From: an uncultured virus (IMG/VR IMGVR_UViG_3300008262_000171)
Lineage: Duplodnaviria > Heunggongvirae > Uroviricota > Caudoviricetes
Direction: 5' to 3' (one strand)
Length of the DNA stretch: 64,000 nucleotides
IMG/VR virus record: IMGVR_UViG_3300008262_000171
This document shows, one piece after another, positions 1 through 64,000 of the stretch (position 1 is its first letter; each line of letters opens with the position of its first letter). Below the pieces are notes generated by a model. The model had not been told where the DNA came from. It saw only the letters and a list, made by a program, of their open reading frames with translations, and searched no databases. The translations under genes were made by a program, and so were the position numbers.

Positions 1-1
1 A

Positions 2-403
<402 letters not shown>

Positions 404-423
404 TAAAAACTCAATAGTTTTTT

Positions 424-449
424 GAGAGATCCGCAAGGGTCTCTTTTTT
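424..449 (+). terminator. Intrinsic terminator after psbA
   Basis: GAGAGATCC-GCAA-GGGTCTCT hairpin followed by a T-tract. Confidence 0.8.
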
Positions 450-450
450 G

Positions 451-468
451 TGCTATAATGTATAAATA
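451..468 (+). promoter_or_regulatory. Extended -10 (TGCTATAAT) plus T4 late promoter TATAAATA for the HNH gene
   Basis: tgctataat 451-459 and tataaata 461-468. Confidence 0.65.
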
Positions 469-497
469 CTTATGTAGTAGACACAGTAGCAGTAAGA

Positions 498-934
498 ATG
501 AAACATAAACATCATATTGTTCCAAGACATATGGGTGGAACTGACGACCCTTCTAATCTTATTGAACTAACTGTGGAAGAACACGCAGAGGCACACAGAG
601 AGTTGTGGGAACAATATGGTAATATCAAAGATTATTGTGCTTGGAAAGGTTTAGAAGGAACTATTGGTAAAGAAGAAATTGTAAGATTGCTGATGGACCC
701 AACTGGAAGAGTTCATACAGAAGAGACCAAACAAAAGATGAGTGAAGCACATAAAGGTAAAAAGAAAAGGTTAGTAAATCACTCATAGGTAATAAGAGGT
801 GGTCTTCAAATCCAAATGTTAGTGAAGAAGAAAGAAAGAGGAGGAGTGAAGCATCAAAAGAAAGGTGGAGAAAGTATAGAGAGGCAAAAGGTCTTGACCC
901 AGATAAACCGATTGACCCAAGATACATTAAGTAA
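498..934 (+). pseudogene. Free-standing HNH homing endonuclease with NUMOD3 motif, frame broken near 762
   Basis: HKHHIVPRHMGGTDDPSNLIELTVEEHAEAH (HNH) and RVHTEETKQKMSEAHKGK (NUMOD3). A second frame continues EKVSKSLIGNKRW...EEERKRRSEASKERWRK...RYIK* to 934. Confidence 0.75.
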
Positions 935-943
935 AAGTCCCTA

Positions 944-972
944 TTGACCTTTTATGTAAAGTATTGTAAACT
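944..972 (+). promoter_or_regulatory. Sigma70-type promoter of psbD
   Basis: TTGACC (944-949), 17-nt spacer, TAAACT (967-972). GGAGG RBS just before ATG 998. Confidence 0.65.
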
Positions 973-997
973 AAATATGAGAAATACATAGGAGGTT

Positions 998-2059
998 ATG
1001 ACTTCTTCTACACTTTCAATTCCAAACCAACAAAAAGGTTGGTTTGACCTTTTAGATGATTGGTTGAAAAGGGATAGGTTTGTGTTCGTTGGTTGGAGTG
1101 GTTTGCTCTTATTTCCAACAGCATATCTTGCTCTTGGTGGTTGGTTGACTGGAACTACATTTGTTACAAGTTTTTATACACACGGATTAGCAAGTTCTTA
1201 TCTTGAAGGTTGTAATTTTTTGACCGCAGCATTAAGCACCCCTGCAGATTCTATGGGTCATTCCCTACTTCTTCTATGGGGTCCAGAAGCTCAGGGAGAT
1301 TTCGTCAGGTGGGTCCAACTTGGGGGACTCTGGCCTTTTGTGGCACTACACGGGGCTTTCAGCCTGATTGGTTTCATGTTGCGTCAGTTTGAGATTGCCC
1401 GTCTTGTAGGCATCCGTCCTTACAACGCAATCGCATTCTCTGGTCCTATCGCAGTATTTGTATCTGTGTTCCTGATGTATCCACTGGGACAATCCAGTTG
1501 GTTCTTTGCACCTTCCTTTGGTGTTGCTGCTATCTTCAGGTTCCTGTTGTTCCTTCAGGGTTTCCACAACTGGACTCTCAACCCCTTCCATATGATGGGA
1601 GTTGCTGGTATACTAGGAGGAGCACTACTCTGTGCCATTCACGGAGCAACTGTAGAGAATACACTTTATGAAGATAGTGACCAATCAAACACGTTCAAAG
1701 CATTTGAACCAACTCAAGAGGAAGAGACCTATTCTATGGTCACTGCTAACCGATATTGGTCGCAGATCTTTGGCATTGCTTTTAGCAATAAGCGTTGGCT
1801 TCATTTCTTTATGCTCTTTGTTCCCGTCATGGGTCTCTGGACCAGTTCTATTGGGATCATTGGTCTCGCACTCAATCTTCGTGCTTATGATTTCGTATCC
1901 CAGGAAGTGAGAGCAGCAGAGGATCCTGAGTTTGAAACCTTCTATACTAAGAACATTCTACTCAATGAAGGACTCCGTGCTTGGATGGCACCTGTTGACC
2001 AACCTCATGAGAACTTTGTGTTCCCAGAGGAAGTCTTGCCCCGTGGCAATGCACTCTAA
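998..2059 (+). CDS. psbD: Photosystem II D2 protein
   Basis: Full-length 353 aa: [21 protein letters not shown]...[10 protein letters not shown]. Confidence 0.99.
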
Positions 2060-2069
2060 TCTAAATAAG

Positions 2070-2093
2070 GGAGTTCTCGGAACTCCTTTTTTT
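2070..2093 (+). terminator. Intrinsic terminator after psbD
   Basis: GGAGTTC-TCG-GAACTCC followed by T7. Confidence 0.8.
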
Positions 2094-2164
2094 ATGTTCT
2101 TAATGCTCTTCTCATTCATAGCATTTGGAATTTTTATGTTTATAGTATCAGTACTACAAGATCT

Positions 2165-2287
2165 ATGATCACTTCTGAAACACCTTATAAGTTAGCAGAA
2201 ATAATTCGTGATACTTGGCCTAACCTTTACAGACCTGCCAAAGTATCGTACAATAAAGAAAAGAAACAAGACAATGAGAAAGTATAA
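2165..2287 (+). CDS. Small hypothetical protein (40 aa)
   Basis: MITSETPYKLAEIIRDTWPNLYRP...; below the ORF-track cutoff, overlaps its neighbours operon-style. Confidence 0.6.
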   Translation: MITSETPYKLAEIIRDTWPNLYRPAKVSYNKEKKQDNEKV

Positions 2288-2579
2288 TGAAGAGTATTTT
2301 TCAGTTCTTGATAAGAGAACTGGAAAGAAACTATTAGATTGTGGAGCAGAAGAAGATGCTCTGTATATGGTTTCGATGGACCCACAGAACCGCACTTATA
2401 CTCGCAATAAGTTTTTGATGGGTCAGGTGGTGGATATTGAAACTCCCAAAGCACTTCCTACTAATGAGATTGTGGTGAATATGGATGGTGGAGTTGGTGG
2501 GTCTTGGAGAGTCGAAGAACCAGAAAAACTTCCTCAGATCAAACTACCAGACAGGCAAGCAGAACCTGTGAGAGTATGA
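2274..2579 (+). CDS. Hypothetical cyanophage protein
   Basis: ORF from ATG 2274 (MRKYNEEYFSV...), overlapping the upstream ORF's 3' end. Confidence 0.7.
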   Translation: MRKYNEEYFSVLDKRTGKKLLDCGAEEDALYMVSMDPQNRTYTRNKFLMGQVVDIETPKALPTNEIVVNMDGGVGGSWRVEEPEKLPQIKLPDRQAEPVRV

Positions 2580-2773
2580 ATCACCGCAAACATAAACAAG
2601 TAAAAAATTTGAAAAACAAAGTGTATACGCCAGAAGGATATATTAAAGATCCACCAGATGCTGTGTGTCCTCATTGTGGTCAAAAAAATAAACCTTGTTC
2701 TTATGTCAATAGTCTAAGTCGTGCCTGGGCAAGAGGTGCTTGTGCCAAGATAAATAATTATAAGTCGCAGTAA
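2576..2773 (+). CDS. Small Cys-containing (CPHC) hypothetical protein
   Basis: ATGA overlap with previous stop; CPHCGQKNKPC...C putative Zn ligands. Confidence 0.6.
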   Translation: MNHRKHKQVKNLKNKVYTPEGYIKDPPDAVCPHCGQKNKPCSYVNSLSRAWARGACAKINNYKSQ

Positions 2774-2776
2774 TTT

Positions 2777-3148
2777 ATGGGACCTCTACACTCTCCAAAA
2801 GAATACTTGTTTAATTTATACGCAACAAGTTCTGGAGAGGCAAAACGAATGTGGAGGCAAAAGATAAAAGAAAGTTGGAATCATCAATGTGCTTATTGTG
2901 GGTCAGAAGAGAACCTTACGATTGACCACATTGTTCCACAGTCTAAAGGTGGAATGGATAATACAAAAAACGTAGTCTGTTGCTGCCATGACTGCAACCA
3001 GTCAAAGGGACATGAGCATTGGAAACTATGGTATGTTCAACAAGATTTTTATAGTGAAGAGAGGTTTGATAAAATAGAAGAATGGATGAAACCAGATCCT
3101 CCTACTAATTTATTTGCATATCGTCCTAGAAGAAATAATGCCAGTTGA
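2777..3148 (+). CDS. HNH endonuclease (McrA-like, Zn-binding)
   Basis: CAYCG-x6-IDHIVPQSKGG-x5-NVVCCCHDCNQSKG. Confidence 0.9.
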   Translation: MGPLHSPKEYLFNLYATSSGEAKRMWRQKIKESWNHQCAYCGSEENLTIDHIVPQSKGGMDNTKNVVCCCHDCNQSKGHEHWKLWYVQQDFYSEERFDKIEEWMKPDPPTNLFAYRPRRNNAS

Positions 3149-3174
3149 GTATTTAATAAATACTTGTAAAAGAC

Positions 3175-3197
3175 GAACCATAGGGGATAGTGAACCT
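3175..3197 (+). repeat. 23-nt leader repeat, copy 1
   Basis: GAACCATAGGGGATAGTGAACCT, identical to 8690-8712. Confidence 0.9.
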
Positions 3198-3258
3198 AAT
3201 TGGATAGTCTAAGACATGCAGTATATACTGCAAAAAGGTAAATACCGTCTTACGATAA

Positions 3259-6200
3259 ATGGCAACTCCAATTAGACTAAAAAGGTCTGCTGTACCTGGT
3301 AAGAGACCTGTAGTAAATGATTTACAGTTAGGTGAATTAGCTTTTAACTTTTATGATGGTTACCTATGGGGGAAGAGAGACACTGGTGGTGTCGCAATAG
3401 GTACAACCATTGCCCTGTTAACACCTTGGACAGAGAACTTTGGTGCAGGGTCGATTTATTATTTGAATTCGGTTGGTATAGGAACAACATTATCTTTAGC
3501 ACCACTACATGTTTCTGGGGGCGCTATTTTTAGTGGAAATAACAGCTCTGAACTTGTAAGAATTACTCAAACTGGATCGGGTCCAGCATTGGTAGTTGAA
3601 GATAGCTTAAATCCTGATATAACACCATTTGTTGTAACTTCTGCTGGAAAAGTTGGGATCGGTCTTACTCAAGGTGAAATTGGAGCATATGCTCTTGAAG
3701 TTGATGGTGGTAATATAAGATTTGTAACAGGTGGACAAGGTGATTTAGTTTTTTCGCATCAAAATTTAGTTTCTAATATTAATGCTGCTGATAATATTCA
3801 ACTTGGATTAGGTGCTAATAATCAAAACGCAATAAGAATTAATCTCAATAATGATGTTGGCATAGGTACAACAACCCCAACGTCAAAACTTCATGTTGTT
3901 GGTAATACCTTTGTAACTGGTATATCTACTTTTGGTGATTTAAAAGTAAATCGTAATGCCGCAATCGATGGGCACTCAAATTTTGTAGGGGTAGTAACAT
4001 TTGCCGAAACTATTTTTGCAGAAAAGGGTGCATTTATTGATAATATTTTAATTGGTGTTGGGGATATTAATAAAATTTACACCAACACTGGGGATTTAAT
4101 CCTAGATTCGGATAATAATCTTGTTAACATTGATTCATCATTAATTGTTTCTGGCATAGCAACTTTTAGTCAACTTTTAGATGCAAATAATGGTGTCACA
4201 ATTGATAATGTTCAAATAGGAATTAGTGGTGATAATGAAATTGATACTACTGTCGGAAATCTAACTATTGATTCTGCAGATGGTACTATACTCATTGACG
4301 ATAGATTAATTGTTTCTGGTATTTCTACTTTTAATACGAATGCTAAGTTCATTGGTAACGTAGAAGTAAATGAAAATATAATCTCAACTGGAGTAGTAAC
4401 ATCCTTCGACAGATTTTCTACTGGTAATTTTGGTACAGGAATTAATATTACTCAAAATACAATCAGTGGTCCTTCTGAAATTACTATTGATCCTGCTGGT
4501 GTTGGTGATAATACTGGATCAGTTAGAATCAAAGGAGATCTATTCGTTGATGGTGTTCAGACTGTTATCAATTCAACAACAGTAGAAATTGCAGATTTCA
4601 TCGTTGGTATTGCTTCAACGGCAACAACAGATGTACTTGCCGATGGTGCTGGAATTAAAATTGGTCCTAATAATACATTAACATATGATCATGCTAATAC
4701 GGCATTAAAGTCTAGTGAAAACTTTAATCTTGCTGTTGGAAAGGTTTATGAGATTGATGGTACTGAGGTTTTAAGTTCAACTCTTCTAACCGTAGCAAAT
4801 ATTAACTCTAGTGGTTTAACGACAACCAATAACCTGAATGTAACTGGTGTTGGTACTATTGCAACACTTAATAGTACTACTACCAATATTACAAATGCTA
4901 ATATTGTTACTGGTATTGTAACCAACTTAACCACCTCTGGTATTGGTACTATTGCTACAGCATCAATTGATCTAGCATATGTTAAGACTGGTATTACAAC
5001 TAACTTAATAACCACTGGTATTGCCAGCATTACTTCTGGTATTGTAACTAATCTAACTGTATCTGGTGTTGCTACATTCCAAAGCAATATAAGATTGGGA
5101 GATAATGATCAAATAATTTTAGGTGATGATGATGATTTAAAAATTTATCATGATGGAACTGATAGTTGGATTTATGAACAAGGACCTGGAACTTTAAATC
5201 TTAGATCTAATGGTGGAAATATTAGTTTAATTCTTAATAGTCAACCAATGGTTGTTGCTACTGAGAATGGATCTGTACAACTTTATCATGGCAGTAGCAC
5301 AAAATTTGAAACTACAGGTGCTGGGGCAACTGTTTATGGAATATTAAACACATCCCAACTGAATGTAATAGGAATATCTACGTTCACAACTATTAATACT
5401 AACATTGGTAATATTGTAACTGGTGTTGTAACCAACTTAACCACAAGTGGCATTGGCACTATCACAAATCTTAATGCCACAACAGGTAACATCGTTACTG
5501 GAATCGTAACTAATTTACGCACAAGTGGCATTGGTACTATCACGACTCTTAATGCCACCACTGGTAACATTGTAACTGGTGTCGTAACAACTTTATCAGG
5601 TACTACTGCTACTTATACGACCGGTAATTTTGACACTGCTAATGTAACTAACGCTATTGTAGATATTGGTGTTATTACAACTCTTTCTGGTGTAGGAGCA
5701 ACTTATATTACAGGTAATTTTACAACTGTTAATACTAATATCGGTAATGTCGTTACTGGAATCGTAACTAATTTACGCACAAGTGGCATTGGTACTATCA
5801 CGACTCTTAATGCCACAACAGGTAACATTGTAACTGGTGTTGTAACTACTTTATCTGGTACCACTGCTACCTACACTGATGCATCAATTAATACTGCAAA
5901 TATTAGAACTGGTATTGTTACTAATTTTATTGTATCTGGTATTGCTACCGTATCTACCGCATCAATTGATCTAGCATATGTTAAGACTGGTATTGTAACC
6001 AACTTAACCACAAGTGGCATTGGCACTATCACAACTCTTAATGCCATCACTGGTAATATTGTTACTGGTTTAGTAACAACTCTTTCTGGAACCACGGCAA
6101 CTTATACGACCGGTAACTTCGGAACTGCTAATGCTACCACTGGTAATATTGTAACTGGTGTCGTAACAACTTTATCAGGTACTACTGCTACTTATACGAC

Positions 6201-8675
6201 CGGTAATTTTGTAACTGCTAATACTAATATTGGTAACATTGTTACTGGTGTTGTTACCAACTTAATCACCAGTGGCATTGGTACTATCACGACTCTTAAT
6301 GCCACCACTGGTAATATTGTAACTGGTGTCGTAACAACTTTATCAGGTACTACTGCTACTTATACGACCGGTAATTTTACAACTGCTAATGCCACCACTG
6401 GTAACATTGTCACTGGTGTCGTAACCAACTTAATCACAAGTGGTATTGGTACTATCACCACTCTTAATGCTACCACTGGTAATATTGTTACTGGTTTAGT
6501 AACAACTCTTTCTGGTACAACAGCAACTTATACGACTGGTAATTTTGTAACTGCTAATACTAATATTGGTAACATTGTTACTGGTGTTGTTACCAACTTA
6601 ATCACCAGTGGCATTGGTACTATCACGACTCTTAATGCCACCACTGGTAACATTGTTACTGGTGTTGTTACCAACTTAATCACCAGTGGCATTGGTACTA
6701 TCACGACTCTTAATGCCACCACTGGTAACATTGTTACTGGTGTAGTCACAACTCTAAGTGGTACAAATTTAAATTATACTGGAATAAGCACTCTTGGTAT
6801 TACTTCAACAACTAATTTAACGGCACAACAACTTCAAGTCACTGGTGGTGCTTATGTTTCTGGTAATCTTGGAGTTGGAACCACAAATCCAACATCAAAA
6901 TTAGATGTAGTTGGTAATATTAAATTAACTGGTCAAATTCAAGGCCCTTCAGAACTTATTATTGATCCGGCAGCAGTTGGAGATAATACTGGTGCCGTAA
7001 GAATTAAAGGAGATCTATTCGTTGATGGAACACAAACCATCATCAATTCTGCAACAATCGAACTTGCTGATTTTATCGTTGGAATTGCTTCTACAGCAAC
7101 AACTGATTTATTAGCAGATGGGGCTGGAATTAAAATTGGTCCTGATAATACATTAACATATGATCATGCTAATACTGCTTTAAAGTCTAGTGAGAACTTT
7201 AATCTTGCTGTTGGTAAATCTTATGAGATTAATGGCACTGAAGTTTTAAGTTCGACTCTATTAACAGTAGCAAATATCAGTGCTTCTGGAATTGGTACCA
7301 TTACAAATATCAATGTTACGAATGGCAACATTGTAACAGGTATTGTTACCAACTTAATCACAAATGGCATTGGTACTATCACGACTCTTAATGCTACAAC
7401 AGGTAACATCGTTACTGGAATCGTAACAACTTTATCAGGTACTACTGCTACCTATACTAATGCTTCAATTGATAGAGCAAATATTAGGACTGGAATTGTA
7501 ACCAACTTAACCACCAGTGGTATTGGTACTATCACGACTCTTAATGCCACCACTGGTAACATTGTCACTGGTGTTGTTACCACACTCAGTGGTACTACTG
7601 CTACCTACACCACTGGTAACTTCGGAACTGCTAATGCTACCACAGGTAACATTGTAACAGGTGTTGTTACCACACTTAGTGGTTCTAATGCTACTTATAC
7701 TACTGGTAACTTTACGACTGCTAATGCTACTACTGGAAACAACCACGGCAACTTACACTACAGGTAACTTTACAACTGCTAATACCAATATCGGTAACAT
7801 TGTTACTGGTGTTGTTACCAACTTAATCACCAGTGGCATTGGTACTATCACGACTCTTAATGCCACCACTGGTAACATTGTAACTGGTGTCGTAACAACT
7901 CTTTCTGGAACCACGGCAACTTACACTACAGGTAACTTTACAACTGCTAATGCCACCACTGGTAACATTGTCACTGGTGTCGTAACAACCTTAAGTGGCA
8001 CCAATGCAACTTACACCACTGGTAACTTTACAACTGCTAATGCTACTACTGGTAACATTGTTACTGGTTTGGTCACAACCTTAAGTGGCACCAATGCAAC
8101 TTACACCACTGGTAACTTTACAACTGCTAATGCGACAACTGGTAATATCGTTACGGGTGTCGTTACAACTCTTTCCGGTACAACAGCAACTTATACGACT
8201 GGTAATTTTGGGACTGCTAATGCTACCACAGGTAACATTGTAACAGGTGTTGTTACCACACTTAGTGGTTCTAATGCTACTTATACTACTGGTAACTTTA
8301 CGACTGCTAATGCTACTACTGGAAACTATAATAACTGCACCAACTCATGATACAACTTCAACCAGAACAGGATCAGCAACTGCAACAACAACTACAACAT
8401 CACAAACATCTATTCATACTATTTCAAGAAACCAGTATCGTTCTGTCGAATACCTTGTTCAGGCAGTTGAAGGAACTAATTTCCATACTACAAAGATACT
8501 TGTAGTTCATGATAGTACAAATGCATATTTGACTGAATATGGAACTGTCTATAATAATGGAACTGTTGCTAGTTATGATGTGGATATTTCTGGTGCAAAT
8601 ATAAGGTTACTGGCAACCCCTGCAAGTTCTTCTTCAACAACATTTAAGATTAGTTTTACTTCTATCGTAGTTTGA
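3259..8675 (+). CDS. Giant Thr/Gly-rich tail fibre/virion protein, split by two frame breaks (7740, 8326)
   Basis: N-terminal MATPIRLKRSAVPGKRP...GELAFN; GIGTTTP motifs; TLNATTGNIVTGVVT repeats continue across frames; C-terminal domain YRSVEYLVQ...LLATPASSSSTTFK. Confidence 0.8.
5380..8326 (+). repeat. Coding tandem repeat region (NATTGNIVTGVVTTLSGTTATYTTGNF units)
   Basis: Many near-identical in-frame units; an identical 114-nt block at 7627-7740 and 8213-8326. Confidence 0.9.
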
Positions 8676-8689
8676 TAAATAGATAAAAA

Positions 8690-8712
8690 GAACCATAGGG
8701 GATAGTGAACCT
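8690..8712 (+). repeat. 23-nt leader repeat, copy 2, abutting the TTG start
   Basis: GAACCATAGGGGATAGTGAACCT; the last T is the first base of TTG 8712. Confidence 0.9.
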
Positions 8713-11700
8713 TGGCAGAACAGAACTTTAGGGTAAAGCGCGGGCTAGAAGTAGGTGTAGGTGGTACAGTTTTAATTGCAACACCGTTAGGAAATGTTGG
8801 TGTAGGGATAACAAATCCATTAGGTACATTTCAAGTAGGTGCCGCAATTACAATGTATGGTGCTAGTGGAATCATTAGTGCTACTAGATTTGATGGAAGT
8901 ATAAATGCACCAGGTAAGACATATTATGTTGCGACAAATGGAAGTGATGGTAATACTGGAAATAATTTAAACGAACCATATGCCACACTTAAACATGCTC
9001 TGAGTGTTGCAACGTCTGGTGATACGATTTTTGTTCAGTCAGGTACATTCACTGAAATTTTTCCACTAACAGTTCCAGTTGGTGTAACTATTAGAGGTGT
9101 TGGTCTTCGTGGTACATTCATTCAACCAACAGAAGGAACAAAGCAGAATGATGGATTCTTGCTTAATGGTGAAACGACAGTTGAAGATTTAAGTATTGGT
9201 AATTTTTATGAACCTGGTTATGGTTTTAGATTCGCAAACAACAGTAAGACCACAACTCGTTCACCATACATTCAGAGAGTAACAGTATTAAACAGAGGAT
9301 CAGTCACTTCCTCTACAGATCCATATGGATTTGATACTCCACATTCGCCACCATCTACTTACAAAGCAGGTCGTGGTGCATTAATTGATGGTAGTGTCGT
9401 TACTACAGACACACTTGAACCAGCAATGTTGTTCAATGAGTGTACATTTATCACTCCTAACAACACTGCACTAGAGATGACCAACGGTGCAAGAACCGAA
9501 TGGGTCAACTGTTTCTCTTATCTTGCTGATAAAGGAATTCATGCATATGATGGAACTGTTGGTGTAGCAAGTACTGGTTATGTAAGAATTAAAACTTCTG
9601 GAATTATTACCGGTGGTTCTGGATATCCAACCACGAATGACGAACTTTATTACCTTGAAGCAAACTATAGGTCTGGTACTTATTCTCAAGTAGGAACTGC
9701 ACTTACAATCACCAGAGTCGGCCATGGTTTGACTGTTGGAGATAGAGTTTTTGCTGACTTTACTTCTGGTACGGCAACAGATGGATTCTATCGTGTTACT
9801 GGATACGTTGGAGTTAATACATTCTCTGTTACCATGGCAGGTTCTGCAACCACCAGTGGTAATATATCTTACAAAGAAGCACTTGGATTTGGTACGGTTA
9901 GGAGTTATACCTCAGCAACTGGTCTTTCTTCAATTACTGGTAAGGGTGAGGGACTATTTGAACTCCCAACATCGAGACTTGGCAAGACTGTAACTGCTTA
10001 TGGTGATGCCCAGTTATCGACACTGCAGAAAAAGATTGGAACTGCATCTTTATATCTTGATGGTACAGGAGACTATGCGAGATGTGAAGGTGGATCAGAC
10101 TTTGCATTCTCTGGAAACTTTACAGCAGAAACATGGATTTATCCAACAAGTGTAACTGGAAGTCGTTATCTTTTCTCATTAGGAACCGAAACAACTGGTA
10201 GATATCACCTTTCATTGGAAAGTGGAGTTGTAACTGGTAATTTCTTTGGCAGTGCTTCTACAACGTTTGGTGGTTCGATTTCGATCAATACCTGGACACA
10301 CATTGCATTAGTTCGTTCTGGATCAACAATTACTGCTTATGTTAATGGAACTGCACTTGGTACGACAGAAACAAATTCTTCATCCATTGGTAACACTGGA
10401 CAACTGACAATTGGTGCTGATAGTTCTTCATCCAATGTTTTTGTTGGTTATATTGATGAAGTTAGAATTTCAAATACTGCAAGATATACTGGAACTTTCA
10501 CTCCATCAACAACTCAATTTAATTCTGATGGTAGTGATAAACTTCTTCTCCATCTTGATGGTGCATCTGCCAGTACTTCTTTTATTGATAGTTCAATTCC
10601 AGCACAAGACATTCGTTGGGTTCGTTCTGGTGTAGGAATTGCAACGGCAACTAAAATTACATTAGCAGACTATCAGCAGTTTGGTGCTGAAATGAGATCT
10701 ATCGGATCTGCTGTAGTCTTTGGTAATACTGGTATTAGTGCTGATGGACCAGGTGTTGGTCTCCGATTGTTTGCATTTAACTTCGGACACATTGGATCAG
10801 GAAAAGATTTTAGTCAAGACATATCTTTAGTCAATCAAGCAGATGAGGTTGTAACTTCTAATAATGCAAATGTTTATTTTGTTTCTATTGACCAGTCTGG
10901 AGACTTTAGAGTTGGTGAGGCATTTTATGTCAATCAGGAAGCAGGTACTGTAAACTTTGGTGGACAGAACTTTACACTTAATAGTCTTTCTGATCTAAAT
11001 GTTACGGACGGGACAAATACAAATACTTTAACACCAACTTATCTGACAGTTGGTAATATTCAGATATCTGGAAATGAGATCACATCAACTTCTGGTGATA
11101 TCAATATCAATCCATCGGGAAATTCCGAAACTAATATTGATGGTAACCTAAATGTCAGTGGTATTCTGACAGCATCTGTTCTTCAAACCAGTGCCTTACA
11201 AATAGGAGATTCTTCTATTGCAATTGATGATACTGGTTCTAATGGAACAATCAGATTCAATACTGATAATATAGAAGCATTTAGAATTAATAATTCTCAA
11301 AATATTGGTATAGGAACCACAAATCCAACTGCAAGGCTTGATGTATTTGGTGATTCTAGATTTACTGGTATTATAACTGCTTTAAAATTTGATGGTCAAT
11401 TAAATTCTGGTATTGCTACAATCTCAACTGGTATTGTCACCAATCTAATAACTTCGGGTATTGGCACTATCAATACTGCTTCGGTTGATTTAGCATACGT
11501 TAAGTCTGGTATTGTTACTAACCTAACAACCACTGGTATTGGTACTATCAATACTGCATCAGTTGATCTTGGTTATGTTAAGACTGGTATTGTAACCAAC
11601 TTAACAACAACTGGAATTGCTACGATTGCAATAGCATCAGTTGATCTTGCTTACGTTAAGACTGGTATTGTAACCAACTTAACAACAACTGGAATTGCTA

Positions 11701-14700
11701 CGATTGCAATAGCATCAGTTGATCTTGCTTATGTTAAGTCTGGTATTGTCACTAACTTAACGACCACTGGCATTGCAACTATTAATACTGCTTCGGTTGA
11801 CTTAGCATACGTTAAGTCTGGTATCGTAACCAATTTAACCACAACTGGTATTGGTACTATCAATACTGCTTCGGTTGACTTAGCATACGTTAAGTCTGGT
11901 ATCGTAACCAATTTAACCACAACTGGTATTGGTACTATCAATACTGCATCAGTTGATCTTGCTTATGTTAACACAGGTATCGTAACCAACCTTTCCACTA
12001 GTGGAATTGCTACTATTGCTACTGCATCAGTTGACTTAGCATACGTTAAGTCTGGTATTATAACCAACTTAACTGCAAGTGGTATTGCAACTATTAATAC
12101 TGCTTCAGTTGACTTAGCATACGTTAATTCTGGTATCGTAACTAATCTGACTACAACTGGTATTGGTACGATAACCACTCTTAATGCAACCACTGGTAAT
12201 ATTGTTACTGGGGTTATAACTGATTTAAGTGGTTCTACCGCAACTTATACGACTGGTAATATTGTAACTGGTATTGTAACCAATCTAATAACTTCGGGTA
12301 TTGGTACAATTGCTACTGCTTCAGTTGATCTTGGTTATGTTAAGACTGGTATTGTAACCAATCTGACTACAACTGGTATTGCTTCGATTGCAACTGGTGT
12401 TGTCACCAATCTAATAACTTCGGGTATTGGCACTATCAATACGGCATCAATTGACTTAGCATACATTAAGTCTGGTATTGTAACCAATCTGACTACAACT
12501 GGTATTGGTACAATTGCTACTGCTTCAGTTGATCTTGGTTATGTTAAGACTGGCATTATAACCAACTTAACTACATCTGGTATTGCTACGATTGCAACTC
12601 TCAATGCTACAACTGGTAATATTGTTACTGGTTTAGTTACCACTATTTCTGGTACAACAGCAACTTATACGACTGGAAATATTGATACTCTTAATGCCAC
12701 TACTGGTAATATTGTTACTGGATTAGTTACTACTATTTCTGGTACTACTTTAAATTATAGTGGTGTTGGTACTATCACAACTTTAAATAGTACTAATTTT
12801 ATTTCTGGCATTGCTACAGCAACCACAAGACTTTCTACTGGTGCTTCTGGAGTTGGTATTAATATTACTCAGAATACTATTAGTGGTCCTTCTGAAGTTA
12901 TTATTGATCCCGCTGGTGTTGGTGATAACACTGGATCAGTAAGAATTAAAGGTGACTTATATGTTGATGGCACTACAACACAAATCAATTCCACTTCTTT
13001 AGAAATTGCTGATTTTATTGTTGGTATTGCCTCAACTGCTACTACTGATTTATTAGCAGATGGTGCTGGTATTAAAATTGGACCAAATAATACCTTATTA
13101 TATGATCATGCCAATACAGCATTAAAGTCAAGTGAGAATTTTAATCTTGCTTCTGGTAAAGTTTATGAGATTGATGGTACTAATGTTCTTTCATCTACTA
13201 CTCTTGGAAGTGGTGTTGTTAATTCTTCACTGACTTCGGTTGGAACATTAGGACAACTGAATGTTTCTGGTGTTGCCACATTCCAGAGTGATGTAAAACT
13301 TGGTGATAATAATAATCTGTATTTTGGTGATGGAAATGATTTAAGAATTGTTCATGATGGATCAAATAGTTATATTACAGATCAAGGGACTGGAAATTTA
13401 GCTATTCTTGGTGATAATGAGGTATGGATTGGAAATACTGCTGCTTCAGAGTATAAAGCAAGATTTATTACTAACGGAGCAGTGGAACTTTATTATGATG
13501 CCTCCAAGAAGTTTGAAACCACAGGATATGGTGCTACTGTCTTTGGAACCTTACAGTCACCACAACTAAATGTAACTGGTATTGTTACAGCAACAGGCGG
13601 TATTCGTGTAGGTGCTGCTGGATCTATTGGTATTGGAACCACAAATCCAACTGCACCAATTACAATTTTCTCAACAGATATTCCACAATTAAAACTAAAT
13701 GTTAGTGCTGACGGCATTAGATCTGAGGACCTGAGAACAAATAATACCAATACTTTTAATATAATTAACAAATTAAATATCACTCCTTGGCCTTCAAATA
13801 CTTATTCATTGCTGGATCTAGGAGTTGTAGATTCAAATGACTCATATACTGGTGGAATAAGGATTCATGCAGATGGAAATGTCGGTGGATCGAATAGAAC
13901 TGCTATTGTTTTAGGTGCTTTTTATACTGGGCTTAGTGAGTTAAATGCTATAACTATTCGTGGAACAGGATTAGTCGGCATTGGATCTGCAGATCCAACA
14001 TCAAAACTTGATGTTGGTGGCAATGTTAAAATTGTTGGTATCGTAACCGCATCATCTTTTGTTAAGTCTGGTGGTACCTCATCTCAGTTCTTAAAGGCAG
14101 ATGGTTCAGTTGATTCTAGCACTTATCTGACTTCTTATACTGAGACTGACACACTCAATAGTGTTACAACTAGAGGTAATGTTACCAGTAATGGTATTTC
14201 AGTAGGTTTAGTAACTGTAACTCAACTTGTCATTGGTACAGGTGTAACTCTTACTTCTGGTGGTTTAAGAATAAACTCTGGTATCGTAACGGCATCTCAA
14301 TTCGTAAGATCTGGTGGTACCTCATCTCAGTTCTTAAAGGCAGATGGTTCAGTTGATTCTAGCACTTATCTGACTTCTTATACCGAAACTGATACTCTAG
14401 ATTCTGTAACCACAAGAGGAAGAACAACTTCTAACGGTATTTCGGTTGGAGTTCTAACTGCAACATCACTTATTAAGTCTGGTGGTACCTCATCTCAGTT
14501 CTTAAAGGCAGATGGTTCAGTTGACTCTTCAACATATTCAGGACAAATTGAAGTAAGAGAAGAAGGAACTCAAATTGGTACTGCCGCAACAACATTTAAT
14601 TTTGTTGGTGCTGGAGTTACTGCTACTTATAATGCAGGTATTACAACTATCACTATTTCTGGTGGTGGAGGAGGTAGTGGTGCTCCTGGTGGATCTGATA

Positions 14701-17243
14701 CTCAGGTTCAATTCAATGATGGTGGTTCAACTCTAGGTGGTGATTCTGGACTTACTTATAATAAGACAACTGATACCTTATCAGTTACTGGTGGTGTTAA
14801 TGTCGGTACTGGAGTTACGATTCTGCCTAGTGGAATCAGAATAAACACTGGTATTGTAACGGCACAATCATTTGTCGGTGATGGTTCTGGACTTACTGGA
14901 GTTGGTTTTGCCCTAACAGTCGGAACAAGAACTGCGGGAGTAAACAATAATGATGCAGTATCAAATGTTAAAGCAATTAGATTTGCTAAGACACCATTCA
15001 GCGTAACTGATCTTGGTAGTGGAGAGGTATTGATTCAGTCTGAATCAACCTTTAACCCATGGTATGTTAATGGGCAAGGAACACTAAAGGCAACTGGTGA
15101 AGAGCCAATTGAATTTATTGCTGGACCTGGCATTGCAATTACGACAAAAGAAGTTGCATCTGCTGGTATTGGAACCACCTTCTCTAAGGCAATTACATTT
15201 AATTCGGTGCCTTCTGGTTCTGATACTCAAATTCAATTTAATGATGGTGGATCAACCTTCGGTGGTGACTCTGGACTTACTTATAATAAGACAACTGATA
15301 TTTTAAGTGTCACTGGTGGGGTTAATGTTGGTACTGGAGTTACTATTCTCCCTAGTGGTTTAAGAACGAATACTGGTATCGTAACGGCATCATCTTTCGT
15401 TAAGTCTGGTGGTACTTCATCACAGTTCTTAAAGGCAGATGGTTCTGTTGACTCTAGTGCCTATATAACTTCTTATGCCGAAACTGATACTTTAGATAGT
15501 GTAACGACTAGAGGAAGAACCACTACTAATGGTATTTCTGTTGGTCTTTTAACGGCAACATCAATTGTTAAGTCTGGTGGTACCTCATCTCAGTTCTTAA
15601 AGGCAGATGGTTCTGTTGACTCTAGTACCTATCTGACTACGACTGGTAATGGAATAAACCTAACAGGTATTGTTACTAGTATTGTTGCTGGAACTAATGT
15701 AACCATTTCTGGTTCTACTGGTCAAGTTACAATTAATGCTGGAGGTGGTGGTTCAAATATTGCTGTTCAGGATGAAGGTAGTCAAGTTGGCACCGCAGCA
15801 ACAGTTCTTAATTTTGTTGGTGCTGGAGTTACTGCAACCTACAATGCTGGGATTACAACTATTACTATTTCTGGTGGAGGTGGTGGAGGATCCACTAACC
15901 CTGGTGGTTCTGATACTCAGGTTCAGTTTAACGATGGTGGATCAACTTTTGGTGGCGATAGTGGATTAACTTATAATAAGACCACTGATACTTTAAGTGT
16001 CACTGGTGGAGTTAATGTTGGTACTGGAGTTACAATTTTACCTAGTGGAATCAGAATAAACACTGGTATTGTAACGGCATCTCAATTCGTAAGATCTGGT
16101 GGTACCTCATCACAGTTCTTAAAGGCAGATGGTTCAGTTGATTCTAGCACTTATCTGACTTCTTATACCGAAACTGATACTTTAGATAGTGTAACGACTA
16201 GAGGAAGAACCACTACTAATGGTATTTCTGTTGGAATTATAACAGCAGCAAATCAGATAAAAATTCAAAGTTCTGATTCAAATCCAGGAAGAATTGATCT
16301 ATTCTGTGAAATTGGAAATGCTCATTATACCAGACTTCAAGCTGCACCTCATAATCAATATGGTGGCAATGCCGTTGTTGTTCTTCCTGCAATAAATGGA
16401 GACATGGTTATTGGCAATACTTCTGTTGCTATCGATGAAAATATTAATACGACAGGAATTATTACAGCAAATTCTTTTGTCAAACCTGGATCCACATCAT
16501 CAGAATTCTTGAAGGGAGATGGTTCTACTGATGCTAACACTTATCTAACTACAACTGGTAATGGAGTAAATCTAACAGGTATTGTTACCAGTATTGTTGC
16601 TGGTACTAATGTCACCATCTCTGGTTCTACTGGTAAAGTAACTATTAATGCTAGTGGAGGTGGTGGTTCTTCTCTTACGGTTCAAGAAGAAGGATCTAAT
16701 GTAGGCACTGCTGCGACAACACTTAACTTTGTCGGTTCTGGTGTCACTGCCACTTATTCTGGTGGAACTGCTACGATTACTATTTCTGGTGGTGGAGGCG
16801 GGGGTGGAGGAACACCTGGTGGTTCTGATACTCAAATTCAATTTAACGATGGTGGATCCACCTTCGGTGGTGATAGTGGATTAACTTATAATAAGACAAC
16901 TGATACCTTGACTGTTGCTGGTGGCATTATTGTAACTGGTGTCGTAACTGCAACAGACTTTAACTCAAGTTCTGATGCTGCATTAAAGAATAATGTACGC
17001 ACGATTGAAGATCCACTTGCAAAAGTGATGTCAATTCGTGGTGTTAATTTTGAATGGAAAGAAAATGGTCAGTCTTCTGCTGGTGTACTTGCACAAGAGA
17101 TTGAAAAAATTATGCCAGAACTAGTTAGAAATTCAACAGATAATATCAAGTCTGTTAACTATAATGGTTTGATTGGTCTTCTCATTGAGGTTGTCAAAGA
17201 ACAGCAAAATCAAATAAATGAATTGAAGTCAAAACTATCATAA
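8712..17243 (+). CDS. Giant tail fibre protein (2843 aa): beta-helix-like N-region, LamG-like lectin domain, repeats, C-terminal S74 chaperone
   Basis: YYVATNGSDGNTG...PYATLKHAL; LamG FTAETWIYP...WTHIALVRSG...YIDEVRIS; C-terminal SSDAALKNNV...GVLAQEIEKIMPELV...VNYNGLIGLLIEVVKE. Confidence 0.9.
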   Translation: MAEQNFRVKRGLEVGVGGTVLIATPLGNVGVGITNPLGTFQVGAAITMYGASGIISATRFDGSINAPGKTYYVATNGSDGNTGNNLNEPYATLKHALSVATSGDTIFVQSGTFTEIFPLTVPVGVTIRGVGLRGTFIQPTEGTKQNDGFLLNGETTVEDLSIGNFYEPGYGFRFANNSKTTTRSPYIQRVTVLNRGSVTSSTDPYGFDTPHSPPSTYKAGRGALIDGSVVTTDTLEPAMLFNECTFITPNNTALEMTNGARTEWVNCFSYLADKGIHAYDGTVGVASTGYVRIKTSGIITGGSGYPTTNDELYYLEANYRSGTYSQVGTALTITRVGHGLTVGDRVFADFTSGTATDGFYRVTGYVGVNTFSVTMAGSATTSGNISYKEALGFGTVRSYTSATGLSSITGKGEGLFELPTSRLGKTVTAYGDAQLSTLQKKIGTASLYLDGTGDYARCEGGSDFAFSGNFTAETWIYPTSVTGSRYLFSLGTETTGRYHLSLESGVVTGNFFGSASTTFGGSISINTWTHIALVRSGSTITAYVNGTALGTTETNSSSIGNTGQLTIGADSSSSNVFVGYIDEVRISNTARYTGTFTPSTTQFNSDGSDKLLLHLDGASASTSFIDSSIPAQDIRWVRSGVGIATATKITLADYQQFGAEMRSIGSAVVFGNTGISADGPGVGLRLFAFNFGHIGSGKDFSQDISLVNQADEVVTSNNANVYFVSIDQSGDFRVGEAFYVNQEAGTVNFGGQNFTLNSLSDLNVTDGTNTNTLTPTYLTVGNIQISGNEITSTSGDININPSGNSETNIDGNLNVSGILTASVLQTSALQIGDSSIAIDDTGSNGTIRFNTDNIEAFRINNSQNIGIGTTNPTARLDVFGDSRFTGIITALKFDGQLNSGIATISTGIVTNLITSGIGTINTASVDLAYVKSGIVTNLTTTGIGTINTASVDLGYVKTGIVTNLTTTGIATIAIASVDLAYVKTGIVTNLTTTGIATIAIASVDLAYVKSGIVTNLTTTGIATINTASVDLAYVKSGIVTNLTTTGIGTINTASVDLAYVKSGIVTNLTTTGIGTINTASVDLAYVNTGIVTNLSTSGIATIATASVDLAYVKSGIITNLTASGIATINTASVDLAYVNSGIVTNLTTTGIGTITTLNATTGNIVTGVITDLSGSTATYTTGNIVTGIVTNLITSGIGTIATASVDLGYVKTGIVTNLTTTGIASIATGVVTNLITSGIGTINTASIDLAYIKSGIVTNLTTTGIGTIATASVDLGYVKTGIITNLTTSGIATIATLNATTGNIVTGLVTTISGTTATYTTGNIDTLNATTGNIVTGLVTTISGTTLNYSGVGTITTLNSTNFISGIATATTRLSTGASGVGINITQNTISGPSEVIIDPAGVGDNTGSVRIKGDLYVDGTTTQINSTSLEIADFIVGIASTATTDLLADGAGIKIGPNNTLLYDHANTALKSSENFNLASGKVYEIDGTNVLSSTTLGSGVVNSSLTSVGTLGQLNVSGVATFQSDVKLGDNNNLYFGDGNDLRIVHDGSNSYITDQGTGNLAILGDNEVWIGNTAASEYKARFITNGAVELYYDASKKFETTGYGATVFGTLQSPQLNVTGIVTATGGIRVGAAGSIGIGTTNPTAPITIFSTDIPQLKLNVSADGIRSEDLRTNNTNTFNIINKLNITPWPSNTYSLLDLGVVDSNDSYTGGIRIHADGNVGGSNRTAIVLGAFYTGLSELNAITIRGTGLVGIGSADPTSKLDVGGNVKIVGIVTASSFVKSGGTSSQFLKADGSVDSSTYLTSYTETDTLNSVTTRGNVTSNGISVGLVTVTQLVIGTGVTLTSGGLRINSGIVTASQFVRSGGTSSQFLKADGSVDSSTYLTSYTETDTLDSVTTRGRTTSNGISVGVLTATSLIKSGGTSSQFLKADGSVDSSTYSGQIEVREEGTQIGTAATTFNFVGAGVTATYNAGITTITISGGGGGSGAPGGSDTQVQFNDGGSTLGGDSGLTYNKTTDTLSVTGGVNVGTGVTILPSGIRINTGIVTAQSFVGDGSGLTGVGFALTVGTRTAGVNNNDAVSNVKAIRFAKTPFSVTDLGSGEVLIQSESTFNPWYVNGQGTLKATGEEPIEFIAGPGIAITTKEVASAGIGTTFSKAITFNSVPSGSDTQIQFNDGGSTFGGDSGLTYNKTTDILSVTGGVNVGTGVTILPSGLRTNTGIVTASSFVKSGGTSSQFLKADGSVDSSAYITSYAETDTLDSVTTRGRTTTNGISVGLLTATSIVKSGGTSSQFLKADGSVDSSTYLTTTGNGINLTGIVTSIVAGTNVTISGSTGQVTINAGGGGSNIAVQDEGSQVGTAATVLNFVGAGVTATYNAGITTITISGGGGGGSTNPGGSDTQVQFNDGGSTFGGDSGLTYNKTTDTLSVTGGVNVGTGVTILPSGIRINTGIVTASQFVRSGGTSSQFLKADGSVDSSTYLTSYTETDTLDSVTTRGRTTTNGISVGIITAANQIKIQSSDSNPGRIDLFCEIGNAHYTRLQAAPHNQYGGNAVVVLPAINGDMVIGNTSVAIDENINTTGIITANSFVKPGSTSSEFLKGDGSTDANTYLTTTGNGVNLTGIVTSIVAGTNVTISGSTGKVTINASGGGGSSLTVQEEGSNVGTAATTLNFVGSGVTATYSGGTATITISGGGGGGGGTPGGSDTQIQFNDGGSTFGGDSGLTYNKTTDTLTVAGGIIVTGVVTATDFNSSSDAALKNNVRTIEDPLAKVMSIRGVNFEWKENGQSSAGVLAQEIEKIMPELVRNSTDNIKSVNYNGLIGLLIEVVKEQQNQINELKSKLS

Positions 17244-17287
17244 ATAATAATAACATACCCAGTGGAAACACGACGACGGTAACGTAA

Positions 17288-19099
17288 ATGGCAATTAAGA
17301 TATCAGGATCAACTATTATTGATGATAGTAGAAATATTATCAATGCAAGTACTCTTACTGTTGGATCTGGTGCCACTATTTCATCTAGTGGAATTCGTAT
17401 TAATACTGGAATTATAACCGCACAATCATTTGTTGGGGATGGTTCTGGTCTTACTGGAGTTACTGCAACAGGATCTGGCGTTGTTGTTCAAGAAGAAGGT
17501 GCTAATGTAGGAACAGCAACAACTATTAATTTTGTTGGTGCAGGTGCCACTGCAGTATTCTCTAATGGTGTTGCCACTATTACGATCTCTGGTGGTGAAG
17601 GTGGTGGTGGTGGTGGTTCTAGTGTGGGTACAGGAATTACACTTGGGACACCCACTGACACTTCTTTTGCCGATGGTCTATTATCTTTTACTCCAACCAC
17701 TACAGTTACTGATGCTATTGATGAAGTTAATGAGATTTTAAATAAACTTGCACCATCAAAACCAGCTAATTTATCAACTTTAACTCTTTCTCTTGCATCA
17801 TCTTATTCTGCAACACAAACAAGCACCGGAACAGTAAGAACTATTGTTACTAACAGTGCATCTCCTGCGACAAATACTACTTCTAATTTTTATGATGCTG
17901 ATTCTGGAACTCTAACAGCATTTATTGATAATGTTGGTGTAGGAACAACTGCATTGACAACTGCAACTAATACCGGAACTTTCGGTTCTTTAAATGTTGT
18001 TTCAGAATCAGATCCTTATTCTGGTCAAGCTGGAAAAGAAGGATTCTGGAAACAAATGACCGCAAGAATAGTTCCAGCTTCTTCATTGTCTGTTGGTATT
18101 CATACATATAACCTTACGCATAGTGGAACTGGAAGCACCCCAAATTTGACATTTTATGTGGATGATCCAGTAGCCACAACTGTTACTGGAATTAGTACAA
18201 CTTATCCAAATACGACCTCACACTATATTAGTGGTGTTCCAACAGTGAGTTTTGGATCAACATTTTCTGTCAATTTTACTGTTAACAATGCAATAAAAAG
18301 TTTTTATAATACCACCAGAATCGCAGAAGTTAGTGCATCCACAATTTTAAGTACAAGTGCAACAAGAGTTCTCACTGGAACTCAAACCCCCAGTGCAGCA
18401 GTAACTGTTTCAGATTTGCCACTTACTGTTGGAAGTAACAAGTATTCAGAAACAAATACTATAACAATAACGAGTTATAACTCACAAGGATCCTCAGGAA
18501 CAGCGACACATTCACTTAGAGTAAGAGTTGATACATTATCTGCCACTAACGAAAATAGTAGAAAACCCTCTGGAACAGGTCAGTATCCAACAACTGGATA
18601 TACTTCTACTTATGATTCTAATGCTGATTTAAAAACAACATATACTAATGAACTTCAGTTTCTAAATGGAAAATTCCAATGGCCTAGTGGTACTTATACC
18701 AATAATCTTCCAGTAGTGGGACCAGACTATGCTACTGGTATGGGCGCTGGTGATCGGTGGGTAACGTTTAATCCACAATCTGTTACCGCATGTAGTAGTT
18801 TTGATTTAACTTTTACTGGTTCTTCTAACTTTGGTAGTAGTGCACTTATGAGTGGTATTAAAATCTATGCAAAAATTGAAGGAGTTACTGGGTGGATTGA
18901 CGGTAATGCAGCATTCTCACCTGGAACAAGTCCATCTGCAGATGGAGCAGCTGCACTGGTAGTTGGTAATAGCACTGCCACTGTGAAAAGAATTACTTTC
19001 GGTGCAACTACTAGAACTGGTCAACTATACATACGTATAGGTCTTCCAGCTTCAAGTAATAAAACTTTTAATAATATAACAATTAGTAACGTATCTTAA
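17288..19099 (+). CDS. Virion structural/fibre-associated protein
   Basis: 603 aa, Ser/Thr-rich; shares VQEEG..VGTATTINFVGAG and FVGDGSGLTG modules with neighbours. Confidence 0.75.
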   Translation: MAIKISGSTIIDDSRNIINASTLTVGSGATISSSGIRINTGIITAQSFVGDGSGLTGVTATGSGVVVQEEGANVGTATTINFVGAGATAVFSNGVATITISGGEGGGGGGSSVGTGITLGTPTDTSFADGLLSFTPTTTVTDAIDEVNEILNKLAPSKPANLSTLTLSLASSYSATQTSTGTVRTIVTNSASPATNTTSNFYDADSGTLTAFIDNVGVGTTALTTATNTGTFGSLNVVSESDPYSGQAGKEGFWKQMTARIVPASSLSVGIHTYNLTHSGTGSTPNLTFYVDDPVATTVTGISTTYPNTTSHYISGVPTVSFGSTFSVNFTVNNAIKSFYNTTRIAEVSASTILSTSATRVLTGTQTPSAAVTVSDLPLTVGSNKYSETNTITITSYNSQGSSGTATHSLRVRVDTLSATNENSRKPSGTGQYPTTGYTSTYDSNADLKTTYTNELQFLNGKFQWPSGTYTNNLPVVGPDYATGMGAGDRWVTFNPQSVTACSSFDLTFTGSSNFGSSALMSGIKIYAKIEGVTGWIDGNAAFSPGTSPSADGAAALVVGNSTATVKRITFGATTRTGQLYIRIGLPASSNKTFNNITISNVS

Positions 19100-19113
19100 T
19101 ACTGAGTAAATAA

Positions 19114-20493
19114 ATGGCATTAACAGACGCACAAAAAACTAGTTTTGTATATAAAAAGGCAGTTGCACAGGTAGCAGAAACTGCTTTACCTAGAGATTTC
19201 TTTAATGAAAGTATTAGTGCGAGAGATATTGTTTTACCTTCTCAAGTGTGGCAACAAGCAGATCAAATTCCAGCAACTGCTCCTGCCTTGGCTAATGGTG
19301 CTACAAGCGGGGTCATTAGATTTTTTGAAAAAAGAACTATGACCGCGGTATCTGGTGCCGCTAGTGCATACTACTTATCCGATTTAGTAGATTGTATTCC
19401 TTATGGATTTGATGCTACTTATAATCCAAAGTTATATCAAAGTAATGGAACTACAGAAATTCCTTTTGGAACAAATGATTGGATTTTAAATTATTCTGGA
19501 GGAACAGTATTTTTCTATGCTGGTAACCCAGCTAATGTTAGTGCAGCACAATTACCAAGAGTTTCTTTTTATAAGTATGTTGGTACAAAGGGTGTTGGTT
19601 CTGGCAGTGGAGTTGGAATTGGGTCTAGTGGCAGCATTAATACCACTGGAATTATAACTGCACAATCATTTGTTGGGGATGGTTCTGGTCTTACTGGAAT
19701 TACAGCTGTTGGATCTGGTGTTGTTGTTCAAGAAGAAGGATCTACTGTAGGGACCGCGGCAACAATTAACTTTGTCGGTGCAGGGGCGACGGCAACATTC
19801 TCTAATGGTGTTGCCACTATTGCAATTTCTGGGGCATCTGCTGGTTTAGCATTAACTGTCAGCACACGAATTGCTGGAATTAACTCCAGTGATGCAGTTT
19901 CTAATGTAAAGGCAATTAGATTCGCTAAAGCACCTTTTAGTGTAACTGATCTTGGTAATGGTGAAATTTTAATCAATTCAGAATCATCATTTAACCCTAT
20001 ACAAATTAATGGCAATACTGGAGTAACCGCAACTGGTGAAGAACCATTAAACCTTATTGCGGGTACAGGAGTTACAATTACTGCAAATAATTCCTCTACT
20101 CCAAAATCAATCACAATTTCTGCCACTGGTGGTGGAGGTTCTTCTGGAGTTAGTATTAGGGATGATACCGCACCACTTGGAATTGCAACTATTATTGATT
20201 TTGGTGCCAACTTAAGTGTATCTGCTCCGTCTTCTGGTATTGTTACTGTAACTGGATCTGCTGGAGGTGGTGGTAGTGGAATTGGTACACAGTGGATTAC
20301 AACTGCCACAGGTGTTACGACAACATCAAATGTTGGTATTGGAACGACAAATGCATTATTTAAAATTGATGTAAATGGAGATGTAAGAGTTCGATCACAA
20401 AACAAAATGAGATTTGGTGGAACTGCAGGCACCACGAACTTCTACATACAGTATAACTCAACTGCAAATAGTTTGGACTTTGTAGCAGGATAA
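19114..20493 (+). CDS. Virion structural/fibre-associated protein
   Basis: 459 aa; shares DAVSNVKAIRFAK.PFSVTDLG module with the 2843-aa gene. Confidence 0.75.
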   Translation: MALTDAQKTSFVYKKAVAQVAETALPRDFFNESISARDIVLPSQVWQQADQIPATAPALANGATSGVIRFFEKRTMTAVSGAASAYYLSDLVDCIPYGFDATYNPKLYQSNGTTEIPFGTNDWILNYSGGTVFFYAGNPANVSAAQLPRVSFYKYVGTKGVGSGSGVGIGSSGSINTTGIITAQSFVGDGSGLTGITAVGSGVVVQEEGSTVGTAATINFVGAGATATFSNGVATIAISGASAGLALTVSTRIAGINSSDAVSNVKAIRFAKAPFSVTDLGNGEILINSESSFNPIQINGNTGVTATGEEPLNLIAGTGVTITANNSSTPKSITISATGGGGSSGVSIRDDTAPLGIATIIDFGANLSVSAPSSGIVTVTGSAGGGGSGIGTQWITTATGVTTTSNVGIGTTNALFKIDVNGDVRVRSQNKMRFGGTAGTTNFYIQYNSTANSLDFVAG

Positions 20494-20497
20494 GATT

Positions 20498-20788
20498 ATG
20501 CCAGTCGTAGGAAGATTAGATCAATACGGTTCAATGCTTGCTGGGGAGTTTGATGAGACCACAGCAAATAATCCAAGTATAACTGGTCTTGGAACTTTTT
20601 ATGCCTCAGAATTTGCCGAAAATGTTGGTGTTACAACAATTACTGCAAATGTCTTTGCTCCTTATGATATTGTATATGATGACTTTGCTGGGGTCTTGTA
20701 TGGTCCAGGGCAAGGAACATTTATGAGGCAAAATACTGATATGTCTGTGATTGTTTATAATGAGATTGATGAAATTACTACTATTTAA
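20498..20788 (+). CDS. Small hypothetical (likely virion) protein
   Basis: 96 aa ORF in operon, acidic, ends in YNEIDE. Confidence 0.65.
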   Translation: MPVVGRLDQYGSMLAGEFDETTANNPSITGLGTFYASEFAENVGVTTITANVFAPYDIVYDDFAGVLYGPGQGTFMRQNTDMSVIVYNEIDEITTI

Positions 20789-20823
20789 CTAACACATAAA
20801 TATAAAAAAGGTACTCATTAATC

Positions 20824-23800
20824 ATGGCAAGAAAGGCAATACTGGAAACCGCATATACATTTGTTCCTATCAGTAGAAGAATAACTATTCCTCGTGCTAT
20901 TCTTCGTGAAAGATTGATTCTGATTACAAATGTCACGACCAATACAGTAATTTATAATTTTTCAGATTCTAATTTGGGGGCAACTGCTTATTCAGTAAAC
21001 TCATCTAACTATGCACAGGGAGTTACTCAGGATGCGGATAGTAAAGTTGTAACTGGAGCAAGAGATACAACTACGATTGATTTAGTTTATAATACAACAT
21101 CGATGAGTGCCAATGATAAACTTCAAATTATCGTAGATGAATATGATGAGAAATTTACTCCTTCAGAGACTTTTACGGATCCAGTATCAAAAATGAGGGT
21201 ATCAACTCCTCAAACATTGATTGATACTGACTTTGAGTATTCTGTGCAACCATCAAAGTGGGAATCCTTGGCACTTGTACAAAATTATCCATCTTTTTAT
21301 GCAAAGGGGAGTGGTGGAGTAGCACTTGATATTGTTTCAATTGTTGGTAATAATGCCACAAAATCTTTAATGACTGTAACTACTTCTACTAATCATGGAT
21401 TAGTAGTGGGAGACGTTGTGTCTGTACAAGATTCTTTGAATGAACGTGCAGATGGAACATATTTGATTACTGCTTCAGCTAACGCAACAGAATTTAATTA
21501 TTATGCAAAAGGTCAAGTAAATGGATCTGTTTTAGATACTGGTTATACTGTAGTTGCAGCTGGTGGTATATTTCCTGGAGCAAGAATTCCACTTGCGGTT
21601 TCTGCTTCTGCTATGACTTATAATGGGACTGATATTACAGTCACTACTGCAGCAGCCCATGGTTTATACCCCGGCACACCAATTATGATTTCTGGAGTAA
21701 CTGCAACAACTAACGCACCAAATGGATCATGGGTTATCAAAACTGTAGAATCACCAACAACATTTGTATTTCCAGTTAATGTTGCTCCAACGGGGTCTCT
21801 TGCATCAGGTACAAATTTTGCAAACGCCTTATTATATACTGCACCAGAAGGATATCAACAGCATAGAGCAACAGATGGTGGAGTATTAATAACCACTGGC
21901 AATAATGTAACTGGAGTTCAACAAATTCGTCAGACCAGAAGATATTTTCGTTATCAGTCTGGTAAGGCAATGCAATTTTCTACTGGGGCAAAATTTACTC
22001 CAACCTATGATATTGCTGCGATATCTGCATCTGGAAATACTATCACATTAACAACTATACAACCACATAATGTTCAAGTCGGAGTTACTGTTTTAATCGA
22101 AGGTATTGAATCTTCTAATGGATCTACGGATAGCAATTTATATAATGGAAGTTTTACCGTACAAACCGTCACTGGTGAAAAAACATTTACCTATACCGCA
22201 TCTGGAGTACCAACAGATACATCTCCTGGTGGAGTAAATGCTTTAGTTACTGTTACTGCATGGAGGGGTGCATCTGTTAGAACTGGTTTATTTGATGAAC
22301 AGAATGGATTCTTTTTTGAATTTGATGGAGCAACTTTATACGCTTGTAGAAGAGATTCTGTTAAAGAATTATTTGGTCTTCTCACAGTAACTCAAAATAG
22401 TGGATCTGTTACAGGAACTAATACAAAATTTAGAGAGCAATTAGTTGTTGGGGAAAAAATTATTATTAAAGGTCAATCTTATGAAATAGCACAAATTACA
22501 GATGATGTTACACTTAGAATCAACCCAGCATACATCGGTCCTAATCCATCAAGACCTGTAAAATATTTAAAAACACAAAATTATCGTGTACCACAAAACC
22601 AGTGGAACATGGATAAGATGGATGGATCTGGACCAAGTGGGTATAATCTGCAAATTTCCAAGATGCAGATGGCATACATTGATTATACCTGGTATGGAGC
22701 TGGTTTTATTCGTTTTGGATTTCGTGCTGTAAATGGGGATATTATTTACTGCCATAAGATGCCAAATAATAACGTAAATACTGCTGCGTATATGCGTTCT
22801 GGAAATATTCCTGGTAGATTTGAAGCAATCAATCAAGGACCTTTTAGTAGATTAGTTTCTGGTAGCGGTGCATCTAGAGGATCTGCTTTAAATTCCAATG
22901 ATACAACATTGTTCATTGACAACGCTTTGAATTGGCCCACAGCTGGATTTGTAATGATTCAGGACTCTACCAATTCTGAACTTGTTCAATATACTGGAAT
23001 TGGTGCATATAATGCTAGTGTCCGTGGTTACCCACTTACTGGACTAACTAGAAGGACTAGTTATAGTGTTGCTGGTATTTCCACACAAGGTAATTTTAGT
23101 TCATCCGCATATACACTTTCTGGAGGAACAGCAAACTATACGTTTACTCCAGATCCTGGTGTGCAATCATCTGCTTCGGGAACAGCACAAGTTAATGTTC
23201 AATATTTGCATTGTACATGTGCTCCAGTTGTTAGTCATTGGGGTGTTTCGGTTATTATGGATGGTAGATATGATGATGATAAGGCGATCTTATTCACTGC
23301 TGGTATGAATAGATATTTGAGAGTTGATGCTGGTACTACTAAACCACTTCTAGCAATTCGTATCGCACCTTCTGTTGATTTTGGTGTCGGAAAGAATTTT
23401 GGTGTTAGAGAAATTGTAAATAGAATGCAATTAACATTATCTGGTATGGGAGTTTATTCTCAAGGACAGTTTCTTATACAGGGAATTTTGAATCCTCAAA
23501 CCATGACTGGTGGTGATTTAACATTACCTTCAGATTGGCAAACGGTTCCTGTTGGTTCGGGTTCTCTTGCTCAAGTAGTTTATTTCAATGGCACTCAATC
23601 GTATGCAGCTACTGCGGTAAATGCCACCGGTGCATTTACCGGTGGAGATAGAATTTTTGGTTTCTATACAGAAAACTCCGGTGGTAGCAACTTTTCGGCA
23701 ACTTCATTTAACCTAGAAAAAGTTCGTGATCTTGGAACTTCAATTCTTAGTGGTAATGGTGACGTAGGATCAGTAAATCCTGGTTATCCAGTTGGACCAG

Positions 23801-23889
23801 ATATTCTTCTTATTGCGGCCACTAACTTGGAACCTAATGGTAGTAAGAACCTTGCATGTAGAATTTCCTGGACGGAGGCACAGGCATAA
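20824..23889 (+). CDS. Large virion structural protein
   Basis: 1021 aa; repeated VTT...HGL..G..V beta modules; TAAATA late promoter just upstream. Confidence 0.8.
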   Translation: MARKAILETAYTFVPISRRITIPRAILRERLILITNVTTNTVIYNFSDSNLGATAYSVNSSNYAQGVTQDADSKVVTGARDTTTIDLVYNTTSMSANDKLQIIVDEYDEKFTPSETFTDPVSKMRVSTPQTLIDTDFEYSVQPSKWESLALVQNYPSFYAKGSGGVALDIVSIVGNNATKSLMTVTTSTNHGLVVGDVVSVQDSLNERADGTYLITASANATEFNYYAKGQVNGSVLDTGYTVVAAGGIFPGARIPLAVSASAMTYNGTDITVTTAAAHGLYPGTPIMISGVTATTNAPNGSWVIKTVESPTTFVFPVNVAPTGSLASGTNFANALLYTAPEGYQQHRATDGGVLITTGNNVTGVQQIRQTRRYFRYQSGKAMQFSTGAKFTPTYDIAAISASGNTITLTTIQPHNVQVGVTVLIEGIESSNGSTDSNLYNGSFTVQTVTGEKTFTYTASGVPTDTSPGGVNALVTVTAWRGASVRTGLFDEQNGFFFEFDGATLYACRRDSVKELFGLLTVTQNSGSVTGTNTKFREQLVVGEKIIIKGQSYEIAQITDDVTLRINPAYIGPNPSRPVKYLKTQNYRVPQNQWNMDKMDGSGPSGYNLQISKMQMAYIDYTWYGAGFIRFGFRAVNGDIIYCHKMPNNNVNTAAYMRSGNIPGRFEAINQGPFSRLVSGSGASRGSALNSNDTTLFIDNALNWPTAGFVMIQDSTNSELVQYTGIGAYNASVRGYPLTGLTRRTSYSVAGISTQGNFSSSAYTLSGGTANYTFTPDPGVQSSASGTAQVNVQYLHCTCAPVVSHWGVSVIMDGRYDDDKAILFTAGMNRYLRVDAGTTKPLLAIRIAPSVDFGVGKNFGVREIVNRMQLTLSGMGVYSQGQFLIQGILNPQTMTGGDLTLPSDWQTVPVGSGSLAQVVYFNGTQSYAATAVNATGAFTGGDRIFGFYTENSGGSNFSATSFNLEKVRDLGTSILSGNGDVGSVNPGYPVGPDILLIAATNLEPNGSKNLACRISWTEAQA

Positions 23890-23892
23890 AAA

Positions 23893-24636
23893 ATGGCAAA
23901 ACTTAAATCTGGAACAAGAATTTATGGGTCTGCTACTGTTGATGCAGGACTTACCATAGCATCTATAAATGCTTCTGGAATTATTACTGCTTCTTCTTAC
24001 AGAGGAGATGGTTCTCAATTAACGGGTATATCTGGCGGTGGCGGTTCTCTCACAGTGCAAGAAGAAGGATCTTCTTTAGGGACTGCTACCGTGCTTAATT
24101 TTATAGGATCGGGTGTAACGGCAACTCTTGCTGGAGGTACGGCAAATATTTCTATAAGTGCTACCGGTGGTGGCGGTGGAGGATCTGTTACAATTTCTGA
24201 TGATACAACCACAAATGCATCTCGTTTCATAGCATTTCAAGATACTACTTCAGGAACTGCCTCTTCTTTATATGTTTCATCAACAAAACTTACATTTAAT
24301 CCATCAACCGGAAATCTTGTCGCGGCAGGAACTGTAACTGCAAACTCTGATGAAAAATTAAAAACTAATATTGAAACAATTTCAGATGCTCTTGGAAAAG
24401 TTTTATCTTTACGTGGTGTTGAATATGATCGTATTGATAATGGGGAGCATCAAATCGGTGTTATTGCACAAGAAGTAGAAAAAGTAATACCAGATATTGT
24501 TTATCCTAAAGGACCAGCACCTGACTACGAAGTAAAATCAGTTGCTTATGGTAACCTAGTTGCACTTTTAATCGAAGCTATTAAAGAACAAAATTTAAGA
24601 ATAGATGAGTTAGAGAAAAAATTGAAGGAGATCTGA
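23893..24636 (+). CDS. Short fibre protein with C-terminal S74 chaperone
   Basis: NSDEKLKTNI...LRGVEY...IGVIAQEVEKVIPDIV...VAYGNLVALLIEAIKE. Confidence 0.85.
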   Translation: MAKLKSGTRIYGSATVDAGLTIASINASGIITASSYRGDGSQLTGISGGGGSLTVQEEGSSLGTATVLNFIGSGVTATLAGGTANISISATGGGGGGSVTISDDTTTNASRFIAFQDTTSGTASSLYVSSTKLTFNPSTGNLVAAGTVTANSDEKLKTNIETISDALGKVLSLRGVEYDRIDNGEHQIGVIAQEVEKVIPDIVYPKGPAPDYEVKSVAYGNLVALLIEAIKEQNLRIDELEKKLKEI

Positions 24637-24637
24637 A

Positions 24638-27436
24638 ATGGCAGTCGAAATAAAATCAGATCAGATTACGGGAATTACGACAGCAACTTCATCAACTGAT
24701 GCTGTCTATAAACAATATGTTGATGACAGAGCAACTGTAATTCCTGGGGTAATATCAAATGAAAATGAGTCTTTATTTACAAATGGTAGTGTAGTTTCTT
24801 GGGAACCACTTTCTGGTTATGTGGAATATGATGCCGCAGGAACTTACAATTTTACTATACCATCAAATGCGGAACTCGTAACAATTTCGGCTACTGGTGC
24901 TGGGGGTGGCGGTGCCAGTGGCAGTTCTAATCCAAGTAATTATAAGATTGGTTCTGTCTGGTCTTTTAGGACTTCTGGTGCGGGCAGTACAATTTGGGAA
25001 TTTTTGTACATTCAAAATGGTGGAATTTATATGTTTGCTGGGAGTACAAGAATGTTGCGTGTGTCAACAAATGGTATTCAATGGATAGCAAGAACCGTAG
25101 GTAATTCTCTTTTAGGTAATGCTGTTGGTCTTGCATCTATACCAACAATTGCACAAAAATATATTATTGGTGGCGTTGGCGGCAATGGAATCCTTTCAAG
25201 TTCAACTGACACAATTAATTGGACTGCAAGAACAGTTGGATTAATTTCTACTACTATATTTTCTGCCACAGAATTTGGTACACCATCTCCAAATTTATAT
25301 GTCATATCTGGTTCTGCTGGTGCTGTTTCTGTCTCTACTGATGCGATTCATTGGAGATCCAGAACTAGTGGTATATCTGGTGCTCAGAATATCCTTAGGA
25401 TTAGATATTATCCAAGTGAATTTGCAACAGGTCTTATTTTAATAGCAAATCTTGGTCAAGTTGCAACATCTACAGATAGTATTAATTGGACTAATAATAT
25501 TCTTTCTGGATCACCATCATTGTATGATGTTGCATATGGAAATGGAATATACGTAGTTGTCGGGTCTAATGGGTTACATACTTCAACTAATTCTGTAATA
25601 TGGTCTCTAAGAACTATTGGAACAGCAGTAGTTCTTAGTGGTGTTGATTTTGGAGAAAATATATTTGCTGCGACTACTGCTGATTCAAGCTATAGTCGAG
25701 TGAGAACTTCAACTGATGGTATTGTTTGGTTTCAAAGAGGTATTGTTGGAACCAATAGTAGTGCTGGTAGTATTAGATACTTAAATGGAAGTTTTTTTGC
25801 TAATACAGGGCAATTGATTGGTTACTCACCATCATATACATTGATTTCTGGATTTGCTGGCGGAGGTGGAGGAGGTGGAGCAACTGCCACCTGGAAAATT
25901 CCAAGTAGTTTTATTCAAACTGATTTAACAGTAACGGTTGGATCTGGTGGCACTGCTGCAACAGATGGTGGTAATACTACAGTTTCTTGGAATGGTGATA
26001 CTAGTATTTTAACATTAAATGGTGGAAAAGGTGGATCTACCAACGGTGATTTGCTCGGAGGTGCGGGAGGTATTGAACCTTCCGCAAATACTGGTTATTT
26101 ATATGCAGCCCCAGGAGGTGGAGGAGGACCAGGATTAATACCCATACCAGGAACAACTCTTGGAGAACTATTTAATAATACAGAATGGACTGCCCCATCA
26201 TCTTTAGATCATTATCAATCAATGTCTACAGGAGGTGGTGGTGGATATGCATCTCCCCCAATTGTGTTACCTCTAAGTTCTACTATTGATGAATTTAGAT
26301 TTTTTGGTTGTACTGGTGGAGTATCATCTCTTTATGGCAGTAACATTAATACTGCTTCTCGAAATTACACTAATGCTAATTCTCCTATAGTTAATGGTTA
26401 TCCTGTTTCTTCTGGGGCAAATGGTGGCGGGGCTACTCTTATTGATGCATCTTATTGGATTCTCAGAACAGTTGGACTTCGATCAACCTCAGTAAGTAAA
26501 ATGAGATATTTAAATGATAATTATTTTATTTGTACACAGAATGGAATGCTACATAGTTCCACTAATGGAATATCGTGGACTCTTTTACCTTTACCACTTT
26601 CTAACATAAGCACTAGTAATTTAATCCACGATATTGCTTATGGAAATGGTATATATGTTATATCTGCTGGTACATCCCAAACTGGAATACTAGCATCTAC
26701 AGATTTAATTACTTGGGAAAGAAGGACAGTTGGTACAGCAGACAGTCGCATTGCAGTTACTATCAAATATGGTAATAATGAATTCATATATGGGGGAGGA
26801 TCACCGTTTATTTTAAATCACTCTACGGATAGTATACATTGGACTTTTAGAACAACATCTAATTTTGTTGGTTCTCTTAAAGAGATATTATATCATAATT
26901 CAAATTATTATGTTATTGGTGCAAATGGAGTATTAATTGTTTCAACAAATACAATACATTGGACACTAAGAACGGTTGGAACACTAAATACTCTCGAAGA
27001 CATTAATATTGGTAACGGAATTTTTAATATTGGGACCACTGTTGGACAACAACTCTTTAGTTCTACGAATGGAATTGAATGGAGGTTAAGAACCACTACC
27101 ATTACTTCTGGACCTATTAGATATACTTTTGGAAATATTACTCATTTAATCGGAGGTGGGGGTGGGTTTTTATGTATTTCAACAGATACAATTCATTGGA
27201 TACGAAGGACGTCTGGAACTGTTAATTCATGTAGTTCTTTGTTATTCTCTCAAGATCTTTTTCTAAGTGCAAATTCAAATGTATTATTAACATCACCAAA
27301 AAGGGGACTTGTTGGTGATGGTGGAGATGGAAAACGTGGTTCTGGTGGAGGAGGGGGTGGTTATAATGGTGGTTCTACTCTTTTTGGTATTGGTGGAAAA
27401 GGTGGTGATGGATATGTTCGTATCAGTTGGGTATAA
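24638..27436 (+). CDS. Gly-rich virion protein with STDxIxWTxRT (BNR/Asp-box-like) repeats, paralog 1
   Basis: GAGGGG motif, repeated S-T-[DN]-x-I-x-W-x-x-R-T, C-terminal GGKGGDGYVRISW. Confidence 0.8.
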   Translation: MAVEIKSDQITGITTATSSTDAVYKQYVDDRATVIPGVISNENESLFTNGSVVSWEPLSGYVEYDAAGTYNFTIPSNAELVTISATGAGGGGASGSSNPSNYKIGSVWSFRTSGAGSTIWEFLYIQNGGIYMFAGSTRMLRVSTNGIQWIARTVGNSLLGNAVGLASIPTIAQKYIIGGVGGNGILSSSTDTINWTARTVGLISTTIFSATEFGTPSPNLYVISGSAGAVSVSTDAIHWRSRTSGISGAQNILRIRYYPSEFATGLILIANLGQVATSTDSINWTNNILSGSPSLYDVAYGNGIYVVVGSNGLHTSTNSVIWSLRTIGTAVVLSGVDFGENIFAATTADSSYSRVRTSTDGIVWFQRGIVGTNSSAGSIRYLNGSFFANTGQLIGYSPSYTLISGFAGGGGGGGATATWKIPSSFIQTDLTVTVGSGGTAATDGGNTTVSWNGDTSILTLNGGKGGSTNGDLLGGAGGIEPSANTGYLYAAPGGGGGPGLIPIPGTTLGELFNNTEWTAPSSLDHYQSMSTGGGGGYASPPIVLPLSSTIDEFRFFGCTGGVSSLYGSNINTASRNYTNANSPIVNGYPVSSGANGGGATLIDASYWILRTVGLRSTSVSKMRYLNDNYFICTQNGMLHSSTNGISWTLLPLPLSNISTSNLIHDIAYGNGIYVISAGTSQTGILASTDLITWERRTVGTADSRIAVTIKYGNNEFIYGGGSPFILNHSTDSIHWTFRTTSNFVGSLKEILYHNSNYYVIGANGVLIVSTNTIHWTLRTVGTLNTLEDINIGNGIFNIGTTVGQQLFSSTNGIEWRLRTTTITSGPIRYTFGNITHLIGGGGGFLCISTDTIHWIRRTSGTVNSCSSLLFSQDLFLSANSNVLLTSPKRGLVGDGGDGKRGSGGGGGGYNGGSTLFGIGGKGGDGYVRISWV

Positions 27437-27452
27437 GGAGGAAAAGTAAAAA

Positions 27453-30272
27453 ATGACAACAGCAGGATCTAATTTTATTTCTGGAATTACAACTACAATT
27501 TTTGATACCTATGATGTTTTAAATAAGCAATATGTTGATGCTAACCTAACGGGTGGAGTAAGTTTACCCACACAAACTGGAAATTCTGGAAAATTTCTTG
27601 TTAGCACTGATGGAGTATCAACATCATGGGAAGAACTTTCTGGTACTGCAGAATTTGGATCTCCTGTACCACCACCCGCAGCCGTAGGTTTTCCAAAACC
27701 AAAAAATGCAAACTTATTTTATTTTGAACTTTATGGTGCTGGTGGAGGCGGTGGTGCTGGGCAAAATCTAGATGAATCAACTTTTACTTGGTATTTAAGA
27801 ACAACCACTACATCTGGATCTTCTGCTGACAAATATTCTATTGTGAAAGATGAAAATAATATCCTAACAGCAGCTCTTGGATTTCCTGCGTATGTAGTAC
27901 AATCAACTGATGGTATTATTTGGAATCGAAGAACACAACTTACTGGTGGAGTTAATCATTCAGTTCGTCATTTAAGATATTTTAATGGTCTTTATTTATT
28001 GAGCTCCAAAGCTACATCTCTTCCTTATACTCAAACTTCTACTAATGGAATTGTATGGACACTAAGAACTATTCCAACGTCAGATGGTGCTCTTGAGTTT
28101 GCTTTTGGAAATGTTGGTGGAACTAATTATTATCTAGCCCATGTTAGCACTGCAACTACCAGTGGAGTAGCTGTATCAACAAATGCAATTCAATGGACTT
28201 TAAGAACTGCAGGTAATCAAAATACTATTAGTAAAACATATTATGCCAATAATACATTTTTCATTGTAGGGAATTCAAAACTCATAAGTGCATCAACAGA
28301 TACCATACACTGGTCATCTAGAACGGGAGCCATTAGTTTTGGAAATTACTCCGATATTAATTATCTTGAGGGCCCGAATTTATACTTTGCTCTTACTGGA
28401 GGTGGAGGTCCCGTTGAGACCGATGTATCTACAGATTCGATTCATTGGACTTTAAGAACCAGTTCTGCTCAATTTTTGAATACTTCTTTTTATAATGGAA
28501 AATATATTGGTATCGCAGGTGCGAATGGTGTTATATCTTGTTCAACTGACAGTATTGTTTGGACTAGAAGAACTAGTAGAACAGCTGAGAATATTTCTGA
28601 TTCTGTAATAGTTAATGGTAATGTATATCTTGCATCTGCGACAACTGTTCTTGTATCTTATGGTTTACTTTCTGGATTGGGTGGTGCTAGTGGTGCATAT
28701 ACTTCTTGGTATGTTCCCGCGGGACTTATAACTTCAGAAAATATATTTGTTCAAGTTGGTGCAGGTGGAACTGGGGCTTCATTTAATACTATTGTTGGTA
28801 GTAACGGAGGATCAACAATTGTTTCCTGGACTGGTCCAGGTAATATTAATTGTCAAATTTCTGCGAAAGGGACTGTTCAATCGAATTTCAATTATCCATC
28901 TGTTTCTGCGGGTGCTTCTTTAAGTAGTCTACTTGAAGGAAATTTTGTTTTTTTAAACCAATCAGGACTTAGTGCAAGTGTTCAATTTAATAGTCATGGT
29001 GTTGGTAATACCGCAACAACCCAATCATTAAGATTTCAACCCACTCCTGGTGGAAATGGTGCTGCAGGTACATCTTTCTCTGGAGGTGCTGGAGGATCTA
29101 TTAATATGTACGGTATGACAACATCATCATCTGGTGGAACACCTTTGCAAAATAATCCAGATATCATATATGCTTATCCAGGTATTCCTTATGGTCCAGG
29201 TGGAGGTGGAGGTGGAGTCTCATATGATACACATACTTGGTCTTGGACTTTAAGAACTTCTGGTTTTGGTTCTAATGATACAATGTTGACTATTAAATAT
29301 TTTGATTTTAGTAACATTTATTTAGTTGGTGGTAAATATATAGCGTCTTCAACAAACACAATTACTTGGATTTTGAGAACAGTGCCTTCTGCGGCAGTTA
29401 AAACAGAAGGTATAACTTTTGGTCAAGGTAAATATGTTGCAGTAGGATCTTTTGTTCCAAGTGCCATTGGTGGATATATACTAACTTCAACAGACACAAT
29501 TACTTGGACATACAGAACTGGGGCTCTTGGAGCATTAAATAGTATTGATTATAACTCTGCACTCAATACTTTTATTGCCACTGGTCTTTCAGCAACAACA
29601 ACCTCAACAGATACAATTCATTGGACTCTTAGAACATCTGGTGGTGGTGAATCTTCTGTTATTTCTCTTGGTACTGGTGCATTTACTGATGGTGCTAGAT
29701 ATATGATTGCAGGCGCAAATGGGGGACTACGAGCGTCTACAAATCTTATTCAATGGTCATTAAGAACTATTGGAACTTTTTCTACAGCAATATACACAGT
29801 TTATTATACTAATATTATTTCTACTGTAAGCAATACTACTAGTAATCTTTTGTTTATTGGTGGCAATGCCGGTAGAGTTTCGGTTTCCACTAATTCAATT
29901 TGGTGGGAACTTAGAACAACTCCTGGATTAACTGGTGATGTTCGTGCAATTTCATATGGAAATTCATTATTTATTATAGGTGATAGTGATGGTAGAATAA
30001 TCACTTCAACGAATAGTATTGTGTGGACATTGAGGACATCTAATACTTCAACTGGAATTTATGGACTTACATATGGATATAAATTTAATGATGTTGTGTA
30101 TGCTTCTGATTCTGGAGGAGGTTTTCCCTCTATCGGTCAATTAAAACTTTCAGCAGGAAGAGGTGCTGATGGTATTCGAGGTGGTGGTGGAGGAGGTGGC
30201 GCTGCTAATCGAGAGACAGTTGGTATTGGTGGGAAAGGTGGTGATGGATATGTAAAAATTACCTGGTGGTAA
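27453..30272 (+). CDS. Gly-rich WTxRT-repeat virion protein, paralog 2
   Basis: Same architecture; ends GGKGGDGYVKITWW. Confidence 0.8.
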   Translation: MTTAGSNFISGITTTIFDTYDVLNKQYVDANLTGGVSLPTQTGNSGKFLVSTDGVSTSWEELSGTAEFGSPVPPPAAVGFPKPKNANLFYFELYGAGGGGGAGQNLDESTFTWYLRTTTTSGSSADKYSIVKDENNILTAALGFPAYVVQSTDGIIWNRRTQLTGGVNHSVRHLRYFNGLYLLSSKATSLPYTQTSTNGIVWTLRTIPTSDGALEFAFGNVGGTNYYLAHVSTATTSGVAVSTNAIQWTLRTAGNQNTISKTYYANNTFFIVGNSKLISASTDTIHWSSRTGAISFGNYSDINYLEGPNLYFALTGGGGPVETDVSTDSIHWTLRTSSAQFLNTSFYNGKYIGIAGANGVISCSTDSIVWTRRTSRTAENISDSVIVNGNVYLASATTVLVSYGLLSGLGGASGAYTSWYVPAGLITSENIFVQVGAGGTGASFNTIVGSNGGSTIVSWTGPGNINCQISAKGTVQSNFNYPSVSAGASLSSLLEGNFVFLNQSGLSASVQFNSHGVGNTATTQSLRFQPTPGGNGAAGTSFSGGAGGSINMYGMTTSSSGGTPLQNNPDIIYAYPGIPYGPGGGGGGVSYDTHTWSWTLRTSGFGSNDTMLTIKYFDFSNIYLVGGKYIASSTNTITWILRTVPSAAVKTEGITFGQGKYVAVGSFVPSAIGGYILTSTDTITWTYRTGALGALNSIDYNSALNTFIATGLSATTTSTDTIHWTLRTSGGGESSVISLGTGAFTDGARYMIAGANGGLRASTNLIQWSLRTIGTFSTAIYTVYYTNIISTVSNTTSNLLFIGGNAGRVSVSTNSIWWELRTTPGLTGDVRAISYGNSLFIIGDSDGRIITSTNSIVWTLRTSNTSTGIYGLTYGYKFNDVVYASDSGGGFPSIGQLKLSAGRGADGIRGGGGGGGAANRETVGIGGKGGDGYVKITWW

Positions 30273-30298
30273 TAAATATTTTATATGGATAAACATAA

Positions 30299-33200
30299 AT
30301 GGCTAGACTAGATTCTAATAAAGTCACAGAAGTATATGTAGTAGATAATCCAGATGATGCTGTCAATAAAGCATATTTGGATAATAACTCTTATCCGAAT
30401 CCCAGTGGTTCAGAATTGGTTTTATCCGTCACAAATTATGATGGAGAACAATGGATAATAAGAACGATTCCTCCACGTTTTACAGATGTTGCAAATATTG
30501 CATCTACCAATGATTATTTTATCACTGGATATTTGCAACAGGATTTGGGTGTATACTCTCTTTCTGGATTATTATTAGCTTCTACTGATGCAATTACTTG
30601 GTCTATACGCACCTTACCTTTTCCATCTGATCCAGTCCCAGGATATCCTGGTGTTGACCCCACAATAGTTCAAGGTGTTTACGTCGTTGGAGCTGGTGGT
30701 GGAGTATATGTTGCAACTGGTAGATATACCGTTAGTGGTGGAAATTTTGCAGTAACTTCAACAGATACAATTCATTGGACTTTAAGAACTTTACAACCTC
30801 CACCTAGTATAAATTACTATTATTATGATTACTCATATCTTAATGGATCTCACCATTTATTTGGACCACTAAATGCGTATGTAACATCTACCAATGGAAT
30901 TTTTTGGCAATCTAGATCAAGTGCTGCTTTCTCAGCAAATTCTACTATTAGAAGTATTAATTATGTAAATAGCCTTTATATAATGACAACAGAAGAAAAT
31001 GATATTGGTAATGTTGGTAGAGTTTCAGTTTCCACTAATTCAATTCATTGGGAACTTAGAACTATTCCAACAGATTATATCTATTATGACCAAACGTATG
31101 TCGATAATTTATACTTACTTGTCGGTACTATTGGTTCTGTTATAGTATCAACTGACACAATTAATTGGGTAATGAGAACTGGTGGTATACCTAGTTCTAG
31201 TAGTTTTGTTGACGTTGTTAGTGCTAACAATCAGGCTTTTGCTCTATCGAGTTTTAATACAACATCTGTACATAGTTCAACAGATACAATTCATTGGGGT
31301 TTGAAAACAACTATTAATATAGGAACTTTTACTTATTTTTCTGATTTACATTATTCAAATAGTAAAAACATTCTACTTTTAAATGGTAGTAGTACACCTT
31401 TACAAACCGGAAAAATTGTAACTTCTAATATAGCTTCTAAAAAATGGGTTCCTAAAAAAGGAACTACGGAAAGTGCAAGAGGTTCAGTGCTTTATGATAT
31501 ACCTGGTTCATATACATTTAATATTCCACGATCAGCTTCTACTTTGTATATTGAAGCAATGGGTGCAGGAGGTGGTGGTGCATCTGCATCAGTTGGGGCT
31601 TCTTTCTTTGGATCTTATGCTGGTGCTGGCGGCGGTTCGGGTGCTTATGAATCTTATATTATAGATCGTGATTTATATGGATTGGATTGGTTAAATCTAA
31701 CTGTTGGATCTGGTGGTGTGGGTGGCAATAATCGAGGTGTATCCATCAGCACAGATGGTATCATTTGGACTCAAGGAAGATCTGGTCTTGCGACTAATAG
31801 TGCAACACTTTCTGCCATTTCATATAGTTCTAATATGAAATTTATCATTGGTGGACCCTTTGGTCCAATTACATCCACAAATGGTATTAATTGGTCCTTA
31901 AGAACTTTAGCAGGTAATGAAGTCAGTAAGGTTTTTAATTCAAAATTGAGTTCAATATCTATGCTAAGTACGTCATTTCTAAATAGACATCTTGCTACCT
32001 CCACAAATGGAATTCAATGGTCTTTAAGAACTCTTGGATCAAATGTTTCTGGCAATGTTACTTCTATATCTGAGGGTACAAATACAACAGGAACAGTATA
32101 TCTGGTCGCTACTACTTCTGGTGGATATGTTACTTCGACGAACACAATTCACTGGACTAATAGAACTGTAGGTGCATCTATCGGTGTTAATAGTACATTT
32201 CTTGCTTTTAAAGATTCTCTCTTTATTTTAGGAAATTCAAGTCTTATACGATCTTCAACTGATGCAATTCACTGGACTGCAAGAACATCCGGAACTATTA
32301 ATACTATTAATAATATTACCGCCAGTTCTTTTACATCTGCATTTAAATATTTTGCATCTTTTACACAAACTACTAATCAATTCATAGTTTCTACAGATGG
32401 AATTCAATGGTCTTTAAGAACTGTTCCTGGATTTACTGGCGTTACTAATATTGTAAATTCTATTAGTTCAAATCTTTATATTGCAGGAAATAGTCTAGGG
32501 CAATTGGCTACTTCAACAGATACAATTCACTGGTCTAATAGAACTGCATTATTTGCAACTAAATCAATTACATCAATTGATTCGGATGGAACCACAATTG
32601 CAGCTGTTGGTGGTATCAATGGCAATGGTGGATCTGGTGGTAATACCTCGATAAATTTTGTATATAAGCATTCTCAATTAGGAACAACCACTGCATCAAT
32701 TATTATAACATCTGGATCTGGTGGTGTTGCGGCAGCTGGCGGAGGAGGAGCTGGAGCAATCATTACTCCTACAGGAAAAAAAGGATTTTTAATTTCAAGA
32801 AGTGGTCAAGGTGGAGTTAGTCCAAGTTCTAGTGCCGGTGCTGGTAGTAATATTGCTGGTACATTTTCTTATATATCAACTGGTGGTGCGGGTGGTGGAT
32901 GGGGATCTGCTAGAGGTGGATCTGCTGGTATAATAGCATATAATGATCAAACTAGTCGTGTTAGTCTTGGTGGAACTGCTGATCTATCTATAAATCAAAA
33001 AGCGCAGTTATCCCAAACATTAAATGCACCATCAGCGATCTCATTATCATCTGTAATGTATATTGGTAGTGGAGGAGGTGGCGGCGGAGCAGAGTCTAGA
33101 GGACCTCATACTTGGCATACAAGAACGTTAAGTTTCAATAGTCATGGTTCTATTGAGATATCTAATACTTCGGGAAGATACTTTGTTGGTAGTATTAATG

Positions 33201-34129
33201 GGGGATATTATTATGCTGTTAATTCTTCACCTGTTCAAAGTTCAGATTGGACTCTTACCTATGTCTTTGGCGGCGGAGACGTTTTATTATATGCGCCTCC
33301 AGCAGGAGCACCTTTTGATATAGTGGCATTTAATAATGCTGGTGGTCTTGCAGTATCTACTAATTCTGGAGTAAATTGGAGTGTAAGAACAGTTCCCTCG
33401 GCTGGTCTGATCATCTATTCTGTAGCTTACAATAATTTGGTAACAGAAAAATGGGTTGCAGCACTCACTGGTTCAAATCGTCTGGCATCATCAACAGATA
33501 CGATTCATTGGACTTTAAGAACTGGCGCACATACTCCCCCATACTATAAAGTTCGGGCATCTGTAGGCACTGCTCATAGATATATCACTGCTGGCACTGC
33601 CGCCAGAGTGTCTGTTTCTAGTGATGCAATTCATTGGGTACTGAGAACTTCAGGAATTCCTACCACGAATGAATTGAGATCTTTGGTTATTAATGAGTCT
33701 AGTAATATTTTTATAACTGGAGGTGGTAATGGATTTTTAGCATCTTCAACTGATACTATACATTGGCAACTTAGAACTGCAGCAACAGTACAGCCAATAT
33801 ATTCTATTAATTATATGAGTGGATATTATGCTCTTACTGCGGCTTCGGGAGTATTGAGAGTCTCTACAGATTTGATTGTTTGGAGAGGAATTTGGAATAA
33901 TACTTTTAATGACATAATGGATACTGCAATGGCTAATAATAAATTATATGCGGTTGGATTATCTGGTTTTTATTCATTTGCAGACACATCACCTGCCTAT
34001 GGTGCAGGAAATGGTGGAAGCGGCACTGGAGGCGGCGGAGGTGGTGGCGGAGGTTATGCACCTGAGGAAGATTTTTTTGGACTCGGTGGTAATGGTGGTG
34101 ATGGATATATTCGAATTACATGGTGGTAA
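30299..34129 (+). CDS. Gly-rich WTxRT-repeat virion protein, paralog 3 (extra repeat block)
   Basis: Same architecture with three repeat blocks; ends GGNGGDGYIRITWW. Confidence 0.8.
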   Translation: MARLDSNKVTEVYVVDNPDDAVNKAYLDNNSYPNPSGSELVLSVTNYDGEQWIIRTIPPRFTDVANIASTNDYFITGYLQQDLGVYSLSGLLLASTDAITWSIRTLPFPSDPVPGYPGVDPTIVQGVYVVGAGGGVYVATGRYTVSGGNFAVTSTDTIHWTLRTLQPPPSINYYYYDYSYLNGSHHLFGPLNAYVTSTNGIFWQSRSSAAFSANSTIRSINYVNSLYIMTTEENDIGNVGRVSVSTNSIHWELRTIPTDYIYYDQTYVDNLYLLVGTIGSVIVSTDTINWVMRTGGIPSSSSFVDVVSANNQAFALSSFNTTSVHSSTDTIHWGLKTTINIGTFTYFSDLHYSNSKNILLLNGSSTPLQTGKIVTSNIASKKWVPKKGTTESARGSVLYDIPGSYTFNIPRSASTLYIEAMGAGGGGASASVGASFFGSYAGAGGGSGAYESYIIDRDLYGLDWLNLTVGSGGVGGNNRGVSISTDGIIWTQGRSGLATNSATLSAISYSSNMKFIIGGPFGPITSTNGINWSLRTLAGNEVSKVFNSKLSSISMLSTSFLNRHLATSTNGIQWSLRTLGSNVSGNVTSISEGTNTTGTVYLVATTSGGYVTSTNTIHWTNRTVGASIGVNSTFLAFKDSLFILGNSSLIRSSTDAIHWTARTSGTINTINNITASSFTSAFKYFASFTQTTNQFIVSTDGIQWSLRTVPGFTGVTNIVNSISSNLYIAGNSLGQLATSTDTIHWSNRTALFATKSITSIDSDGTTIAAVGGINGNGGSGGNTSINFVYKHSQLGTTTASIIITSGSGGVAAAGGGGAGAIITPTGKKGFLISRSGQGGVSPSSSAGAGSNIAGTFSYISTGGAGGGWGSARGGSAGIIAYNDQTSRVSLGGTADLSINQKAQLSQTLNAPSAISLSSVMYIGSGGGGGGAESRGPHTWHTRTLSFNSHGSIEISNTSGRYFVGSINGGYYYAVNSSPVQSSDWTLTYVFGGGDVLLYAPPAGAPFDIVAFNNAGGLAVSTNSGVNWSVRTVPSAGLIIYSVAYNNLVTEKWVAALTGSNRLASSTDTIHWTLRTGAHTPPYYKVRASVGTAHRYITAGTAARVSVSSDAIHWVLRTSGIPTTNELRSLVINESSNIFITGGGNGFLASSTDTIHWQLRTAATVQPIYSINYMSGYYALTAASGVLRVSTDLIVWRGIWNNTFNDIMDTAMANNKLYAVGLSGFYSFADTSPAYGAGNGGSGTGGGGGGGGGYAPEEDFFGLGGNGGDGYIRITWW

Positions 34130-34175
34130 AACTTGTATAACTATGTTATAATGAATTCTATATTGACTTTATTGT

Positions 34176-34895
34176 ATGCCTCTAAATTATACAAATCAAT
34201 CGAATAATAGTTTGAAAGGAAAGACAATAGCATTTTGTCTTCCAGGTCTAATGTACTCTGGAACTTTCATGACGCAATTTATAAAATTAATTTTTGATCT
34301 AAATCAATTGGGTATTAATTTTTATATTTCTCAAAAATATAGCTCAATGGTCAATCATGCAAGGAGTGATTGTCTGGAAGCAGATAATTATGCTGGAACA
34401 ATGTTAACGCCTTTTAGGGGAAAAATTCCATATGACTATATTATGTGGATCGATAGTGATATTATTTTTACAACAGAGGACCTTCTTGAACTTATCAAAA
34501 TGAATAAAGATGTTGCTTCTGGATGGTATTTGCAGTCAAATGGTGGATTAGTAACTAATAAAACGACCGTTGTAGAGCATGAAGATGATCAAGAACTTTA
34601 CGAAAAAGGATCAAATAGATATGAAACAGCAGAAGATATGGCAAGACGATCCGAACCCTTTAAGGTTGATTATTGTGGATTTGGTTGGATTTTAATTAAA
34701 AAAGGTGTATATGAAAAAATTCCTTATCCTTGGTTTGTTCCTCGTGTTGTTGAATTAAAAAGACCAGATGGTGTAATTTTACAAGATGTTGGGTCTGAGG
34801 ACATTTCTATGTGTGAAGAATTTAGAAAGCACGGATTTGATATTTGGGTTAATCCAAAAGTACGTGTTGGACATCAAAAAATGATAATTATTTAA
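34176..34895 (+). CDS. GT-A fold glycosyltransferase-like protein
   Basis: YDYIMWIDSDIIF (DxD), GFGWILIK, SEDISMC, VRVGHQK. Confidence 0.8.
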   Translation: MPLNYTNQSNNSLKGKTIAFCLPGLMYSGTFMTQFIKLIFDLNQLGINFYISQKYSSMVNHARSDCLEADNYAGTMLTPFRGKIPYDYIMWIDSDIIFTTEDLLELIKMNKDVASGWYLQSNGGLVTNKTTVVEHEDDQELYEKGSNRYETAEDMARRSEPFKVDYCGFGWILIKKGVYEKIPYPWFVPRVVELKRPDGVILQDVGSEDISMCEEFRKHGFDIWVNPKVRVGHQKMIII

Positions 34896-34899
34896 AAAC

Positions 34900-35592
34900 A
34901 TGTTAAATTATTCTAATCAAGTAAAGCAACAGAAACCACATTATAATGTGGTTATTACAACACCTGGGGATAAAATGTGTGCCGAATATGTAAAATGTTT
35001 AATGGCAACAATTCAAACCCTTCAAGAAAATAAAATTTCTTGGTTTTATCAAAGTGAACACGCCTCTCTAGTTACAAATGCAAGAGAGGCTACTATCACT
35101 GGAAGTCGTAACTTAGAAGTTTTCAATTCTTCTCCTGGAAAGCATCTATACACTTACGATAAACTTTTTATGATTGATAGTGATATCGTTTGGAATCCAG
35201 AACATTTTTTAAAACTTCTTGTTTCGGATAAAGATTTAATTTCTGGAATATATTTTGAATCTAGAGGAATGGATGCTATGGTCCATCGTAAAAAGAATGA
35301 TTTTCGACCAATGACAAGAGAAGAATTAAAAGAATTGCAAAAAAATGAAACTCCAATACCAGTCTATGGTGTTGGATTGGGTTTCATGTGTGTAAAATTT
35401 GGTGTTTTCGAATCACTTAAAAGACCTTGGTTTGGACTTGGAAAAGTTATTCAAGAGGTTGATGGTGTTAATTATGAACTTCCACTAGGAGAAGATTTAT
35501 ATTTTTGTGAAAGAGTAACCGAAAGTGGTTATAATGTTTATGTAGATCCTTCAGTAATTGTTGGTCACGTTAAGAGTGCTATTGTATGTTAA
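34900..35592 (+). CDS. GT-A fold glycosyltransferase-like protein (paralog)
   Basis: LFMIDSDIVW, GLGFMCVK, GEDLYFC, VIVGHVK. Confidence 0.8.
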   Translation: MLNYSNQVKQQKPHYNVVITTPGDKMCAEYVKCLMATIQTLQENKISWFYQSEHASLVTNAREATITGSRNLEVFNSSPGKHLYTYDKLFMIDSDIVWNPEHFLKLLVSDKDLISGIYFESRGMDAMVHRKKNDFRPMTREELKELQKNETPIPVYGVGLGFMCVKFGVFESLKRPWFGLGKVIQEVDGVNYELPLGEDLYFCERVTESGYNVYVDPSVIVGHVKSAIVC

Positions 35593-37013
35593 ATTATAAG
35601 AACGAAAAGCAGATACCAAAAACTATCACGGTATTTTACCATCTTTATATACCAGACACTAATAATATGTGGATCTGGTGGGTTGATGAACAAATGAGTT
35701 TACTAAAAACGGTTGGTCTTTCTGAGAAGGCAATCATTAATATGTGTATTACTCTACCTTTAGGTCTTTATAATTCTAAAACTGGACATTCCTATGACCA
35801 GATGGTAACTGGTTATATAAAAGATAGATATCCATTTGTTAATATTATTGATATGAGGTCTGTAGGTGAACAACCAAATTTTTATGAGGGTCAGACTCTT
35901 GCAAAAATTTATGATCACTGCCAAGAAGATGATGGATATGTTTTTTACTTCCATAATAAAGGAATGGTTTCTTATTCAACCCATATTCCTGGTGCGATTA
36001 AGGACTGGAGACACTATATGCAGTATTACAACATTGAAAAGTGGGAGGACTGTATTGCTAAATTAGATGAGGGATATGATTGTTGTGGTGTTGATTGGGT
36101 AGAACGGCACGATATTAAACTTGATTTTGTTGTTCAACACTATGCAGGAAACTTCTGGTGGGCACGAAATGATTACATCCGCAAACTGAAGCATCCACTT
36201 AAGATTGAAGAGTACATGGATGTTGAAGCAATGATGAGAGAGCTACAAAACTATCGTTATTGTTTTGAACTTTGGATGGCAACTGGTATTCCAAAACAAC
36301 ATTGCTTTCATTATCGTCGTCATCATCAGTATGATAATCAAGGTCTGGAAAGATATTTCATTTATTATCCGAGAGAGATGTATGATGAAAGTATAAAGAG
36401 TGATGAAGAAAATCGTCGATATAGCAAAGTTCATACTCTCACAGAAATTGGTTCTATGGGCAATTTTAACTGGAGAGATCACAGACTTTTTGCTGACTGG
36501 TTAATTCGTAGAGTTCAACCAGAAGTTGTGGTAGACTTAGGTGTTGATTATGGTTATTCTACATTTTGCTTCGCACTTCCAGAGATTGGACACATTTATG
36601 GTATTGATAGTTTTGAAGGAGATCAACATGCGGGAATTAGAAATACCTATGATTATGTTTTAGAGAAGCAAAAAGAACTTGAACTGAATAATATTACTTT
36701 TATTAAAGGATTCTTTGATGATGTAGTTAAAAACTGGGATAAGCAAATTGATGTCCTTCATATTGATGGACTGCATACTTATGAAGCAGTTAAAAATGAT
36801 TTTGAAAAATGGACAAAATTTGTAAAGAAAAATGGCATAATAATAATGCATGATACTATGGTCAAAGATTTTGGTGTAGGTGAGTTTTTTAAAGAAATCA
36901 ATATACCAAAAACAAATTTTGGTCATTGTAATGGATTGGGTGTTATTTGTGCGGATATAAATTTAATTGATGAAATTAAAAAGAATTTTGGAGAGTTTAT
37001 TCATGAAATTTAA
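35586..37013 (+). CDS. Putative glycosyltransferase-like domain fused to a class I SAM methyltransferase
   Basis: N-half YFHNKG...HYAGNFWWA; C-half VVDLGVDYGYST, GIDSF, IDVLHIDGLHTYEAVKNDF. Confidence 0.75.
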   Translation: MLNYKNEKQIPKTITVFYHLYIPDTNNMWIWWVDEQMSLLKTVGLSEKAIINMCITLPLGLYNSKTGHSYDQMVTGYIKDRYPFVNIIDMRSVGEQPNFYEGQTLAKIYDHCQEDDGYVFYFHNKGMVSYSTHIPGAIKDWRHYMQYYNIEKWEDCIAKLDEGYDCCGVDWVERHDIKLDFVVQHYAGNFWWARNDYIRKLKHPLKIEEYMDVEAMMRELQNYRYCFELWMATGIPKQHCFHYRRHHQYDNQGLERYFIYYPREMYDESIKSDEENRRYSKVHTLTEIGSMGNFNWRDHRLFADWLIRRVQPEVVVDLGVDYGYSTFCFALPEIGHIYGIDSFEGDQHAGIRNTYDYVLEKQKELELNNITFIKGFFDDVVKNWDKQIDVLHIDGLHTYEAVKNDFEKWTKFVKKNGIIIMHDTMVKDFGVGEFFKEINIPKTNFGHCNGLGVICADINLIDEIKKNFGEFIHEI

Positions 37014-37845
37014 TTTAGTAAGAATTGTACCTGATAATGGTTTTTATGTTCACTCTCAAGTCTTTCATGAGATTGAAGCAGCAATGTTCTTTTCTTTACA
37101 AGAGTTGGGACATGATGTTACAAATAGTGTAAATGATTTTGCTACCGATAAGAAAAATATTGTCTTTGGAATGCACCACTGTCCAGTAGATGTGGTGAGG
37201 CATGATATTCCAAAAGATACAATCGTCTATTCTCTTGAACAGATGAAAGACGGACCAGAATGTTTACGTTGGTGCCGCAAATATCGTGGTCTTGAAGTGT
37301 GGGATTATTCAATGCGAAATGTTGAGATATTACGTAAAGTAGGTGTAGAAAATATTAAGCACTGTAAGATCGGTTACGTTCCTGAAATTTCCTACTTTGA
37401 AAGAAACAAACCAGAAGATCGTGATATTGACATTCTTTTTTATGGGTGTCCAACTCCAAGAAGAACTCATATTTTAGATCAATTTGCATCAAATAAAAAA
37501 ATAAATTTTATGCATATTCAAAGTACCTATGGAGATGAAAGAGATGAACTTATTAAAAGAGCAAAGTTAGTTATCAATCTCCATAATATGGATAATCAAA
37601 TCTTTGAGATGGTAAGAGTGACACATCTTATTCAAAATAAAGTTCCCGTTCTTTCTGAAAGAAATCATGACACTGATTTCCCTGAGTACATGGAGGGTAC
37701 AGTATTTACATCAACTTACAATCGTTTTGTTGATACAGCATACAAACTTCTTAAAAAACCAGAAGAACTTGATGCTCAGGCAGAAAGGGGTCTTGAAATC
37801 TTTAAGAAATCGCCAATGTCTAAATTTATTGAGGAGGTACTATGA
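37003..37845 (+). CDS. Glycosyltransferase-like protein (GT-B/CgeB-like C-terminus)
   Basis: DIDILFYG...RR, AKLVINLH, FEMVRV...VLSE; ATG 37003 preceded by GGAGAG. Confidence 0.7.
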   Translation: MKFNLVRIVPDNGFYVHSQVFHEIEAAMFFSLQELGHDVTNSVNDFATDKKNIVFGMHHCPVDVVRHDIPKDTIVYSLEQMKDGPECLRWCRKYRGLEVWDYSMRNVEILRKVGVENIKHCKIGYVPEISYFERNKPEDRDIDILFYGCPTPRRTHILDQFASNKKINFMHIQSTYGDERDELIKRAKLVINLHNMDNQIFEMVRVTHLIQNKVPVLSERNHDTDFPEYMEGTVFTSTYNRFVDTAYKLLKKPEELDAQAERGLEIFKKSPMSKFIEEVL

Positions 37846-38870
37846 CTGAAGTTAATACAAAACCAGAATATCTGCATAACAATATGCCACCTCTTCTTGA
37901 GGCAGTGCTCAACCCTGATGGGGTTGGTGGGACAGAAATCATGGGTCGTGCATGGCAAGACCTTGTTCTTCCAGCAGCACCAGATCTTGCTGATTGGCAT
38001 TGGTGTGTCATACCTGGAGATAATGTAATCGCACCAGACAATTCAAATATTGTCTGGTTGCATCCTCATCATGTAGAGCAAGATCTTGAGAATCTAATGG
38101 ATCCTCAATTTGTAAAATATTTCAAAGCATTTGTCTTCGTTTCTAATTGGCAATATGAAAGGTTCATGGAAGCTTTCAAAATGCCAATGGAAAAATGTTA
38201 TGTTTTGAAAAATGCGATTAAACCTTTTGAACCTCACAAAAAACCCGATGGTAAATTGCAGTTAATATTTCATCCGAATCCAATTCGTGGTTTAGATATT
38301 CTTCTTGAATCAATTAAACTTATTCCAGAGGAAGATTTTGAACTTCATATTTTTCATGAACTTGATCCAGATGAACGTAAAAAACAATATCAGCAAGGAC
38401 TTCAGACTTATGAGTATTCTCATGTTCTTCCTCAAGAGGAAGAGTTTCTTCGTTATTGTTTAAGACTTGCCAATGCTGATAAAAGAGTTGTTCGCCACAC
38501 TAGAACAAATAACTCAAAAATTAGAGAGCAACTTATGAATACGCATATCTTTGCGTACCCAACTTATTTTCTAGAAACATCATGCATTTGCATGATCGAA
38601 GCACTTTCTGCTGGATGTTCTGTTCTCACCAGTAATCTTGGTGCTCTTCCAGAAACTGGAATGGGATTTTCTCGTCATTATGGGTTTATTCCAGACAGAA
38701 AAAAACATATTGAAAGATTTACTAGAGAACTAAAAAGAACACTTACGGAATACCGAACTGGTCAATTTGATTCACAATATCAAGTTGAAGTAATAAATAA
38801 ACAGTACAGCTGGGATACCCGAATAGAAGATTGGGTCCAGTTTTCAAAAGAACTTTGGAGGAAAAATTAA
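37842..38870 (+). CDS. GT-B (GT4-like) glycosyltransferase
   Basis: GGTE N-terminal motif, RGLDILL, FAYPTYFLETSCICMIEALSAGC...GALPET. Confidence 0.85.
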   Translation: MTEVNTKPEYLHNNMPPLLEAVLNPDGVGGTEIMGRAWQDLVLPAAPDLADWHWCVIPGDNVIAPDNSNIVWLHPHHVEQDLENLMDPQFVKYFKAFVFVSNWQYERFMEAFKMPMEKCYVLKNAIKPFEPHKKPDGKLQLIFHPNPIRGLDILLESIKLIPEEDFELHIFHELDPDERKKQYQQGLQTYEYSHVLPQEEEFLRYCLRLANADKRVVRHTRTNNSKIREQLMNTHIFAYPTYFLETSCICMIEALSAGCSVLTSNLGALPETGMGFSRHYGFIPDRKKHIERFTRELKRTLTEYRTGQFDSQYQVEVINKQYSWDTRIEDWVQFSKELWRKN

Positions 38871-38871
38871 A

Positions 38872-39069
38872 ATGGCAACAAGAACTGAAACACTTACCAT
38901 GCCTTTGATGCATGTTTATCATTTGACTGCAGACCCAGCAAATGATACTGGTTATACAATCGAACAAGTGACACAAATGTTAGAAGAGCATGGACCAGAA
39001 CATAAAATAGAAATAACTATCACTCATCCAGTGCCTGATATTACTCCCGAATCTTCGGAAGAGGGTTGA
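38872..39069 (+). CDS. Hypothetical protein (65 aa)
   Basis: ORF with GGAGG RBS, last gene of the cluster. Confidence 0.6.
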   Translation: MATRTETLTMPLMHVYHLTADPANDTGYTIEQVTQMLEEHGPEHKIEITITHPVPDITPESSEEG

Positions 39070-39094
39070 CAACCACAATAAAACCCTTTATAAT
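39066..39094 (+). promoter_or_regulatory. Consensus sigma70 promoter
   Basis: TTGACA (39066-71), 17 nt, TATAAT (39089-94). Confidence 0.85.
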
Positions 39095-39100
39095 AATCAA

Positions 39101-39197
39101 GTCTTCAACATCCTTGTATCTTTGGGAATGAAGACCCTCTCTGTGGTGGGAGAGGTGAGTTGGTGGTTAGTAGGAGGGTTTAAACCCTCCTTTTTTC
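39101..39197 (+). ncRNA. Candidate stand-alone small RNA (~97 nt)
   Basis: Lies between a perfect promoter and a terminator; hairpins GTCTTCA/TGAAGAC and CCTCTC/GAGAGG; no credible ORF. Confidence 0.6.
39172..39197 (+). terminator. Intrinsic terminator
   Basis: AGGAGGGTTT/AAACCCTCCT followed by a T-tract. Confidence 0.85.
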
Positions 39198-39229
39198 TCT
39201 TATAAATTAATATAAGTCGTCAAAAAATT

Positions 39230-39472
39230 ATGAATTTTACAGTCTATTCAAAAGAAGATTGTCCATATTGCTATAAAGTTAAGCAAGTATTGGAATTGAC
39301 AGGAAGTAGCTTTGTGGTATATAATCTTAATGAACACTTTACTAAAGAAGAATTTTATTCTGAATTTGGTGAAGGTTCTACATTTCCACAAGTTATTTGT
39401 GATGATAAAAAATTAGGAGGATCCGTTGACACAATCAAATTCCTCAAAGAACAACAAATCATTAAACAGTGA
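39230..39472 (+). CDS. Glutaredoxin
   Basis: CPYC active site; TFPQV and LGG motifs. Confidence 0.92.
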   Translation: MNFTVYSKEDCPYCYKVKQVLELTGSSFVVYNLNEHFTKEEFYSEFGEGSTFPQVICDDKKLGGSVDTIKFLKEQQIIKQ

Positions 39473-39680
39473 CATAAATAATTCCAACCATAGAAATCGT
39501 GGTGTTGAACTTATTCTTCATGGAGGCAAAAGAAAGCAGACTCAACCGTTCCACATCATCTTCATCTTTGAGAAGATGGTTTGCTTTCTCAATCGGGAAG
39601 TAACCATCTATTTTGAATTTTCCTTTAAGTCCAGGAAAAGAAAAGTAGTTTCCCGAGGTAAAAGAAATGCTCGCAGTTAG
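39426..39680 (+). CDS. Hypothetical protein (start uncertain)
   Basis: ORF NRGVELILHGGKRK...REVTIYFEFSF. Confidence 0.5.
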   Translation: MTQSNSSKNNKSLNSDINNSNHRNRGVELILHGGKRKQTQPFHIIFIFEKMVCFLNREVTIYFEFSFKSRKRKVVSRGKRNARS

Positions 39681-40246
39681 TTTAGTTTTCGGTTCCTTTC
39701 TAACCTCCTATTGTAGAACTTCCCAATAATCCTCTTGCTTTTGAAATTTTTGATTTAATCTCAAAACAAAGATCTAAAGAAAAGAAAGTAGAATTACTTC
39801 AGAAATATAACCACGATTCAATTCGGGCTCTTTTGATTTGGAATTTTGATGAATCTATCATCACGATGCTTCCTGATGGACCAGTTCCTTATTCAAGTTA
39901 TGATGATCAGACCGTTCATAGTGGAACTCTTTCAACTAAGATTACAGAAGAGATTCGTGCCATGTATGAATCAGGTTCTTTCTCTCTAGGAGTATCTGAT
40001 ACTCAAGCAAGAACCACAATTCGTAAAGAGTTCAAGCACTTCTATCATTTTATCAAAGGTGGTAACGATAGTATGAGTGCTATTCGGCGTGAGTCAATGT
40101 TTATTAATCTTTTACAAGGTCTTCATCCTCTTGAAGCAGAAATTATTTGCCTGGTTAAAGACAAAAAACTGCAAGAAAAATATAAAATTACAAAAGAAAT
40201 TGTTTCAGAAGCATTTCCTCAAATTAGGTGGGGAGGTCGTTCATGA
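39667..40246 (+). pseudogene. Remnants of two genes joined by an apparent deletion at ~39704
   Basis: MLAVSLVFGSFLT hydrophobic start ends after 20 aa. A second frame opens right after TAA 39701-03 with no start codon: PPIVELPNNPLAFEIFDLISKQR...LLQGLHPLEAEIICLVKDK. Confidence 0.65.
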
Positions 40247-40596
40247 GTCAAGTTCGTGATGTAGTTGAAAAACCCCACAATACGGAAAAGCATATGGATT
40301 ATTGGACACCAGCAGAAAAAGAGAATTGCAAAGCACGTTATGGGTGTGATGTTCTGATTGAAAATGGTTCGTATGCTGAAGTTTGCACTAAAGAAGCACC
40401 AAATGATGCTTATATTGTCAAGTATTTTGTAGAAGAAAATATTTGTTTTGATCTCACAAGAGGTACGAGATCTAAATTGTTTGATATGTACTGGGATAAG
40501 TTTCGTGAGAATTTGAAGAGTATTGACTTTGGTTATGGTAGAATCAATCCTAAACTGTGGGGTTATCAAGCACCGAAAACCAAAAAGAGGAAGTGA
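40243..40596 (+). CDS. Hypothetical cyanophage protein
   Basis: ATGA overlap with upstream stop; LFDMYWDKF...GRINPKLWG. Confidence 0.75.
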   Translation: MSQVRDVVEKPHNTEKHMDYWTPAEKENCKARYGCDVLIENGSYAEVCTKEAPNDAYIVKYFVEENICFDLTRGTRSKLFDMYWDKFRENLKSIDFGYGRINPKLWGYQAPKTKKRK

Positions 40597-40656
40597 TTCC
40601 CCAAATAGGGGGAAATTTTTCCGGCAAAATTTTTGGTTTCTAAAGTTTTTTAAAAT

Positions 40657-40672
40657 TGTATCAGGAAATACA
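40657..40672 (+). promoter_or_regulatory. NtcA binding box
   Basis: TGTA-TCAGGAAA-TACA matches GTA-N8-TAC; candidate -10 elements TATACT 40687-92 and TATAAT 40704-09. Confidence 0.7.
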
Positions 40673-40719
40673 CACAAAACTACCTATATACTATGAATAG
40701 GGGTATAATAATCCCCTAA

Positions 40720-40972
40720 CGTTCATCCTATGACTAAAGCACTTTTGCTTTTAGCATGGGTTCCACTTCTTTCTGTTGCTTCACCACAACTTATCAAAAC
40801 TGAATATCCAGTCACAATAAGTTGTAATGCAGCGTGGGAACTAATGGACATCGTTAAAAACGACGATGTTGTTCACCAAAAGATTGAAGACCGATTGCTA
40901 TTAGAATTGCGAAAAGACGTAATTATAAAGTGCTAAAAATTAAATAGGACGGAAGTAAGCCGACTCGGAACG
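40720..40972 (+). ncRNA. Glutamine riboswitch-like aptamer 1 with an ORF in the P2 loop
   Basis: CGTTC(40720-24)/GAACG(40968-72) P1; TCCTAT(40726-31)/ATAGGA(40944-49) P2; core CGGAAGTAAGCCGAC. Confidence 0.65.
40730..40936 (+). CDS. 68-aa two-Cys peptide with a signal-peptide-like N-terminus, nested in aptamer 1
   Basis: MTKALLLLAWVPLLSVA...ISCNAAWELM...LLLELRKDVIIKC. Confidence 0.7.
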   Translation: MTKALLLLAWVPLLSVASPQLIKTEYPVTISCNAAWELMDIVKNDDVVHQKIEDRLLLELRKDVIIKC

Positions 40973-40975
40973 GAA

Positions 40976-41144
40976 CGTTCATCTATGGAAGCAATCATTT
41001 TAACTTGCTTACAGGCACAATTAATGGTTGGGAGAATTTACACAGTAGATATTCCCAAACAAGCAAAGAATGATTTAATTTGGGAGATTAAACAAGTCTC
41101 TCCAAAAACTTGTCCCATAGACGCAAAAGCCGACTGAAGGAACG
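40976..41144 (+). ncRNA. Glutamine riboswitch-like aptamer 2 (Downstream-peptide type) with an ORF in the P2 loop
   Basis: CGTTC(40976-80)/GAACG(41140-44) P1; TCTATGG(40982-88)/CCATAGA(41115-21) P2; core CGCAAAAGCCGACTGAAGGAACGC; directly upstream of a YRG peptide gene. Confidence 0.75.
40985..41137 (+). CDS. 50-aa two-Cys peptide nested in aptamer 2
   Basis: MEAIILTCLQAQLMVGRIYTVDIPKQAKNDLIWEIKQVSPKTCPIDAKAD*; the stop lies inside the aptamer core. Confidence 0.65.
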   Translation: MEAIILTCLQAQLMVGRIYTVDIPKQAKNDLIWEIKQVSPKTCPIDAKAD

Positions 41145-41176
41145 CTCTTTAGCCTCAAAATTAAGGAGAAAACCTA

Positions 41177-41335
41177 ATGTCTAAAGTCGTTTATAGAGGT
41201 TGTCAGTACGACACCGAAAATGCAAAGAAAGAGTATGTGTCATGGTATAACCAAACACACGCTCCTGCTCATCCACAAAACACATATCGTGGAGTAGCAT
41301 ACCGTCCTTGCAGAAATGCGGAGGTGCAGAAGTGA
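41177..41335 (+). CDS. DUF4278-like small protein (52 aa)
   Basis: MSKVVYRGCQYDT...NTYRGVAY, two YRG motifs; AAGGAG RBS. Confidence 0.8.
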   Translation: MSKVVYRGCQYDTENAKKEYVSWYNQTHAPAHPQNTYRGVAYRPCRNAEVQK

Positions 41336-41430
41336 AAAAACTTAACTTCCTACAACTTATTAAAGAACAAAAACAAAAAGAAGATCGTCGTCATCAAGCA
41401 CAACTAGCACAACTAGTTGGAGCAAAGTGA
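41332..41430 (+). CDS. 32-aa basic helical peptide
   Basis: GTGA overlap, GGAGGT RBS; MKKLNFLQLIKEQKQKEDRRHQAQLAQLVGAK. Confidence 0.6.
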   Translation: MKKLNFLQLIKEQKQKEDRRHQAQLAQLVGAK

Positions 41431-41516
41431 TGGTACAATTTCTAATTTCTTCAACTGCTGCAATTGCGTTAATGACGATATTGTTATCAACGTACATTCA
41501 GTGGATTTATAAGTAA
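41430..41516 (+). CDS. 28-aa single-TM peptide
   Basis: TGATG coupling; MVQFLISSTAAIALMTILLSTYIQWIYK. Confidence 0.5.
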   Translation: MVQFLISSTAAIALMTILLSTYIQWIYK

Positions 41517-41522
41517 ATTTTT

Positions 41523-41550
41523 AAGGAGGGGTTGATCCCCTCCTTTTTTT
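41523..41550 (+). terminator. Intrinsic terminator of the peptide operon
   Basis: AAGGAGGGG-TTGAT-CCCCTCCTT followed by a T-tract. Confidence 0.85.
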
Positions 41551-41581
41551 ATGATAAAATGCTTTGAGAGAATGATATCTT

Positions 41582-41758
41582 ATGGATAAAGACAAACTAA
41601 AACTCATTGTTCGTAATCTAGAACTCTTAGTTGATTCTCTCAAAGCAGAAGTGTATTCTGATGTTTCTGCATACAGTAAATATACTGAACCAGAAGTCAG
41701 AAACAGACCAATTTTAGATTACGATGAAATTTTTGAGGATTCTGATTTAGATGACTAG
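41582..41758 (+). CDS. Small hypothetical protein (58 aa)
   Basis: MDKDKLKLIVRNLELLVDSLKAEVYSD...DYDEIFED. Confidence 0.7.
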   Translation: MDKDKLKLIVRNLELLVDSLKAEVYSDVSAYSKYTEPEVRNRPILDYDEIFEDSDLDD

Positions 41759-41918
41759 TAGAGCACGAGAACTCGTGAAATTGCTTGAAAGACTTGTCAA
41801 GCAAGATCACCTTTATACTGAAGAAAGAATTGTAGAAATGAAACAACAACTGCAAGCAGTAAAGAAAGAACTTGCAGAACTGGAAGCAAAAACATCAAAA
41901 GGATTTGGAAAGAAATGA
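41751..41918 (+). CDS. Small coiled-coil hypothetical protein (55 aa)
   Basis: MTSRARELVKLLERLVKQDHLY...SKGFGKK; ATGA-coupled to thyX. Confidence 0.7.
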   Translation: MTSRARELVKLLERLVKQDHLYTEERIVEMKQQLQAVKKELAELEAKTSKGFGKK

Positions 41919-42550
41919 CAGTAAAACTCATCAGTGTGACACCCGATGCAGAAAAAACAATGGCGTATGTTGCTAGAGTTAGCAACCCTGCGAATCAAGA
42001 CAACGAAAACTATGCCAAGTTGCTTGCTTATTGTATTAAGCATAATCATTGGTCTGTTTTTGAGCAGTCTTTTATGACTCTTGAGATCGAAACAAATCGT
42101 GGCATCGCAGCACAAATTTTACGACACAGGAGTTTTACATACCAAGAATTTTCACAACGTTATGCAGATTCTTCTTTGCTAGGTGAGGAAATTCCTGTAC
42201 CAGAACTTCGTCGTCAGGACACCAAGAATCGTCAGAATTCCACTAATGATCTTCCTGAAGAACTAAAAGCAGACTTGTGGTTGAAGATCAATGACCATTT
42301 TAAGGCAGGTATGGAACTCTACAAGCAACTTCTAGATGCTGAGGTGGCAAAGGAGTGTGCAAGATTTGTATTGCCCTTGGCGACCCCCACACGCATCTAT
42401 ATGAGTGGATCATGCAGGTCATGGATACATTATATCAATCTTCGTTCTGCAAATGGAACTCAGAGAGAGCATATGGATATTGCACTTGATTGTAAGAAAG
42501 TGTTTATCGAACAATTTCCAACGGTATCAGACGCCCTTGAGTGGATCTAA
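41915..42550 (+). CDS. thyX: FAD-dependent thymidylate synthase
   Basis: HWSVFEQ; ThyX motif RHRSFTYQEFSQRY; KECARFVLP. Confidence 0.97.
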   Translation: MTVKLISVTPDAEKTMAYVARVSNPANQDNENYAKLLAYCIKHNHWSVFEQSFMTLEIETNRGIAAQILRHRSFTYQEFSQRYADSSLLGEEIPVPELRRQDTKNRQNSTNDLPEELKADLWLKINDHFKAGMELYKQLLDAEVAKECARFVLPLATPTRIYMSGSCRSWIHYINLRSANGTQREHMDIALDCKKVFIEQFPTVSDALEWI

Positions 42551-42574
42551 ATAAATTATCTTGAATTTCTAACA

Positions 42575-42823
42575 ATGCCAACGTACCCCGTAGTGAATAC
42601 AAAAACTGGTGAACAAAAAGAAGTGGAAATGAGCATCCACGATTGGGACCAGTGGAAAAAAGATAACCCAGATTGGATCCGTGATTGGTCCGATCCATCA
42701 ACTTGTCCTTCTCCTGGAGAGGTTGGTGAATGGCAAAACAAATTAATTTCTAAACATCCTGGTTGGAATGATGTTCTTGGAAAAGCATCAAAAGCACCTG
42801 GTTCACGAGTAAAGAAAATCTAA
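42575..42823 (+). CDS. Hypothetical protein (FmdB-like MPTY start)
   Basis: MPTYPVVNTKTGEQKE...PGWNDVL; located between thyX and phoH. Confidence 0.7.
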   Translation: MPTYPVVNTKTGEQKEVEMSIHDWDQWKKDNPDWIRDWSDPSTCPSPGEVGEWQNKLISKHPGWNDVLGKASKAPGSRVKKI

Positions 42824-43581
42824 TGGCAAGACGGAAAAGAGGATCTATTGACCAACCAATCGGAGTTGGTCTGACAGCAAAACAAATGAAGAGGAGAAAA
42901 CCTCTGAGTGCAGAATATCTAATTGATATTGAACCAATTACTGAAAATCAAAAAAAGTTTTTTGAATCTTATAATGACGACAAGCATATTGTTGCTTATG
43001 GTTGTGCGGGAACAGGTAAAACATTTATTACACTTTATAATGCACTTCAAGATGTTCTTGATGAGCAATCACCTTACGAGAGAATCTATCTTGTTCGTTC
43101 TTTAGTCGCCACAAGAGAGATTGGATTCCTGCCTGGTACTCACGATGATAAGGCAGATATTTACCAGATTCCTTATAAGAATATGGTGAAGTATATGTTC
43201 CAGATGCCCTCTGATGCAGACTTCGAGATGCTCTATGGAAATCTCAAATCACAAGAAACCATCAAGTTCTGGTCCACTTCATTTTTGCGTGGTACAACTC
43301 TTGATAATGCAATTATTATTGTAGATGAGTTTCAAAACCTAAACTTCCACGAATTGGATTCTATTATCACTCGTGTTGGTGAAAATACCAAAATTTGCTT
43401 CTGTGGTGATGCATCTCAGTCAGACTTACAGAAGACTAACGAACGAAATGGTATTGTAGATTTTATGACTGTATTGCGTAAAATGCCATCTTTTGATATA
43501 ATTGAATTTGGTGTAGAAGACATTGTTCGTTCTGGACTTGTTAAAGAATACATTATGGCAAAAATGGAAGCAGGTTTTTGA
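42823..43581 (+). CDS. phoH: PhoH-family ATPase
   Basis: GCAGTGKT Walker A, REIGFLPG, FLRGTT, IIVDEFQN, CGDASQSD, DIVRSG. Confidence 0.96.
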   Translation: MARRKRGSIDQPIGVGLTAKQMKRRKPLSAEYLIDIEPITENQKKFFESYNDDKHIVAYGCAGTGKTFITLYNALQDVLDEQSPYERIYLVRSLVATREIGFLPGTHDDKADIYQIPYKNMVKYMFQMPSDADFEMLYGNLKSQETIKFWSTSFLRGTTLDNAIIIVDEFQNLNFHELDSIITRVGENTKICFCGDASQSDLQKTNERNGIVDFMTVLRKMPSFDIIEFGVEDIVRSGLVKEYIMAKMEAGF

Positions 43582-44261
43582 TGTTTAATCATGTTGATTT
43601 GAATCTCCCTCAACTTGAGAGAGAAACTATAGATGGTGTTCGTTATTATAAAGTTCCTGACGAAGATCAACTCTTAAAACTCGTATCGATTACGTCTGTA
43701 ACCAGTCACAAAAATCGTCAATTCTTTGCAAACTGGCGTAAAAAAGTTGGAGAGGAAGAAGCAGATAAAATTACACGACAGGCAACTAGTCGTGGAACTG
43801 ATATGCACACTCTTGCAGAACATCATCTTAGAAATGAAGATCTTCCAGAAGTTCAACCTCTTTCAGATTTCTTATTCAAGATTTCTAAGTCAACTTTTAG
43901 TCGTATAAATAATATTCATGCTCTTGAAGGTTCTCTTTATAGCAAGCAGTTAGGTATTGCTGGAACCGTAGATTGTATTGCCGAGTTTGATGGCGAACTA
44001 TCAATAATCGACTTTAAAACTTCTAAAAAACCTAAACCACGAGAGTGGATTGAACATTATTTTGTTCAGTGTATGGCATATGGTTGTATGCTATACGAAC
44101 TGACTGGTATTCCAGTCAAAAAACTTGTAATCATCATGGCTTGTGAAAATGGAGAATGCGTCGTTTATGAAGAAAGAGACAAATCAAAGTACATCAAACT
44201 CCTCACCCAATACATTAGAGAGTTTGTTAGAGATAGACTGGAACTATATGGAACCAAATAA
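43578..44261 (+). CDS. PD-(D/E)XK exonuclease
   Basis: SITSV, RGTDMH, AGTVDCI...IIDFKTS, Q-x3-Y. Confidence 0.9.
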   Translation: MMFNHVDLNLPQLERETIDGVRYYKVPDEDQLLKLVSITSVTSHKNRQFFANWRKKVGEEEADKITRQATSRGTDMHTLAEHHLRNEDLPEVQPLSDFLFKISKSTFSRINNIHALEGSLYSKQLGIAGTVDCIAEFDGELSIIDFKTSKKPKPREWIEHYFVQCMAYGCMLYELTGIPVKKLVIIMACENGECVVYEERDKSKYIKLLTQYIREFVRDRLELYGTK

Positions 44262-44508
44262 AGAACTAGAACAGGCAATCGAGAATAAGTTTTTAACACC
44301 TTCCAAGTTTGCTCTTGAGATTGAACATATTGTGGCAGCAGAAAATATGAATTATATTGATGCTATTTGTCATTACTGTGAAATCAATAGTCTTGAGGTA
44401 GAATCAGTTACTAAACTCATTTCAAAACCTTTAAAAGAAAGACTTAAGTGGGATGCAACTCGTCTCAATTTCATGAAGAAAACTTCCCGAGCAAGATTGC
44501 CTCTATAA
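44248..44508 (+). CDS. gp33: Late transcription coactivator, T4 gp33-like
   Basis: FALEIE...NYIDAICHYCEIN...LISKPLKERLK.DA..LNFMK; ATG 44248. Confidence 0.88.
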   Translation: MEPNKELEQAIENKFLTPSKFALEIEHIVAAENMNYIDAICHYCEINSLEVESVTKLISKPLKERLKWDATRLNFMKKTSRARLPL

Positions 44509-44531
44509 TGGGAGATAAATAATAGTGCCTG

Positions 44532-44607
44532 ACTTAGGTGACACTTTTCAGGTGAGAAGGGGGCACTTGCTGCCCTTTTCTTGTATAAATACTTATGTCA
44601 CCTAAGT
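44532..44607 (+). promoter_or_regulatory. Hairpin enclosing late promoter TATAAATA upstream of the GIY-YIG gene
   Basis: ACTTAGGTGACA (44532-43) / TGTCACCTAAGT (44596-607); TATAAATA 44584-91. Confidence 0.75.
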
Positions 44608-45095
44608 TAAGAGCAGAAATGTATTACGTTTATCTCTATTTGAGAGAAGACAGGACTCCTTACTATGTTGGTAAAGGTATTGGTAGAAGGTGCTATAAAC
44701 CTCATATTAGAGGCGGGGCAAATATCTGTCCCCCAAAAGATAGAATAGTAATCGTTAAAGAATTTGAAAATGAAGAAGAAAGTTACGAATATGAAAAGTG
44801 GCTTATTTCTCTTTATGGTAGAAAAAGTGACGGAGGCATTCTAATTAATTTAAGGGATGGTGGTGTAGATGGAAACATAATATCCAGAGACCTTGCTGAA
44901 AGAGAAAAACATATTCAAGAGTGGAATAGAAAATATCATAGACAGTATTATAAAGATAATCCAGATAAACAAAAACAATATAGAGAAAAAAGAAAAGAAC
45001 AAAGAAAAGAAACTTATAAAAAATGGTATGAACAAAATAGAGATGATGTGCTAAAATATAAGAGGGAAAAATACCACAGAGAAAAGAAAAAATAG
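44595..45095 (+). CDS. Free-standing GIY-YIG (Seg-like) homing endonuclease; alternative start at 44619
   Basis: YYVYLYLREDRTPYYVGKGIGRR...E...YGRK...LIN; basic C-terminal repeats. Confidence 0.85.
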   Translation: MSPKLRAEMYYVYLYLREDRTPYYVGKGIGRRCYKPHIRGGANICPPKDRIVIVKEFENEEESYEYEKWLISLYGRKSDGGILINLRDGGVDGNIISRDLAEREKHIQEWNRKYHRQYYKDNPDKQKQYREKRKEQRKETYKKWYEQNRDDVLKYKREKYHREKKK

Positions 45096-45097
45096 TT

Positions 45098-45688
45098 ATG
45101 GCACCGTTTGAAGTCTATTGTGAGTATCTCGCATTAAAGTCGCATTTCACAAATCCAAAATATGATTACTTCAAATATAACAAAAAAGTAAGAGCAACTA
45201 TTACATCTTTTAATCGTCGTCGTGATAAATATTTTTTCGAAAAAACGTCGAGAAAATATTCTGATAAAGAAGTTGTTGATTTTTTAGTTGCAAATTTTGT
45301 AGAATCTACTAGTGTAAATCAAATATGGATTGGAGAAATTATCAATTCTGGAGAAAGGACTTACGCAGATTGGATGCGAAGACAACAGAGTTTGACATAC
45401 TTGTTCAAAGAACAAAGCAACGAATTCTTCTCGGAGACAAAATTAGACGATGCCTTGAACTGTTCCAAAGGTCATCCACCCGTTCTTAAGAAGTTCCTGA
45501 GCGGGAAGATTAGCCTAGAAACCCTAGTGATCTATGATAAAATATTCCTGTTCGGGAATAAGTTTGATAAGAAACTGCTGGACCCGGTGTGGGAAATCGT
45601 CAGTCTAAAAATCAAGAAATATAATCCGTTTCTAAATATTGATGTGTTCCAATTTAAAAAGATTTTACGGGAAATCATAGATGAGTAG
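45098..45688 (+). CDS. gp59: Helicase loader, T4 gp59-like
   Basis: YLALKSHFT..KYDYFKY...F..RRDKYFFEK; ISLETLVI. Confidence 0.9.
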   Translation: MAPFEVYCEYLALKSHFTNPKYDYFKYNKKVRATITSFNRRRDKYFFEKTSRKYSDKEVVDFLVANFVESTSVNQIWIGEIINSGERTYADWMRRQQSLTYLFKEQSNEFFSETKLDDALNCSKGHPPVLKKFLSGKISLETLVIYDKIFLFGNKFDKKLLDPVWEIVSLKIKKYNPFLNIDVFQFKKILREIIDE

Positions 45689-46013
45689 CTTTTTTGACTC
45701 CGATATTATTCAAGATGAACTGAAAGAAATCAATAAGTTACAGGAAGAAATTTACGGAAGTATTCTTACTTTTGGTGGAATGCCCCGTGAGACCAAACTG
45801 GAACACATTGAGAAACTTGAGCTCTTGCTAGAAAAGCAGAGAGTGATGTATACTAGGTTGTCCCTTTCAGACGATCCAGAAGCGGTTGAAATGAAAGAGC
45901 AACTACGCAAGTCGGTGGCGCTGATGGGATTCCCACCAGAGACCGATATGCAATTTTTATTCAATAGTATGAACAAGACAATTGAATCTCTCAAGAAATA
46001 CATTGACCGTTGA
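45681..46013 (+). CDS. DUF1825-like conserved cyanobacterial/cyanophage protein
   Basis: FFDSDIIQDEL...LLEKQRVMYTRLSLSDDPEA. Confidence 0.7.
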   Translation: MSSFFDSDIIQDELKEINKLQEEIYGSILTFGGMPRETKLEHIEKLELLLEKQRVMYTRLSLSDDPEAVEMKEQLRKSVALMGFPPETDMQFLFNSMNKTIESLKKYIDR

Positions 46014-46031
46014 GAGAAACCCTGTTATACT
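46003..46031 (+). promoter_or_regulatory. Sigma70 promoter of gp32
   Basis: TTGACC, 17 nt, TATACT with extended TG. Confidence 0.75.
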
Positions 46032-46074
46032 ATCCGAGTAATCCCCCGAATCCAATTAATCCGAGGTAATCCAA

Positions 46075-47001
46075 ATGTCTTTTGCTGACCTTAAGAAGCA
46101 ATCTAAACTTGGCAATCTTACTGCCAAACTGGTTAAAGAAGTTGAAAAAATGAATACTAGCAGCGGTTCTAGTGATGACCGTCTGTGGAAACTGGATGTA
46201 GATAAGAGTGGCAATGGTTATGCCGTAATCCGTTTCCTGCCTGCCCCCAACGGTGAAGACCTGCCGTTCGTGAAACTCTACAGTCATGCATTCCAGGGTC
46301 CTGGCGGTTGGTACATTGAGAACAGTCTCACCACTCTGGGTCAGAAAGATCCTGTGTCGGAACTGAACTCTGAACTGTGGAACAATGGTACTGATGCTGG
46401 CAAAGAACTGGCACGTAAGCAGAAGCGCAAACTGACATATGCGTCCAACATCTATGTGGTGAAAGACCCTGCCAACCCTGAAAATGAGGGTAAAGTCTTC
46501 TTGTTTAAGTATGGTAAAAAAATCTTTGACAAACTGACTGCCGCAATGCAACCTGAGTTTGAAGATGAGGAAGCAATTGATCCGTTTGACTTCTGGCAGG
46601 GTGCCAACTTCAAACTGAAGGCAAAGAACGTTGCTGGTTATCGCAACTATGACTCCAGTGAGTTTGCTGCCTCTGCACCTCTTCTGGACGATGATGATGT
46701 GATGGAAGCAGTGTGGAAGAAGCAGTATTCACTTGCCGAACTCGTTGCTGCAGACCAGTTCAAGTCCTATGATGAACTGAAGAAGCGTCTTGAATATGTG
46801 CTGGGTAACAAAGGCACTCCTCGTTATCAAGATCCTGATGTTGCTGATGAAGAAGAGTATTCTCGTGGTCCTGTGAAGGATCTTGATGAAGACCTCCGCA
46901 CCGAACTCAACAGTCTTCAACCAACCCGCCGTGCTGCGGCACCTGTGGAGGATGATGATGACGATGCTCTGTCTTACTTTGCTCGTCTTGCCGAAGAGTG
47001 A
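46075..47001 (+). CDS. gp32: Single-stranded DNA binding protein, T4 gp32
   Basis: DDRLWK..VDKSGNGYAVIRFLP, WYIENSLTTLG, KYGKKIFDK, acidic tail. Confidence 0.97.
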   Translation: MSFADLKKQSKLGNLTAKLVKEVEKMNTSSGSSDDRLWKLDVDKSGNGYAVIRFLPAPNGEDLPFVKLYSHAFQGPGGWYIENSLTTLGQKDPVSELNSELWNNGTDAGKELARKQKRKLTYASNIYVVKDPANPENEGKVFLFKYGKKIFDKLTAAMQPEFEDEEAIDPFDFWQGANFKLKAKNVAGYRNYDSSEFAASAPLLDDDDVMEAVWKKQYSLAELVAADQFKSYDELKKRLEYVLGNKGTPRYQDPDVADEEEYSRGPVKDLDEDLRTELNSLQPTRRAAAPVEDDDDDALSYFARLAEE

Positions 47002-47615
47002 AGTCTGATTACTACATTGATCGTGTAAGTAAGTCCGAAGCCGCAGAATTACTTCTGCGGTTTCATTATCTTAAGGACTTTTCTAAAGGATTTCGATCAG
47101 GGTATAATTATGGTCTGTATAAGGGCAATGACTTTTGCCCTTTGAATATCGGTGGTATTCTGGGAGTCTGTGTCTTTACTGGACTTCCTGTGCCTGAAAT
47201 CGCACAAGGAGCATTTGGATTAGAACGAAATGAGCAAGAAGGACTCTTTGAACTTTCACGACTTTGCATACACCCTGAAATCCAAGGAACCGAACATAAT
47301 ATCACTTCTTGGTTTGTTTCAAGATCGATTAGACAGTTACGGAAGGATACTAAAGTTAAAGCAATCATCTCTTACGCTGATAGTGATTTCCATTCTGGTA
47401 CAATCTATCGGGCTTGTAATTTTAAATATTGCGGACTTTCGGACCCAAAGAAAGATTTCTACTATGCAGACGGAACTAAACACTCTAGAGGCAAAGTTAA
47501 AGGTGCTGCAGGAGAATGGAAAGAACGCTCCCGCAAACACCGATATGTGATGATATTTGATAAGAAACTAGAACTCTTATGGCATCGTGATTCTAGTGTT
47601 TTCAGTACGAACTAA
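46998..47615 (+). CDS. Mom-like GNAT-fold DNA modification protein
   Basis: FHYL, ELSRLCI, SWFVSRSIR, IISYADSDFHSGTIYRACNF. Confidence 0.7.
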   Translation: MKSDYYIDRVSKSEAAELLLRFHYLKDFSKGFRSGYNYGLYKGNDFCPLNIGGILGVCVFTGLPVPEIAQGAFGLERNEQEGLFELSRLCIHPEIQGTEHNITSWFVSRSIRQLRKDTKVKAIISYADSDFHSGTIYRACNFKYCGLSDPKKDFYYADGTKHSRGKVKGAAGEWKERSRKHRYVMIFDKKLELLWHRDSSVFSTN

Positions 47616-48266
47616 AGATTCGTCAATATATTGAGAAGAACGATCATAAATCATAATTTGCCGCATATCATTCAAGAATTGTTGAAGATATGAAGTTTTT
47701 AACAAGTAAATTGAAGATTTCTCAGTATTCTTTTTAGTTTCATATTCAAAATTATTAACACCTACGACAGGGTTTGATATTTTTACAACATTTTGACCTA
47801 AAACTGTAGCATCATTTGTATAATATTGATTTTGATCGTAATAGTGAATTTTAAAATCTGCTGGGACAATTTTTCCAGCAGGTAAAATTAATTTTCCTGT
47901 AGAGTCTTTTACTTCAATAGTCTCATAATGGTGAATATCATTAATTGCACCACCATACAAATTTTCCGCATATTTGTATAGATTATAGTTCGATAGTGGC
48001 CATTCATTTCTAACATTTACTATACCAGCAGTCATTAAAACTACCCAATCGAGTTCTGCATCACCATAAAACTCTTCTGCAACCGTATCTGGTCTTGCAC
48101 CATCAACAATTTCATACTTATTGAAAATAGTAAATACGTTTTTTAAATCATCACGTAGTTTATTTCTTCTGAATAAGTTTTTAACTCTTAAGTAACTCTG
48201 TGACGAGATACTGTCAGAAAGAAATGATTGATAATCTAAGTCTGGTAATTCTCTGAAGTATCCCAT
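47577..48266 (-). CDS. gp53: Baseplate wedge protein, gp53-like
   Basis: YFRELP, VKNLFRR, RPDTVAEEFYGDAELDWVVL...NEWP, IHHYET. Confidence 0.9.
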   Translation of the reverse strand: MGYFRELPDLDYQSFLSDSISSQSYLRVKNLFRRNKLRDDLKNVFTIFNKYEIVDGARPDTVAEEFYGDAELDWVVLMTAGIVNVRNEWPLSNYNLYKYAENLYGGAINDIHHYETIEVKDSTGKLILPAGKIVPADFKIHYYDQNQYYTNDATVLGQNVVKISNPVVGVNNFEYETKKNTEKSSIYLLKTSYLQQFLNDMRQIMIYDRSSQYIDESLVRTENTRITMP

Positions 48267-48267
48267 T

Positions 48268-49170
48268 TTAGAATCCTACACTGTTTGCTGGAGTAATGTT
48301 ACTTGCATAATCTCCTTCATAAATTGGTTCGAGTTCTTTAAATCCAAGATCCATTGTATATGAAATTGGAGATCCATCACTATAGGTGGAATAAACACCT
48401 TCACCAGTGTAATTCACCAACATATCAGTTAAAAAACATTGTTTGAATAAGTTTAAATATGGATGAATCTCTGGACCCTTTCTATAACTTAATTGGAAAA
48501 GATTTGGTGTTTTCAAAAATACATCACTTTGAGCCTTTGGTGCCATATTTAATTTAAATGTTTTTATTATTGCTCTAATTTGCTTTGCTTCATCTGGATT
48601 TCTAGGAGTCATTTTAAAAGAAAATTTAAAAGATCTCAGAGTCACTCCATTAAAAAGAAGTTCCATATTAGGATTTAGAATTTGACCAGATTCTCTTGCT
48701 AGAATTTGACTTAGTGTTAAGTTGCCTCCAAATGGAATATTAGCTGCTTGTGCTGCAATTGATTTTGTAAATATTTTTTGAGCGTCTGGATTTAACACAG
48801 TTACATCTGCTAAACCCTTTAAAGTATTTGCCAATGCATCTGTCACTGATCCAAGTGTTCCATTACGTCCACCACCAGTTATGCTATCATTTACAACATT
48901 GTAAACTTGTGCAGTTAAACCATCTAAACTAGAATCAGCATAAGAGACACTATTACCATCTTGAATATTAGATGGCATTGGTAATATTATGCTACTACTT
49001 AATGTTTTTGCTTTTTTTGGTTGAGTTACTGTTGTATCAAATGCAACACTATTTCTTATTAAATTTCCAGGACCAGTTGATCTAACTGCATCATATGAAA
49101 GTAGATCAACTCGCAAATAGTCAGTAGTATCTAATAGTGCTTCGTATGGATATCTTAGTATACTTGCCAT
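48268..49170 (-). CDS. gp48: Baseplate tail-tube cap, gp48-like
   Basis: LRYP, ILPMPSNIQD, NPNMELLFNGVTLRSFKFSFKMTPRN, FKELEPI. Confidence 0.85.
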   Translation of the reverse strand: MASILRYPYEALLDTTDYLRVDLLSYDAVRSTGPGNLIRNSVAFDTTVTQPKKAKTLSSSIILPMPSNIQDGNSVSYADSSLDGLTAQVYNVVNDSITGGGRNGTLGSVTDALANTLKGLADVTVLNPDAQKIFTKSIAAQAANIPFGGNLTLSQILARESGQILNPNMELLFNGVTLRSFKFSFKMTPRNPDEAKQIRAIIKTFKLNMAPKAQSDVFLKTPNLFQLSYRKGPEIHPYLNLFKQCFLTDMLVNYTGEGVYSTYSDGSPISYTMDLGFKELEPIYEGDYASNITPANSVGF

Positions 49171-49185
49171 TTGGCTATTTTTTAA

Positions 49186-49596
49186 TTATTTAGAAGGATT
49201 TTCTAAAAGATCTGCATATGATATCCGTTTCATGTCTGAAAGTTCTTCTTCTTGAACTGGATGAAGATCACCAATAATTTCACTCCAAGTATACTGTCGA
49301 GATTCTCCCCAATGAAAGTTGATTCCCATAAATCCCCAGTAAAATACTCCAGTTACGGCAACTAAAGGATAAGGATCATAACTCATTCCAGGAGTTTTGG
49401 CATTGTAAACAAAGGTATAAATCTCCCCGACCCGAGCACTGGTTTTACTAACTGCAGGAAGAGTTTGTTTTATCTTCTGCATCATGTCTGCAGGTTTTTC
49501 AAGACCATTGATTTCGTCTACAATCTCTCGCAGACGATTACTGTCATCATCAGTGGGGTTTTGTTCTCTTCTTTCTCTCAGAGTTTTTCTAGGCAT
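49186..49596 (-). CDS. gp2: DNA end protector, gp2-like
   Basis: YTFVYNAKT...YDPYPLV...GINFHW. Confidence 0.7.
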   Translation of the reverse strand: MPRKTLRERREQNPTDDDSNRLREIVDEINGLEKPADMMQKIKQTLPAVSKTSARVGEIYTFVYNAKTPGMSYDPYPLVAVTGVFYWGFMGINFHWGESRQYTWSEIIGDLHPVQEEELSDMKRISYADLLENPSK

Positions 49597-50042
49597 TACT
49601 GAATACCGAGTTCGTTTTCTGTTAAGACCTTAAACTCATAACCATGATCTGCACACCATTCTCGTGCTGCTTCCCACTTTGCCTGATTTTTGGCATATTC
49701 AACAACTTCATAGATATAACCTTTTGTTTTTCTTTTTTGAACTTTTGGTTCAATGGTTTGTTTCAGTGGTTTGATCTCAATAATGTATTTCTTAATCTTA
49801 CCATTCGGTTCTCTAACTTTGATATAAAAATCAGGGAAATATTTGTGATAATGATTATCCACAGGAGATCTGTATGGCAAACACATCTCTTCACTTCCCC
49901 ATTCCAAAATGTTTTGGTTGGTATCACAATATCTACAAAATTTTCTCTCCCAAGAAGATCGACATATGATATTATTGGGATCTCCCTTATATTTCTCTGG
50001 TGATGATGGTTTATATTTACTTTTATTATAATGATGTGCCAT
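49596..50042 (-). CDS. gp4: Head completion nuclease, gp4-like (TnsA-like fold)
   Basis: PEKYKGDPNNIICRSSWE, WGSEE, YFPDF, IEIKP..QT, NQAKWEAA. Confidence 0.92.
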   Translation of the reverse strand: MAHHYNKSKYKPSSPEKYKGDPNNIICRSSWERKFCRYCDTNQNILEWGSEEMCLPYRSPVDNHYHKYFPDFYIKVREPNGKIKKYIIEIKPLKQTIEPKVQKRKTKGYIYEVVEYAKNQAKWEAAREWCADHGYEFKVLTENELGIQ

Positions 50043-50472
50043 TTTTCCATCCTTTTACAGATTTTCTTTTGCCACTCATTAATTCTGATACATGACTTAC
50101 AGATAATCCTTGTTCTTTACAAAAGTGTCTAAGAGACTTGAAGTGAACAATTTCACCTGTTGGAGATACTACAGTTCCACCCTTGTGTAAAGATGGTTTT
50201 GTAGTTCCAATAGCAGATTTACTCATTTTTTCACGGGTTTTTGTTGAGTGTTTTTTTCCTGTCATACCATGGTTTTTAAGCCTAAGTTTTCTATCTTCTT
50301 CTGAAAGATTGTTCCAGTAAAATGCAGTTACTTTACTGTATAATTTGCGGGTTGAATCGTCATAACAATTCCACTCATCGTCATGGGAAGTGTCAATCCA
50401 AATATTACCAATAGATGGAATATTTAAAATTTTGGAAATAGTATCAGTGTTGTAATATCCTTTGTATGACAT
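50026..50472 (-). CDS. Homing-endonuclease-type DNA-binding protein (NUMOD3 + HTH), no nuclease motif seen
   Basis: GMTGKKHSTKTREKMSKS (NUMOD3); VSPTGEIVHFKSLRHFCKEQGL...KSVKGWK. Confidence 0.7.
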   Translation of the reverse strand: MSYKGYYNTDTISKILNIPSIGNIWIDTSHDDEWNCYDDSTRKLYSKVTAFYWNNLSEEDRKLRLKNHGMTGKKHSTKTREKMSKSAIGTTKPSLHKGGTVVSPTGEIVHFKSLRHFCKEQGLSVSHVSELMSGKRKSVKGWKNGTSL

Positions 50473-50513
50473 CTAAATACTTAATAATGTAAGACTCGTA
50501 TAAGGTATTTAGA
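50472..50513. promoter_or_regulatory. Face-to-face late promoters between divergent operons
   Basis: TCTAAATAC (50472-80, + strand) and GTATTTAGA (50505-13, - strand) form an inverted pair. Confidence 0.6.
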
Positions 50514-51383
50514 GTGGGCGATTCTCTTGTTCAAAAACTTAAAATGAGTCAGGTTAAGGGTGTAATAGGGACTCTGGCTCAAAATAATTACTATCTTGTA
50601 AATATACCTTTGAGTACTGCATTACAAAAACATTTTTCTACTAGCTATAATGATGACCCACAACTAAAAGAAATTAACAGATTTATGAGTCGATTGGGAT
50701 ATCTTTGTTCTGAGGCAACGTTGCCAACATCTTCTTATGCAACTGCCGAAGTCAAAGATAATTATATGGGAGTTACTCAGGAGTTTGCTCATACTCGTCT
50801 TTATACTGATATTGATCTAACTTTTTACGTTGATGATGAATATAGTACTCTAAGATTTTTTGAAGGTTGGATGGATTATATTGCCGGTGGAAATCAAATC
50901 AACGTAGAACCAGCAGCAGCATCATACACAAGTTCTTCACCAAACATACCAAGCGGATTGAGCCCTCATATTTACAGAAGATTCAATTTCCCAGATGATT
51001 ATAAAGTTCAAGAAATGGTAATTTACAAATTTGAGAGAGATTTTAATAAAGTTTTAGAATATAAGTTTGTTAATGCTTTCCCAAAAGCAGTTACTCCTCT
51101 TCCAGTAGCATACGGTCCTGCCGACATATTAAAGGTTACAGTTACATTTAATTTTGATAGGTATGTTGTAAGAAGAGTTGATTTAGGTACGAGATCTTCT
51201 TCTGCTCCACAAGTACCAACACCAAAACAAACACAACCTGGACAACCTCCTACAAAAAATACATCTTGGAGATATACACAAGAGCAATTACAACAATTTA
51301 GAGATCAAGCTTTCAGAGACACTACAAATAGAATTAATCAAGGATCTCAAAGCACCACTCCTAGAGGACCCAGAGAACGATAA
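50514..51383 (+). CDS. Tail tube-like / baseplate-tube junction protein (gp19/gp54 family)
   Basis: LCSEATLP, FAHTRLY..IDLTFYVD, FFEGWMDYI, NAFPKAV...LKVTVTF.FDRY. Confidence 0.8.
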   Translation: MGDSLVQKLKMSQVKGVIGTLAQNNYYLVNIPLSTALQKHFSTSYNDDPQLKEINRFMSRLGYLCSEATLPTSSYATAEVKDNYMGVTQEFAHTRLYTDIDLTFYVDDEYSTLRFFEGWMDYIAGGNQINVEPAAASYTSSSPNIPSGLSPHIYRRFNFPDDYKVQEMVIYKFERDFNKVLEYKFVNAFPKAVTPLPVAYGPADILKVTVTFNFDRYVVRRVDLGTRSSSAPQVPTPKQTQPGQPPTKNTSWRYTQEQLQQFRDQAFRDTTNRINQGSQSTTPRGPRER

Positions 51384-51417
51384 TAAATAATCACAACTGA
51401 AGTTATCATAGGTTATT

Positions 51418-52140
51418 ATGCCTTTACCAAAAATTAATACTCCAACCTATGAGTTGGAATTGCCTTCGACTGGAAAGAAAATTAGATACAGACCCTTTCT
51501 AGTCAGAGAAGAAAAAATCCTCATCATGGCACTCGAATCTGAGAACATGAAGCAAATTACGGATGCTATTGTTCAGATTTTATCAGATTGTATTTTAACA
51601 AAATCTGTCAAGGTATCAGATCTTTCTACATTTGATATCGAATACTTGTTCCTGAATGTTCGTGCCAAGTCTGTTGGTGAAACTGTGGAAGTGAATATAA
51701 CTTGCCCAGATGATGGTGAAACAACAGTTCAGATGGAGATTGATATTGATTCGATTAAGGTTCAGAAAAATAAGGATCACACGAACATTATCAAACTTGA
51801 TGACAATCTTTCAATGAAACTGAAGTATCCATCACTGGAACAGTTTGTTGAAAATAACTTTGAAACTAGTGATGATTCAAGTGATGTTAATAAGTCTCTG
51901 AGTATGATCACGTCTTGTATTGACATCATCTACGATTCGGAAGAAAGTTGGAGTGCAGCAGATTGCACCAAAAAAGAACTTGATGAATTTCTAGAGCAAC
52001 TTAATACAAAGCAATTCAAAGAGATCGAAACATTTTTTGTCACGATGCCCAAACTGTCTCATACAGTCACGGTAAAAAATCCAAACACTGGTGTTGAAAG
52101 TGAAGTAGTTCTGGAGGGTTTGGCAAGTTTTTTCAGCTAG
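51418..52140 (+). CDS. gp26: Baseplate hub assembly protein, gp26-like
   Basis: MPLPKINTPTYELELPS...RPFLVREEKIL, FDIEYLFLNVRAKSVGE, LEGLASFF. Confidence 0.9.
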   Translation: MPLPKINTPTYELELPSTGKKIRYRPFLVREEKILIMALESENMKQITDAIVQILSDCILTKSVKVSDLSTFDIEYLFLNVRAKSVGETVEVNITCPDDGETTVQMEIDIDSIKVQKNKDHTNIIKLDDNLSMKLKYPSLEQFVENNFETSDDSSDVNKSLSMITSCIDIIYDSEESWSAADCTKKELDEFLEQLNTKQFKEIETFFVTMPKLSHTVTVKNPNTGVESEVVLEGLASFFS

Positions 52141-52142
52141 GT

Positions 52143-52322
52143 ATGGCTCATACTAATCTTGAGTCATACTACAAGGTTAATTTTGCCCTCATGCAGCACC
52201 ATAAATATTCATTAACAGAGCTCGAAAATATGATTCCCTGGGAGAGAGAAGTATACCTTACTTTACTTGAACAGTATATTGAAGAAGAAAACCTAAAAGC
52301 ACAGCAGCAGAGTGGACATTAA
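52143..52322 (+). CDS. gp51: gp51-like baseplate assembly protein (59 aa), in the -1 frame of gp26
   Basis: MAHTNLESYYKVNFALMQHHKYSLTELENMIPWEREVY. Confidence 0.85.
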   Translation: MAHTNLESYYKVNFALMQHHKYSLTELENMIPWEREVYLTLLEQYIEEENLKAQQQSGH

Positions 52323-54192
52323 TCAGATCTATAGAGCACCAGCAGTACCGAAGTTGAGCAAGAGAAATATCTCTTCTTCGGTACTTCGTGCATCTTCTGC
52401 GATCTCATCCACAAGTCCAGTCACACCAAAACTAAGAACTACGAGATTTAGTTTTAGATCACCAATCAATTTATCAGAAAAACTTGAGGCACTGAAACCA
52501 AAGCCATTAGATGCTGAAAAAGTCTTATCTAAAAAGCAAGATACAGAAGAAAATACTTACAAAGCACTAGCAGAAACAAATAGAATTCTTGTTGAGATTC
52601 AGAAGCAACTGTCTCTTGACTTTGCAATGCGAATTGTAGAAGAGAAAGAAGCAGTTAAAAAAATAAAATCAGCAGAGTCAAAAAGAAAAGTCGCAGAAAA
52701 AGAAAAATCCGTAGAAGGTGTTGGTAAAAAAATTGCTGGTGTTGGACAGTCGATTGCAGAAAGAGTTACTGCTCCAATTAAAAGTGTTTTTGATAAGATC
52801 AAAGAATTTTTCTCTCTTATTCTTAGTGGTATTGTTTTAAATGTTGCGTTTAAGTGGTTACAAGACGAAAATAATAGAAAGTTATTAGATCAAATTTTCT
52901 ACTGGATTGGTAAGGCATTTGTACCAGCAGTTATTACAATTATAGGATTTAAAGTCTTTAAGTGGGTTCGAAGACTTTTTCTGCTTGGAAGATTTTTATG
53001 GAAGTTGCCTGGAAGATTATTTAATATATTTCAAAAAAAACCTCCTGAGGGACCAAAACCAAGTGTACCAAAACCAATATCTGGACCGTCAGTAAGTCGT
53101 ACAAATCAATCTTTCGCCAGATTTATCGAAGGAAAATCAAATATTGGAGATAGATTTAGACTACTTCGCAAGGGATTGATAGATCCAACTGGAATGTTAA
53201 CTAAAGGTGGTTTTACACCAGAAGGAACTTTAAAGGGAACTGGAGGATTTAAATTACCTAGTCTGCCTAAAATTTCACCAGGTTCTTTATTAAGAGGTGG
53301 AGCTACTCTTGGAATAGGTATTGGACTTGAGATGTTAGGAAAGTTTGCAATTAAAAAAGTGACTGATCCATTGATGGAAAAAACTAGAAAAGATACCATT
53401 AATAGGATTAACAGTTATGATCCAAATAAAAGAAGTAAAACTATTGAAAGGATACAATCTGATTTAGAGAAAGAAAAAAATTATCAATCTTCACCGCAAC
53501 ATTCTCTTGAAAAAATAATAAATCTAGGTTCTGCTACACAGAGTGAAGTAAAAATGGACTTTCTTTTATCACTTCTGAAAGATCTTGGAGAAACACCAAG
53601 ATTTGCAAGTGGGGGAACAGTTCCTGGTAAAGGATCCGGATTTGTTGATAGTGTCAAAGCAATGCTTGCTCCAGGAGAGGAAGTTATTCGAACAACTTCT
53701 TCAATGTTGTTCAGACCTCTCTTAAAAGACATCAATGATAATGCTGGAAGACTATGGGTACTTTTTACACAAGCAATTCGTAAATTGTTCACGGTTTCTG
53801 ATTATCAACGAGATGTATCTGAAGAATTTTCAAAAGTTATTAAAGATTTTGACAAATATTTAAAGGAAGAGATCTTAAAGAAAAAAACTAAACCAACTAA
53901 ACCTGGTGGAGGTGGGATGAGATCACCATCAATCTCTCCAAAAACTAGTGCTCCATCTCCATCGGTATCTGCGGCACCAAGAATTACAAACATCAGTATG
54001 AATGTTTCTGCTGGTTCTGGTGGTGGAATGACTTTCCTACCAATGGTATTACCAAAACAATCATCAAAACCACCACAAATACCACAAATGCAAGGTAAAG
54101 CAACAGATGTTCCTGTGATATCTCCAGTGAACTTTGCCAATCCTTATATGGAAGTCACACCTGGATTATATGGAATTCAGTTAATCGGATAA
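52312..54192 (+). CDS. Tape-measure/baseplate hub-like protein
   Basis: Coiled-coil, hydrophobic segments, FASGGTVPG...DSVKAMLAPGEEV motif; position after gp26/gp51. Confidence 0.6.
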   Translation: MDINQIYRAPAVPKLSKRNISSSVLRASSAISSTSPVTPKLRTTRFSFRSPINLSEKLEALKPKPLDAEKVLSKKQDTEENTYKALAETNRILVEIQKQLSLDFAMRIVEEKEAVKKIKSAESKRKVAEKEKSVEGVGKKIAGVGQSIAERVTAPIKSVFDKIKEFFSLILSGIVLNVAFKWLQDENNRKLLDQIFYWIGKAFVPAVITIIGFKVFKWVRRLFLLGRFLWKLPGRLFNIFQKKPPEGPKPSVPKPISGPSVSRTNQSFARFIEGKSNIGDRFRLLRKGLIDPTGMLTKGGFTPEGTLKGTGGFKLPSLPKISPGSLLRGGATLGIGIGLEMLGKFAIKKVTDPLMEKTRKDTINRINSYDPNKRSKTIERIQSDLEKEKNYQSSPQHSLEKIINLGSATQSEVKMDFLLSLLKDLGETPRFASGGTVPGKGSGFVDSVKAMLAPGEEVIRTTSSMLFRPLLKDINDNAGRLWVLFTQAIRKLFTVSDYQRDVSEEFSKVIKDFDKYLKEEILKKKTKPTKPGGGGMRSPSISPKTSAPSPSVSAAPRITNISMNVSAGSGGGMTFLPMVLPKQSSKPPQIPQMQGKATDVPVISPVNFANPYMEVTPGLYGIQLIG

Positions 54193-54195
54193 GAT

Positions 54196-55995
54196 ATGGA
54201 TAATCAAGTCAAGAATCTTAAACTGAATGTCACAAACATTAAAAGTTATTTGATTAGTTCAAATAAAGAACTAAGAAAACTTAGAGTTCAGAAAAAAGAA
54301 CTATTCTTTAAATTAGAGAAGCAAAGAGAATTAAGAGCAGAAGAAACCAGAGTAGAAAGTAAAAATTTAGGAATTGGTGCGAGATTCTCAAGACTTGCAA
54401 GTGTTGTAACTGCTCCTGCTAGAAATATATTTGATCAAATTTTAGATTTCTTTGGATTAATTGCACTTGGCATTTTAGTTCAAAAACTCCCTGCCATTAT
54501 CGCAAAAATTGAAGAATTTTTCAATAGTGACTTTATAAAATCAGTAGGAAATGTATTGACAACAATTGGAACAGGATTTCAAAAACTCGGAGAACTTATT
54601 AATCTCTTAACACCACAAAAGCAAAAAGAGATAGATCAAGATTTAAAGGCAATTGAAAAAGAGGCTGATGATGGTCTGAAAATGGCAGATCAATCAGATA
54701 AAGATATATCGCAACTAGAAAAGGAACTCAGTAAAAGAGAAAAAAATAATAAACCAAGTTCAACACCAAATGTGCCAATGACACTCATGGCACCTGGTTC
54801 AATGTATCCAGCAACTACTCCTCAGTCTTCAACATCTCAATCATCCCAAACTCCAACACCTGCAGCAAAACCACCACAAAAGTTTTCTAAAGGTGGAACG
54901 GTACAACCAGAACCACAAACTAGAGCACCATATCAACCAAGAAAAAGTGGTCAACTCAAAAGAGCAGAACGAGGTATGGGTAATGGATTTGAAGATTTTT
55001 CTTTAGCAGTTGAAAATATTAATCAAACGGCTCAAAGAGATGAAAAAAATGTAATGGCATTTGCAGAACTGTCAAAGAATTTTAGGGAATGGAGTTCTCT
55101 TTCAGGGTTATCTGACACAAGAAAAACTGGTCCTGGATTTGGTCCTCAACCGACTCCGGATCAACAATCAATTAGACAGCAACAATATTCTGGACAAACT
55201 TATGCATCTGGTGCTTCCATTGGGCCAACTGGAGATACAGACGGAAATCAAACTGGATTGGATATGAATCTTGCTGGTGGTATTGGGGCACCAATTTATG
55301 CACCATTTGACTTAATTTATAAGAGTAGAGGAACAGATGGAATGCCTTCCGTTGGTCTTCAAGGAACACCAAATGTTTTAGGAGGATCTGGTAGAGGTTT
55401 TGGATACTATGGTGCTTATTATTTCAAGAGAGGTAATAAAGAATATGAAGTTCTGATGGGTCACTTTAAAAGTTTACCATTTAAAGGAGCAAAAGAAGGA
55501 CAAGTAATACCTAAAGGAACTTTATTAGGATATCAAGGTGCATCTGGAAGAACGATTGGTGCAGGAAACCAACCATATCCTCATATATCACTTCATGTTA
55601 ATGGTGTTGGATTTAGAGCATCAAACTCTGTTTTGGTTGATGTTTCTAAAGATATTTTAAAAGGAAAACCATCTCCTGGTTCACAACCACCTGCAACAGC
55701 AATCAAACCAGCACAGATTGTACAACCACCCAGTGGAGTACAATTATCTCCTGCAGGATCAGGTGATCCAGTATCTGGAGCTGCCGGAAACCTTTTAAAG
55801 GCATTAGAAAGACCTGGTGGAGGTGGTAACAGAAAACTATTAAATAATACAAGTAGTCGTGGAAATCAATCACTGTTCATTTATGCGGTACAACCAGTAG
55901 AAACTTTTGTACCATTTCCATATCCAGTCCCAATGCAACAGGCATCCAGTTCATCACCACAAAGACAGAAGTTACCAGAAATATGGAGATTATAA
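54196..55995 (+). CDS. Tail-associated protein with an M23-like peptidase domain
   Basis: GLDM...IYAP, LMGHF, GTLLGYQGASG...PHISLH. Confidence 0.7.
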   Translation: MDNQVKNLKLNVTNIKSYLISSNKELRKLRVQKKELFFKLEKQRELRAEETRVESKNLGIGARFSRLASVVTAPARNIFDQILDFFGLIALGILVQKLPAIIAKIEEFFNSDFIKSVGNVLTTIGTGFQKLGELINLLTPQKQKEIDQDLKAIEKEADDGLKMADQSDKDISQLEKELSKREKNNKPSSTPNVPMTLMAPGSMYPATTPQSSTSQSSQTPTPAAKPPQKFSKGGTVQPEPQTRAPYQPRKSGQLKRAERGMGNGFEDFSLAVENINQTAQRDEKNVMAFAELSKNFREWSSLSGLSDTRKTGPGFGPQPTPDQQSIRQQQYSGQTYASGASIGPTGDTDGNQTGLDMNLAGGIGAPIYAPFDLIYKSRGTDGMPSVGLQGTPNVLGGSGRGFGYYGAYYFKRGNKEYEVLMGHFKSLPFKGAKEGQVIPKGTLLGYQGASGRTIGAGNQPYPHISLHVNGVGFRASNSVLVDVSKDILKGKPSPGSQPPATAIKPAQIVQPPSGVQLSPAGSGDPVSGAAGNLLKALERPGGGGNRKLLNNTSSRGNQSLFIYAVQPVETFVPFPYPVPMQQASSSSPQRQKLPEIWRL

Positions 55996-56000
55996 GATAA

Positions 56001-57287
56001 ATGGCAAATGCAGCACAGGCATCAGCATATGAACTTTTTGAGATTCAAAAAAATGGTAAGAGAGTAGATATTACTGGTCAGGATCCTTATGGTGCCAGAG
56101 TAACAAGTTTTGATTACTACGAGAGTTTGTTATCACCAAATATTACTGCAGTTTTATCTTTAATGGATGTTGGTGGTGCTACTACCTATGATAAAACTTT
56201 TGATAAGCAAACAAGATTTGGAACACTGAGTTCTGCACTTCCTCTGAATGGTGATGTAAATGTATCCTTTAAAATCAGATCAAAACTAGGAACTCTTGAT
56301 TTTACTAATAATCCTTTGGTATTTGATAAGCAGATCAATCCAAATCAAGAATCAAACCGTGAAGCAATTGTCATGAATTTGGTTTCAAAATCTGCCGTAC
56401 TAAATCAAGAGACCGCAATTTTTAAACCATACTCGGGTAATATCACAAATACTGTAGAAAAATTAGTTGCTGATTATCTGAAAACAAAACTTGCAACTAA
56501 AACACCAACTCGAAATTCATATTCATTCATTGGAAATACTCGTCATGTGTTTGATGTCATTTGCAGTCTAGCATCAAAATCTGTACCAGGAAGAGGGAAC
56601 CCTGGATATTTTTTCTATGAAACCAGAGATGGATTTAATTTTAGAGCAATTGATGACTTAGTATCTCAACCACCAGTTGAAACTTATTATAGAACAGATG
56701 TTTTAAGATCTGGTGTGGAGAATGATGAAAATGACTTTAAGATTGCACTTAAGTCAGACATTAAAAGAGAAGATCTAATCACGGCACTTAAGTCTGGAGT
56801 GTATCAAAGTCGTAATATTTTTTGGGATCCTCAATCTTTTAGTTATGAAGAGGGAATTTATAAGTTAACGGATAATGGTCTTGAAAAATCATTAGGTAAA
56901 AATCTATCTGTTCCACAATTAGATTCTTATACAAGAACTCATTTTCATATTAAAGACATTGGAGTTCTGAGTTCTAAAATAAAAGACGATCCAAATAATG
57001 ATCCAAAGGAATGGCAAGCAAAGTCAACAATGAGATATAATCTGCTATTCACTCAGATCATTCAAGTTCAAGTTCCATGCAATCCAAATCTGAGAGCAGG
57101 TAATACAATTCAATGTGACTTTGAGATTGTGTCACAGGGAAAGAAAACTCAGGGAGTTGGTGATCCGGTCAACAGTGGAAAATATTTGATTGTCAATTTG
57201 TGTCATCATTTTGATCCTTTAAGATCTTTTACATCAATGACACTAGTTCGTGACACTTACGGTCTATATACAAATAAAAGCAAGTAA
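56001..57287 (+). CDS. Baseplate hub protein (gp27-like)
   Basis: FDYYESLLSP, GYFFYETRDGFNFRAIDDL, NLRAG, SGKYLIVNLCHHF. Confidence 0.7.
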   Translation: MANAAQASAYELFEIQKNGKRVDITGQDPYGARVTSFDYYESLLSPNITAVLSLMDVGGATTYDKTFDKQTRFGTLSSALPLNGDVNVSFKIRSKLGTLDFTNNPLVFDKQINPNQESNREAIVMNLVSKSAVLNQETAIFKPYSGNITNTVEKLVADYLKTKLATKTPTRNSYSFIGNTRHVFDVICSLASKSVPGRGNPGYFFYETRDGFNFRAIDDLVSQPPVETYYRTDVLRSGVENDENDFKIALKSDIKREDLITALKSGVYQSRNIFWDPQSFSYEEGIYKLTDNGLEKSLGKNLSVPQLDSYTRTHFHIKDIGVLSSKIKDDPNNDPKEWQAKSTMRYNLLFTQIIQVQVPCNPNLRAGNTIQCDFEIVSQGKKTQGVGDPVNSGKYLIVNLCHHFDPLRSFTSMTLVRDTYGLYTNKSK

Positions 57288-58045
57288 TGAATAATTTAGC
57301 AACGGTCAATATCAATAAATTCTTTATTGCCCAAGTTGCTCCTGGTCAAAATCAGCATGTGAAAAATGCAAAGTGGCAAGATGCCCATGGAGATCGAGTT
57401 AGAATTCGAATACCTGGAAAGCATCCTAGTATGAATGAAGTAAAAGACGAAAACTTACCCTGGGCAATTGTTTTAAAATCAACTTCTCATGGTAACTTGA
57501 ATGGTGGTTCTTGTGGATTGTGGGGTGGTGAATGGGTCATGGCATGTTATTTGGATGAGAGTGAACAGATTCCAGCAGTCGTTCATGTATTTGGTAATAA
57601 CCTAACTCAATTTGACATACGAGAATCTAAAAATGGTACGACAGAATTCAAAAGGGTAGATCGTTTCAATTCTGGATTAACTCCTGGAGCTCATCAGATC
57701 ATTGGTGATGATACAAAACCAAAAGGACCAGCACAACCGACAAAGGAAGAAATTGCTGGAGCAACTAAAGATCCCCAATCCAAAAATGTATCAGAAAGTG
57801 GAATTCCAAAAGAACCTATAATCACAGAAAGTCCAGATGGGACAAAAACTGTTACTATTATTGATGCTGATGGAAACAAAACAAATTATACTTATAAAGA
57901 CCGAGATATTCCTGTTTCCACTCTCGCAACCTTTAATAAAATGCAGGAAACTGCTTTTAACCTACAAATGAGTAAAGAAGCAACACTTCGTGGAGATGAT
58001 GCTTCCGCAACTTTCTATGCCAATAGAGCAGCTGGGAGAGGATAA
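57287..58045 (+). CDS. gp5 N-terminal OB-fold-like baseplate protein
   Basis: RVRIRIPGKHP...LPWA...GGEWV...LD...Q.P. Confidence 0.7.
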   Translation: MNNLATVNINKFFIAQVAPGQNQHVKNAKWQDAHGDRVRIRIPGKHPSMNEVKDENLPWAIVLKSTSHGNLNGGSCGLWGGEWVMACYLDESEQIPAVVHVFGNNLTQFDIRESKNGTTEFKRVDRFNSGLTPGAHQIIGDDTKPKGPAQPTKEEIAGATKDPQSKNVSESGIPKEPIITESPDGTKTVTIIDADGNKTNYTYKDRDIPVSTLATFNKMQETAFNLQMSKEATLRGDDASATFYANRAAGRG

Positions 58046-58085
58046 TATGACCCATAAATATCAGAATAAGGAGGTGAAAATATAA

Positions 58086-60482
58086 ATGTCTGTAAATAAC
58101 GTAACCAAAACTAAAGTAATTGGTGGAAAAATATACGTTCAAGTAGAAAATAAACCACAGTGGTATTTACTTGGACCTGATAATTATACGGCAACGTTTG
58201 TAGAAAATTATGATGTAGTTAAAGAAATAGAATCAAAAGGTCAGATACCAAACATACCAACACAAAAAAAGGTTTCAATTCCTGCTGGAGTAAATGTAAC
58301 TCAAGGACCAGTATCACCACCCAGAAAACCAAGACCAGGAACAGATCTTGCTGGAAATACATTTACTGGACTTGATCTTGAAGGAAAACCAACAACTATA
58401 AAAGTAAGTTCTGATGGATCTGCATATATTGCAATCAATGAACAAACTAATGAAAGAATTGTTGGTGAGATGAGTGCCGACATAGCAAATCGTATTAGAC
58501 GAAAAATTGCTAGTAGTCCAAATGCACGAACGTATTCAGAGCAACCATCAGTATTTGTCCCAGATACTCCAATTCAACCAGATCCTGTATGGGCAAATGT
58601 TTCGGACGAAACAATTGATAGAATTGCAAAGGGTAATAATGATGTAGTTGCACAATTAAATGAGCAAGGTAGTGATACCTGGACTCCAGAGCAGCAAGAA
58701 CTGTTTAAATCAACTCAAAATATTCTTGATTCAATTGACAAAGAAAAAGCAAAGAGAAAATCTGCAGCATGTAAAACATTACAAACTGACAAGGGAGTTG
58801 GATATGTAGATCCTCCCAAGTGTGAAGAATATATCAATTCAACAGCATTCCAAGAAGCTCTACAAACGTATCAAAAGGAAAGAGTTCAACCAGATCCTTG
58901 CGGAACATCAGAACTTGCTGGAATCAATACCGCACTACTCAGTTTCTTCAAAACTCTCAAGAAGATTAAAAAGTACGGTCAACTATATGTTAATGGAACA
59001 ATCAATAAAATTGGTCAGATCAGTAGTTTGATTCGTAACACTGGAAGTATTATTGCTGCTATTCTTAAAATTCTTATTCAGAGATTGAGAAACTATCTAA
59101 TCGGAAAAATCAGAGCAGGTATACAAGATCTCCTCGATATTCTTATACCAACAGTTGCCAAGGCAATTAAGAATACTATCGTACAAAAAGTCGTCGATAC
59201 AATTTTTTGTAAGTTCAAAGATATTGTCAAGGGATTGGCACAAATGGTCGGTGATTTCTTATTTGAACTCATTGGTAAAGTTGTTAATATTCCTTTTTGT
59301 GCTGCAGAACAGTGGACAAATTCTCTAATCAATAAGTTAGCATCAGATATTGATAAGGCAATCGGTCCTATACTTGATCAAATCAATGATGTACTAGGTG
59401 GTGTTGGTAAAATTGCAGGATCAGTCTTCCAGGCACTTGATTTTATTCTTGGATTTGAATCATTCTTGTGTGCAAAGCCAAACTGTCCGCAGGTTAAAAG
59501 TTTCATAGGTAATCCTCTGAAGGACGGTCCAAATCAACAGGATATTGACAATTTTAATAACTTCTTACCAATTCCATCCGATTCTCAAATCATTGAAGGT
59601 GCAACTGGATGGACAAAAGATCTACCAATTTTTGGTGGAACACTAGGGCAATATGATGGCACAATTCCAGATAGCATCACTCAATGTGATACGGCACCAT
59701 TTAGATGTGGTCCTCCATCAGTTGAAATCTTTGGTGGTGGTGGATCTGGTGCGATTGGTAATGCCGTAGTAGATCGAATTGGTAGAATTGTTGGAGTTGA
59801 TCTGGTCTTTGGTGGATCTAATTATAGCAGTCCTCCTTTTGTCACGATATTAGATCCCTGTGAGAATGGAAATTACGCTTCGGCATATGCAGAAATTAAT
59901 GATGATGGAGAAGTTACTAACATTGTAGTTGTAAATTCAGGTGCTGGATATGTAAGTCAACCAACAGGATTGAATGAATTTGATGAACCAATAGATCCTG
60001 ATCCAACCAGAACAAGAGTTAATGATTACAACGTCTGTTTATCTGGATTTAAAATTCTTTCAACAGGTATTGGATATAAACCAACTGATACTGTTAAGAT
60101 CACTCCCAATCTTGAAGGTCTTAAGGCAGTTGTTAAAATGACAGAATCTGGACAAATTATTGACATACAACTTTCAAACAGAATTTGTGGTATTACGGAC
60201 ATCCCTGAAATAGAAATAAATAGTGATGCTGGTGCTGGAGTCGAGATTAAACCTGTGTTTGAAATTATTAGAGTCAATCCACTCCCTGGTGATGGTACAC
60301 AACAAGTAGATCCTAATGCAACTCCAAATATTTCTATCGACTCAGGAAGTAGAAGGGTTCTAGATCCAACGACACGTCGAGATGCTACTGTTAAAAGTAG
60401 AGTTGCCACAGATGATGAACTTGGAGCAACAACTCAAACTGGGCAGAGAAACATCATCAGAGTTATTGATTGCGTGAGGTAA
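58086..60482 (+). CDS. gp5-related baseplate/hub protein
   Basis: 798 aa; helical middle region; CGPPSVEIFGGGGSGA, GSNY..PP.V...D.C.NG, VIDCV. Confidence 0.65.
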   Translation: MSVNNVTKTKVIGGKIYVQVENKPQWYLLGPDNYTATFVENYDVVKEIESKGQIPNIPTQKKVSIPAGVNVTQGPVSPPRKPRPGTDLAGNTFTGLDLEGKPTTIKVSSDGSAYIAINEQTNERIVGEMSADIANRIRRKIASSPNARTYSEQPSVFVPDTPIQPDPVWANVSDETIDRIAKGNNDVVAQLNEQGSDTWTPEQQELFKSTQNILDSIDKEKAKRKSAACKTLQTDKGVGYVDPPKCEEYINSTAFQEALQTYQKERVQPDPCGTSELAGINTALLSFFKTLKKIKKYGQLYVNGTINKIGQISSLIRNTGSIIAAILKILIQRLRNYLIGKIRAGIQDLLDILIPTVAKAIKNTIVQKVVDTIFCKFKDIVKGLAQMVGDFLFELIGKVVNIPFCAAEQWTNSLINKLASDIDKAIGPILDQINDVLGGVGKIAGSVFQALDFILGFESFLCAKPNCPQVKSFIGNPLKDGPNQQDIDNFNNFLPIPSDSQIIEGATGWTKDLPIFGGTLGQYDGTIPDSITQCDTAPFRCGPPSVEIFGGGGSGAIGNAVVDRIGRIVGVDLVFGGSNYSSPPFVTILDPCENGNYASAYAEINDDGEVTNIVVVNSGAGYVSQPTGLNEFDEPIDPDPTRTRVNDYNVCLSGFKILSTGIGYKPTDTVKITPNLEGLKAVVKMTESGQIIDIQLSNRICGITDIPEIEINSDAGAGVEIKPVFEIIRVNPLPGDGTQQVDPNATPNISIDSGSRRVLDPTTRRDATVKSRVATDDELGATTQTGQRNIIRVIDCVR

Positions 60483-60485
60483 AAT

Positions 60486-61073
60486 ATGTCAAAACCAGAA
60501 TGGTTACTTAGTGATAACCCATACGGAAAAGTATTCTTTGGTCCAGGAGCAGAGAAGAAAAAAGATCCAGGACTTCAATACACTGTTTCATTAACAAATG
60601 GGTATAATCAAACTCATACCAAGGATGGAAACAAGGGTGAAATAGTTCGTGGAACTTCTCATGAGATCATCAAAGGACAAAAACCTGGAGATGATCGAAA
60701 ACAAAAAGAAAAAGAGAACGTAACCAAATCAATTATTGTTGAGGAAGGTGATATCTCAATTATTGCCGAGAATGGAAATATTAAGTTAAAAGCAAAGAAT
60801 ATTTTCATTGAGACCATTGGAGATGGCAATGATGGTTCATTTATGGTAAAAGCAAACGAAGCAATTACCATGACTGCTGGAGAGCAAATGACTTTGGGTG
60901 GTGCAAAAATCTGCATGTCAACTCCAGATTCAATCACTTTCAATGCCGATGGTATTATTTACATGTTATGTAAGGATATAAGTAAAGGATCACCACTTGC
61001 TGGTGTTTTAGGAAATTTTATTCCAGGTCCAGTTAAGGATCTAATTGATGGAATCGCACTTAGTTGCAAATAA
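60486..61073 (+). CDS. gp5 C-terminal-like spike protein
   Basis: GDISIIAENGNIKLKAKNIFIE beta-helix-like repeats. Confidence 0.6.
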   Translation: MSKPEWLLSDNPYGKVFFGPGAEKKKDPGLQYTVSLTNGYNQTHTKDGNKGEIVRGTSHEIIKGQKPGDDRKQKEKENVTKSIIVEEGDISIIAENGNIKLKAKNIFIETIGDGNDGSFMVKANEAITMTAGEQMTLGGAKICMSTPDSITFNADGIIYMLCKDISKGSPLAGVLGNFIPGPVKDLIDGIALSCK

Positions 61074-61082
61074 GGAGAATTT

Positions 61083-61877
61083 ATGGCTTTTGATACTCTA
61101 GATGTTGGTACATTAGATGTTTTTAATCCTCTAGTTGGTGGAGCACTTGTAATTCCAAAAGGATTTTGGGAACCTGGAACTGCATCAATTCATAAATTGC
61201 ACTGTGGTCAAGGTGCAATGGCAACTCCTTTTGCTGCTTCATTGGTAGTCGGTCCTTCAGCAACTTCACCATTATCAATTAATACGATTGGACTTGAACA
61301 ACTAACTGGTATTAGAAATTGTTTTGGATCTGACATCAAAATTGGATCAAACATTTCTCTTGGAGCATTAGACATATCTTATAATGGTGTTAATTCTGAA
61401 CTTAATGGAATTAAAGCTGCCGCAGTTCCTGAGTGGAGTACAGTTGCTCCAAAATTTGATGCAAACGCATTCACAATGGATTTAAAATCACCTGCAGGAA
61501 AACTTAAAGGTGCATGGCTTTACAACGGATCTACTATTTGTGCTCCGTGCCCATCAGATCAAAGATCAAAAACCAACGTTGTTAATTTAGAAAATTCTCT
61601 TGAAAAAGTATTAAGTTTAAGAGGAGTTTCTTTTAGTTGGAATCCTGATGTCGTACCTGGTAGAGCAAAAAAACAAGATATTGCAATTGGACTTATTGCT
61701 CAAGAAGTTGAAAAAGTTATTCCAGAAGTTGTTGTTAGAGAAAAAATAGAAAATGAAGATTTAAAAACTGTTGAATATGGAAATTTAACAGCTGTTTTAA
61801 TTGAAGCAATTAAAGAACAACAACAACAAATTGAAGAACTAAAGCAAAGAATAACAGACCTAGAAGGAAATAAATAA
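61083..61877 (+). CDS. Spike/fibre protein with C-terminal S74 chaperone
   Basis: PSDQRSKTNV...LRGVSFSW...GLIAQEVEKVIPEVV...VEYGNLTAVLIEAIKE. Confidence 0.8.
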   Translation: MAFDTLDVGTLDVFNPLVGGALVIPKGFWEPGTASIHKLHCGQGAMATPFAASLVVGPSATSPLSINTIGLEQLTGIRNCFGSDIKIGSNISLGALDISYNGVNSELNGIKAAAVPEWSTVAPKFDANAFTMDLKSPAGKLKGAWLYNGSTICAPCPSDQRSKTNVVNLENSLEKVLSLRGVSFSWNPDVVPGRAKKQDIAIGLIAQEVEKVIPEVVVREKIENEDLKTVEYGNLTAVLIEAIKEQQQQIEELKQRITDLEGNK

Positions 61878-61901
61878 AAATTATTACGATGATTCAATTA
61901 A

Positions 61902-62837
61902 ATGGATGAAAATTTAAGAAATAATGCTCTTAAAGTTTTTGAGAATGAGCAAAATCAATTAAACGGTGTCTTTGATAAACAATCTGATGTTACGGCACCA
62001 ACAAAGATGATGAAAGTGAACATCATTCAAAATGCTAATGGAACTTGGTCAAAAGAAGAAGTAGAAGAAGATAGTGGTTTATATGATGAGAGTGTAGTTG
62101 GAAAAGTTGAACAGCAAATTGAGGATGATGTCAAAACTCTTCAACAGTTTTGTGCAATTCCTGATAATACAATTATATCATTCAATGCACAGATTAATGA
62201 ATTAAAATCTCAAATTGCAACGTTATCTGCACAAGCAACTAGTGGAAACTGCTGGCCTGGAGTTGCTTGCAGCACCACATTGCCTGGTAATACAATATGT
62301 TCGGGAGTAACTACAGATCTTGCCACTTATACCGTAATCAATCAAGATAGAGATGCATTAAAGATATTTCAAAGTATGTCTGGACCAAATCAAAATTTTG
62401 CCGCAGAAGATCCCTTTGATCCGGATGATACTGTAACACTATCAACATCTTATGCTGGATATGGTTATGAAAATGTAAAGCAAGATGATGGTGGATCATT
62501 AGTTACAAGTCAAGGAAGATTTGATGTGTCTGGAATAACGACAGATCACAGTGCCAGACGTATTTCAACTGTCCCTAATGTTTACTATACTGGAGCAACA
62601 GTACCTGGTGCAACTTGTGTATCAATTGCCAATTCAATTACAGCACTTCAAGCACAAATTGTATCTTTAAGAGCACAACGAGATGCTGCAGTAAATAGAA
62701 CGAATTTAAATGCCGTAAAAAATACAAAAAAAGAGAAAGAACTTCAAAATTGGGGATGTAAAAATTTAAGAGAAAGAGTTACCGCAAGAAAAACTAAAAA
62801 TACATCGGCAATTGCTGCAGTTCAAAGTTTTTCCTAA
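61902..62837 (+). CDS. Hypothetical virion protein
   Basis: 311 aa ORF with TAAATA upstream. Confidence 0.6.
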   Translation: MDENLRNNALKVFENEQNQLNGVFDKQSDVTAPTKMMKVNIIQNANGTWSKEEVEEDSGLYDESVVGKVEQQIEDDVKTLQQFCAIPDNTIISFNAQINELKSQIATLSAQATSGNCWPGVACSTTLPGNTICSGVTTDLATYTVINQDRDALKIFQSMSGPNQNFAAEDPFDPDDTVTLSTSYAGYGYENVKQDDGGSLVTSQGRFDVSGITTDHSARRISTVPNVYYTGATVPGATCVSIANSITALQAQIVSLRAQRDAAVNRTNLNAVKNTKKEKELQNWGCKNLRERVTARKTKNTSAIAAVQSFS

Positions 62838-62844
62838 GACCCCC

Positions 62845-62873
62845 TTGACACCAGGACCAAGACCCCCTATAAT
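62845..62873 (+). promoter_or_regulatory. Consensus sigma70 promoter
   Basis: TTGACA (62845-50), 17 nt, TATAAT (62868-73). Confidence 0.85.
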
Positions 62874-62887
62874 ATGGGGGTAATCAA

Positions 62888-63085
62888 ATGAATCACCCAA
62901 TGCCCACCGAAGAAATCCTGAGTCGTTGTGTTGTCGATACTTTGGCACGTAAGTTCTATTTGTATTCGAGTGAAGGTAACGAACGAGTTGTGGAGTGTGA
63001 GACCGTAGATCAATTCATGAATGTACTAGAAGTTGTTCGTGATCAAGTCAGTGATGATTGTCTTGCATATTCCAATCCTCTCTGA
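62888..63085 (+). CDS. Hypothetical cyanophage protein
   Basis: LSRCVVDTLARKFYLYSSEG...CETVDQFMNVL. Confidence 0.7.
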   Translation: MNHPMPTEEILSRCVVDTLARKFYLYSSEGNERVVECETVDQFMNVLEVVRDQVSDDCLAYSNPL

Positions 63086-63101
63086 TTTATAAATATCCAA
63101 A

Positions 63102-63272
63102 ATGGAAATTTTTACCGTGGAAGAATTTCAAGAACGATGGGATGAATTAATCAAAAGAGTTGAGAATGGAGAGACGTTAGGAATTGTGGATGAAGAAGGT
63201 AGAGCTGCTGTGATGATACCTGCGGATGATGACTTTGTGCGAATACACACTGAGCACGACGAAGCACCCTGA
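63102..63272 (+). CDS. Phd/YefM antitoxin-like small protein (56 aa)
   Basis: MEIFTVEEFQERWDELIKRVENGETLGIVDEEGRAAVMIP; TATAAATA upstream. Confidence 0.6.
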   Translation: MEIFTVEEFQERWDELIKRVENGETLGIVDEEGRAAVMIPADDDFVRIHTEHDEAP

Positions 63273-63288
63273 TCTTCAGGGTTTTTAT

Positions 63289-63360
63289 GGGAGTGTCGCC
63301 TATGGGTTAAGGCCATCGCCTTATAAGCGGTAGAACTGGGTTCAAGTCCCAGCATTCCCA
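63289..63360 (+). tRNA. tRNA-Ile(UAU)
   Basis: Acceptor GGGAGTG/CATTCCC; anticodon arm ATCGC-CTTATAA-GCGGT; T arm CTGGG-TTCAAGT-CCCAG. Confidence 0.88.
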
Positions 63361-63362
63361 TT

Positions 63363-63398
63363 AGTTAGAACAATCGTATAAATACTATTGTTCTAACT
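63363..63398 (+). promoter_or_regulatory. Hairpin with late promoter TATAAATA in its loop, upstream of HNH
   Basis: AGTTAGAACAAT / ATTGTTCTAACT arms; TATAAATA 63377-84. Confidence 0.75.
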
Positions 63399-63407
63399 TA
63401 TAGTTCA

Positions 63408-63785
63408 ATGATTGGTAAGTGTTTATCTTGTGAAAAAAACTTTAAGTATATGCCGTCACAATCGACAGGTAAATACTGTTCTCGTAAATGTCAGCAAGAC
63501 AACCAAGATCGTGAATATATCACTGAATGGTTGAATGGCACAAAATCTGGTATAATAAGGGGTAATTCACTCTCTGGTTATGTTAGAAGACATTTGCTAG
63601 AAGAAGCAGGATACAAATGCTCTCAATGTAGTTGGGCAGGTGTCAATCCAGTTTCTGGAAATACAACACTAGAAATCGACCACATTGATGGTAATAGGAA
63701 GAATGCTAGTAAAGACAATCTTCGAGTATTATGCCCTAACTGTCATTCATTAACTCCTACTTATCGAGCGTTGAATATAAAATAG
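63408..63785 (+). CDS. HNH homing endonuclease within the tRNA cluster
   Basis: CLSC..KYCSRKC; CSQC; LEIDHIDGNRKN....NLRVLCPNCHS. Confidence 0.9.
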   Translation: MIGKCLSCEKNFKYMPSQSTGKYCSRKCQQDNQDREYITEWLNGTKSGIIRGNSLSGYVRRHLLEEAGYKCSQCSWAGVNPVSGNTTLEIDHIDGNRKNASKDNLRVLCPNCHSLTPTYRALNIK

Positions 63786-63857
63786 CTGGTTTAGCTCTCT
63801 GGCGAAAGCACTGCCCTCATAAGGCAAGACAGGTCGGTTCGATCCCGACAACCAGCA
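63785..63857 (+). tRNA. tRNA with CAU anticodon (elongator Met or Ile2)
   Basis: Acceptor GCTGGTT/AACCAGC; loop CTCATAA; T arm GTCGG-TTCGATC-CCGAC. Confidence 0.85.
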
Positions 63858-63858
63858 C

Positions 63859-63887
63859 TTGACCACTACAACTCTCTGAGTTATAAT
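63859..63887 (+). promoter_or_regulatory. Sigma70 promoter for the downstream tRNA
   Basis: TTGACC, 17 nt, TATAAT. Confidence 0.75.
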
Positions 63888-63899
63888 GGTCCCATACAC

Positions 63900-63983
63900 G
63901 GGGCGGTGACGTAACTGGTAGCCGTATCAGACTTAAAATCTGCTGGGAGTATTCCCGTGGGGGTTCGATTCCCCCTCGCCCTA
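63900..63983 (+). tRNA. tRNA-Leu(UAA)
   Basis: Loop CTTAAAA; long variable arm GGGAGTATTCCC; T arm GGGGG-TTCGATT-CCCCC. Confidence 0.9.
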
Positions 63984-64000
63984 CTGAAAATAAATATAAG

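Follow-up and report, generated by a model that had tools for sequence, protein, structure and literature searches.

The window, that is the whole stretch of 64,000 nucleotides analysed here (an uncultured member of the Caudoviricetes, IMG/VR record IMGVR_UViG_3300008262_000171), holds what is probably a cyanomyovirus operon: five small open reading frames behind two tandem aptamers of the glnA type (RF01739-like), each of which carries a gene. The features follow in the order of the sequence, aptamer halves being assigned by comparison with compact relatives.

40657..40672, no strand assigned: NtcA-like palindrome TGTA-N8-TACA, with its GTA-N8-TAC core at 40658-40671
40685..40692, plus strand: candidate -10 element, TATATA (40685-90) or TATACT (40687-92), 13-15 nt past the box
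40698..40718, plus strand: hairpin UAGGGG/CCCCUA, whose loop holds TATAAT (40704-09) and whose end is 1 nt ahead of aptamer 1
40720..40731, plus strand: 5' half of aptamer 1, with the P1 5' strand CGUUC (40720-24) and the first-hairpin 5' strand UCCUAU (40726-31)
40730..40936, plus strand: nested ORF1, 68 aa, with a hydrophobic N-terminus, Cys32 and Cys68
40944..40977, plus strand: 3' half of aptamer 1, with AUAGGA (partner of 40726-31), the core CGGAAGUAAGCCGACUCG and the P1 3' strand GAACG
40976..40988, plus strand: 5' half of aptamer 2, with CGUUC (40976-80) and the first-hairpin 5' strand UCUAUGG (40982-88), which holds the ORF2 ATG
40985..41137, plus strand: nested ORF2, 50 aa, a predicted two-helix hairpin with Cys8 and Cys43
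41115..41145, plus strand: 3' half of aptamer 2, with CCAUAGA (partner of 40982-88), the core CGCAAAAGCCGACUGAAG and the P1 3' strand GAACG (41140-44)
41145..41168, plus strand: predicted SD-masking hairpin of the minimum-energy fold, CUCUUUAG (41145-52) with UUAAGGAG (41161-68)
41177..41335, plus strand: ORF3, 52 aa, YRG...YRG, DUF4278-like, with AAGGAG (41163-68) 8 nt ahead of its ATG
41332..41430, plus strand: ORF4, 32 aa, KKLNFLQLIKEQKQKE... peptide, whose GTG start overlaps the ORF3 stop
41430..41516, plus strand: ORF5, 28 aa, hydrophobic, whose ATG overlaps the ORF4 stop
41523..41552, plus strand: intrinsic terminator, a hairpin (41523-41545; 9-bp stem with 6 G-C pairs, loop of 5) and then a T run

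A first-pass annotation had already located most of this. The palindrome, the -10 candidates TATACT (40687-92) and TATAAT (40704-09), the 52-aa peptide with two YRG motifs and an AAGGAG ribosome-binding site, the coupled 32-aa and 28-aa ORFs (GTG 41332 and ATG 41430, with the start/stop overlaps) and the strong terminator (9-bp hairpin and T run) all lie where it put them, and the one exception in kind is its two "aptamers". It also counted up to five peptides. Five conserved small ORFs do exist, and all five are kept in relatives, but two of them are encoded inside the aptamers, a placement that had been missed, and the regulatory logic is likely to differ from the one then proposed. Contigs of relatives from RNA libraries cover approximately 40692-41449 in three of four runs, chosen from 20 with matching sequence that all had small shares (<=0.12), and none covers 40600-40667; one contig end, at 40706, adjoins adapter letters. 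Such contigs can neither reveal a transcript start nor prove transcription and are not counted here as evidence on the start site.

The claim of two aptamers stands as to their existence and their glutamine type, but neither is compact: each is split into halves 130-220 nt apart by an insert of about 212 nt (aptamer 1) or 126 nt (aptamer 2) in the loop of the first internal hairpin, which we take to be the helix named P1a. The compact tandem aptamers of phage S-CREM1, annotated as glnA riboswitches, score 33.5 and 20.4 bits for RF01739 and have the 5' CGUUCAU and the 3' cores in common with the window. The 5' half of aptamer 1 is letter for letter that of compact aptamers in S-CREM1, DSL-LC02 and P-SSM2 (20-35.6 bits for RF01739), and its 3' half is 91-98% identical over some 40-47 nt in P-SSM2, P-SSM4 and others. 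The core of aptamer 2 is nearly identical to those of the compact second aptamers of S-CREM1 (33.5 bits) and S-PM2 (33.3 bits). Both aptamers of the window have the P1 strands (CGUUC/GAACG) expected of RF01739 and, right after the P1 5' strand, its first internal hairpin; the P1 3' strand of aptamer 1 is GAACG, either the copy at 40968-72 or the second one in the window, at 40973-77. Relative to the RF01739 consensus core ACGGAAGUA...GAAGGAACG, aptamer 1 has ACGGAAGUAAG but CGGAACG instead of GAAGGAACG, and aptamer 2 has GAAGGAACG but a deviating ACGCAAAAG. The same deviations recur in compact relatives scoring 20.4-35.6 bits. Judged by their letters, both aptamers appear to be of the glnA type (RF01739) and not of the Downstream-peptide type.

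Covariance models do not see these RNAs. Rfam searches of the window at the gathering score and of positions 40500-41700 at E<=10 gave no glutamine-riboswitch match, and neither aptamer reaches the RF01739 gathering score of 35 bits. The model misses both because it cannot span inserts of 126-212 nt, and family membership therefore rests on manual comparison. A 16.3-bit RF01739 match in the matching virus record (G001), at window positions 14512-14574, lies inside a coding repeat away from the operon and was dismissed as chance. The suggestion that the RNAs are Downstream-peptide RNAs did not hold: RF01704, with a cut-off of 33 bits, had no match at E<=10 in the region and 0 at E<=10 in G001, and in P-SSM2 and S-PM2 the compact aptamers score just 26.4 and 24.6 bits for it, less than for RF01739. 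The same blindness is seen elsewhere. Compact aptamers of DSL-LC02, P-SSM2, DSL-LC03, S-PM2 and S-SRM01 score 24.4-35.6 bits for RF01739, and Rfam detects none of their insert-bearing neighbours; it finds no glutamine riboswitch in P-SSM4 and one of the two in P-SSM2.

The halves of each aptamer nevertheless fit each other. A contiguous stem of 3-11 bp joins them directly in all distinct insert-bearing copies (54/54 for aptamer 1, 49/49 for aptamer 2). Between lineages the stem changes from UCCUAU/AUAGGA or UCUAUGG/CCAUAGA to UCCUUA/UAAGGA (P-SSM4), UCUCAU/AUGGGA (P-SSM2), an 11-bp UCUCAUGUACG/UGUGCAUGGGA and the UCCCAUGG, UCUUAUG and UCCAAUG types. Each insert retains its closing hairpin, which covaries from lineage to lineage. 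P1 is invariant in the relatives (54 for aptamer 1, 33 for aptamer 2) and so provides no covariation; P1a is also invariant among close relatives and covaries only between lineages. The 3' half of aptamer 1 is non-coding and almost invariant across 54 relatives, and the 3'-half alleles are common to compact and insert-bearing forms, with no sign of decay.

An unconstrained fold of 40716-41182 has an energy of -126.4 kcal/mol (z -5.07). In aptamer 1 it recovers P1 and P1a (pair probabilities 0.53-0.69, approximately 0.68 for P1), with the 5' half finding its partners at 40944-49 and 40973-79; in aptamer 2 it recovers P1a, and downstream the SD-masking hairpin. The best-predicted P1 of aptamer 1 uses GAACG 40973-77, which overlaps the P1 strand of aptamer 2, and the P1 of aptamer 2 is then unformed. 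The predicted unpaired probability of the SD AAGGAG (41163-68) is 0.01. Even in short nascent transcripts the prediction has the ORF1 ATG paired, so its low access can be explained without burial in the aptamer. Over 54 insert 1 sequences, RNAalifold returns P1, P1a and three inner helices, with 99.7% of cells paired versus 30-48.5% when the partners are slid, and with compensatory changes at 4 pairs, a number reached by 0 of 500 shuffles. On the aptamer 2 inserts it detected little structural conservation and paired the first hairpin wrongly.

Both nested ORFs are under purifying selection, and the start codon of each lies within the 5' strand of the closing hairpin. All 54 distinct relatives keep ORF1 intact (66-69 aa, indels in threes, median dN/dS 0.40), in a region that also bears conserved RNA helices; viral contigs contain 248 relatives of it, neither Pfam nor PHROG has a matching family, and its structure model is poor (pLDDT 58). 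ORF2 is known from 46 distinct intact copies of 50-52 aa, with a median dN/dS of 0.11 and with 20, 6 and 36 of 38 columns variable at the three codon positions. Its last codons (IDAKAD and the stop) are the aptamer 2 core, the stop being the core's UGA. Its AlphaFold2 model (pLDDT 85.8) has helices at residues 8-20 and 25-37, and its family numbers 435 proteins at E<=1e-3, none meaningfully named. Neither nested ORF matches a nuclease family in Pfam or PHROG, and look-ups in a protein atlas returned only unnamed clusters with scores <=0.85. A weak scan of 185,579 prokaryote genomes with a single peptide pattern confirmed no ORF2 relative. A comparison of the two families did not demonstrate homology (hhalign probability 3.3%, E 0.013), only a Cys...35-38...Cys pattern being common to both.

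How frequent is this arrangement? We sampled 79 distinct viral loci anchored only on the tandem junction, hence independently of any ORF. An insert is present in aptamer 2 at 56 of the 79 loci and in aptamer 1 at 24. An ATG lies 9-11 nt past the C of CGUUCA in 78 of 80 inserts, and all 78 ATG-bearing inserts are open in frame 0 and none in +1 or +2 (shuffle expectation 3.3). Presence or absence is polymorphic at a precise site, all four combinations occur, and insert-bearing forms are found in both marine and freshwater phages. A gene in the hairpin loop is thus a common arrangement in cyanophages. Cultured phage/host pairs share the architecture, among them P-SSM4 with Prochlorococcus NATL2A and S-SRM01, DSL-LC02 and DSL-LC03 with Synechococcus.

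Downstream of the aptamers, the proposed kinship of ORF3 with DUF4278 is only partly upheld. The peptide matches the HMM weakly (E 1.5e-4, 22.5 bits) but falls under the 25.3-bit cut-off, and it is therefore DUF4278-like and not a demonstrated member. Among 16 related phage peptides, 15 match DUF4278 (PF14105) at E<=0.004 and only that of P-SSM2 is above the cut-off (29.0 bits). ORF3 also matches phrog_5049 (1e-11) and is conserved in several subtypes; a search of PDB sequences gave chance-level matches only (best E 0.32), i.e. no solved relative by sequence. ORF4 matches phrog_545 (3.2e-4), is the second ORF in most relatives and is fused to the YRG peptide in S-CREM1. ORF5 occurs in many relatives of two subtypes, and a similar peptide follows the YRG gene of P-SSM4.

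Upstream, the NtcA-like box must be judged with care. The window has 13 copies of GTA-N8-TAC where 14.08 are expected, so the box on its own is not beyond chance. Yet its conservation upstream of aptamer 1 is: the first-pass annotation had made its NtcA reading depend on the box being conserved in related phages, and 64 of 68 distinct relatives have it there (shuffles, mean 1.74 and maximum 7). In P-SSM4 the box ends only 6 nt from the start of the aptamer. A sigma-70 promoter scan had neither TATACT nor TATAAT among its calls. A TATATA-like element lies 13 nt past the box in 41 of the 68 relatives, and 21 nt past it, near activator spacing, in 12 of them; in relatives without the hairpin module (e.g. 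L004 and L002) it is the sole -10 candidate. The predicted box centre is -32.5 to -34.5 if TATATA or TATACT is the -10 (near -34.5 for TATACT) and about -51.5 if it is TATAAT, neither of which is the canonical -41.5.

The accessible text of Klahn 2018 (PMC6212724) has NtcA boxes over the -35 element activate and those near the -10 or the transcription start repress, and the position rules available from PMC6212724 and PMC5714215 put activation at about -41.5. The earlier statement that a box over the -35 region is a repressor geometry is thus shaky, since by the same text (PMC6212724) -35-overlapping boxes are the activating kind. If TATATA/TATACT is the -10, the position of the box in this phage (centre at about -32 to -35) would still suit repression better than activation. 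The hairpin at 40698-40718 may belong to the 5' UTR, or the sequence may be a second promoter. Its complementarity is kept across at least nine stem sequences (e.g. TAGGGG/CCCCTA, TAGAGG/CCTCTA, TAGGAG/CTCCTA, AGATC/GATCT), and the case for it rests on these covarying stems because the shuffle control is weak, with stems of >=5 bp also in 38 of 65 shuffled sequences.

We propose that long-range pairing would bring the halves of each aptamer together in a fold that binds glutamine, and that glutamine on the last aptamer would free the masked SD of the DUF4278-like peptide gene, by analogy with the host gifB. NtcA, reporting 2-oxoglutarate, would set transcription, again as the host precedent suggests. 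To this model of split, gene-carrying aptamers, including long-range closure, SD release and NtcA control, we assign a probability of about 60%. A more specific version, which we put forward tentatively and think rather less likely to be right than wrong, is a reciprocal translational switch in which one glutamine aptamer has two opposite outputs. At low glutamine the aptamer would be open, the nested two-cysteine protein translated and the DUF4278-like gene masked; at high glutamine the aptamer would shut over the nested start codon and the downstream ribosome-binding site would be freed. Already in the broader model the closed aptamer would bury the ATG of its own nested ORF and a ribosome on that ORF would keep the aptamer open, so that the glutamine state which favours the nested proteins would be the opposite of the one which favours the downstream peptides; in the switch, ribosome traffic would in this way gate ligand sensing. 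In the broader model, too, a ribosome finishing ORF2 at 41135-37 would melt the SD-masking hairpin. Among the points against that model, an insert of 126-212 nt must slow aptamer closure, and translation could hold the aptamer open permanently.

One might speculate instead that these are disrupted riboswitches. Cassettes landing in the hairpin loops would have ended glutamine sensing, the half-aptamers would now serve as signals for translation initiation, stop or RNA processing, and the downstream peptides would be made by ordinary translational coupling. Such a history would fit the lack of Rfam matches in the window, the invariance of P1 and P1a among close relatives, the polymorphism of the inserts at a precise site in all four combinations and the compact alleles seen in RNA-library contigs of relatives; moreover, ORF2 crosses the aptamer core, where a terminating ribosome would open the SD-masking hairpin with no need of ligand. 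But in each insert-bearing copy examined the two strands of the closing stem are complementary, with covariation from lineage to lineage; the 3' half of aptamer 1, though non-coding, hardly varies, and the core alleles are those of compact aptamers, without decay. Insert-bearing forms are the majority for aptamer 2 (56/79) and occur in marine and freshwater phages, which implies long maintenance of both halves. We therefore regard disruption as unlikely, while taking it seriously.

The remaining alternatives turn on how the conserved blocks are read. The first-pass picture was of two ordinary compact glutamine or Downstream-peptide aptamers, intergenic, each activating the next peptide gene, and indeed a 45-nt block (40944-40988) and another at 41115-41146 immediately precede ORF2 and ORF3, the former being 91-98% identical over some 40-47 nt in many cyanophages. 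This picture is now very hard to sustain: neither block is complete or matched by Rfam at E<=10 (with none for RF01704), alignment with compact tandems makes each the 3' half of one aptamer, the first block with the 5' start of the next, and the 5' partner of the first block sits at 40720-31, ahead of ORF1. A circularly permuted aptamer, in which 40944-40988 folds alone into a compact sensor before ORF2, would account for a contiguous and very conserved block whose strands are complementary in the window (P1 from GAACG 40968-72 and CGUUC 40976-80 closed by a GAA loop, AUAG(G)A pairing with UCUAU). It is quite improbable, however, given that the first-hairpin strands of neighbouring aptamers mismatch in P-SSM4, P-SSM2 and many compact/insert combinations and match their own distant partners instead (UCCUUA/UAAGGA and UCUCAU/AUGGGA; in L188, UUCGCUAUU upstream and UCUAUGG downstream), and that Rfam reads the identical junction in compact tandems as two normal aptamers. 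Finally, the inserts could be self-contained mobile or spliced elements (mini-introns or homing cassettes) whose excision from the RNA would leave a compact aptamer. In favour are the precise, polymorphic site of insertion, the conserved helices within insert 1 and contigs from RNA libraries in which 40731 is joined to 40943 and 40982 to 41121. But at the joins these contigs carry letters of their own (TTAAAATC, TCGCTATTTGCAAATAGCGA), which marks them as compact alleles of relatives and not as products of splicing; Rfam at E<=10 matched neither a ribozyme nor an intron, the ORFs of 50-68 aa match no nuclease family, and we give this idea almost no credence.

The model of split, gene-carrying aptamers has partial precedents. 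Genes for homing endonucleases sit in peripheral loops of group I introns of T4-like phages; there, as here, a gene occupies the terminal loop of a functional RNA whose helix still closes around it, but the window has no ribozyme and no endonuclease, and its two-cysteine ORFs of 50-68 aa start within the helix. Tandem glnA RNAs were described by Weinberg 2010 (PMC2864571). The operon resembles the tandem glnA riboswitches (RF01739) of the T4-like cyanophages S-CREM1 and S-PM2 in its P1 strands, core letters and tandem junction and in the downstream SD and YRG peptide gene; unlike in those compact tandems, each first hairpin holds a protein-coding insert of 126-212 nt. The published glnA alignment (supplementary file 5), as far as its entries could be consulted, has only compact aptamers of S-PM2 and P-SSM2; an accession look-up in it gave no glnA-type row for P-SSM4, a motif look-up gave none of six 5' motifs typical of the nested-ORF form, and the first-hairpin loops of the window are far longer than those of the rows consulted, of which the longest is about 50 nt.

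In the accessible text of PMC6212724 and PMC5714215, gifB of Synechocystis (IF17, DUF4278) is under NtcA repression and has a type 1 glutamine riboswitch upstream. The phage likewise combines an NtcA-type box, a glnA-type aptamer and a DUF4278-like small protein, hence two readings of nitrogen status on one gene; it differs in that the operon has five ORFs, of which two lie within its pair of aptamers, and in that the peptide is only 52 aa long and below the DUF4278 cut-off. Translated short ORFs within glycine, cobalamin and YdaO aptamers are reported in Mycobacterium tuberculosis, with their interplay left open in the accessible part of that report (bioRxiv 10.1101/2022.06.01.494293). Those overlie compact aptamers, whereas here a conserved protein family occupies a dedicated loop insert, at a fixed position, in most members of the lineage. 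The literature that was searched here contained no report of ORFs nested in glutamine riboswitches.

Standard annotation overlooks insert-bearing aptamers, which are the commonest form of glutamine riboswitch in the sampled cyanomyovirus contigs. Censuses of phage glutamine riboswitches are thus probably large undercounts, because Rfam misses such aptamers and most sampled tandems have inserts. A conserved gene in the loop of a riboswitch would tie translation and ligand sensing together on one RNA, since the start codon is in the stem and, in aptamer 2, the stop codon is in the putative ligand-binding core. The reciprocal switch, if true, would be a riboswitch architecture not described before. 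Beside IF17-like peptides, the operon encodes members of a large unnamed family of two-cysteine phage micro-proteins, apparently tied to host nitrogen status, and both kinds are candidates for the means by which cyanophages tune the nitrogen metabolism of their hosts.

Glutamine riboswitches with protein genes inside their first hairpin form an unrecognised and widespread variant of this RNA, whose binding of glutamine we presume from sequence. Comparison with named records identifies the phage as a T4-like cyanomyovirus. The nearest records are the freshwater and estuarine Synechococcus phages DSL-LC03, DSL-LC02, S-SRM01 and S-CREM1 (Kyanoviridae), and the matches to marine P-SSM2, P-SSM4 and S-PM2 are short but highly identical. 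In S-CREM1 a glnA riboswitch is annotated at the homologous position, where Rfam finds two compact tandem aptamers, i.e. aptamers without inserts (33.5 and 20.4 bits), followed by a Shine-Dalgarno sequence (SD) and a YRG peptide gene. Against this template, the two aptamers proposed by the first-pass annotation are both present in the window, but Rfam does not match them and each is split by an ORF-bearing insert. The insert sits within the loop of the hairpin just after the 5' strand of the outer helix P1 (CGUUC/GAACG). We call this hairpin P1a.

Split aptamers of the window, from comparison with S-CREM1, and their nested ORFs
40720-31, insert, 40944-72: aptamer 1, CGUUCA-UCCUAU before the insert and AUAGGA-CGGAAGUAAGCCGACUCGGAACG after it
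40730-40936: ORF1, 68 aa, in insert 1
40976-88, insert, 41115-44: aptamer 2, CGUUCA-UCUAUGG before the insert and CCAUAGA-CGCAAAAGCCGACUGAAGGAACG after it
40985-41137: ORF2, 50 aa, in insert 2

The ATGs of both ORFs lie within the P1a 5' strand, and ORF2 translates the core of aptamer 2, its stop being the UGA of GACUGAAGG. The same anatomy recurs in named phages. DSL-LC03, DSL-LC02 and S-SRM01 have a compact aptamer 1 and an ORF inside aptamer 2, as does P-SSM2, where the nested ORF is unannotated; P-SSM4 has inserts in both aptamers, the nested ORFs being the annotated genes PSSM4_169.2 and 169.3; in S-PM2 both aptamers are compact. In these six phages Rfam matches compact aptamers only (24.4-35.6 bits) and finds none of the insert-bearing ones. 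It finds no glutamine riboswitch family in 40500-41700 at E<=10, and in the whole window only three tRNA genes, at its end (63289-63360, 57.8 bits; 63785-63857, 46.3; 63900-63983, 46.7). The IMG/VR record containing the window has no match to the Downstream-peptide motif RF01704; its one match to the glnA-type family RF01739 (16.3 bits, E 0.03; window 14512-14574) lies within an apparent coding repeat region and was judged due to chance. In P-SSM4 two classes of cis-regulatory RNA adjoin, with a manA RNA (RF01745, 184.1 bits; locus L166, 219-404) about 100 nt 5' of the nested-ORF glutamine operon. The linker between the aptamers (40968-40981) reads GGAACGGAACGUUCA in the window and GGAACGGAUCGUUCA in relatives. 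The window's version gives P1 of aptamer 1 two alternative GAACG partners, the second of which overlaps P1 of aptamer 2 by two bases, so that the two aptamers could compete.

Glutamine riboswitches of T4-like cyanophages and tandem glnA RNAs (PMC2864571 for the latter) are in print, as are, in the sections consulted, their link to DUF4278/IF17-like peptides and the control of gifB by NtcA (PMC6212724). Literature searches of partial coverage returned no report of genes nested in glutamine aptamers. Within the part of the founding glnA alignment covered (PMC2864571), the only aptamers from these phages are the compact ones of S-PM2 and P-SSM2, and look-ups by accession and motif found P-SSM4 in none of the glnA-type rows and none of six 5' motifs characteristic of nested-ORF aptamers. 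First-hairpin inserts there reach at most about 50 nt, in wide loop columns where other rows may exceed this. The closest parallel is a single sentence, in the consulted part of a preprint on M. tuberculosis, noting that some uORFs lie inside aptamers (bioRxiv 10.1101/2022.06.01.494293).

The split anatomy is conserved. A scan independent of the ORFs, which looked for the 18-nt tandem junction in viral contigs, gave at least 120 matches; we took 80 loci, 79 of them distinct. Aptamers 1 and 2 are compact/insert in 34, insert/insert in 19, insert/compact in 3 and compact/compact in 7, with one or both sides unresolved in 16. Among the loci taken, inserts are thus found in aptamer 2 in the majority (56/79) and frequently in aptamer 1 (24/79). 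Of the 80 inserts, 78 have an ATG 9-11 nt downstream of the C of CGUUCA, and each of these 78 has an ORF that covers 85% or more of its length (aptamer 1, 23 of 24 inserts; aptamer 2, 55 of 56). Frame 0 is open in 78/78 and frames +1/+2 in none, against 3.3 expected from shuffles. The aptamer 2 ORF stops within the 3' half in 52/55, with a C-terminus in ...DAND or ...DAKAD. Searches with the ORFs themselves found 140 and 248 relatives; among the best 80 of each, all 82 distinct loci have CGTTCA on one side of the nested ORF and a 3' half on the other. In RNA libraries of three studies, contigs of operon relatives span about 40692-41449 and include compact alleles at both insert sites; they are uninformative on transcription, starts and ends.

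The nested ORFs evolve as genes. ORF2 has 46 distinct intact copies (50-52 aa), its variable columns number 20, 6 and 36 of 38 by codon position, and its median pairwise dN/dS is 0.11. ORF1 is intact in 54/54 distinct copies (66-69 aa; median dN/dS 0.40), with indels in multiples of three within the ORF and of other lengths beyond its stop. An ORF2 profile retrieves 435 proteins at E<=1e-3, none meaningfully named; Pfam gives no family for either ORF and PHROG only a hint of phrog_504 (E 0.041). The AlphaFold2 model of ORF2 is a two-helix hairpin (pLDDT 85.8), whereas that of ORF1 is poor (pLDDT 58). Both proteins have two cysteines 35-38 residues apart, and profile comparison does not support kinship of the two families (probability 3.3%).

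If the aptamers were circularly permuted, the junction between them would fold locally; yet each P1a 5' strand pairs with its own distant partner and not with the neighbouring aptamer's strand. A contiguous stem links the halves of insert-bearing aptamers in every distinct copy. In aptamer 1 it is UCCUAU/AUAGGA (54/54); in aptamer 2 (49/49) it is UCUAU/AUAGA (23), UCUAUGG/CCAUAGA (19) or one of six other types, among them an 11-bp stem and a stem of just 3 bp. These stems are invariant among close relatives and differ between lineages: UCCUAUG/CAUAGGA and UCCUUA/UAAGGA in P-SSM4, UCUCAU/AUGGGA in P-SSM2, and UCCCAUGG, UCUUAUG, UCUCAUG and UCCAAUG in the junction-anchored sample. Folded without constraints, 40716-41182 (-126.4 kcal/mol, z -5.07) forms P1 and P1a of aptamer 1 (pair probabilities 0.53-0.69) and P1a of aptamer 2, and masks the ORF3 SD in a predicted hairpin (CUCUUUAG 41145-52 / UUAAGGAG 41161-68). 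In insert 1, RNAalifold (54 sequences) finds P1, P1a and three inner helices. This structure, taken from the same alignment and with most pairs invariant, has 99.7% of cells paired against 30-48.5% with slid partners, and 4 pairs changed on both sides, equalled in 0/500 shuffles. Long stretches of ORF1 are invariant, third codon positions included, so insert 1 is constrained as RNA as well as coding sequence. The aptamer 2 inserts of relatives have little conserved RNA structure.

The finding is genuine and the first-pass outline broadly right. The claimed palindrome TGTA-N8-TACA (40657-72), the -10 candidates TATACT (40687-92) and TATAAT (40704-09), the SD AAGGAG (41163-68) with its 52-aa YRG peptide (ORF3, 41177-41335), two further overlapping ORFs of 32 and 28 aa, and a strong terminator (41523-45) are all there. 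A proposed DUF4278 match of the 52-aa peptide is weak, at 22.5 bits under a cut-off of 25.3; 15/16 peptides tested match weakly and only that of P-SSM2 passes. Relatives repeat the series of SD, YRG peptide, KKLNFLQ... peptide and hydrophobic peptide in several subtypes and combinations, the first two peptides being fused in S-CREM1. Five loci (L024, L031, L032, L042, L051) have an extra ORF of 51-55 aa after the hydrophobic peptide (MDYHYHWDDMDKD...YRGCKYWSCY...), which contains a further YRG motif and several cysteines. Beyond the terminator follow a 58-aa ORF (41582-41758; phrog_878, 1.2e-13), with homologues 3' of the operon in S-SRM01 and S-PM2, and a 211-aa ORF (41915-42550) with the string RHRSFTYQEFSQRY, presumably the motif of ThyX, the flavin-dependent thymidylate synthase; in relatives td/thymidylate synthase genes lie just 3' of the operon. 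Upstream, a terminator-like hairpin (40597-40613, TTCCCC...GGGGAA and a T run) immediately 3' of a 122-aa gene (40228-40596, phrog_485) separates the operon from upstream transcription.

The palindrome had been read as an NtcA box sensing nitrogen status. GTA-N8-TAC alone is at chance level in the window (13 vs 14.08 expected), but it is kept 5' of aptamer 1 in 64/68 distinct relatives (shuffle mean 1.74, maximum 7). It precedes a TATATA-like element by 13 nt in 41 relatives, by 21 nt in 12 and by other spacings in the remainder. The loop of a hairpin at 40698-40718 (UAGGGG/CCCCUA) contains a perfect TATAAT, and the hairpin ends 1 nt 5' of aptamer 1. Most relatives have one, ending 1-2 nt before the aptamer; at least 9 covarying versions of the stem occur, around a loop that remains TATAAT-like. 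The hairpin may belong to the 5' UTR, act as a second promoter, or do both. Since relatives without this module retain box-N13-TATATA immediately 5' of the aptamer, the sequences suggest that TATATA is the -10 and that the hairpin is transcribed. The box centre would then lie at about -32.5 to -34.5, or at -51.5 if TATAAT is the -10. Activating NtcA boxes lie near -41.5, overlapping the -35 element, and repressing ones near the -10 or TSS, or scattered, in the parts consulted of PMC6212724 and PMC5714215. In P-SSM4 the distance from the end of the box to the aptamer is 6 nt, and this position resembles that of a repressing box. Repression, as first proposed, appears more likely for the window's phage; the spacing in the 21-nt class of relatives resembles that of an activator.

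The aptamers would shut through long-range pairing and bind glutamine, and ligand on the last one would expose the masked SD in front of the DUF4278-like gene, a scheme modelled on host gifB (PMC6212724, as far as consulted). One might instead suppose that the inserts abolished glutamine sensing. The strongest argument for such a disrupted riboswitch is that ribosomes reaching the ORF2 stop at 41135-37 would melt the SD-masking hairpin as well, so that ORF2 termination could offer ORF3 a ligand-independent route. Compact and insert-bearing aptamers have 3'-half alleles in common, and thus no decay of the aptamer cores is seen. The nested ATGs are in the closing stem and ORF2 extends across the core, so an aptamer should either close or have its nested ORF translated, not both; in thermodynamic predictions, the ORF2 ATG drops from an accessibility of ~0.5 to 0 upon transcription of the 3' strand.

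Follow-up and report, generated by a model that had tools for sequence, protein, structure and literature searches.

Protein genes within the P2 loops of a candidate tandem glutamine riboswitch of cyanophages

Riboswitch aptamers are usually treated as compact non-coding domains, and this assumption is built into covariance-model searches. A locus in the DNA of an uncultured member of the Caudoviricetes (IMG/VR record IMGVR_UViG_3300008262_000171) raises the question as to whether an aptamer can instead enclose a complete protein gene. The initial annotation of this DNA (64,000 nt, the whole stretch analysed here and referred to as the window) proposed that positions 40720-41144 hold two glutamine-riboswitch-like aptamers, each split by a gene in its P2 loop. 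Every sequence string named in that proposal, for both units, was found at its position in our sequence check.

Anatomy of the leader and identity of the aptamers

The stretch 40720-41144 presents as two glnA-type glutamine aptamers in tandem with a gene in each P2 loop, preceded by a promoter and followed by a small gene:

40680-40716, + strand: sigma70-like promoter, directly 5' of aptamer 1
40720-40731, + strand: aptamer 1, 5' half, with CGTTCA at 40720-40725
40720-40724, + strand: P1 5' strand of aptamer 1, CGTTC, followed by A40725
40726-40731, + strand: P2 5' strand of aptamer 1, TCCTAT, overlapping the ORF1 start codon
40730-40936, + strand: nested ORF1, 68 aa, ATG at 40730
40944-40972, + strand: aptamer 1, 3' half, with the P2 3' strand ATAGGA at 40944-40949 and then core CGGAAGTAAGCCGACTCG
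40950-40972, + strand: unit 1 core CGGAAGTAAGCCGACTCGGAACG, ending in the P1 3' strand GAACG at 40968-40972
40973-40975, + strand: 3-nt linker GAA between the units
40968-40980, + strand: junction GAACG-GAA-CGTTC, which can form a hairpin competing with both P1 helices
40976-40988, + strand: aptamer 2, 5' half, with CGTTCA at 40976-40981 (P1 5' strand CGTTC plus A40981)
40982-40988, + strand: P2 5' strand of aptamer 2, TCTATGG, containing the ORF2 start codon at 40985-40987
40985-41137, + strand: nested ORF2, 50 aa, TGA stop at 41135-41137 inside the core
41115-41144, + strand: aptamer 2, 3' half, with the P2 3' strand CCATAGA at 41115-41121 and then core CGCAAAAGCCGACTGAAG
41122-41144, + strand: unit 2 core CGCAAAAGCCGACTGAAGGAACG, ending in the P1 3' strand GAACG at 41140-41144
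41145-41176, + strand: putative expression platform, in which CTCTTTA (41145-41151) can pair with the Shine-Dalgarno (SD) region TAAGGAG (41162-41168)
41177-41335, + strand: candidate regulated gene, SD-led, for a 52-aa YRG-motif protein (DUF4278-like/IF17-like)

Each aptamer is enclosed by a P1 helix of CGUUC with GAACG (40720-40724 with 40968-40972, and 40976-40980 with 41140-41144). P2 stands directly 3' of CGUUCA and is closed ahead of the CGG/CGC junction; the two P2 stems differ in sequence and each pairs, over 6 bp in unit 1 and 7 bp in unit 2, as the initial annotation had it. The inserts measure 212 nt and 126 nt respectively, and each is a protein gene; the loops thus greatly exceed those of any seed-like RF01739 member.

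The assignment of both units to the glnA-type glutamine aptamers is supported by comparison with related phages, whose classical tandem aptamers match the halves of the window units and occupy the same genomic position. In sequence, the unit 1 core does not differ from its classical counterparts in two loci with RF01739 matches (classical unit 1 of L004 and L005), nor does the unit 2 core differ from classical short unit-2 cores, e.g., those of L007 and L037. Further hallmarks of the family in the literature are a long-range linchpin G-C pair/pseudoknot and selectivity for L-glutamine (PMC6212724, PMC6698751). The junction and E-loop sequence (ACGGAAGUA ... GAAGGAACG) is likewise present in the window, and its classical phage equivalents align to the RF01739 consensus. 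These classical phage aptamers score between 28.9 and 35.6 bits against RF01739, with two of five reaching the gathering score of 35 (the matches fall on classical unit 1 of L003-L006 and on unit 2 of L001), and one classical aptamer of phage S-CREM1 is annotated as a glnA riboswitch. The host-type core of the glutamine-II family (RF01704), CGCAGUUCGA...GGAACGGGGA with the glutamine-II P2, does not occur at the locus, where the phage cores differ from those of the host; only unit 1 of P-SSM2 gave a sub-threshold RF01704 match (26.4 bits against a cut-off of 33).

Neither RF01739 nor RF01704 matched the window at the gathering score, nor the region 40600-41250 at E<=10, because of the length of the inserts. 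A covariance model built from the classical phage aptamers (R1) found its best match in the whole window at the 3' half of aptamer 1 (25.8 bits, E 2e-4) and its second-best at the 3' half of aptamer 2 (13.1 bits, E 0.3). These matches are confined to the 3' halves, for which the model picked spurious 5' partners close by, and the Infernal match window cannot span the inserts, so that the R1 search is no test of the full fold. The expectation that the inserts would hide the aptamers from covariance models was thus correct. Weak Rfam matches of other kinds, such as PhotoRC-II and miRNA families, were at chance level and were discarded.

At the promoter, CTACCT (40680-40685) occupies the -35 position, where relatives have TTGACT, and is separated by an 18-nt spacer from the -10 element TATAAT (40704-40709), which sits in the loop of an inverted repeat (GGGG 40700-40703/CCCC 40713-40716). 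Across 115 distinct upstream regions, TTGACT, a spacer of 17-18 nt, and a TATAAT ending 7-10 nt ahead of CGTTCA recur, and the arms around the -10 element covary. The implied transcript start would lie a few nucleotides 5' of P1. Host-like NtcA boxes and an IF17-like gene occur in the same leader.

On the 3' side, the linker between unit 2 and the gene has a median length of 32 nt behind short and long unit 2 alike, and its 5' end can form a possible helix with the SD region (median 6-7 bp). By analogy with the glutamine riboswitches that switch on IF17 and IF17-like genes (Klahn 2018, PMC6212724), this pairing may serve as the expression platform. The leader lies ahead of a DUF4278/IF17-like gene, as expected of a glnA RNA, and a link between the aptamer and DUF4278 genes has been reported in the same source (PMC6212724). 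The platform and downstream gene are unchanged between short and long unit 2, an SD with a Y[RK]G ORF following unit 2 in 35/36 short and 48/54 long loci. The 52-aa protein matches phrog_5049 (E 1e-11); its membership of DUF4278 is only borderline (PF14105, E 1.5e-4, 22.5 bits, under the gathering cut-off of 25.3). Given its N-terminal YRG motif, it may work like an IF17-like protein.

Recurrence of the split layout and of its genes

A survey of 126 junction loci, collected with search patterns that partly impose P1, resolved both units in 105. Considering the P2 loops of units 1 and 2 in turn, 46 loci are short/long, 31 short/short, 19 long/long and 9 long/short, with one unit unresolved in 21; the split layout is therefore found in 74 of the 105. 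In S-CREM1 both aptamers are classical, with a short P2; DSL-LC02/03, S-SRM01 and P-SSM2 combine a classical aptamer with a gene-bearing one, and in P-SSM4 both bear genes. Cultured phage-host pairs with the layout are at hand, with P-SSM4 and P-SSM2 growing on Prochlorococcus, and S-SRM01 and DSL-LC02/03 on Synechococcus. The junction (40968-40980) shows 91-97.5% identity in P-SSM2, P-SSM4, P-SSM3 and P-RSM3.

All 100 long units examined hold an ATG-initiated ORF of 49-69 aa that fills the insert and starts 3-6 nt into the P2 5' strand, leaving no room for an SD in any of them; the placement of the nested AUG in or across this strand, noted in the initial annotation for the two window units, recurs in all of them. 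Of 68 long unit-2 cases, 65 have their stop codon (TGA or TAA) inside the core, at position +13.

In a genome collection, the phage-type core gave only five matches. Four are on MAG contigs of 3.8-12 kb, and the fifth is on a contig of 189,106 bp in a Prochlorococcus single-cell assembly, equal in length to viral record L053. Among the host genomes sampled, searched with one exact host core word, the split form was not seen. A host-type long-gap pattern matched in 52 of 401 genomes, against approximately 45 for the reversed-pattern control (a rough hand count), and P2 pairing, GGAACG or an ORF was absent from all ten of these matches that were inspected.

RNA-library data were available as Logan contigs only (word shares 0.08-0.16, with run X2 covering almost nothing); such contigs are uninformative on transcript ends, strand and level, and may include DNA carry-over. 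Some of them join across the inserts, as would be the case if the insert were removed from the RNA by splicing or processing and a compact aptamer rebuilt. However, the joints hold 8-20 other letters, which correspond to short-hairpin alleles of related phages that replace the inserts exactly at the loop borders; this is replacement, not exact excision. Viral contigs also contain the classical short alleles in DNA form, and the inserts are conserved coding genes. Splicing was therefore rejected, and we assign it hardly any probability.

Coding constraint on the inserts, for which the initial annotation had suggested a check, was confirmed by dN/dS analysis: these are real protein-coding genes under purifying selection. 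The median dN/dS is 0.288 for the ORF1 family (21 distinct CDS, with a third-position excess), 0.275 for the ORF2 family (34 distinct CDS), 0.131 for a third family and 0.497 for a fourth (U2_other, 29 CDS), i.e., three of the four families have lower values (0.13-0.29 vs 0.50). In the predicted structure of the ORF1 product, a hydrophobic N-terminus resembling a signal peptide precedes a hairpin of two helices that is flanked by Cys32 and Cys68 (AF2 pLDDT 69.5; helices 8-15, 32-44 and 50-67), and 32 columns of its alignment, both cysteines included, are invariant. The ORF2 product is a predicted two-helix hairpin with Cys8 and Cys43 (AF2 pLDDT 86.1), and C8, C43, D46, A47 and D50 are invariant in 56 family sequences. 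The final six codons of ORF2 (I-D-A-K-A-D), along with its TGA stop, fall in the P2 3' strand and the core of the aptamer, which makes this stretch dual-coding.

At 90% identity the ORF2 family comprises 106 clusters, and at 50% identity at least 310. Among the best 150 family representatives, 102 terminate with the aptamer-encoded D-A-x(1-2)-D tail and four more read through it, and a DAND-tailed subtype is nested in 7/7 loci inspected. A comparison of the ORF families supports homology of the unit-2 family to the marine unit-1 family (91% probability, E 1e-6); the ORF1 family of the window showed no significant link to these two (12% and 0.4% probability). Searches with the nested proteins gave no match in Pfam, none at E<=0.001 with Foldseek against the PDB, only unnamed clusters in the ESM Atlas (scores 0.83-0.85), and only unknown-function families in PHROGs, where the window's own two ORFs had no match. 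The survey places phrog_504 and phrog_6471, and with them hundreds of orphan small phage proteins, in a genomic context. The idea of a glutamine-codon leader peptide, suggested by a conserved LQAQ in the ORF2 family of the window, was rejected because marine family members lack this motif.

These data bear on the possibility that the genes are simply passengers, the aptamers being normal, the P2 loop a tolerated landing site sharing a strong early promoter, and the start and stop placement a result of compaction, with no selected coupling. Indeed, ORF presence is modular, all four combinations being observed; in metatranscriptome contigs, short-hairpin alleles swap with inserts exactly at the loop borders; the expression platform stays the same; and the loop of this stem-loop is reported as dispensable for ligand binding (PMC6698751). 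Against this stand the start codon within P2 without room for an SD (100/100), and the frequency of aptamer-encoded tails together with the DAND loci, owing to which the family looks tied to the site rather than free-living. Moreover, a ribosome cannot traverse the ORF without unfolding the aptamer, whatever the origin of the gene, so that some coupling is physically unavoidable. We consider the passenger explanation rather unlikely.

P2 pairing and folding across the inserts

The covariation check proposed with the initial annotation, performed by an anchored count and with a pair-counting tool, revealed that compensatory change keeps P2 across the inserts. In the anchored count, P2 of the long unit 2 occurs in 33 distinct strand combinations, and 159 of 165 cells in its first 5 bp are paired, compared with 35-53% when the strands are slid; none of 2000 shuffles scored as high, and positions 3-5 each show 3-4 pair types. 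A MAFFT alignment of 63 long unit-2 sequences had aligned the 5' strands by their ATG and not by stem register, and was therefore unusable for column pair counts; hence the anchored count and a 20-sequence subset in one register were used. In this subset P2 is 95.9% paired (30-62% when slid), and the covariation score is 0.111 vs 0.079, with 0/500 shuffles as high. The compensatory events are few given shared ancestry (in one register class, two pairs and four cells changed on both sides). P2 of unit 1 varies little, its observed pairing being reached by 23 of 2000 shuffles, and P1 is invariant in 20/20 aligned long units and therefore uninformative for covariation. Taking together the recurrence, the insert-filling ORFs, and the P2 pairing relative to slide and shuffle controls, the split layout is more than chance.

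The inserts are also compatible with closure. Forcing P1 and P2 costs a median of 0.43-0.64 kcal/mol in long units vs 0.47 in short ones, and 2.56 kcal/mol with shuffled inserts; for 24 of the 31 units, the natural sequence takes rank 0-1 of 12. The fold of 40718-41200 has a z-score of -5.56 and both P2 helices are in its MFE structure, in which the junction hairpin and other pairings take the place of the P1 helices. The start-codon region of 93 long units has a median unpaired probability of 0.50-0.57 in nascent RNA (40-100 nt) vs 0.29 in the full unit; window unit 1 is reversed in this respect (0.14-0.25 nascent vs 0.40 full).

The same observations weigh on the proposal that the inserts destroyed the aptamers, whose conserved halves would persist as recombination boundaries for the shuffling of genes or as translation or termination signals for small genes. 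The failure of any covariance model to call the split units would fit such relics, as would halves that flank cassettes in the way repeats would and the modular presence of the genes. But compensatory change keeps P2 across 140-225 nt, the cores are still identical to those of classical aptamers, and natural inserts are biased toward allowing closure. Furthermore, covariation between the 5' strand, located ahead of the ATG, and the codon preceding the DAKAD tail would not be required of a boundary acting at the DNA level. We therefore view relic aptamers as highly improbable.

A possible two-output leader and its relation to known systems

Our preferred reading, to which we give a probability of about one half, is that the locus is a functional tandem glutamine riboswitch in a T4-like cyanophage, with P2 loops that have been taken over by small genes, resulting in a two-output switch. 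An early-type sigma70 promoter would yield an mRNA beginning right at P1, and the tandem riboswitch would control translation of the downstream IF17-like (YRG/DUF4278-like) gene. The split aptamers would probably bind glutamine, and the distal P2 loop would take no part in this: the structures solved for the two glutamine riboswitch classes show the stem-loop as a plain A-form hairpin, which bears a UUCG tetraloop in the glutamine-II crystal (PMC6698751). Each loop would accommodate one gene from a family encoding small helical-hairpin proteins with two Cys, its AUG inside the P2 5' strand and its end in or beside the P2 3' strand or the core. Owing to this placement, aptamer closure and nested translation would be mutually exclusive: a ribosome on the nested ORF would unwind the aptamer, and the closed aptamer (P2 plus a glutamine-stabilised P1) would bury the start codon. 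Nested proteins would be made while the aptamers are open, soon after transcription or at low glutamine, and the IF17-like gene would be turned on when they close on glutamine. We infer that the nested ORFs are translated and that the two outputs have these directions, and the anatomy of the locus suggests that folding and translation regulate each other; the start codon in P2 could also reflect genome compaction and not regulation.

The position of the ORF2 stop leads to a different possibility, in which translation of ORF2 as far as the core UGA, 39 nt 5' of the YRG start, unwinds P1 and the anti-SD and activates YRG by translational coupling, glutamine mainly gating the ORF2 start. The recurrent stop at core +13 is consistent with such a relay, as are the P1 3' strand and the SD-pairing CTCTTTA directly 3' of the stop, and uORF-dependent expression 3' of a riboswitch has been published for M. 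tuberculosis ppe2 (PMC11260477). Yet a classical short unit 2 has the same platform without ORF2, so the relay is not needed, and a gap of ~39 nt with a strong SD of its own is unlike termination-reinitiation. The relay seems to us improbable.

Returning to the two-output riboswitch, a more specific and tentative version is a toggle gated by the ligand and antagonised by ribosomes, with a single leader giving two opposite outputs, in which the nested proteins may be functional partners in a phage takeover of host nitrogen status, for example by modulating glutamine synthetase or its inactivating factor. Such a toggle, if true, would be the first natural riboswitch with conserved protein genes as integral, dual-coded parts of its aptamers. 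The layout suggests a simple physical coupling of a metabolite sensor to ribosome traffic and adds detail on how cyanophages may read or manipulate host nitrogen status. Since these aptamers enclose whole genes and share codons with them, searches that assume compact domains miss the whole class.

Protein genes in the loops of structured RNAs have a precedent in group I introns, which carry ORFs in peripheral loops (e.g., the td intron of phage T4 with I-TevI). As in the T4-like phage units, long-range helices close around the gene. The intron is a ribozyme with a homing endonuclease as cargo that moves the element, whereas the phage unit is a predicted ligand sensor and its cargo a small two-Cys protein without sign of a nuclease or mobility function. 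In leader-peptide attenuation (trp, his), the RNA fold, and thereby the downstream gene, is set by where a ribosome stands along a short upstream ORF; these leaders sense charged tRNA via regulatory codons, and their sequences are otherwise unconstrained. In the phage leader, in contrast, the sensor would be an aptamer, and the ORFs encode conserved proteins. Eukaryotic TPP riboswitches share with the phage units a pairing of far-apart segments, long-distance base pairing being needed for their function (PMC3597705); they act on splicing, and are not known to enclose a coding gene in an aptamer helix.

The closest relatives are the classical tandem glnA RNAs (RF01739) of cyanophages and cyanobacteria, tandem glnA RNAs having been noted by Weinberg 2010 (PMC2864571). 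The P1 of CGUUC/GAACG, the cores CGGAAGUAAGCCGAC and CGCAAAAGCCGACUGAAGGAACG, the 3-nt linker, the promoter directly 5', and the SD-led YRG gene ~32 nt 3' are common to both. The classical loop has 3-15 nt, compared with 126-212 nt in the window (140-225 nt in relatives, stem strands included), where it is a conserved gene with its start in P2 and its stop in or beside the core.

The initial annotation knew of no description of this architecture. For glutamine riboswitches this stands, as our literature search found no published description of gene-bearing aptamers of this kind; for riboswitches at large it does not, since a short translated uORF within a B12 aptamer has been published. This uORF, uMetE2 of the M. 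tuberculosis metE aptamer (Kipkorir et al. 2024, PMC11260477), is the closest precedent found: as in the window, the ORF lies inside the aptamer boundaries, in a peripheral extension. Translation of uMetE2 and ligand folding are presumed mutually exclusive, and its translation changes downstream gene expression; the nested ORFs of the window may behave likewise. According to the same source, uMetE2 is 16 codons long, has an SD of its own, starts with UUG, shows limited conservation, and is situated in the P9-P10 extension of a large aptamer. The phage nested ORFs, unlike uMetE2, encode proteins of 49-69 aa that are under purifying selection and form at least 310 clusters at 50% identity; the loop that they fill belongs to a core helix of an aptamer of ~50 nt, they share codons with the core of this aptamer, and they occur in tandem.

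Anatomy of the two units and their counterparts in related phages

Every sequence string that the initial annotation gave for the two tandem glutamine-riboswitch-like aptamers was recovered at its position in the window, as were the nested ORFs of 68 and 50 aa that it had placed in both P2 loops. The ATGs of ORF1 and ORF2 lie within or overlap the P2 5' strands, and ORF2 stops at a TGA inside the conserved core of unit 2.

Features of the two units in the window (from the sequence; nested ORFs from an ORF search)
40720-40725: unit 1, CGTTCA
40726-40731: unit 1, P2 5' strand TCCTAT
40730..40936: nested ORF1, 68 aa
Between the P2 strands of unit 1: insert, 212 nt
40944-40949: unit 1, P2 3' strand ATAGGA
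40950-40972: unit 1, core through P1 3' strand, CGGAAGTAAGCCGACTCGGAACG
Between units 1 and 2: linker GAA
40976-40981: unit 2, CGTTCA
40982-40988: unit 2, P2 5' strand TCTATGG
40985..41137: nested ORF2, 50 aa
Between the P2 strands of unit 2: insert, 126 nt
41115-41121: unit 2, P2 3' strand CCATAGA
41122-41144: unit 2, core through P1 3' strand, CGCAAAAGCCGACTGAAGGAACG

The aptamers were expected to escape covariance-model searches, and indeed no Rfam glutamine riboswitch family reached its gathering score anywhere in the window, and none appeared at E<=10 on 40600-41250. A weak PhotoRC-II match inside ORF2 (41040-41117; 16.7 bits, gathering score 39, E 6.9) is probably due to chance.

The contiguous junction 40944-40990 is the best-conserved piece in blastn comparisons with phage genomes, with 91-97.5% identity in P-SSM2, P-SSM3, P-SSM4 and P-RSM3. 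At the matching position, Synechococcus phage S-CREM1 carries two ordinary short-hairpin aptamers annotated as glnA riboswitch (RF01739, 44.0 bits in its authors' table), followed by a gene that begins MSQATYRG. The first aptamer is classical in DSL-LC02, DSL-LC03, S-SRM01 and P-SSM2 (RF01739, 28.9-35.6 bits; gathering score 35), and the second has the layout of the window, with a homologous ORF of ~50 aa inside P2. Both units are split in P-SSM4, as in the window, and its unit-2 P2 reads TCCTTA/TAAGGA as against TCTATGG/CCATAGA. Because related phages carry classical and split forms at this place, the units are, on comparative sequence evidence, glnA-type aptamers with a P2 loop that may or may not be occupied by a gene, in agreement with the glutamine-aptamer identity first proposed.

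We compared 126 loci, comprising IMG/VR matches to a junction pattern (at least 120 such stretches exist), six phage loci and the window. Unit 1 is short and unit 2 long in 46 loci, both are short in 31 and both long in 19, unit 1 is long and unit 2 short in 9, and one unit could not be assigned in 21; these counts do not represent prevalence, since only tandem junctions with a single core type could match the pattern. An ATG ORF of 49-69 aa is present in all 100 long units (68 unit 2, 32 unit 1); it runs across the insert, and its start lies 3-6 nt inside the P2 5' strand. Long unit-2 ORFs stop at a TGA or TAA within the core (position +13) in 65 of 68 cases and in the P2 3' strand in the remaining three; unit-1 ORFs either terminate at the TAA in CGGAAGTAA or have their stop 5-17 nt 5' of the core.

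A collection of 185,579 species genomes almost entirely lacks the phage-type core: four of the five matches are on MAG contigs of 3.8-12 kb, and the fifth is on a Prochlorococcus single-cell assembly contig of 189,106 bp, the same length as one viral record of our set (L053). Host picocyanobacteria possess compact glutamine-II aptamers (RF01704 in 27/41 genomes, all 52-81 nt; compact pattern in 138/401). A long-gap host pattern matched 52/401 genomes, against about 45 for a reversed-pattern control in a rough count, and P2, GGAACG and the ORF were absent from all 10 matches inspected; hence, no split form was seen in the host genomes sampled with one exact host core word.

P2 pairing and the nested proteins

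CGTTCA and the core served as anchors for counting P2 pairs. In long unit 2, the first five base pairs are formed in 159 of 165 cells (96%) across 33 distinct strand combinations, compared to 35-53% when the partner is slid by 1-3 nt, and none of 2000 partner shuffles scored as high; positions 3-5 have three or four kinds of standard pair. The P2 5' strand bases that precede the ATG lie outside the coding sequence of the nested ORF, yet they vary in concert with the codon immediately 5' of the DAKAD tail, and coding constraint cannot explain the covariation seen in these sequences. As the full-set MAFFT alignment followed the ATG rather than the stem register, the pair-counting tool was applied to 20 long unit-2 sequences sharing one register. 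Here, 95.9% of cells are paired (30-62% when slid), two pairs have changed on both sides, and the covariation score reaches 0.111 (shuffles 0.079; 0/500 as high), the number of independent compensatory events being modest among sequences that share ancestry. The covariation that had been anticipated for P2 is thus present in unit 2, which exceeds slides and all shuffles, and is weaker in unit 1, where P2 is 95% paired with little variation and 23 of 2000 shuffles match the observed value. The idea that the aptamers have decayed and now serve as cassette boundaries seems quite improbable.

In one unit-2 ORF subgroup (MEQLFL...KKGCFIDAKAD; L065 718-889, L042/L052, L060), P2 is extended to 11-20 consecutive pairs that join the first ORF codons with the last, which argues for RNA pairing selected within coding sequence.

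The inserts are genes, and the nested ORFs carry the coding constraint predicted for them. With codons overlapping P2 and the core trimmed off, the pairwise median dN/dS is 0.275 for the window ORF2 family (34 distinct CDS), 0.288 for the window ORF1 family (21), 0.131 for a marine unit-1 family (9) and 0.497 for the remaining unit-2 ORFs (29). Both unit-1 families show a third-codon-position excess of variation (e.g. 28, 20 and 45 variable columns by position), and in the unit-2 alignments every codon position is close to saturated. Both Cys are invariant in the family alignments. The AlphaFold model of ORF2 is a two-helix hairpin (pLDDT 86.1; helices 8-20 and 25-37), and that of ORF1 a hydrophobic N-terminal helix followed by a similar hairpin (pLDDT 69.5); structure and family searches matched neither to a solved structure or named family. 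The unit-2 and marine unit-1 families are homologous by profile comparison (hhalign probability 91%, E 1e-6, Cys aligned to Cys), and the window ORF1 family gave no significant link to either.

The unit-2 family profile gathers 310 clusters at 50% identity. Among the best 150, lengths are 44-110 aa, the aptamer-encoded tail D-A-x(1-2)-D forms the C-terminal end in 102 and is read through in 4, and 146 have exactly two Cys. A DAND-tailed subtype was nested in 7/7 loci checked, within a further core variant that lies outside the reach of the DNA junction pattern. Several ORF2 homologues bear the JGI name 'indole-3-glycerol phosphate synthase', almost certainly a mis-annotation, because the protein has only 50 aa.

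Folding, promoter and genomic neighbourhood

Folded alone, each window unit has both P1 and P2 in its minimum-free-energy (MFE) structure. The median cost of forcing P1 and P2 is 0.43-0.64 kcal/mol in long units and 0.47 in short ones, rising to 2.56 kcal/mol when the insert interior is dinucleotide-shuffled; for 24 of 31 units, the natural insert comes out at rank 0 or 1 of 12. The fold of region 40718-41200 has z = -5.56, and its MFE retains both P2 helices, the P1 helices being displaced by a junction hairpin (GAACG-GAA-CGUUC) and other pairings. In this model the displacement fits a P1 that requires ligand, and it also counts as evidence for a marginal P1. Across 93 units, the start region has a median unpaired probability of 0.50-0.57 in nascent RNA of 40-100 nt versus 0.29 in the full unit; window unit 1 shows the opposite trend.

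A promoter (TTGACT, 17-18 nt spacer, TATAAT) recurs in 115 distinct upstream loci and ends 7-10 nt before CGTTCA, so the mRNA should begin at the aptamer. The ORF1 AUG would then lie within ~20 nt of the predicted 5' end, without an SD. The -10 TATAAT of the window is enclosed by an inverted repeat (40700-40716), lying in its loop; the arms covary among relatives (GGGG/CCCC, AGAGG/CCTCT, GTGTTA/TAACAC, AGGTC/GACCT), and the repeat may act as an operator or form a hairpin in DNA or RNA. GTA-N8-TAC boxes, which we take to be NtcA-type motifs, occur just upstream of the aptamer in P-SSM4 (L002 977-990) and seven further loci (L010, L053, L056, L092, L106, L114, L076), and also in host glutamine-II leaders (L135-L144). 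In some loci of marine phages the box overlaps with the -10 region; at this site the window has the GGGG...CCCC repeat and no NtcA box. An NtcA-type motif is described for host IF17-like genes in PMC6212724.

The expression platform is alike behind short and long unit 2 (median linker 32 nt, SD included), and a Y[RK]G ORF comes next in 35/36 short and 48/54 long loci. The window's downstream gene is a borderline DUF4278 and matches phrog_5049; IF17 and IF17-like DUF4278 genes are, as described in PMC6212724, switched on by glutamine riboswitches. A small ORF (…KKLNFLQLIKEQKQKE…; 41308-41430) overlaps the end of this YRG gene and recurs, and in L115 it replaces the YRG gene directly behind the platform. 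In P-SSM4, a manA RNA (RF01745, 184 bits; L002 719-904) lies just upstream of the split leader, making two structured cis-regulatory RNAs neighbours. P-SSM2 and S-SRM01 carry a thymidylate synthase gene a few small ORFs downstream of the leader; at the corresponding place in the window (41915-42550), an ORF of 211 aa is presumably ThyX. Three tRNA genes lie at the window end (63289-63360, 63785-63857, 63900-63983).

A proposed switch with genes in its loops, and its precedents

We give a probability of about one half to the reading that the tandem units work as a glutamine switch with genes housed in the P2 loops, where translation of the nested ORFs and closure of the aptamers would be mutually exclusive, because the start codon lies in P2, an SD is lacking, and the ORF ends in or beside the 3' strands. 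A ribosome translating the nested ORF would have to open the aptamer, and a closed aptamer would hide the nested AUG. In the direction of output that we infer, open aptamers would yield the nested proteins, and aptamers closed on glutamine the IF17-like protein. In published structures the stem-loop after CGUUCA is described as an ordinary A-form hairpin at a distance from where the ligand binds (PMC6698751); that the genes are pure passengers of this loop is possible, though unlikely in our estimate. A relay in which ribosomes would open the SD downstream, included in the linker behind short and long unit 2 alike, appears improbable.

Excision of the insert from the RNA is very improbable. 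Three of four metatranscriptomes yielded contigs that, at >=85% identity, cover most of the region, although DNA carry-over is possible and the contigs are uninformative on transcript ends, strand and level. In some of them, 8-20 other letters replace the insert, exactly at the P2-loop borders (40731-40943, 40982-41121). By their sequence these joints are short-hairpin alleles, which indicates replacement rather than splicing and points to recent cargo gain or loss within natural populations.

Glutamine binding was reportedly first described by Ames and Breaker in 2011. Group I intron loops can hold ORFs and, like leader-peptide attenuation, are more distant analogues. Full-text literature searches brought up no account of ORFs within glutamine riboswitches, and the suggestion that the architecture was undescribed thus stands for this class, where it appears new, but not for riboswitches at large, since a uORF in a B12 aptamer is already known. 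This nearest precedent, by the account in PMC11260477, is uMetE2, a poorly conserved uORF of 16 codons in the P9-P10 extension of the M. tuberculosis metE B12 aptamer.
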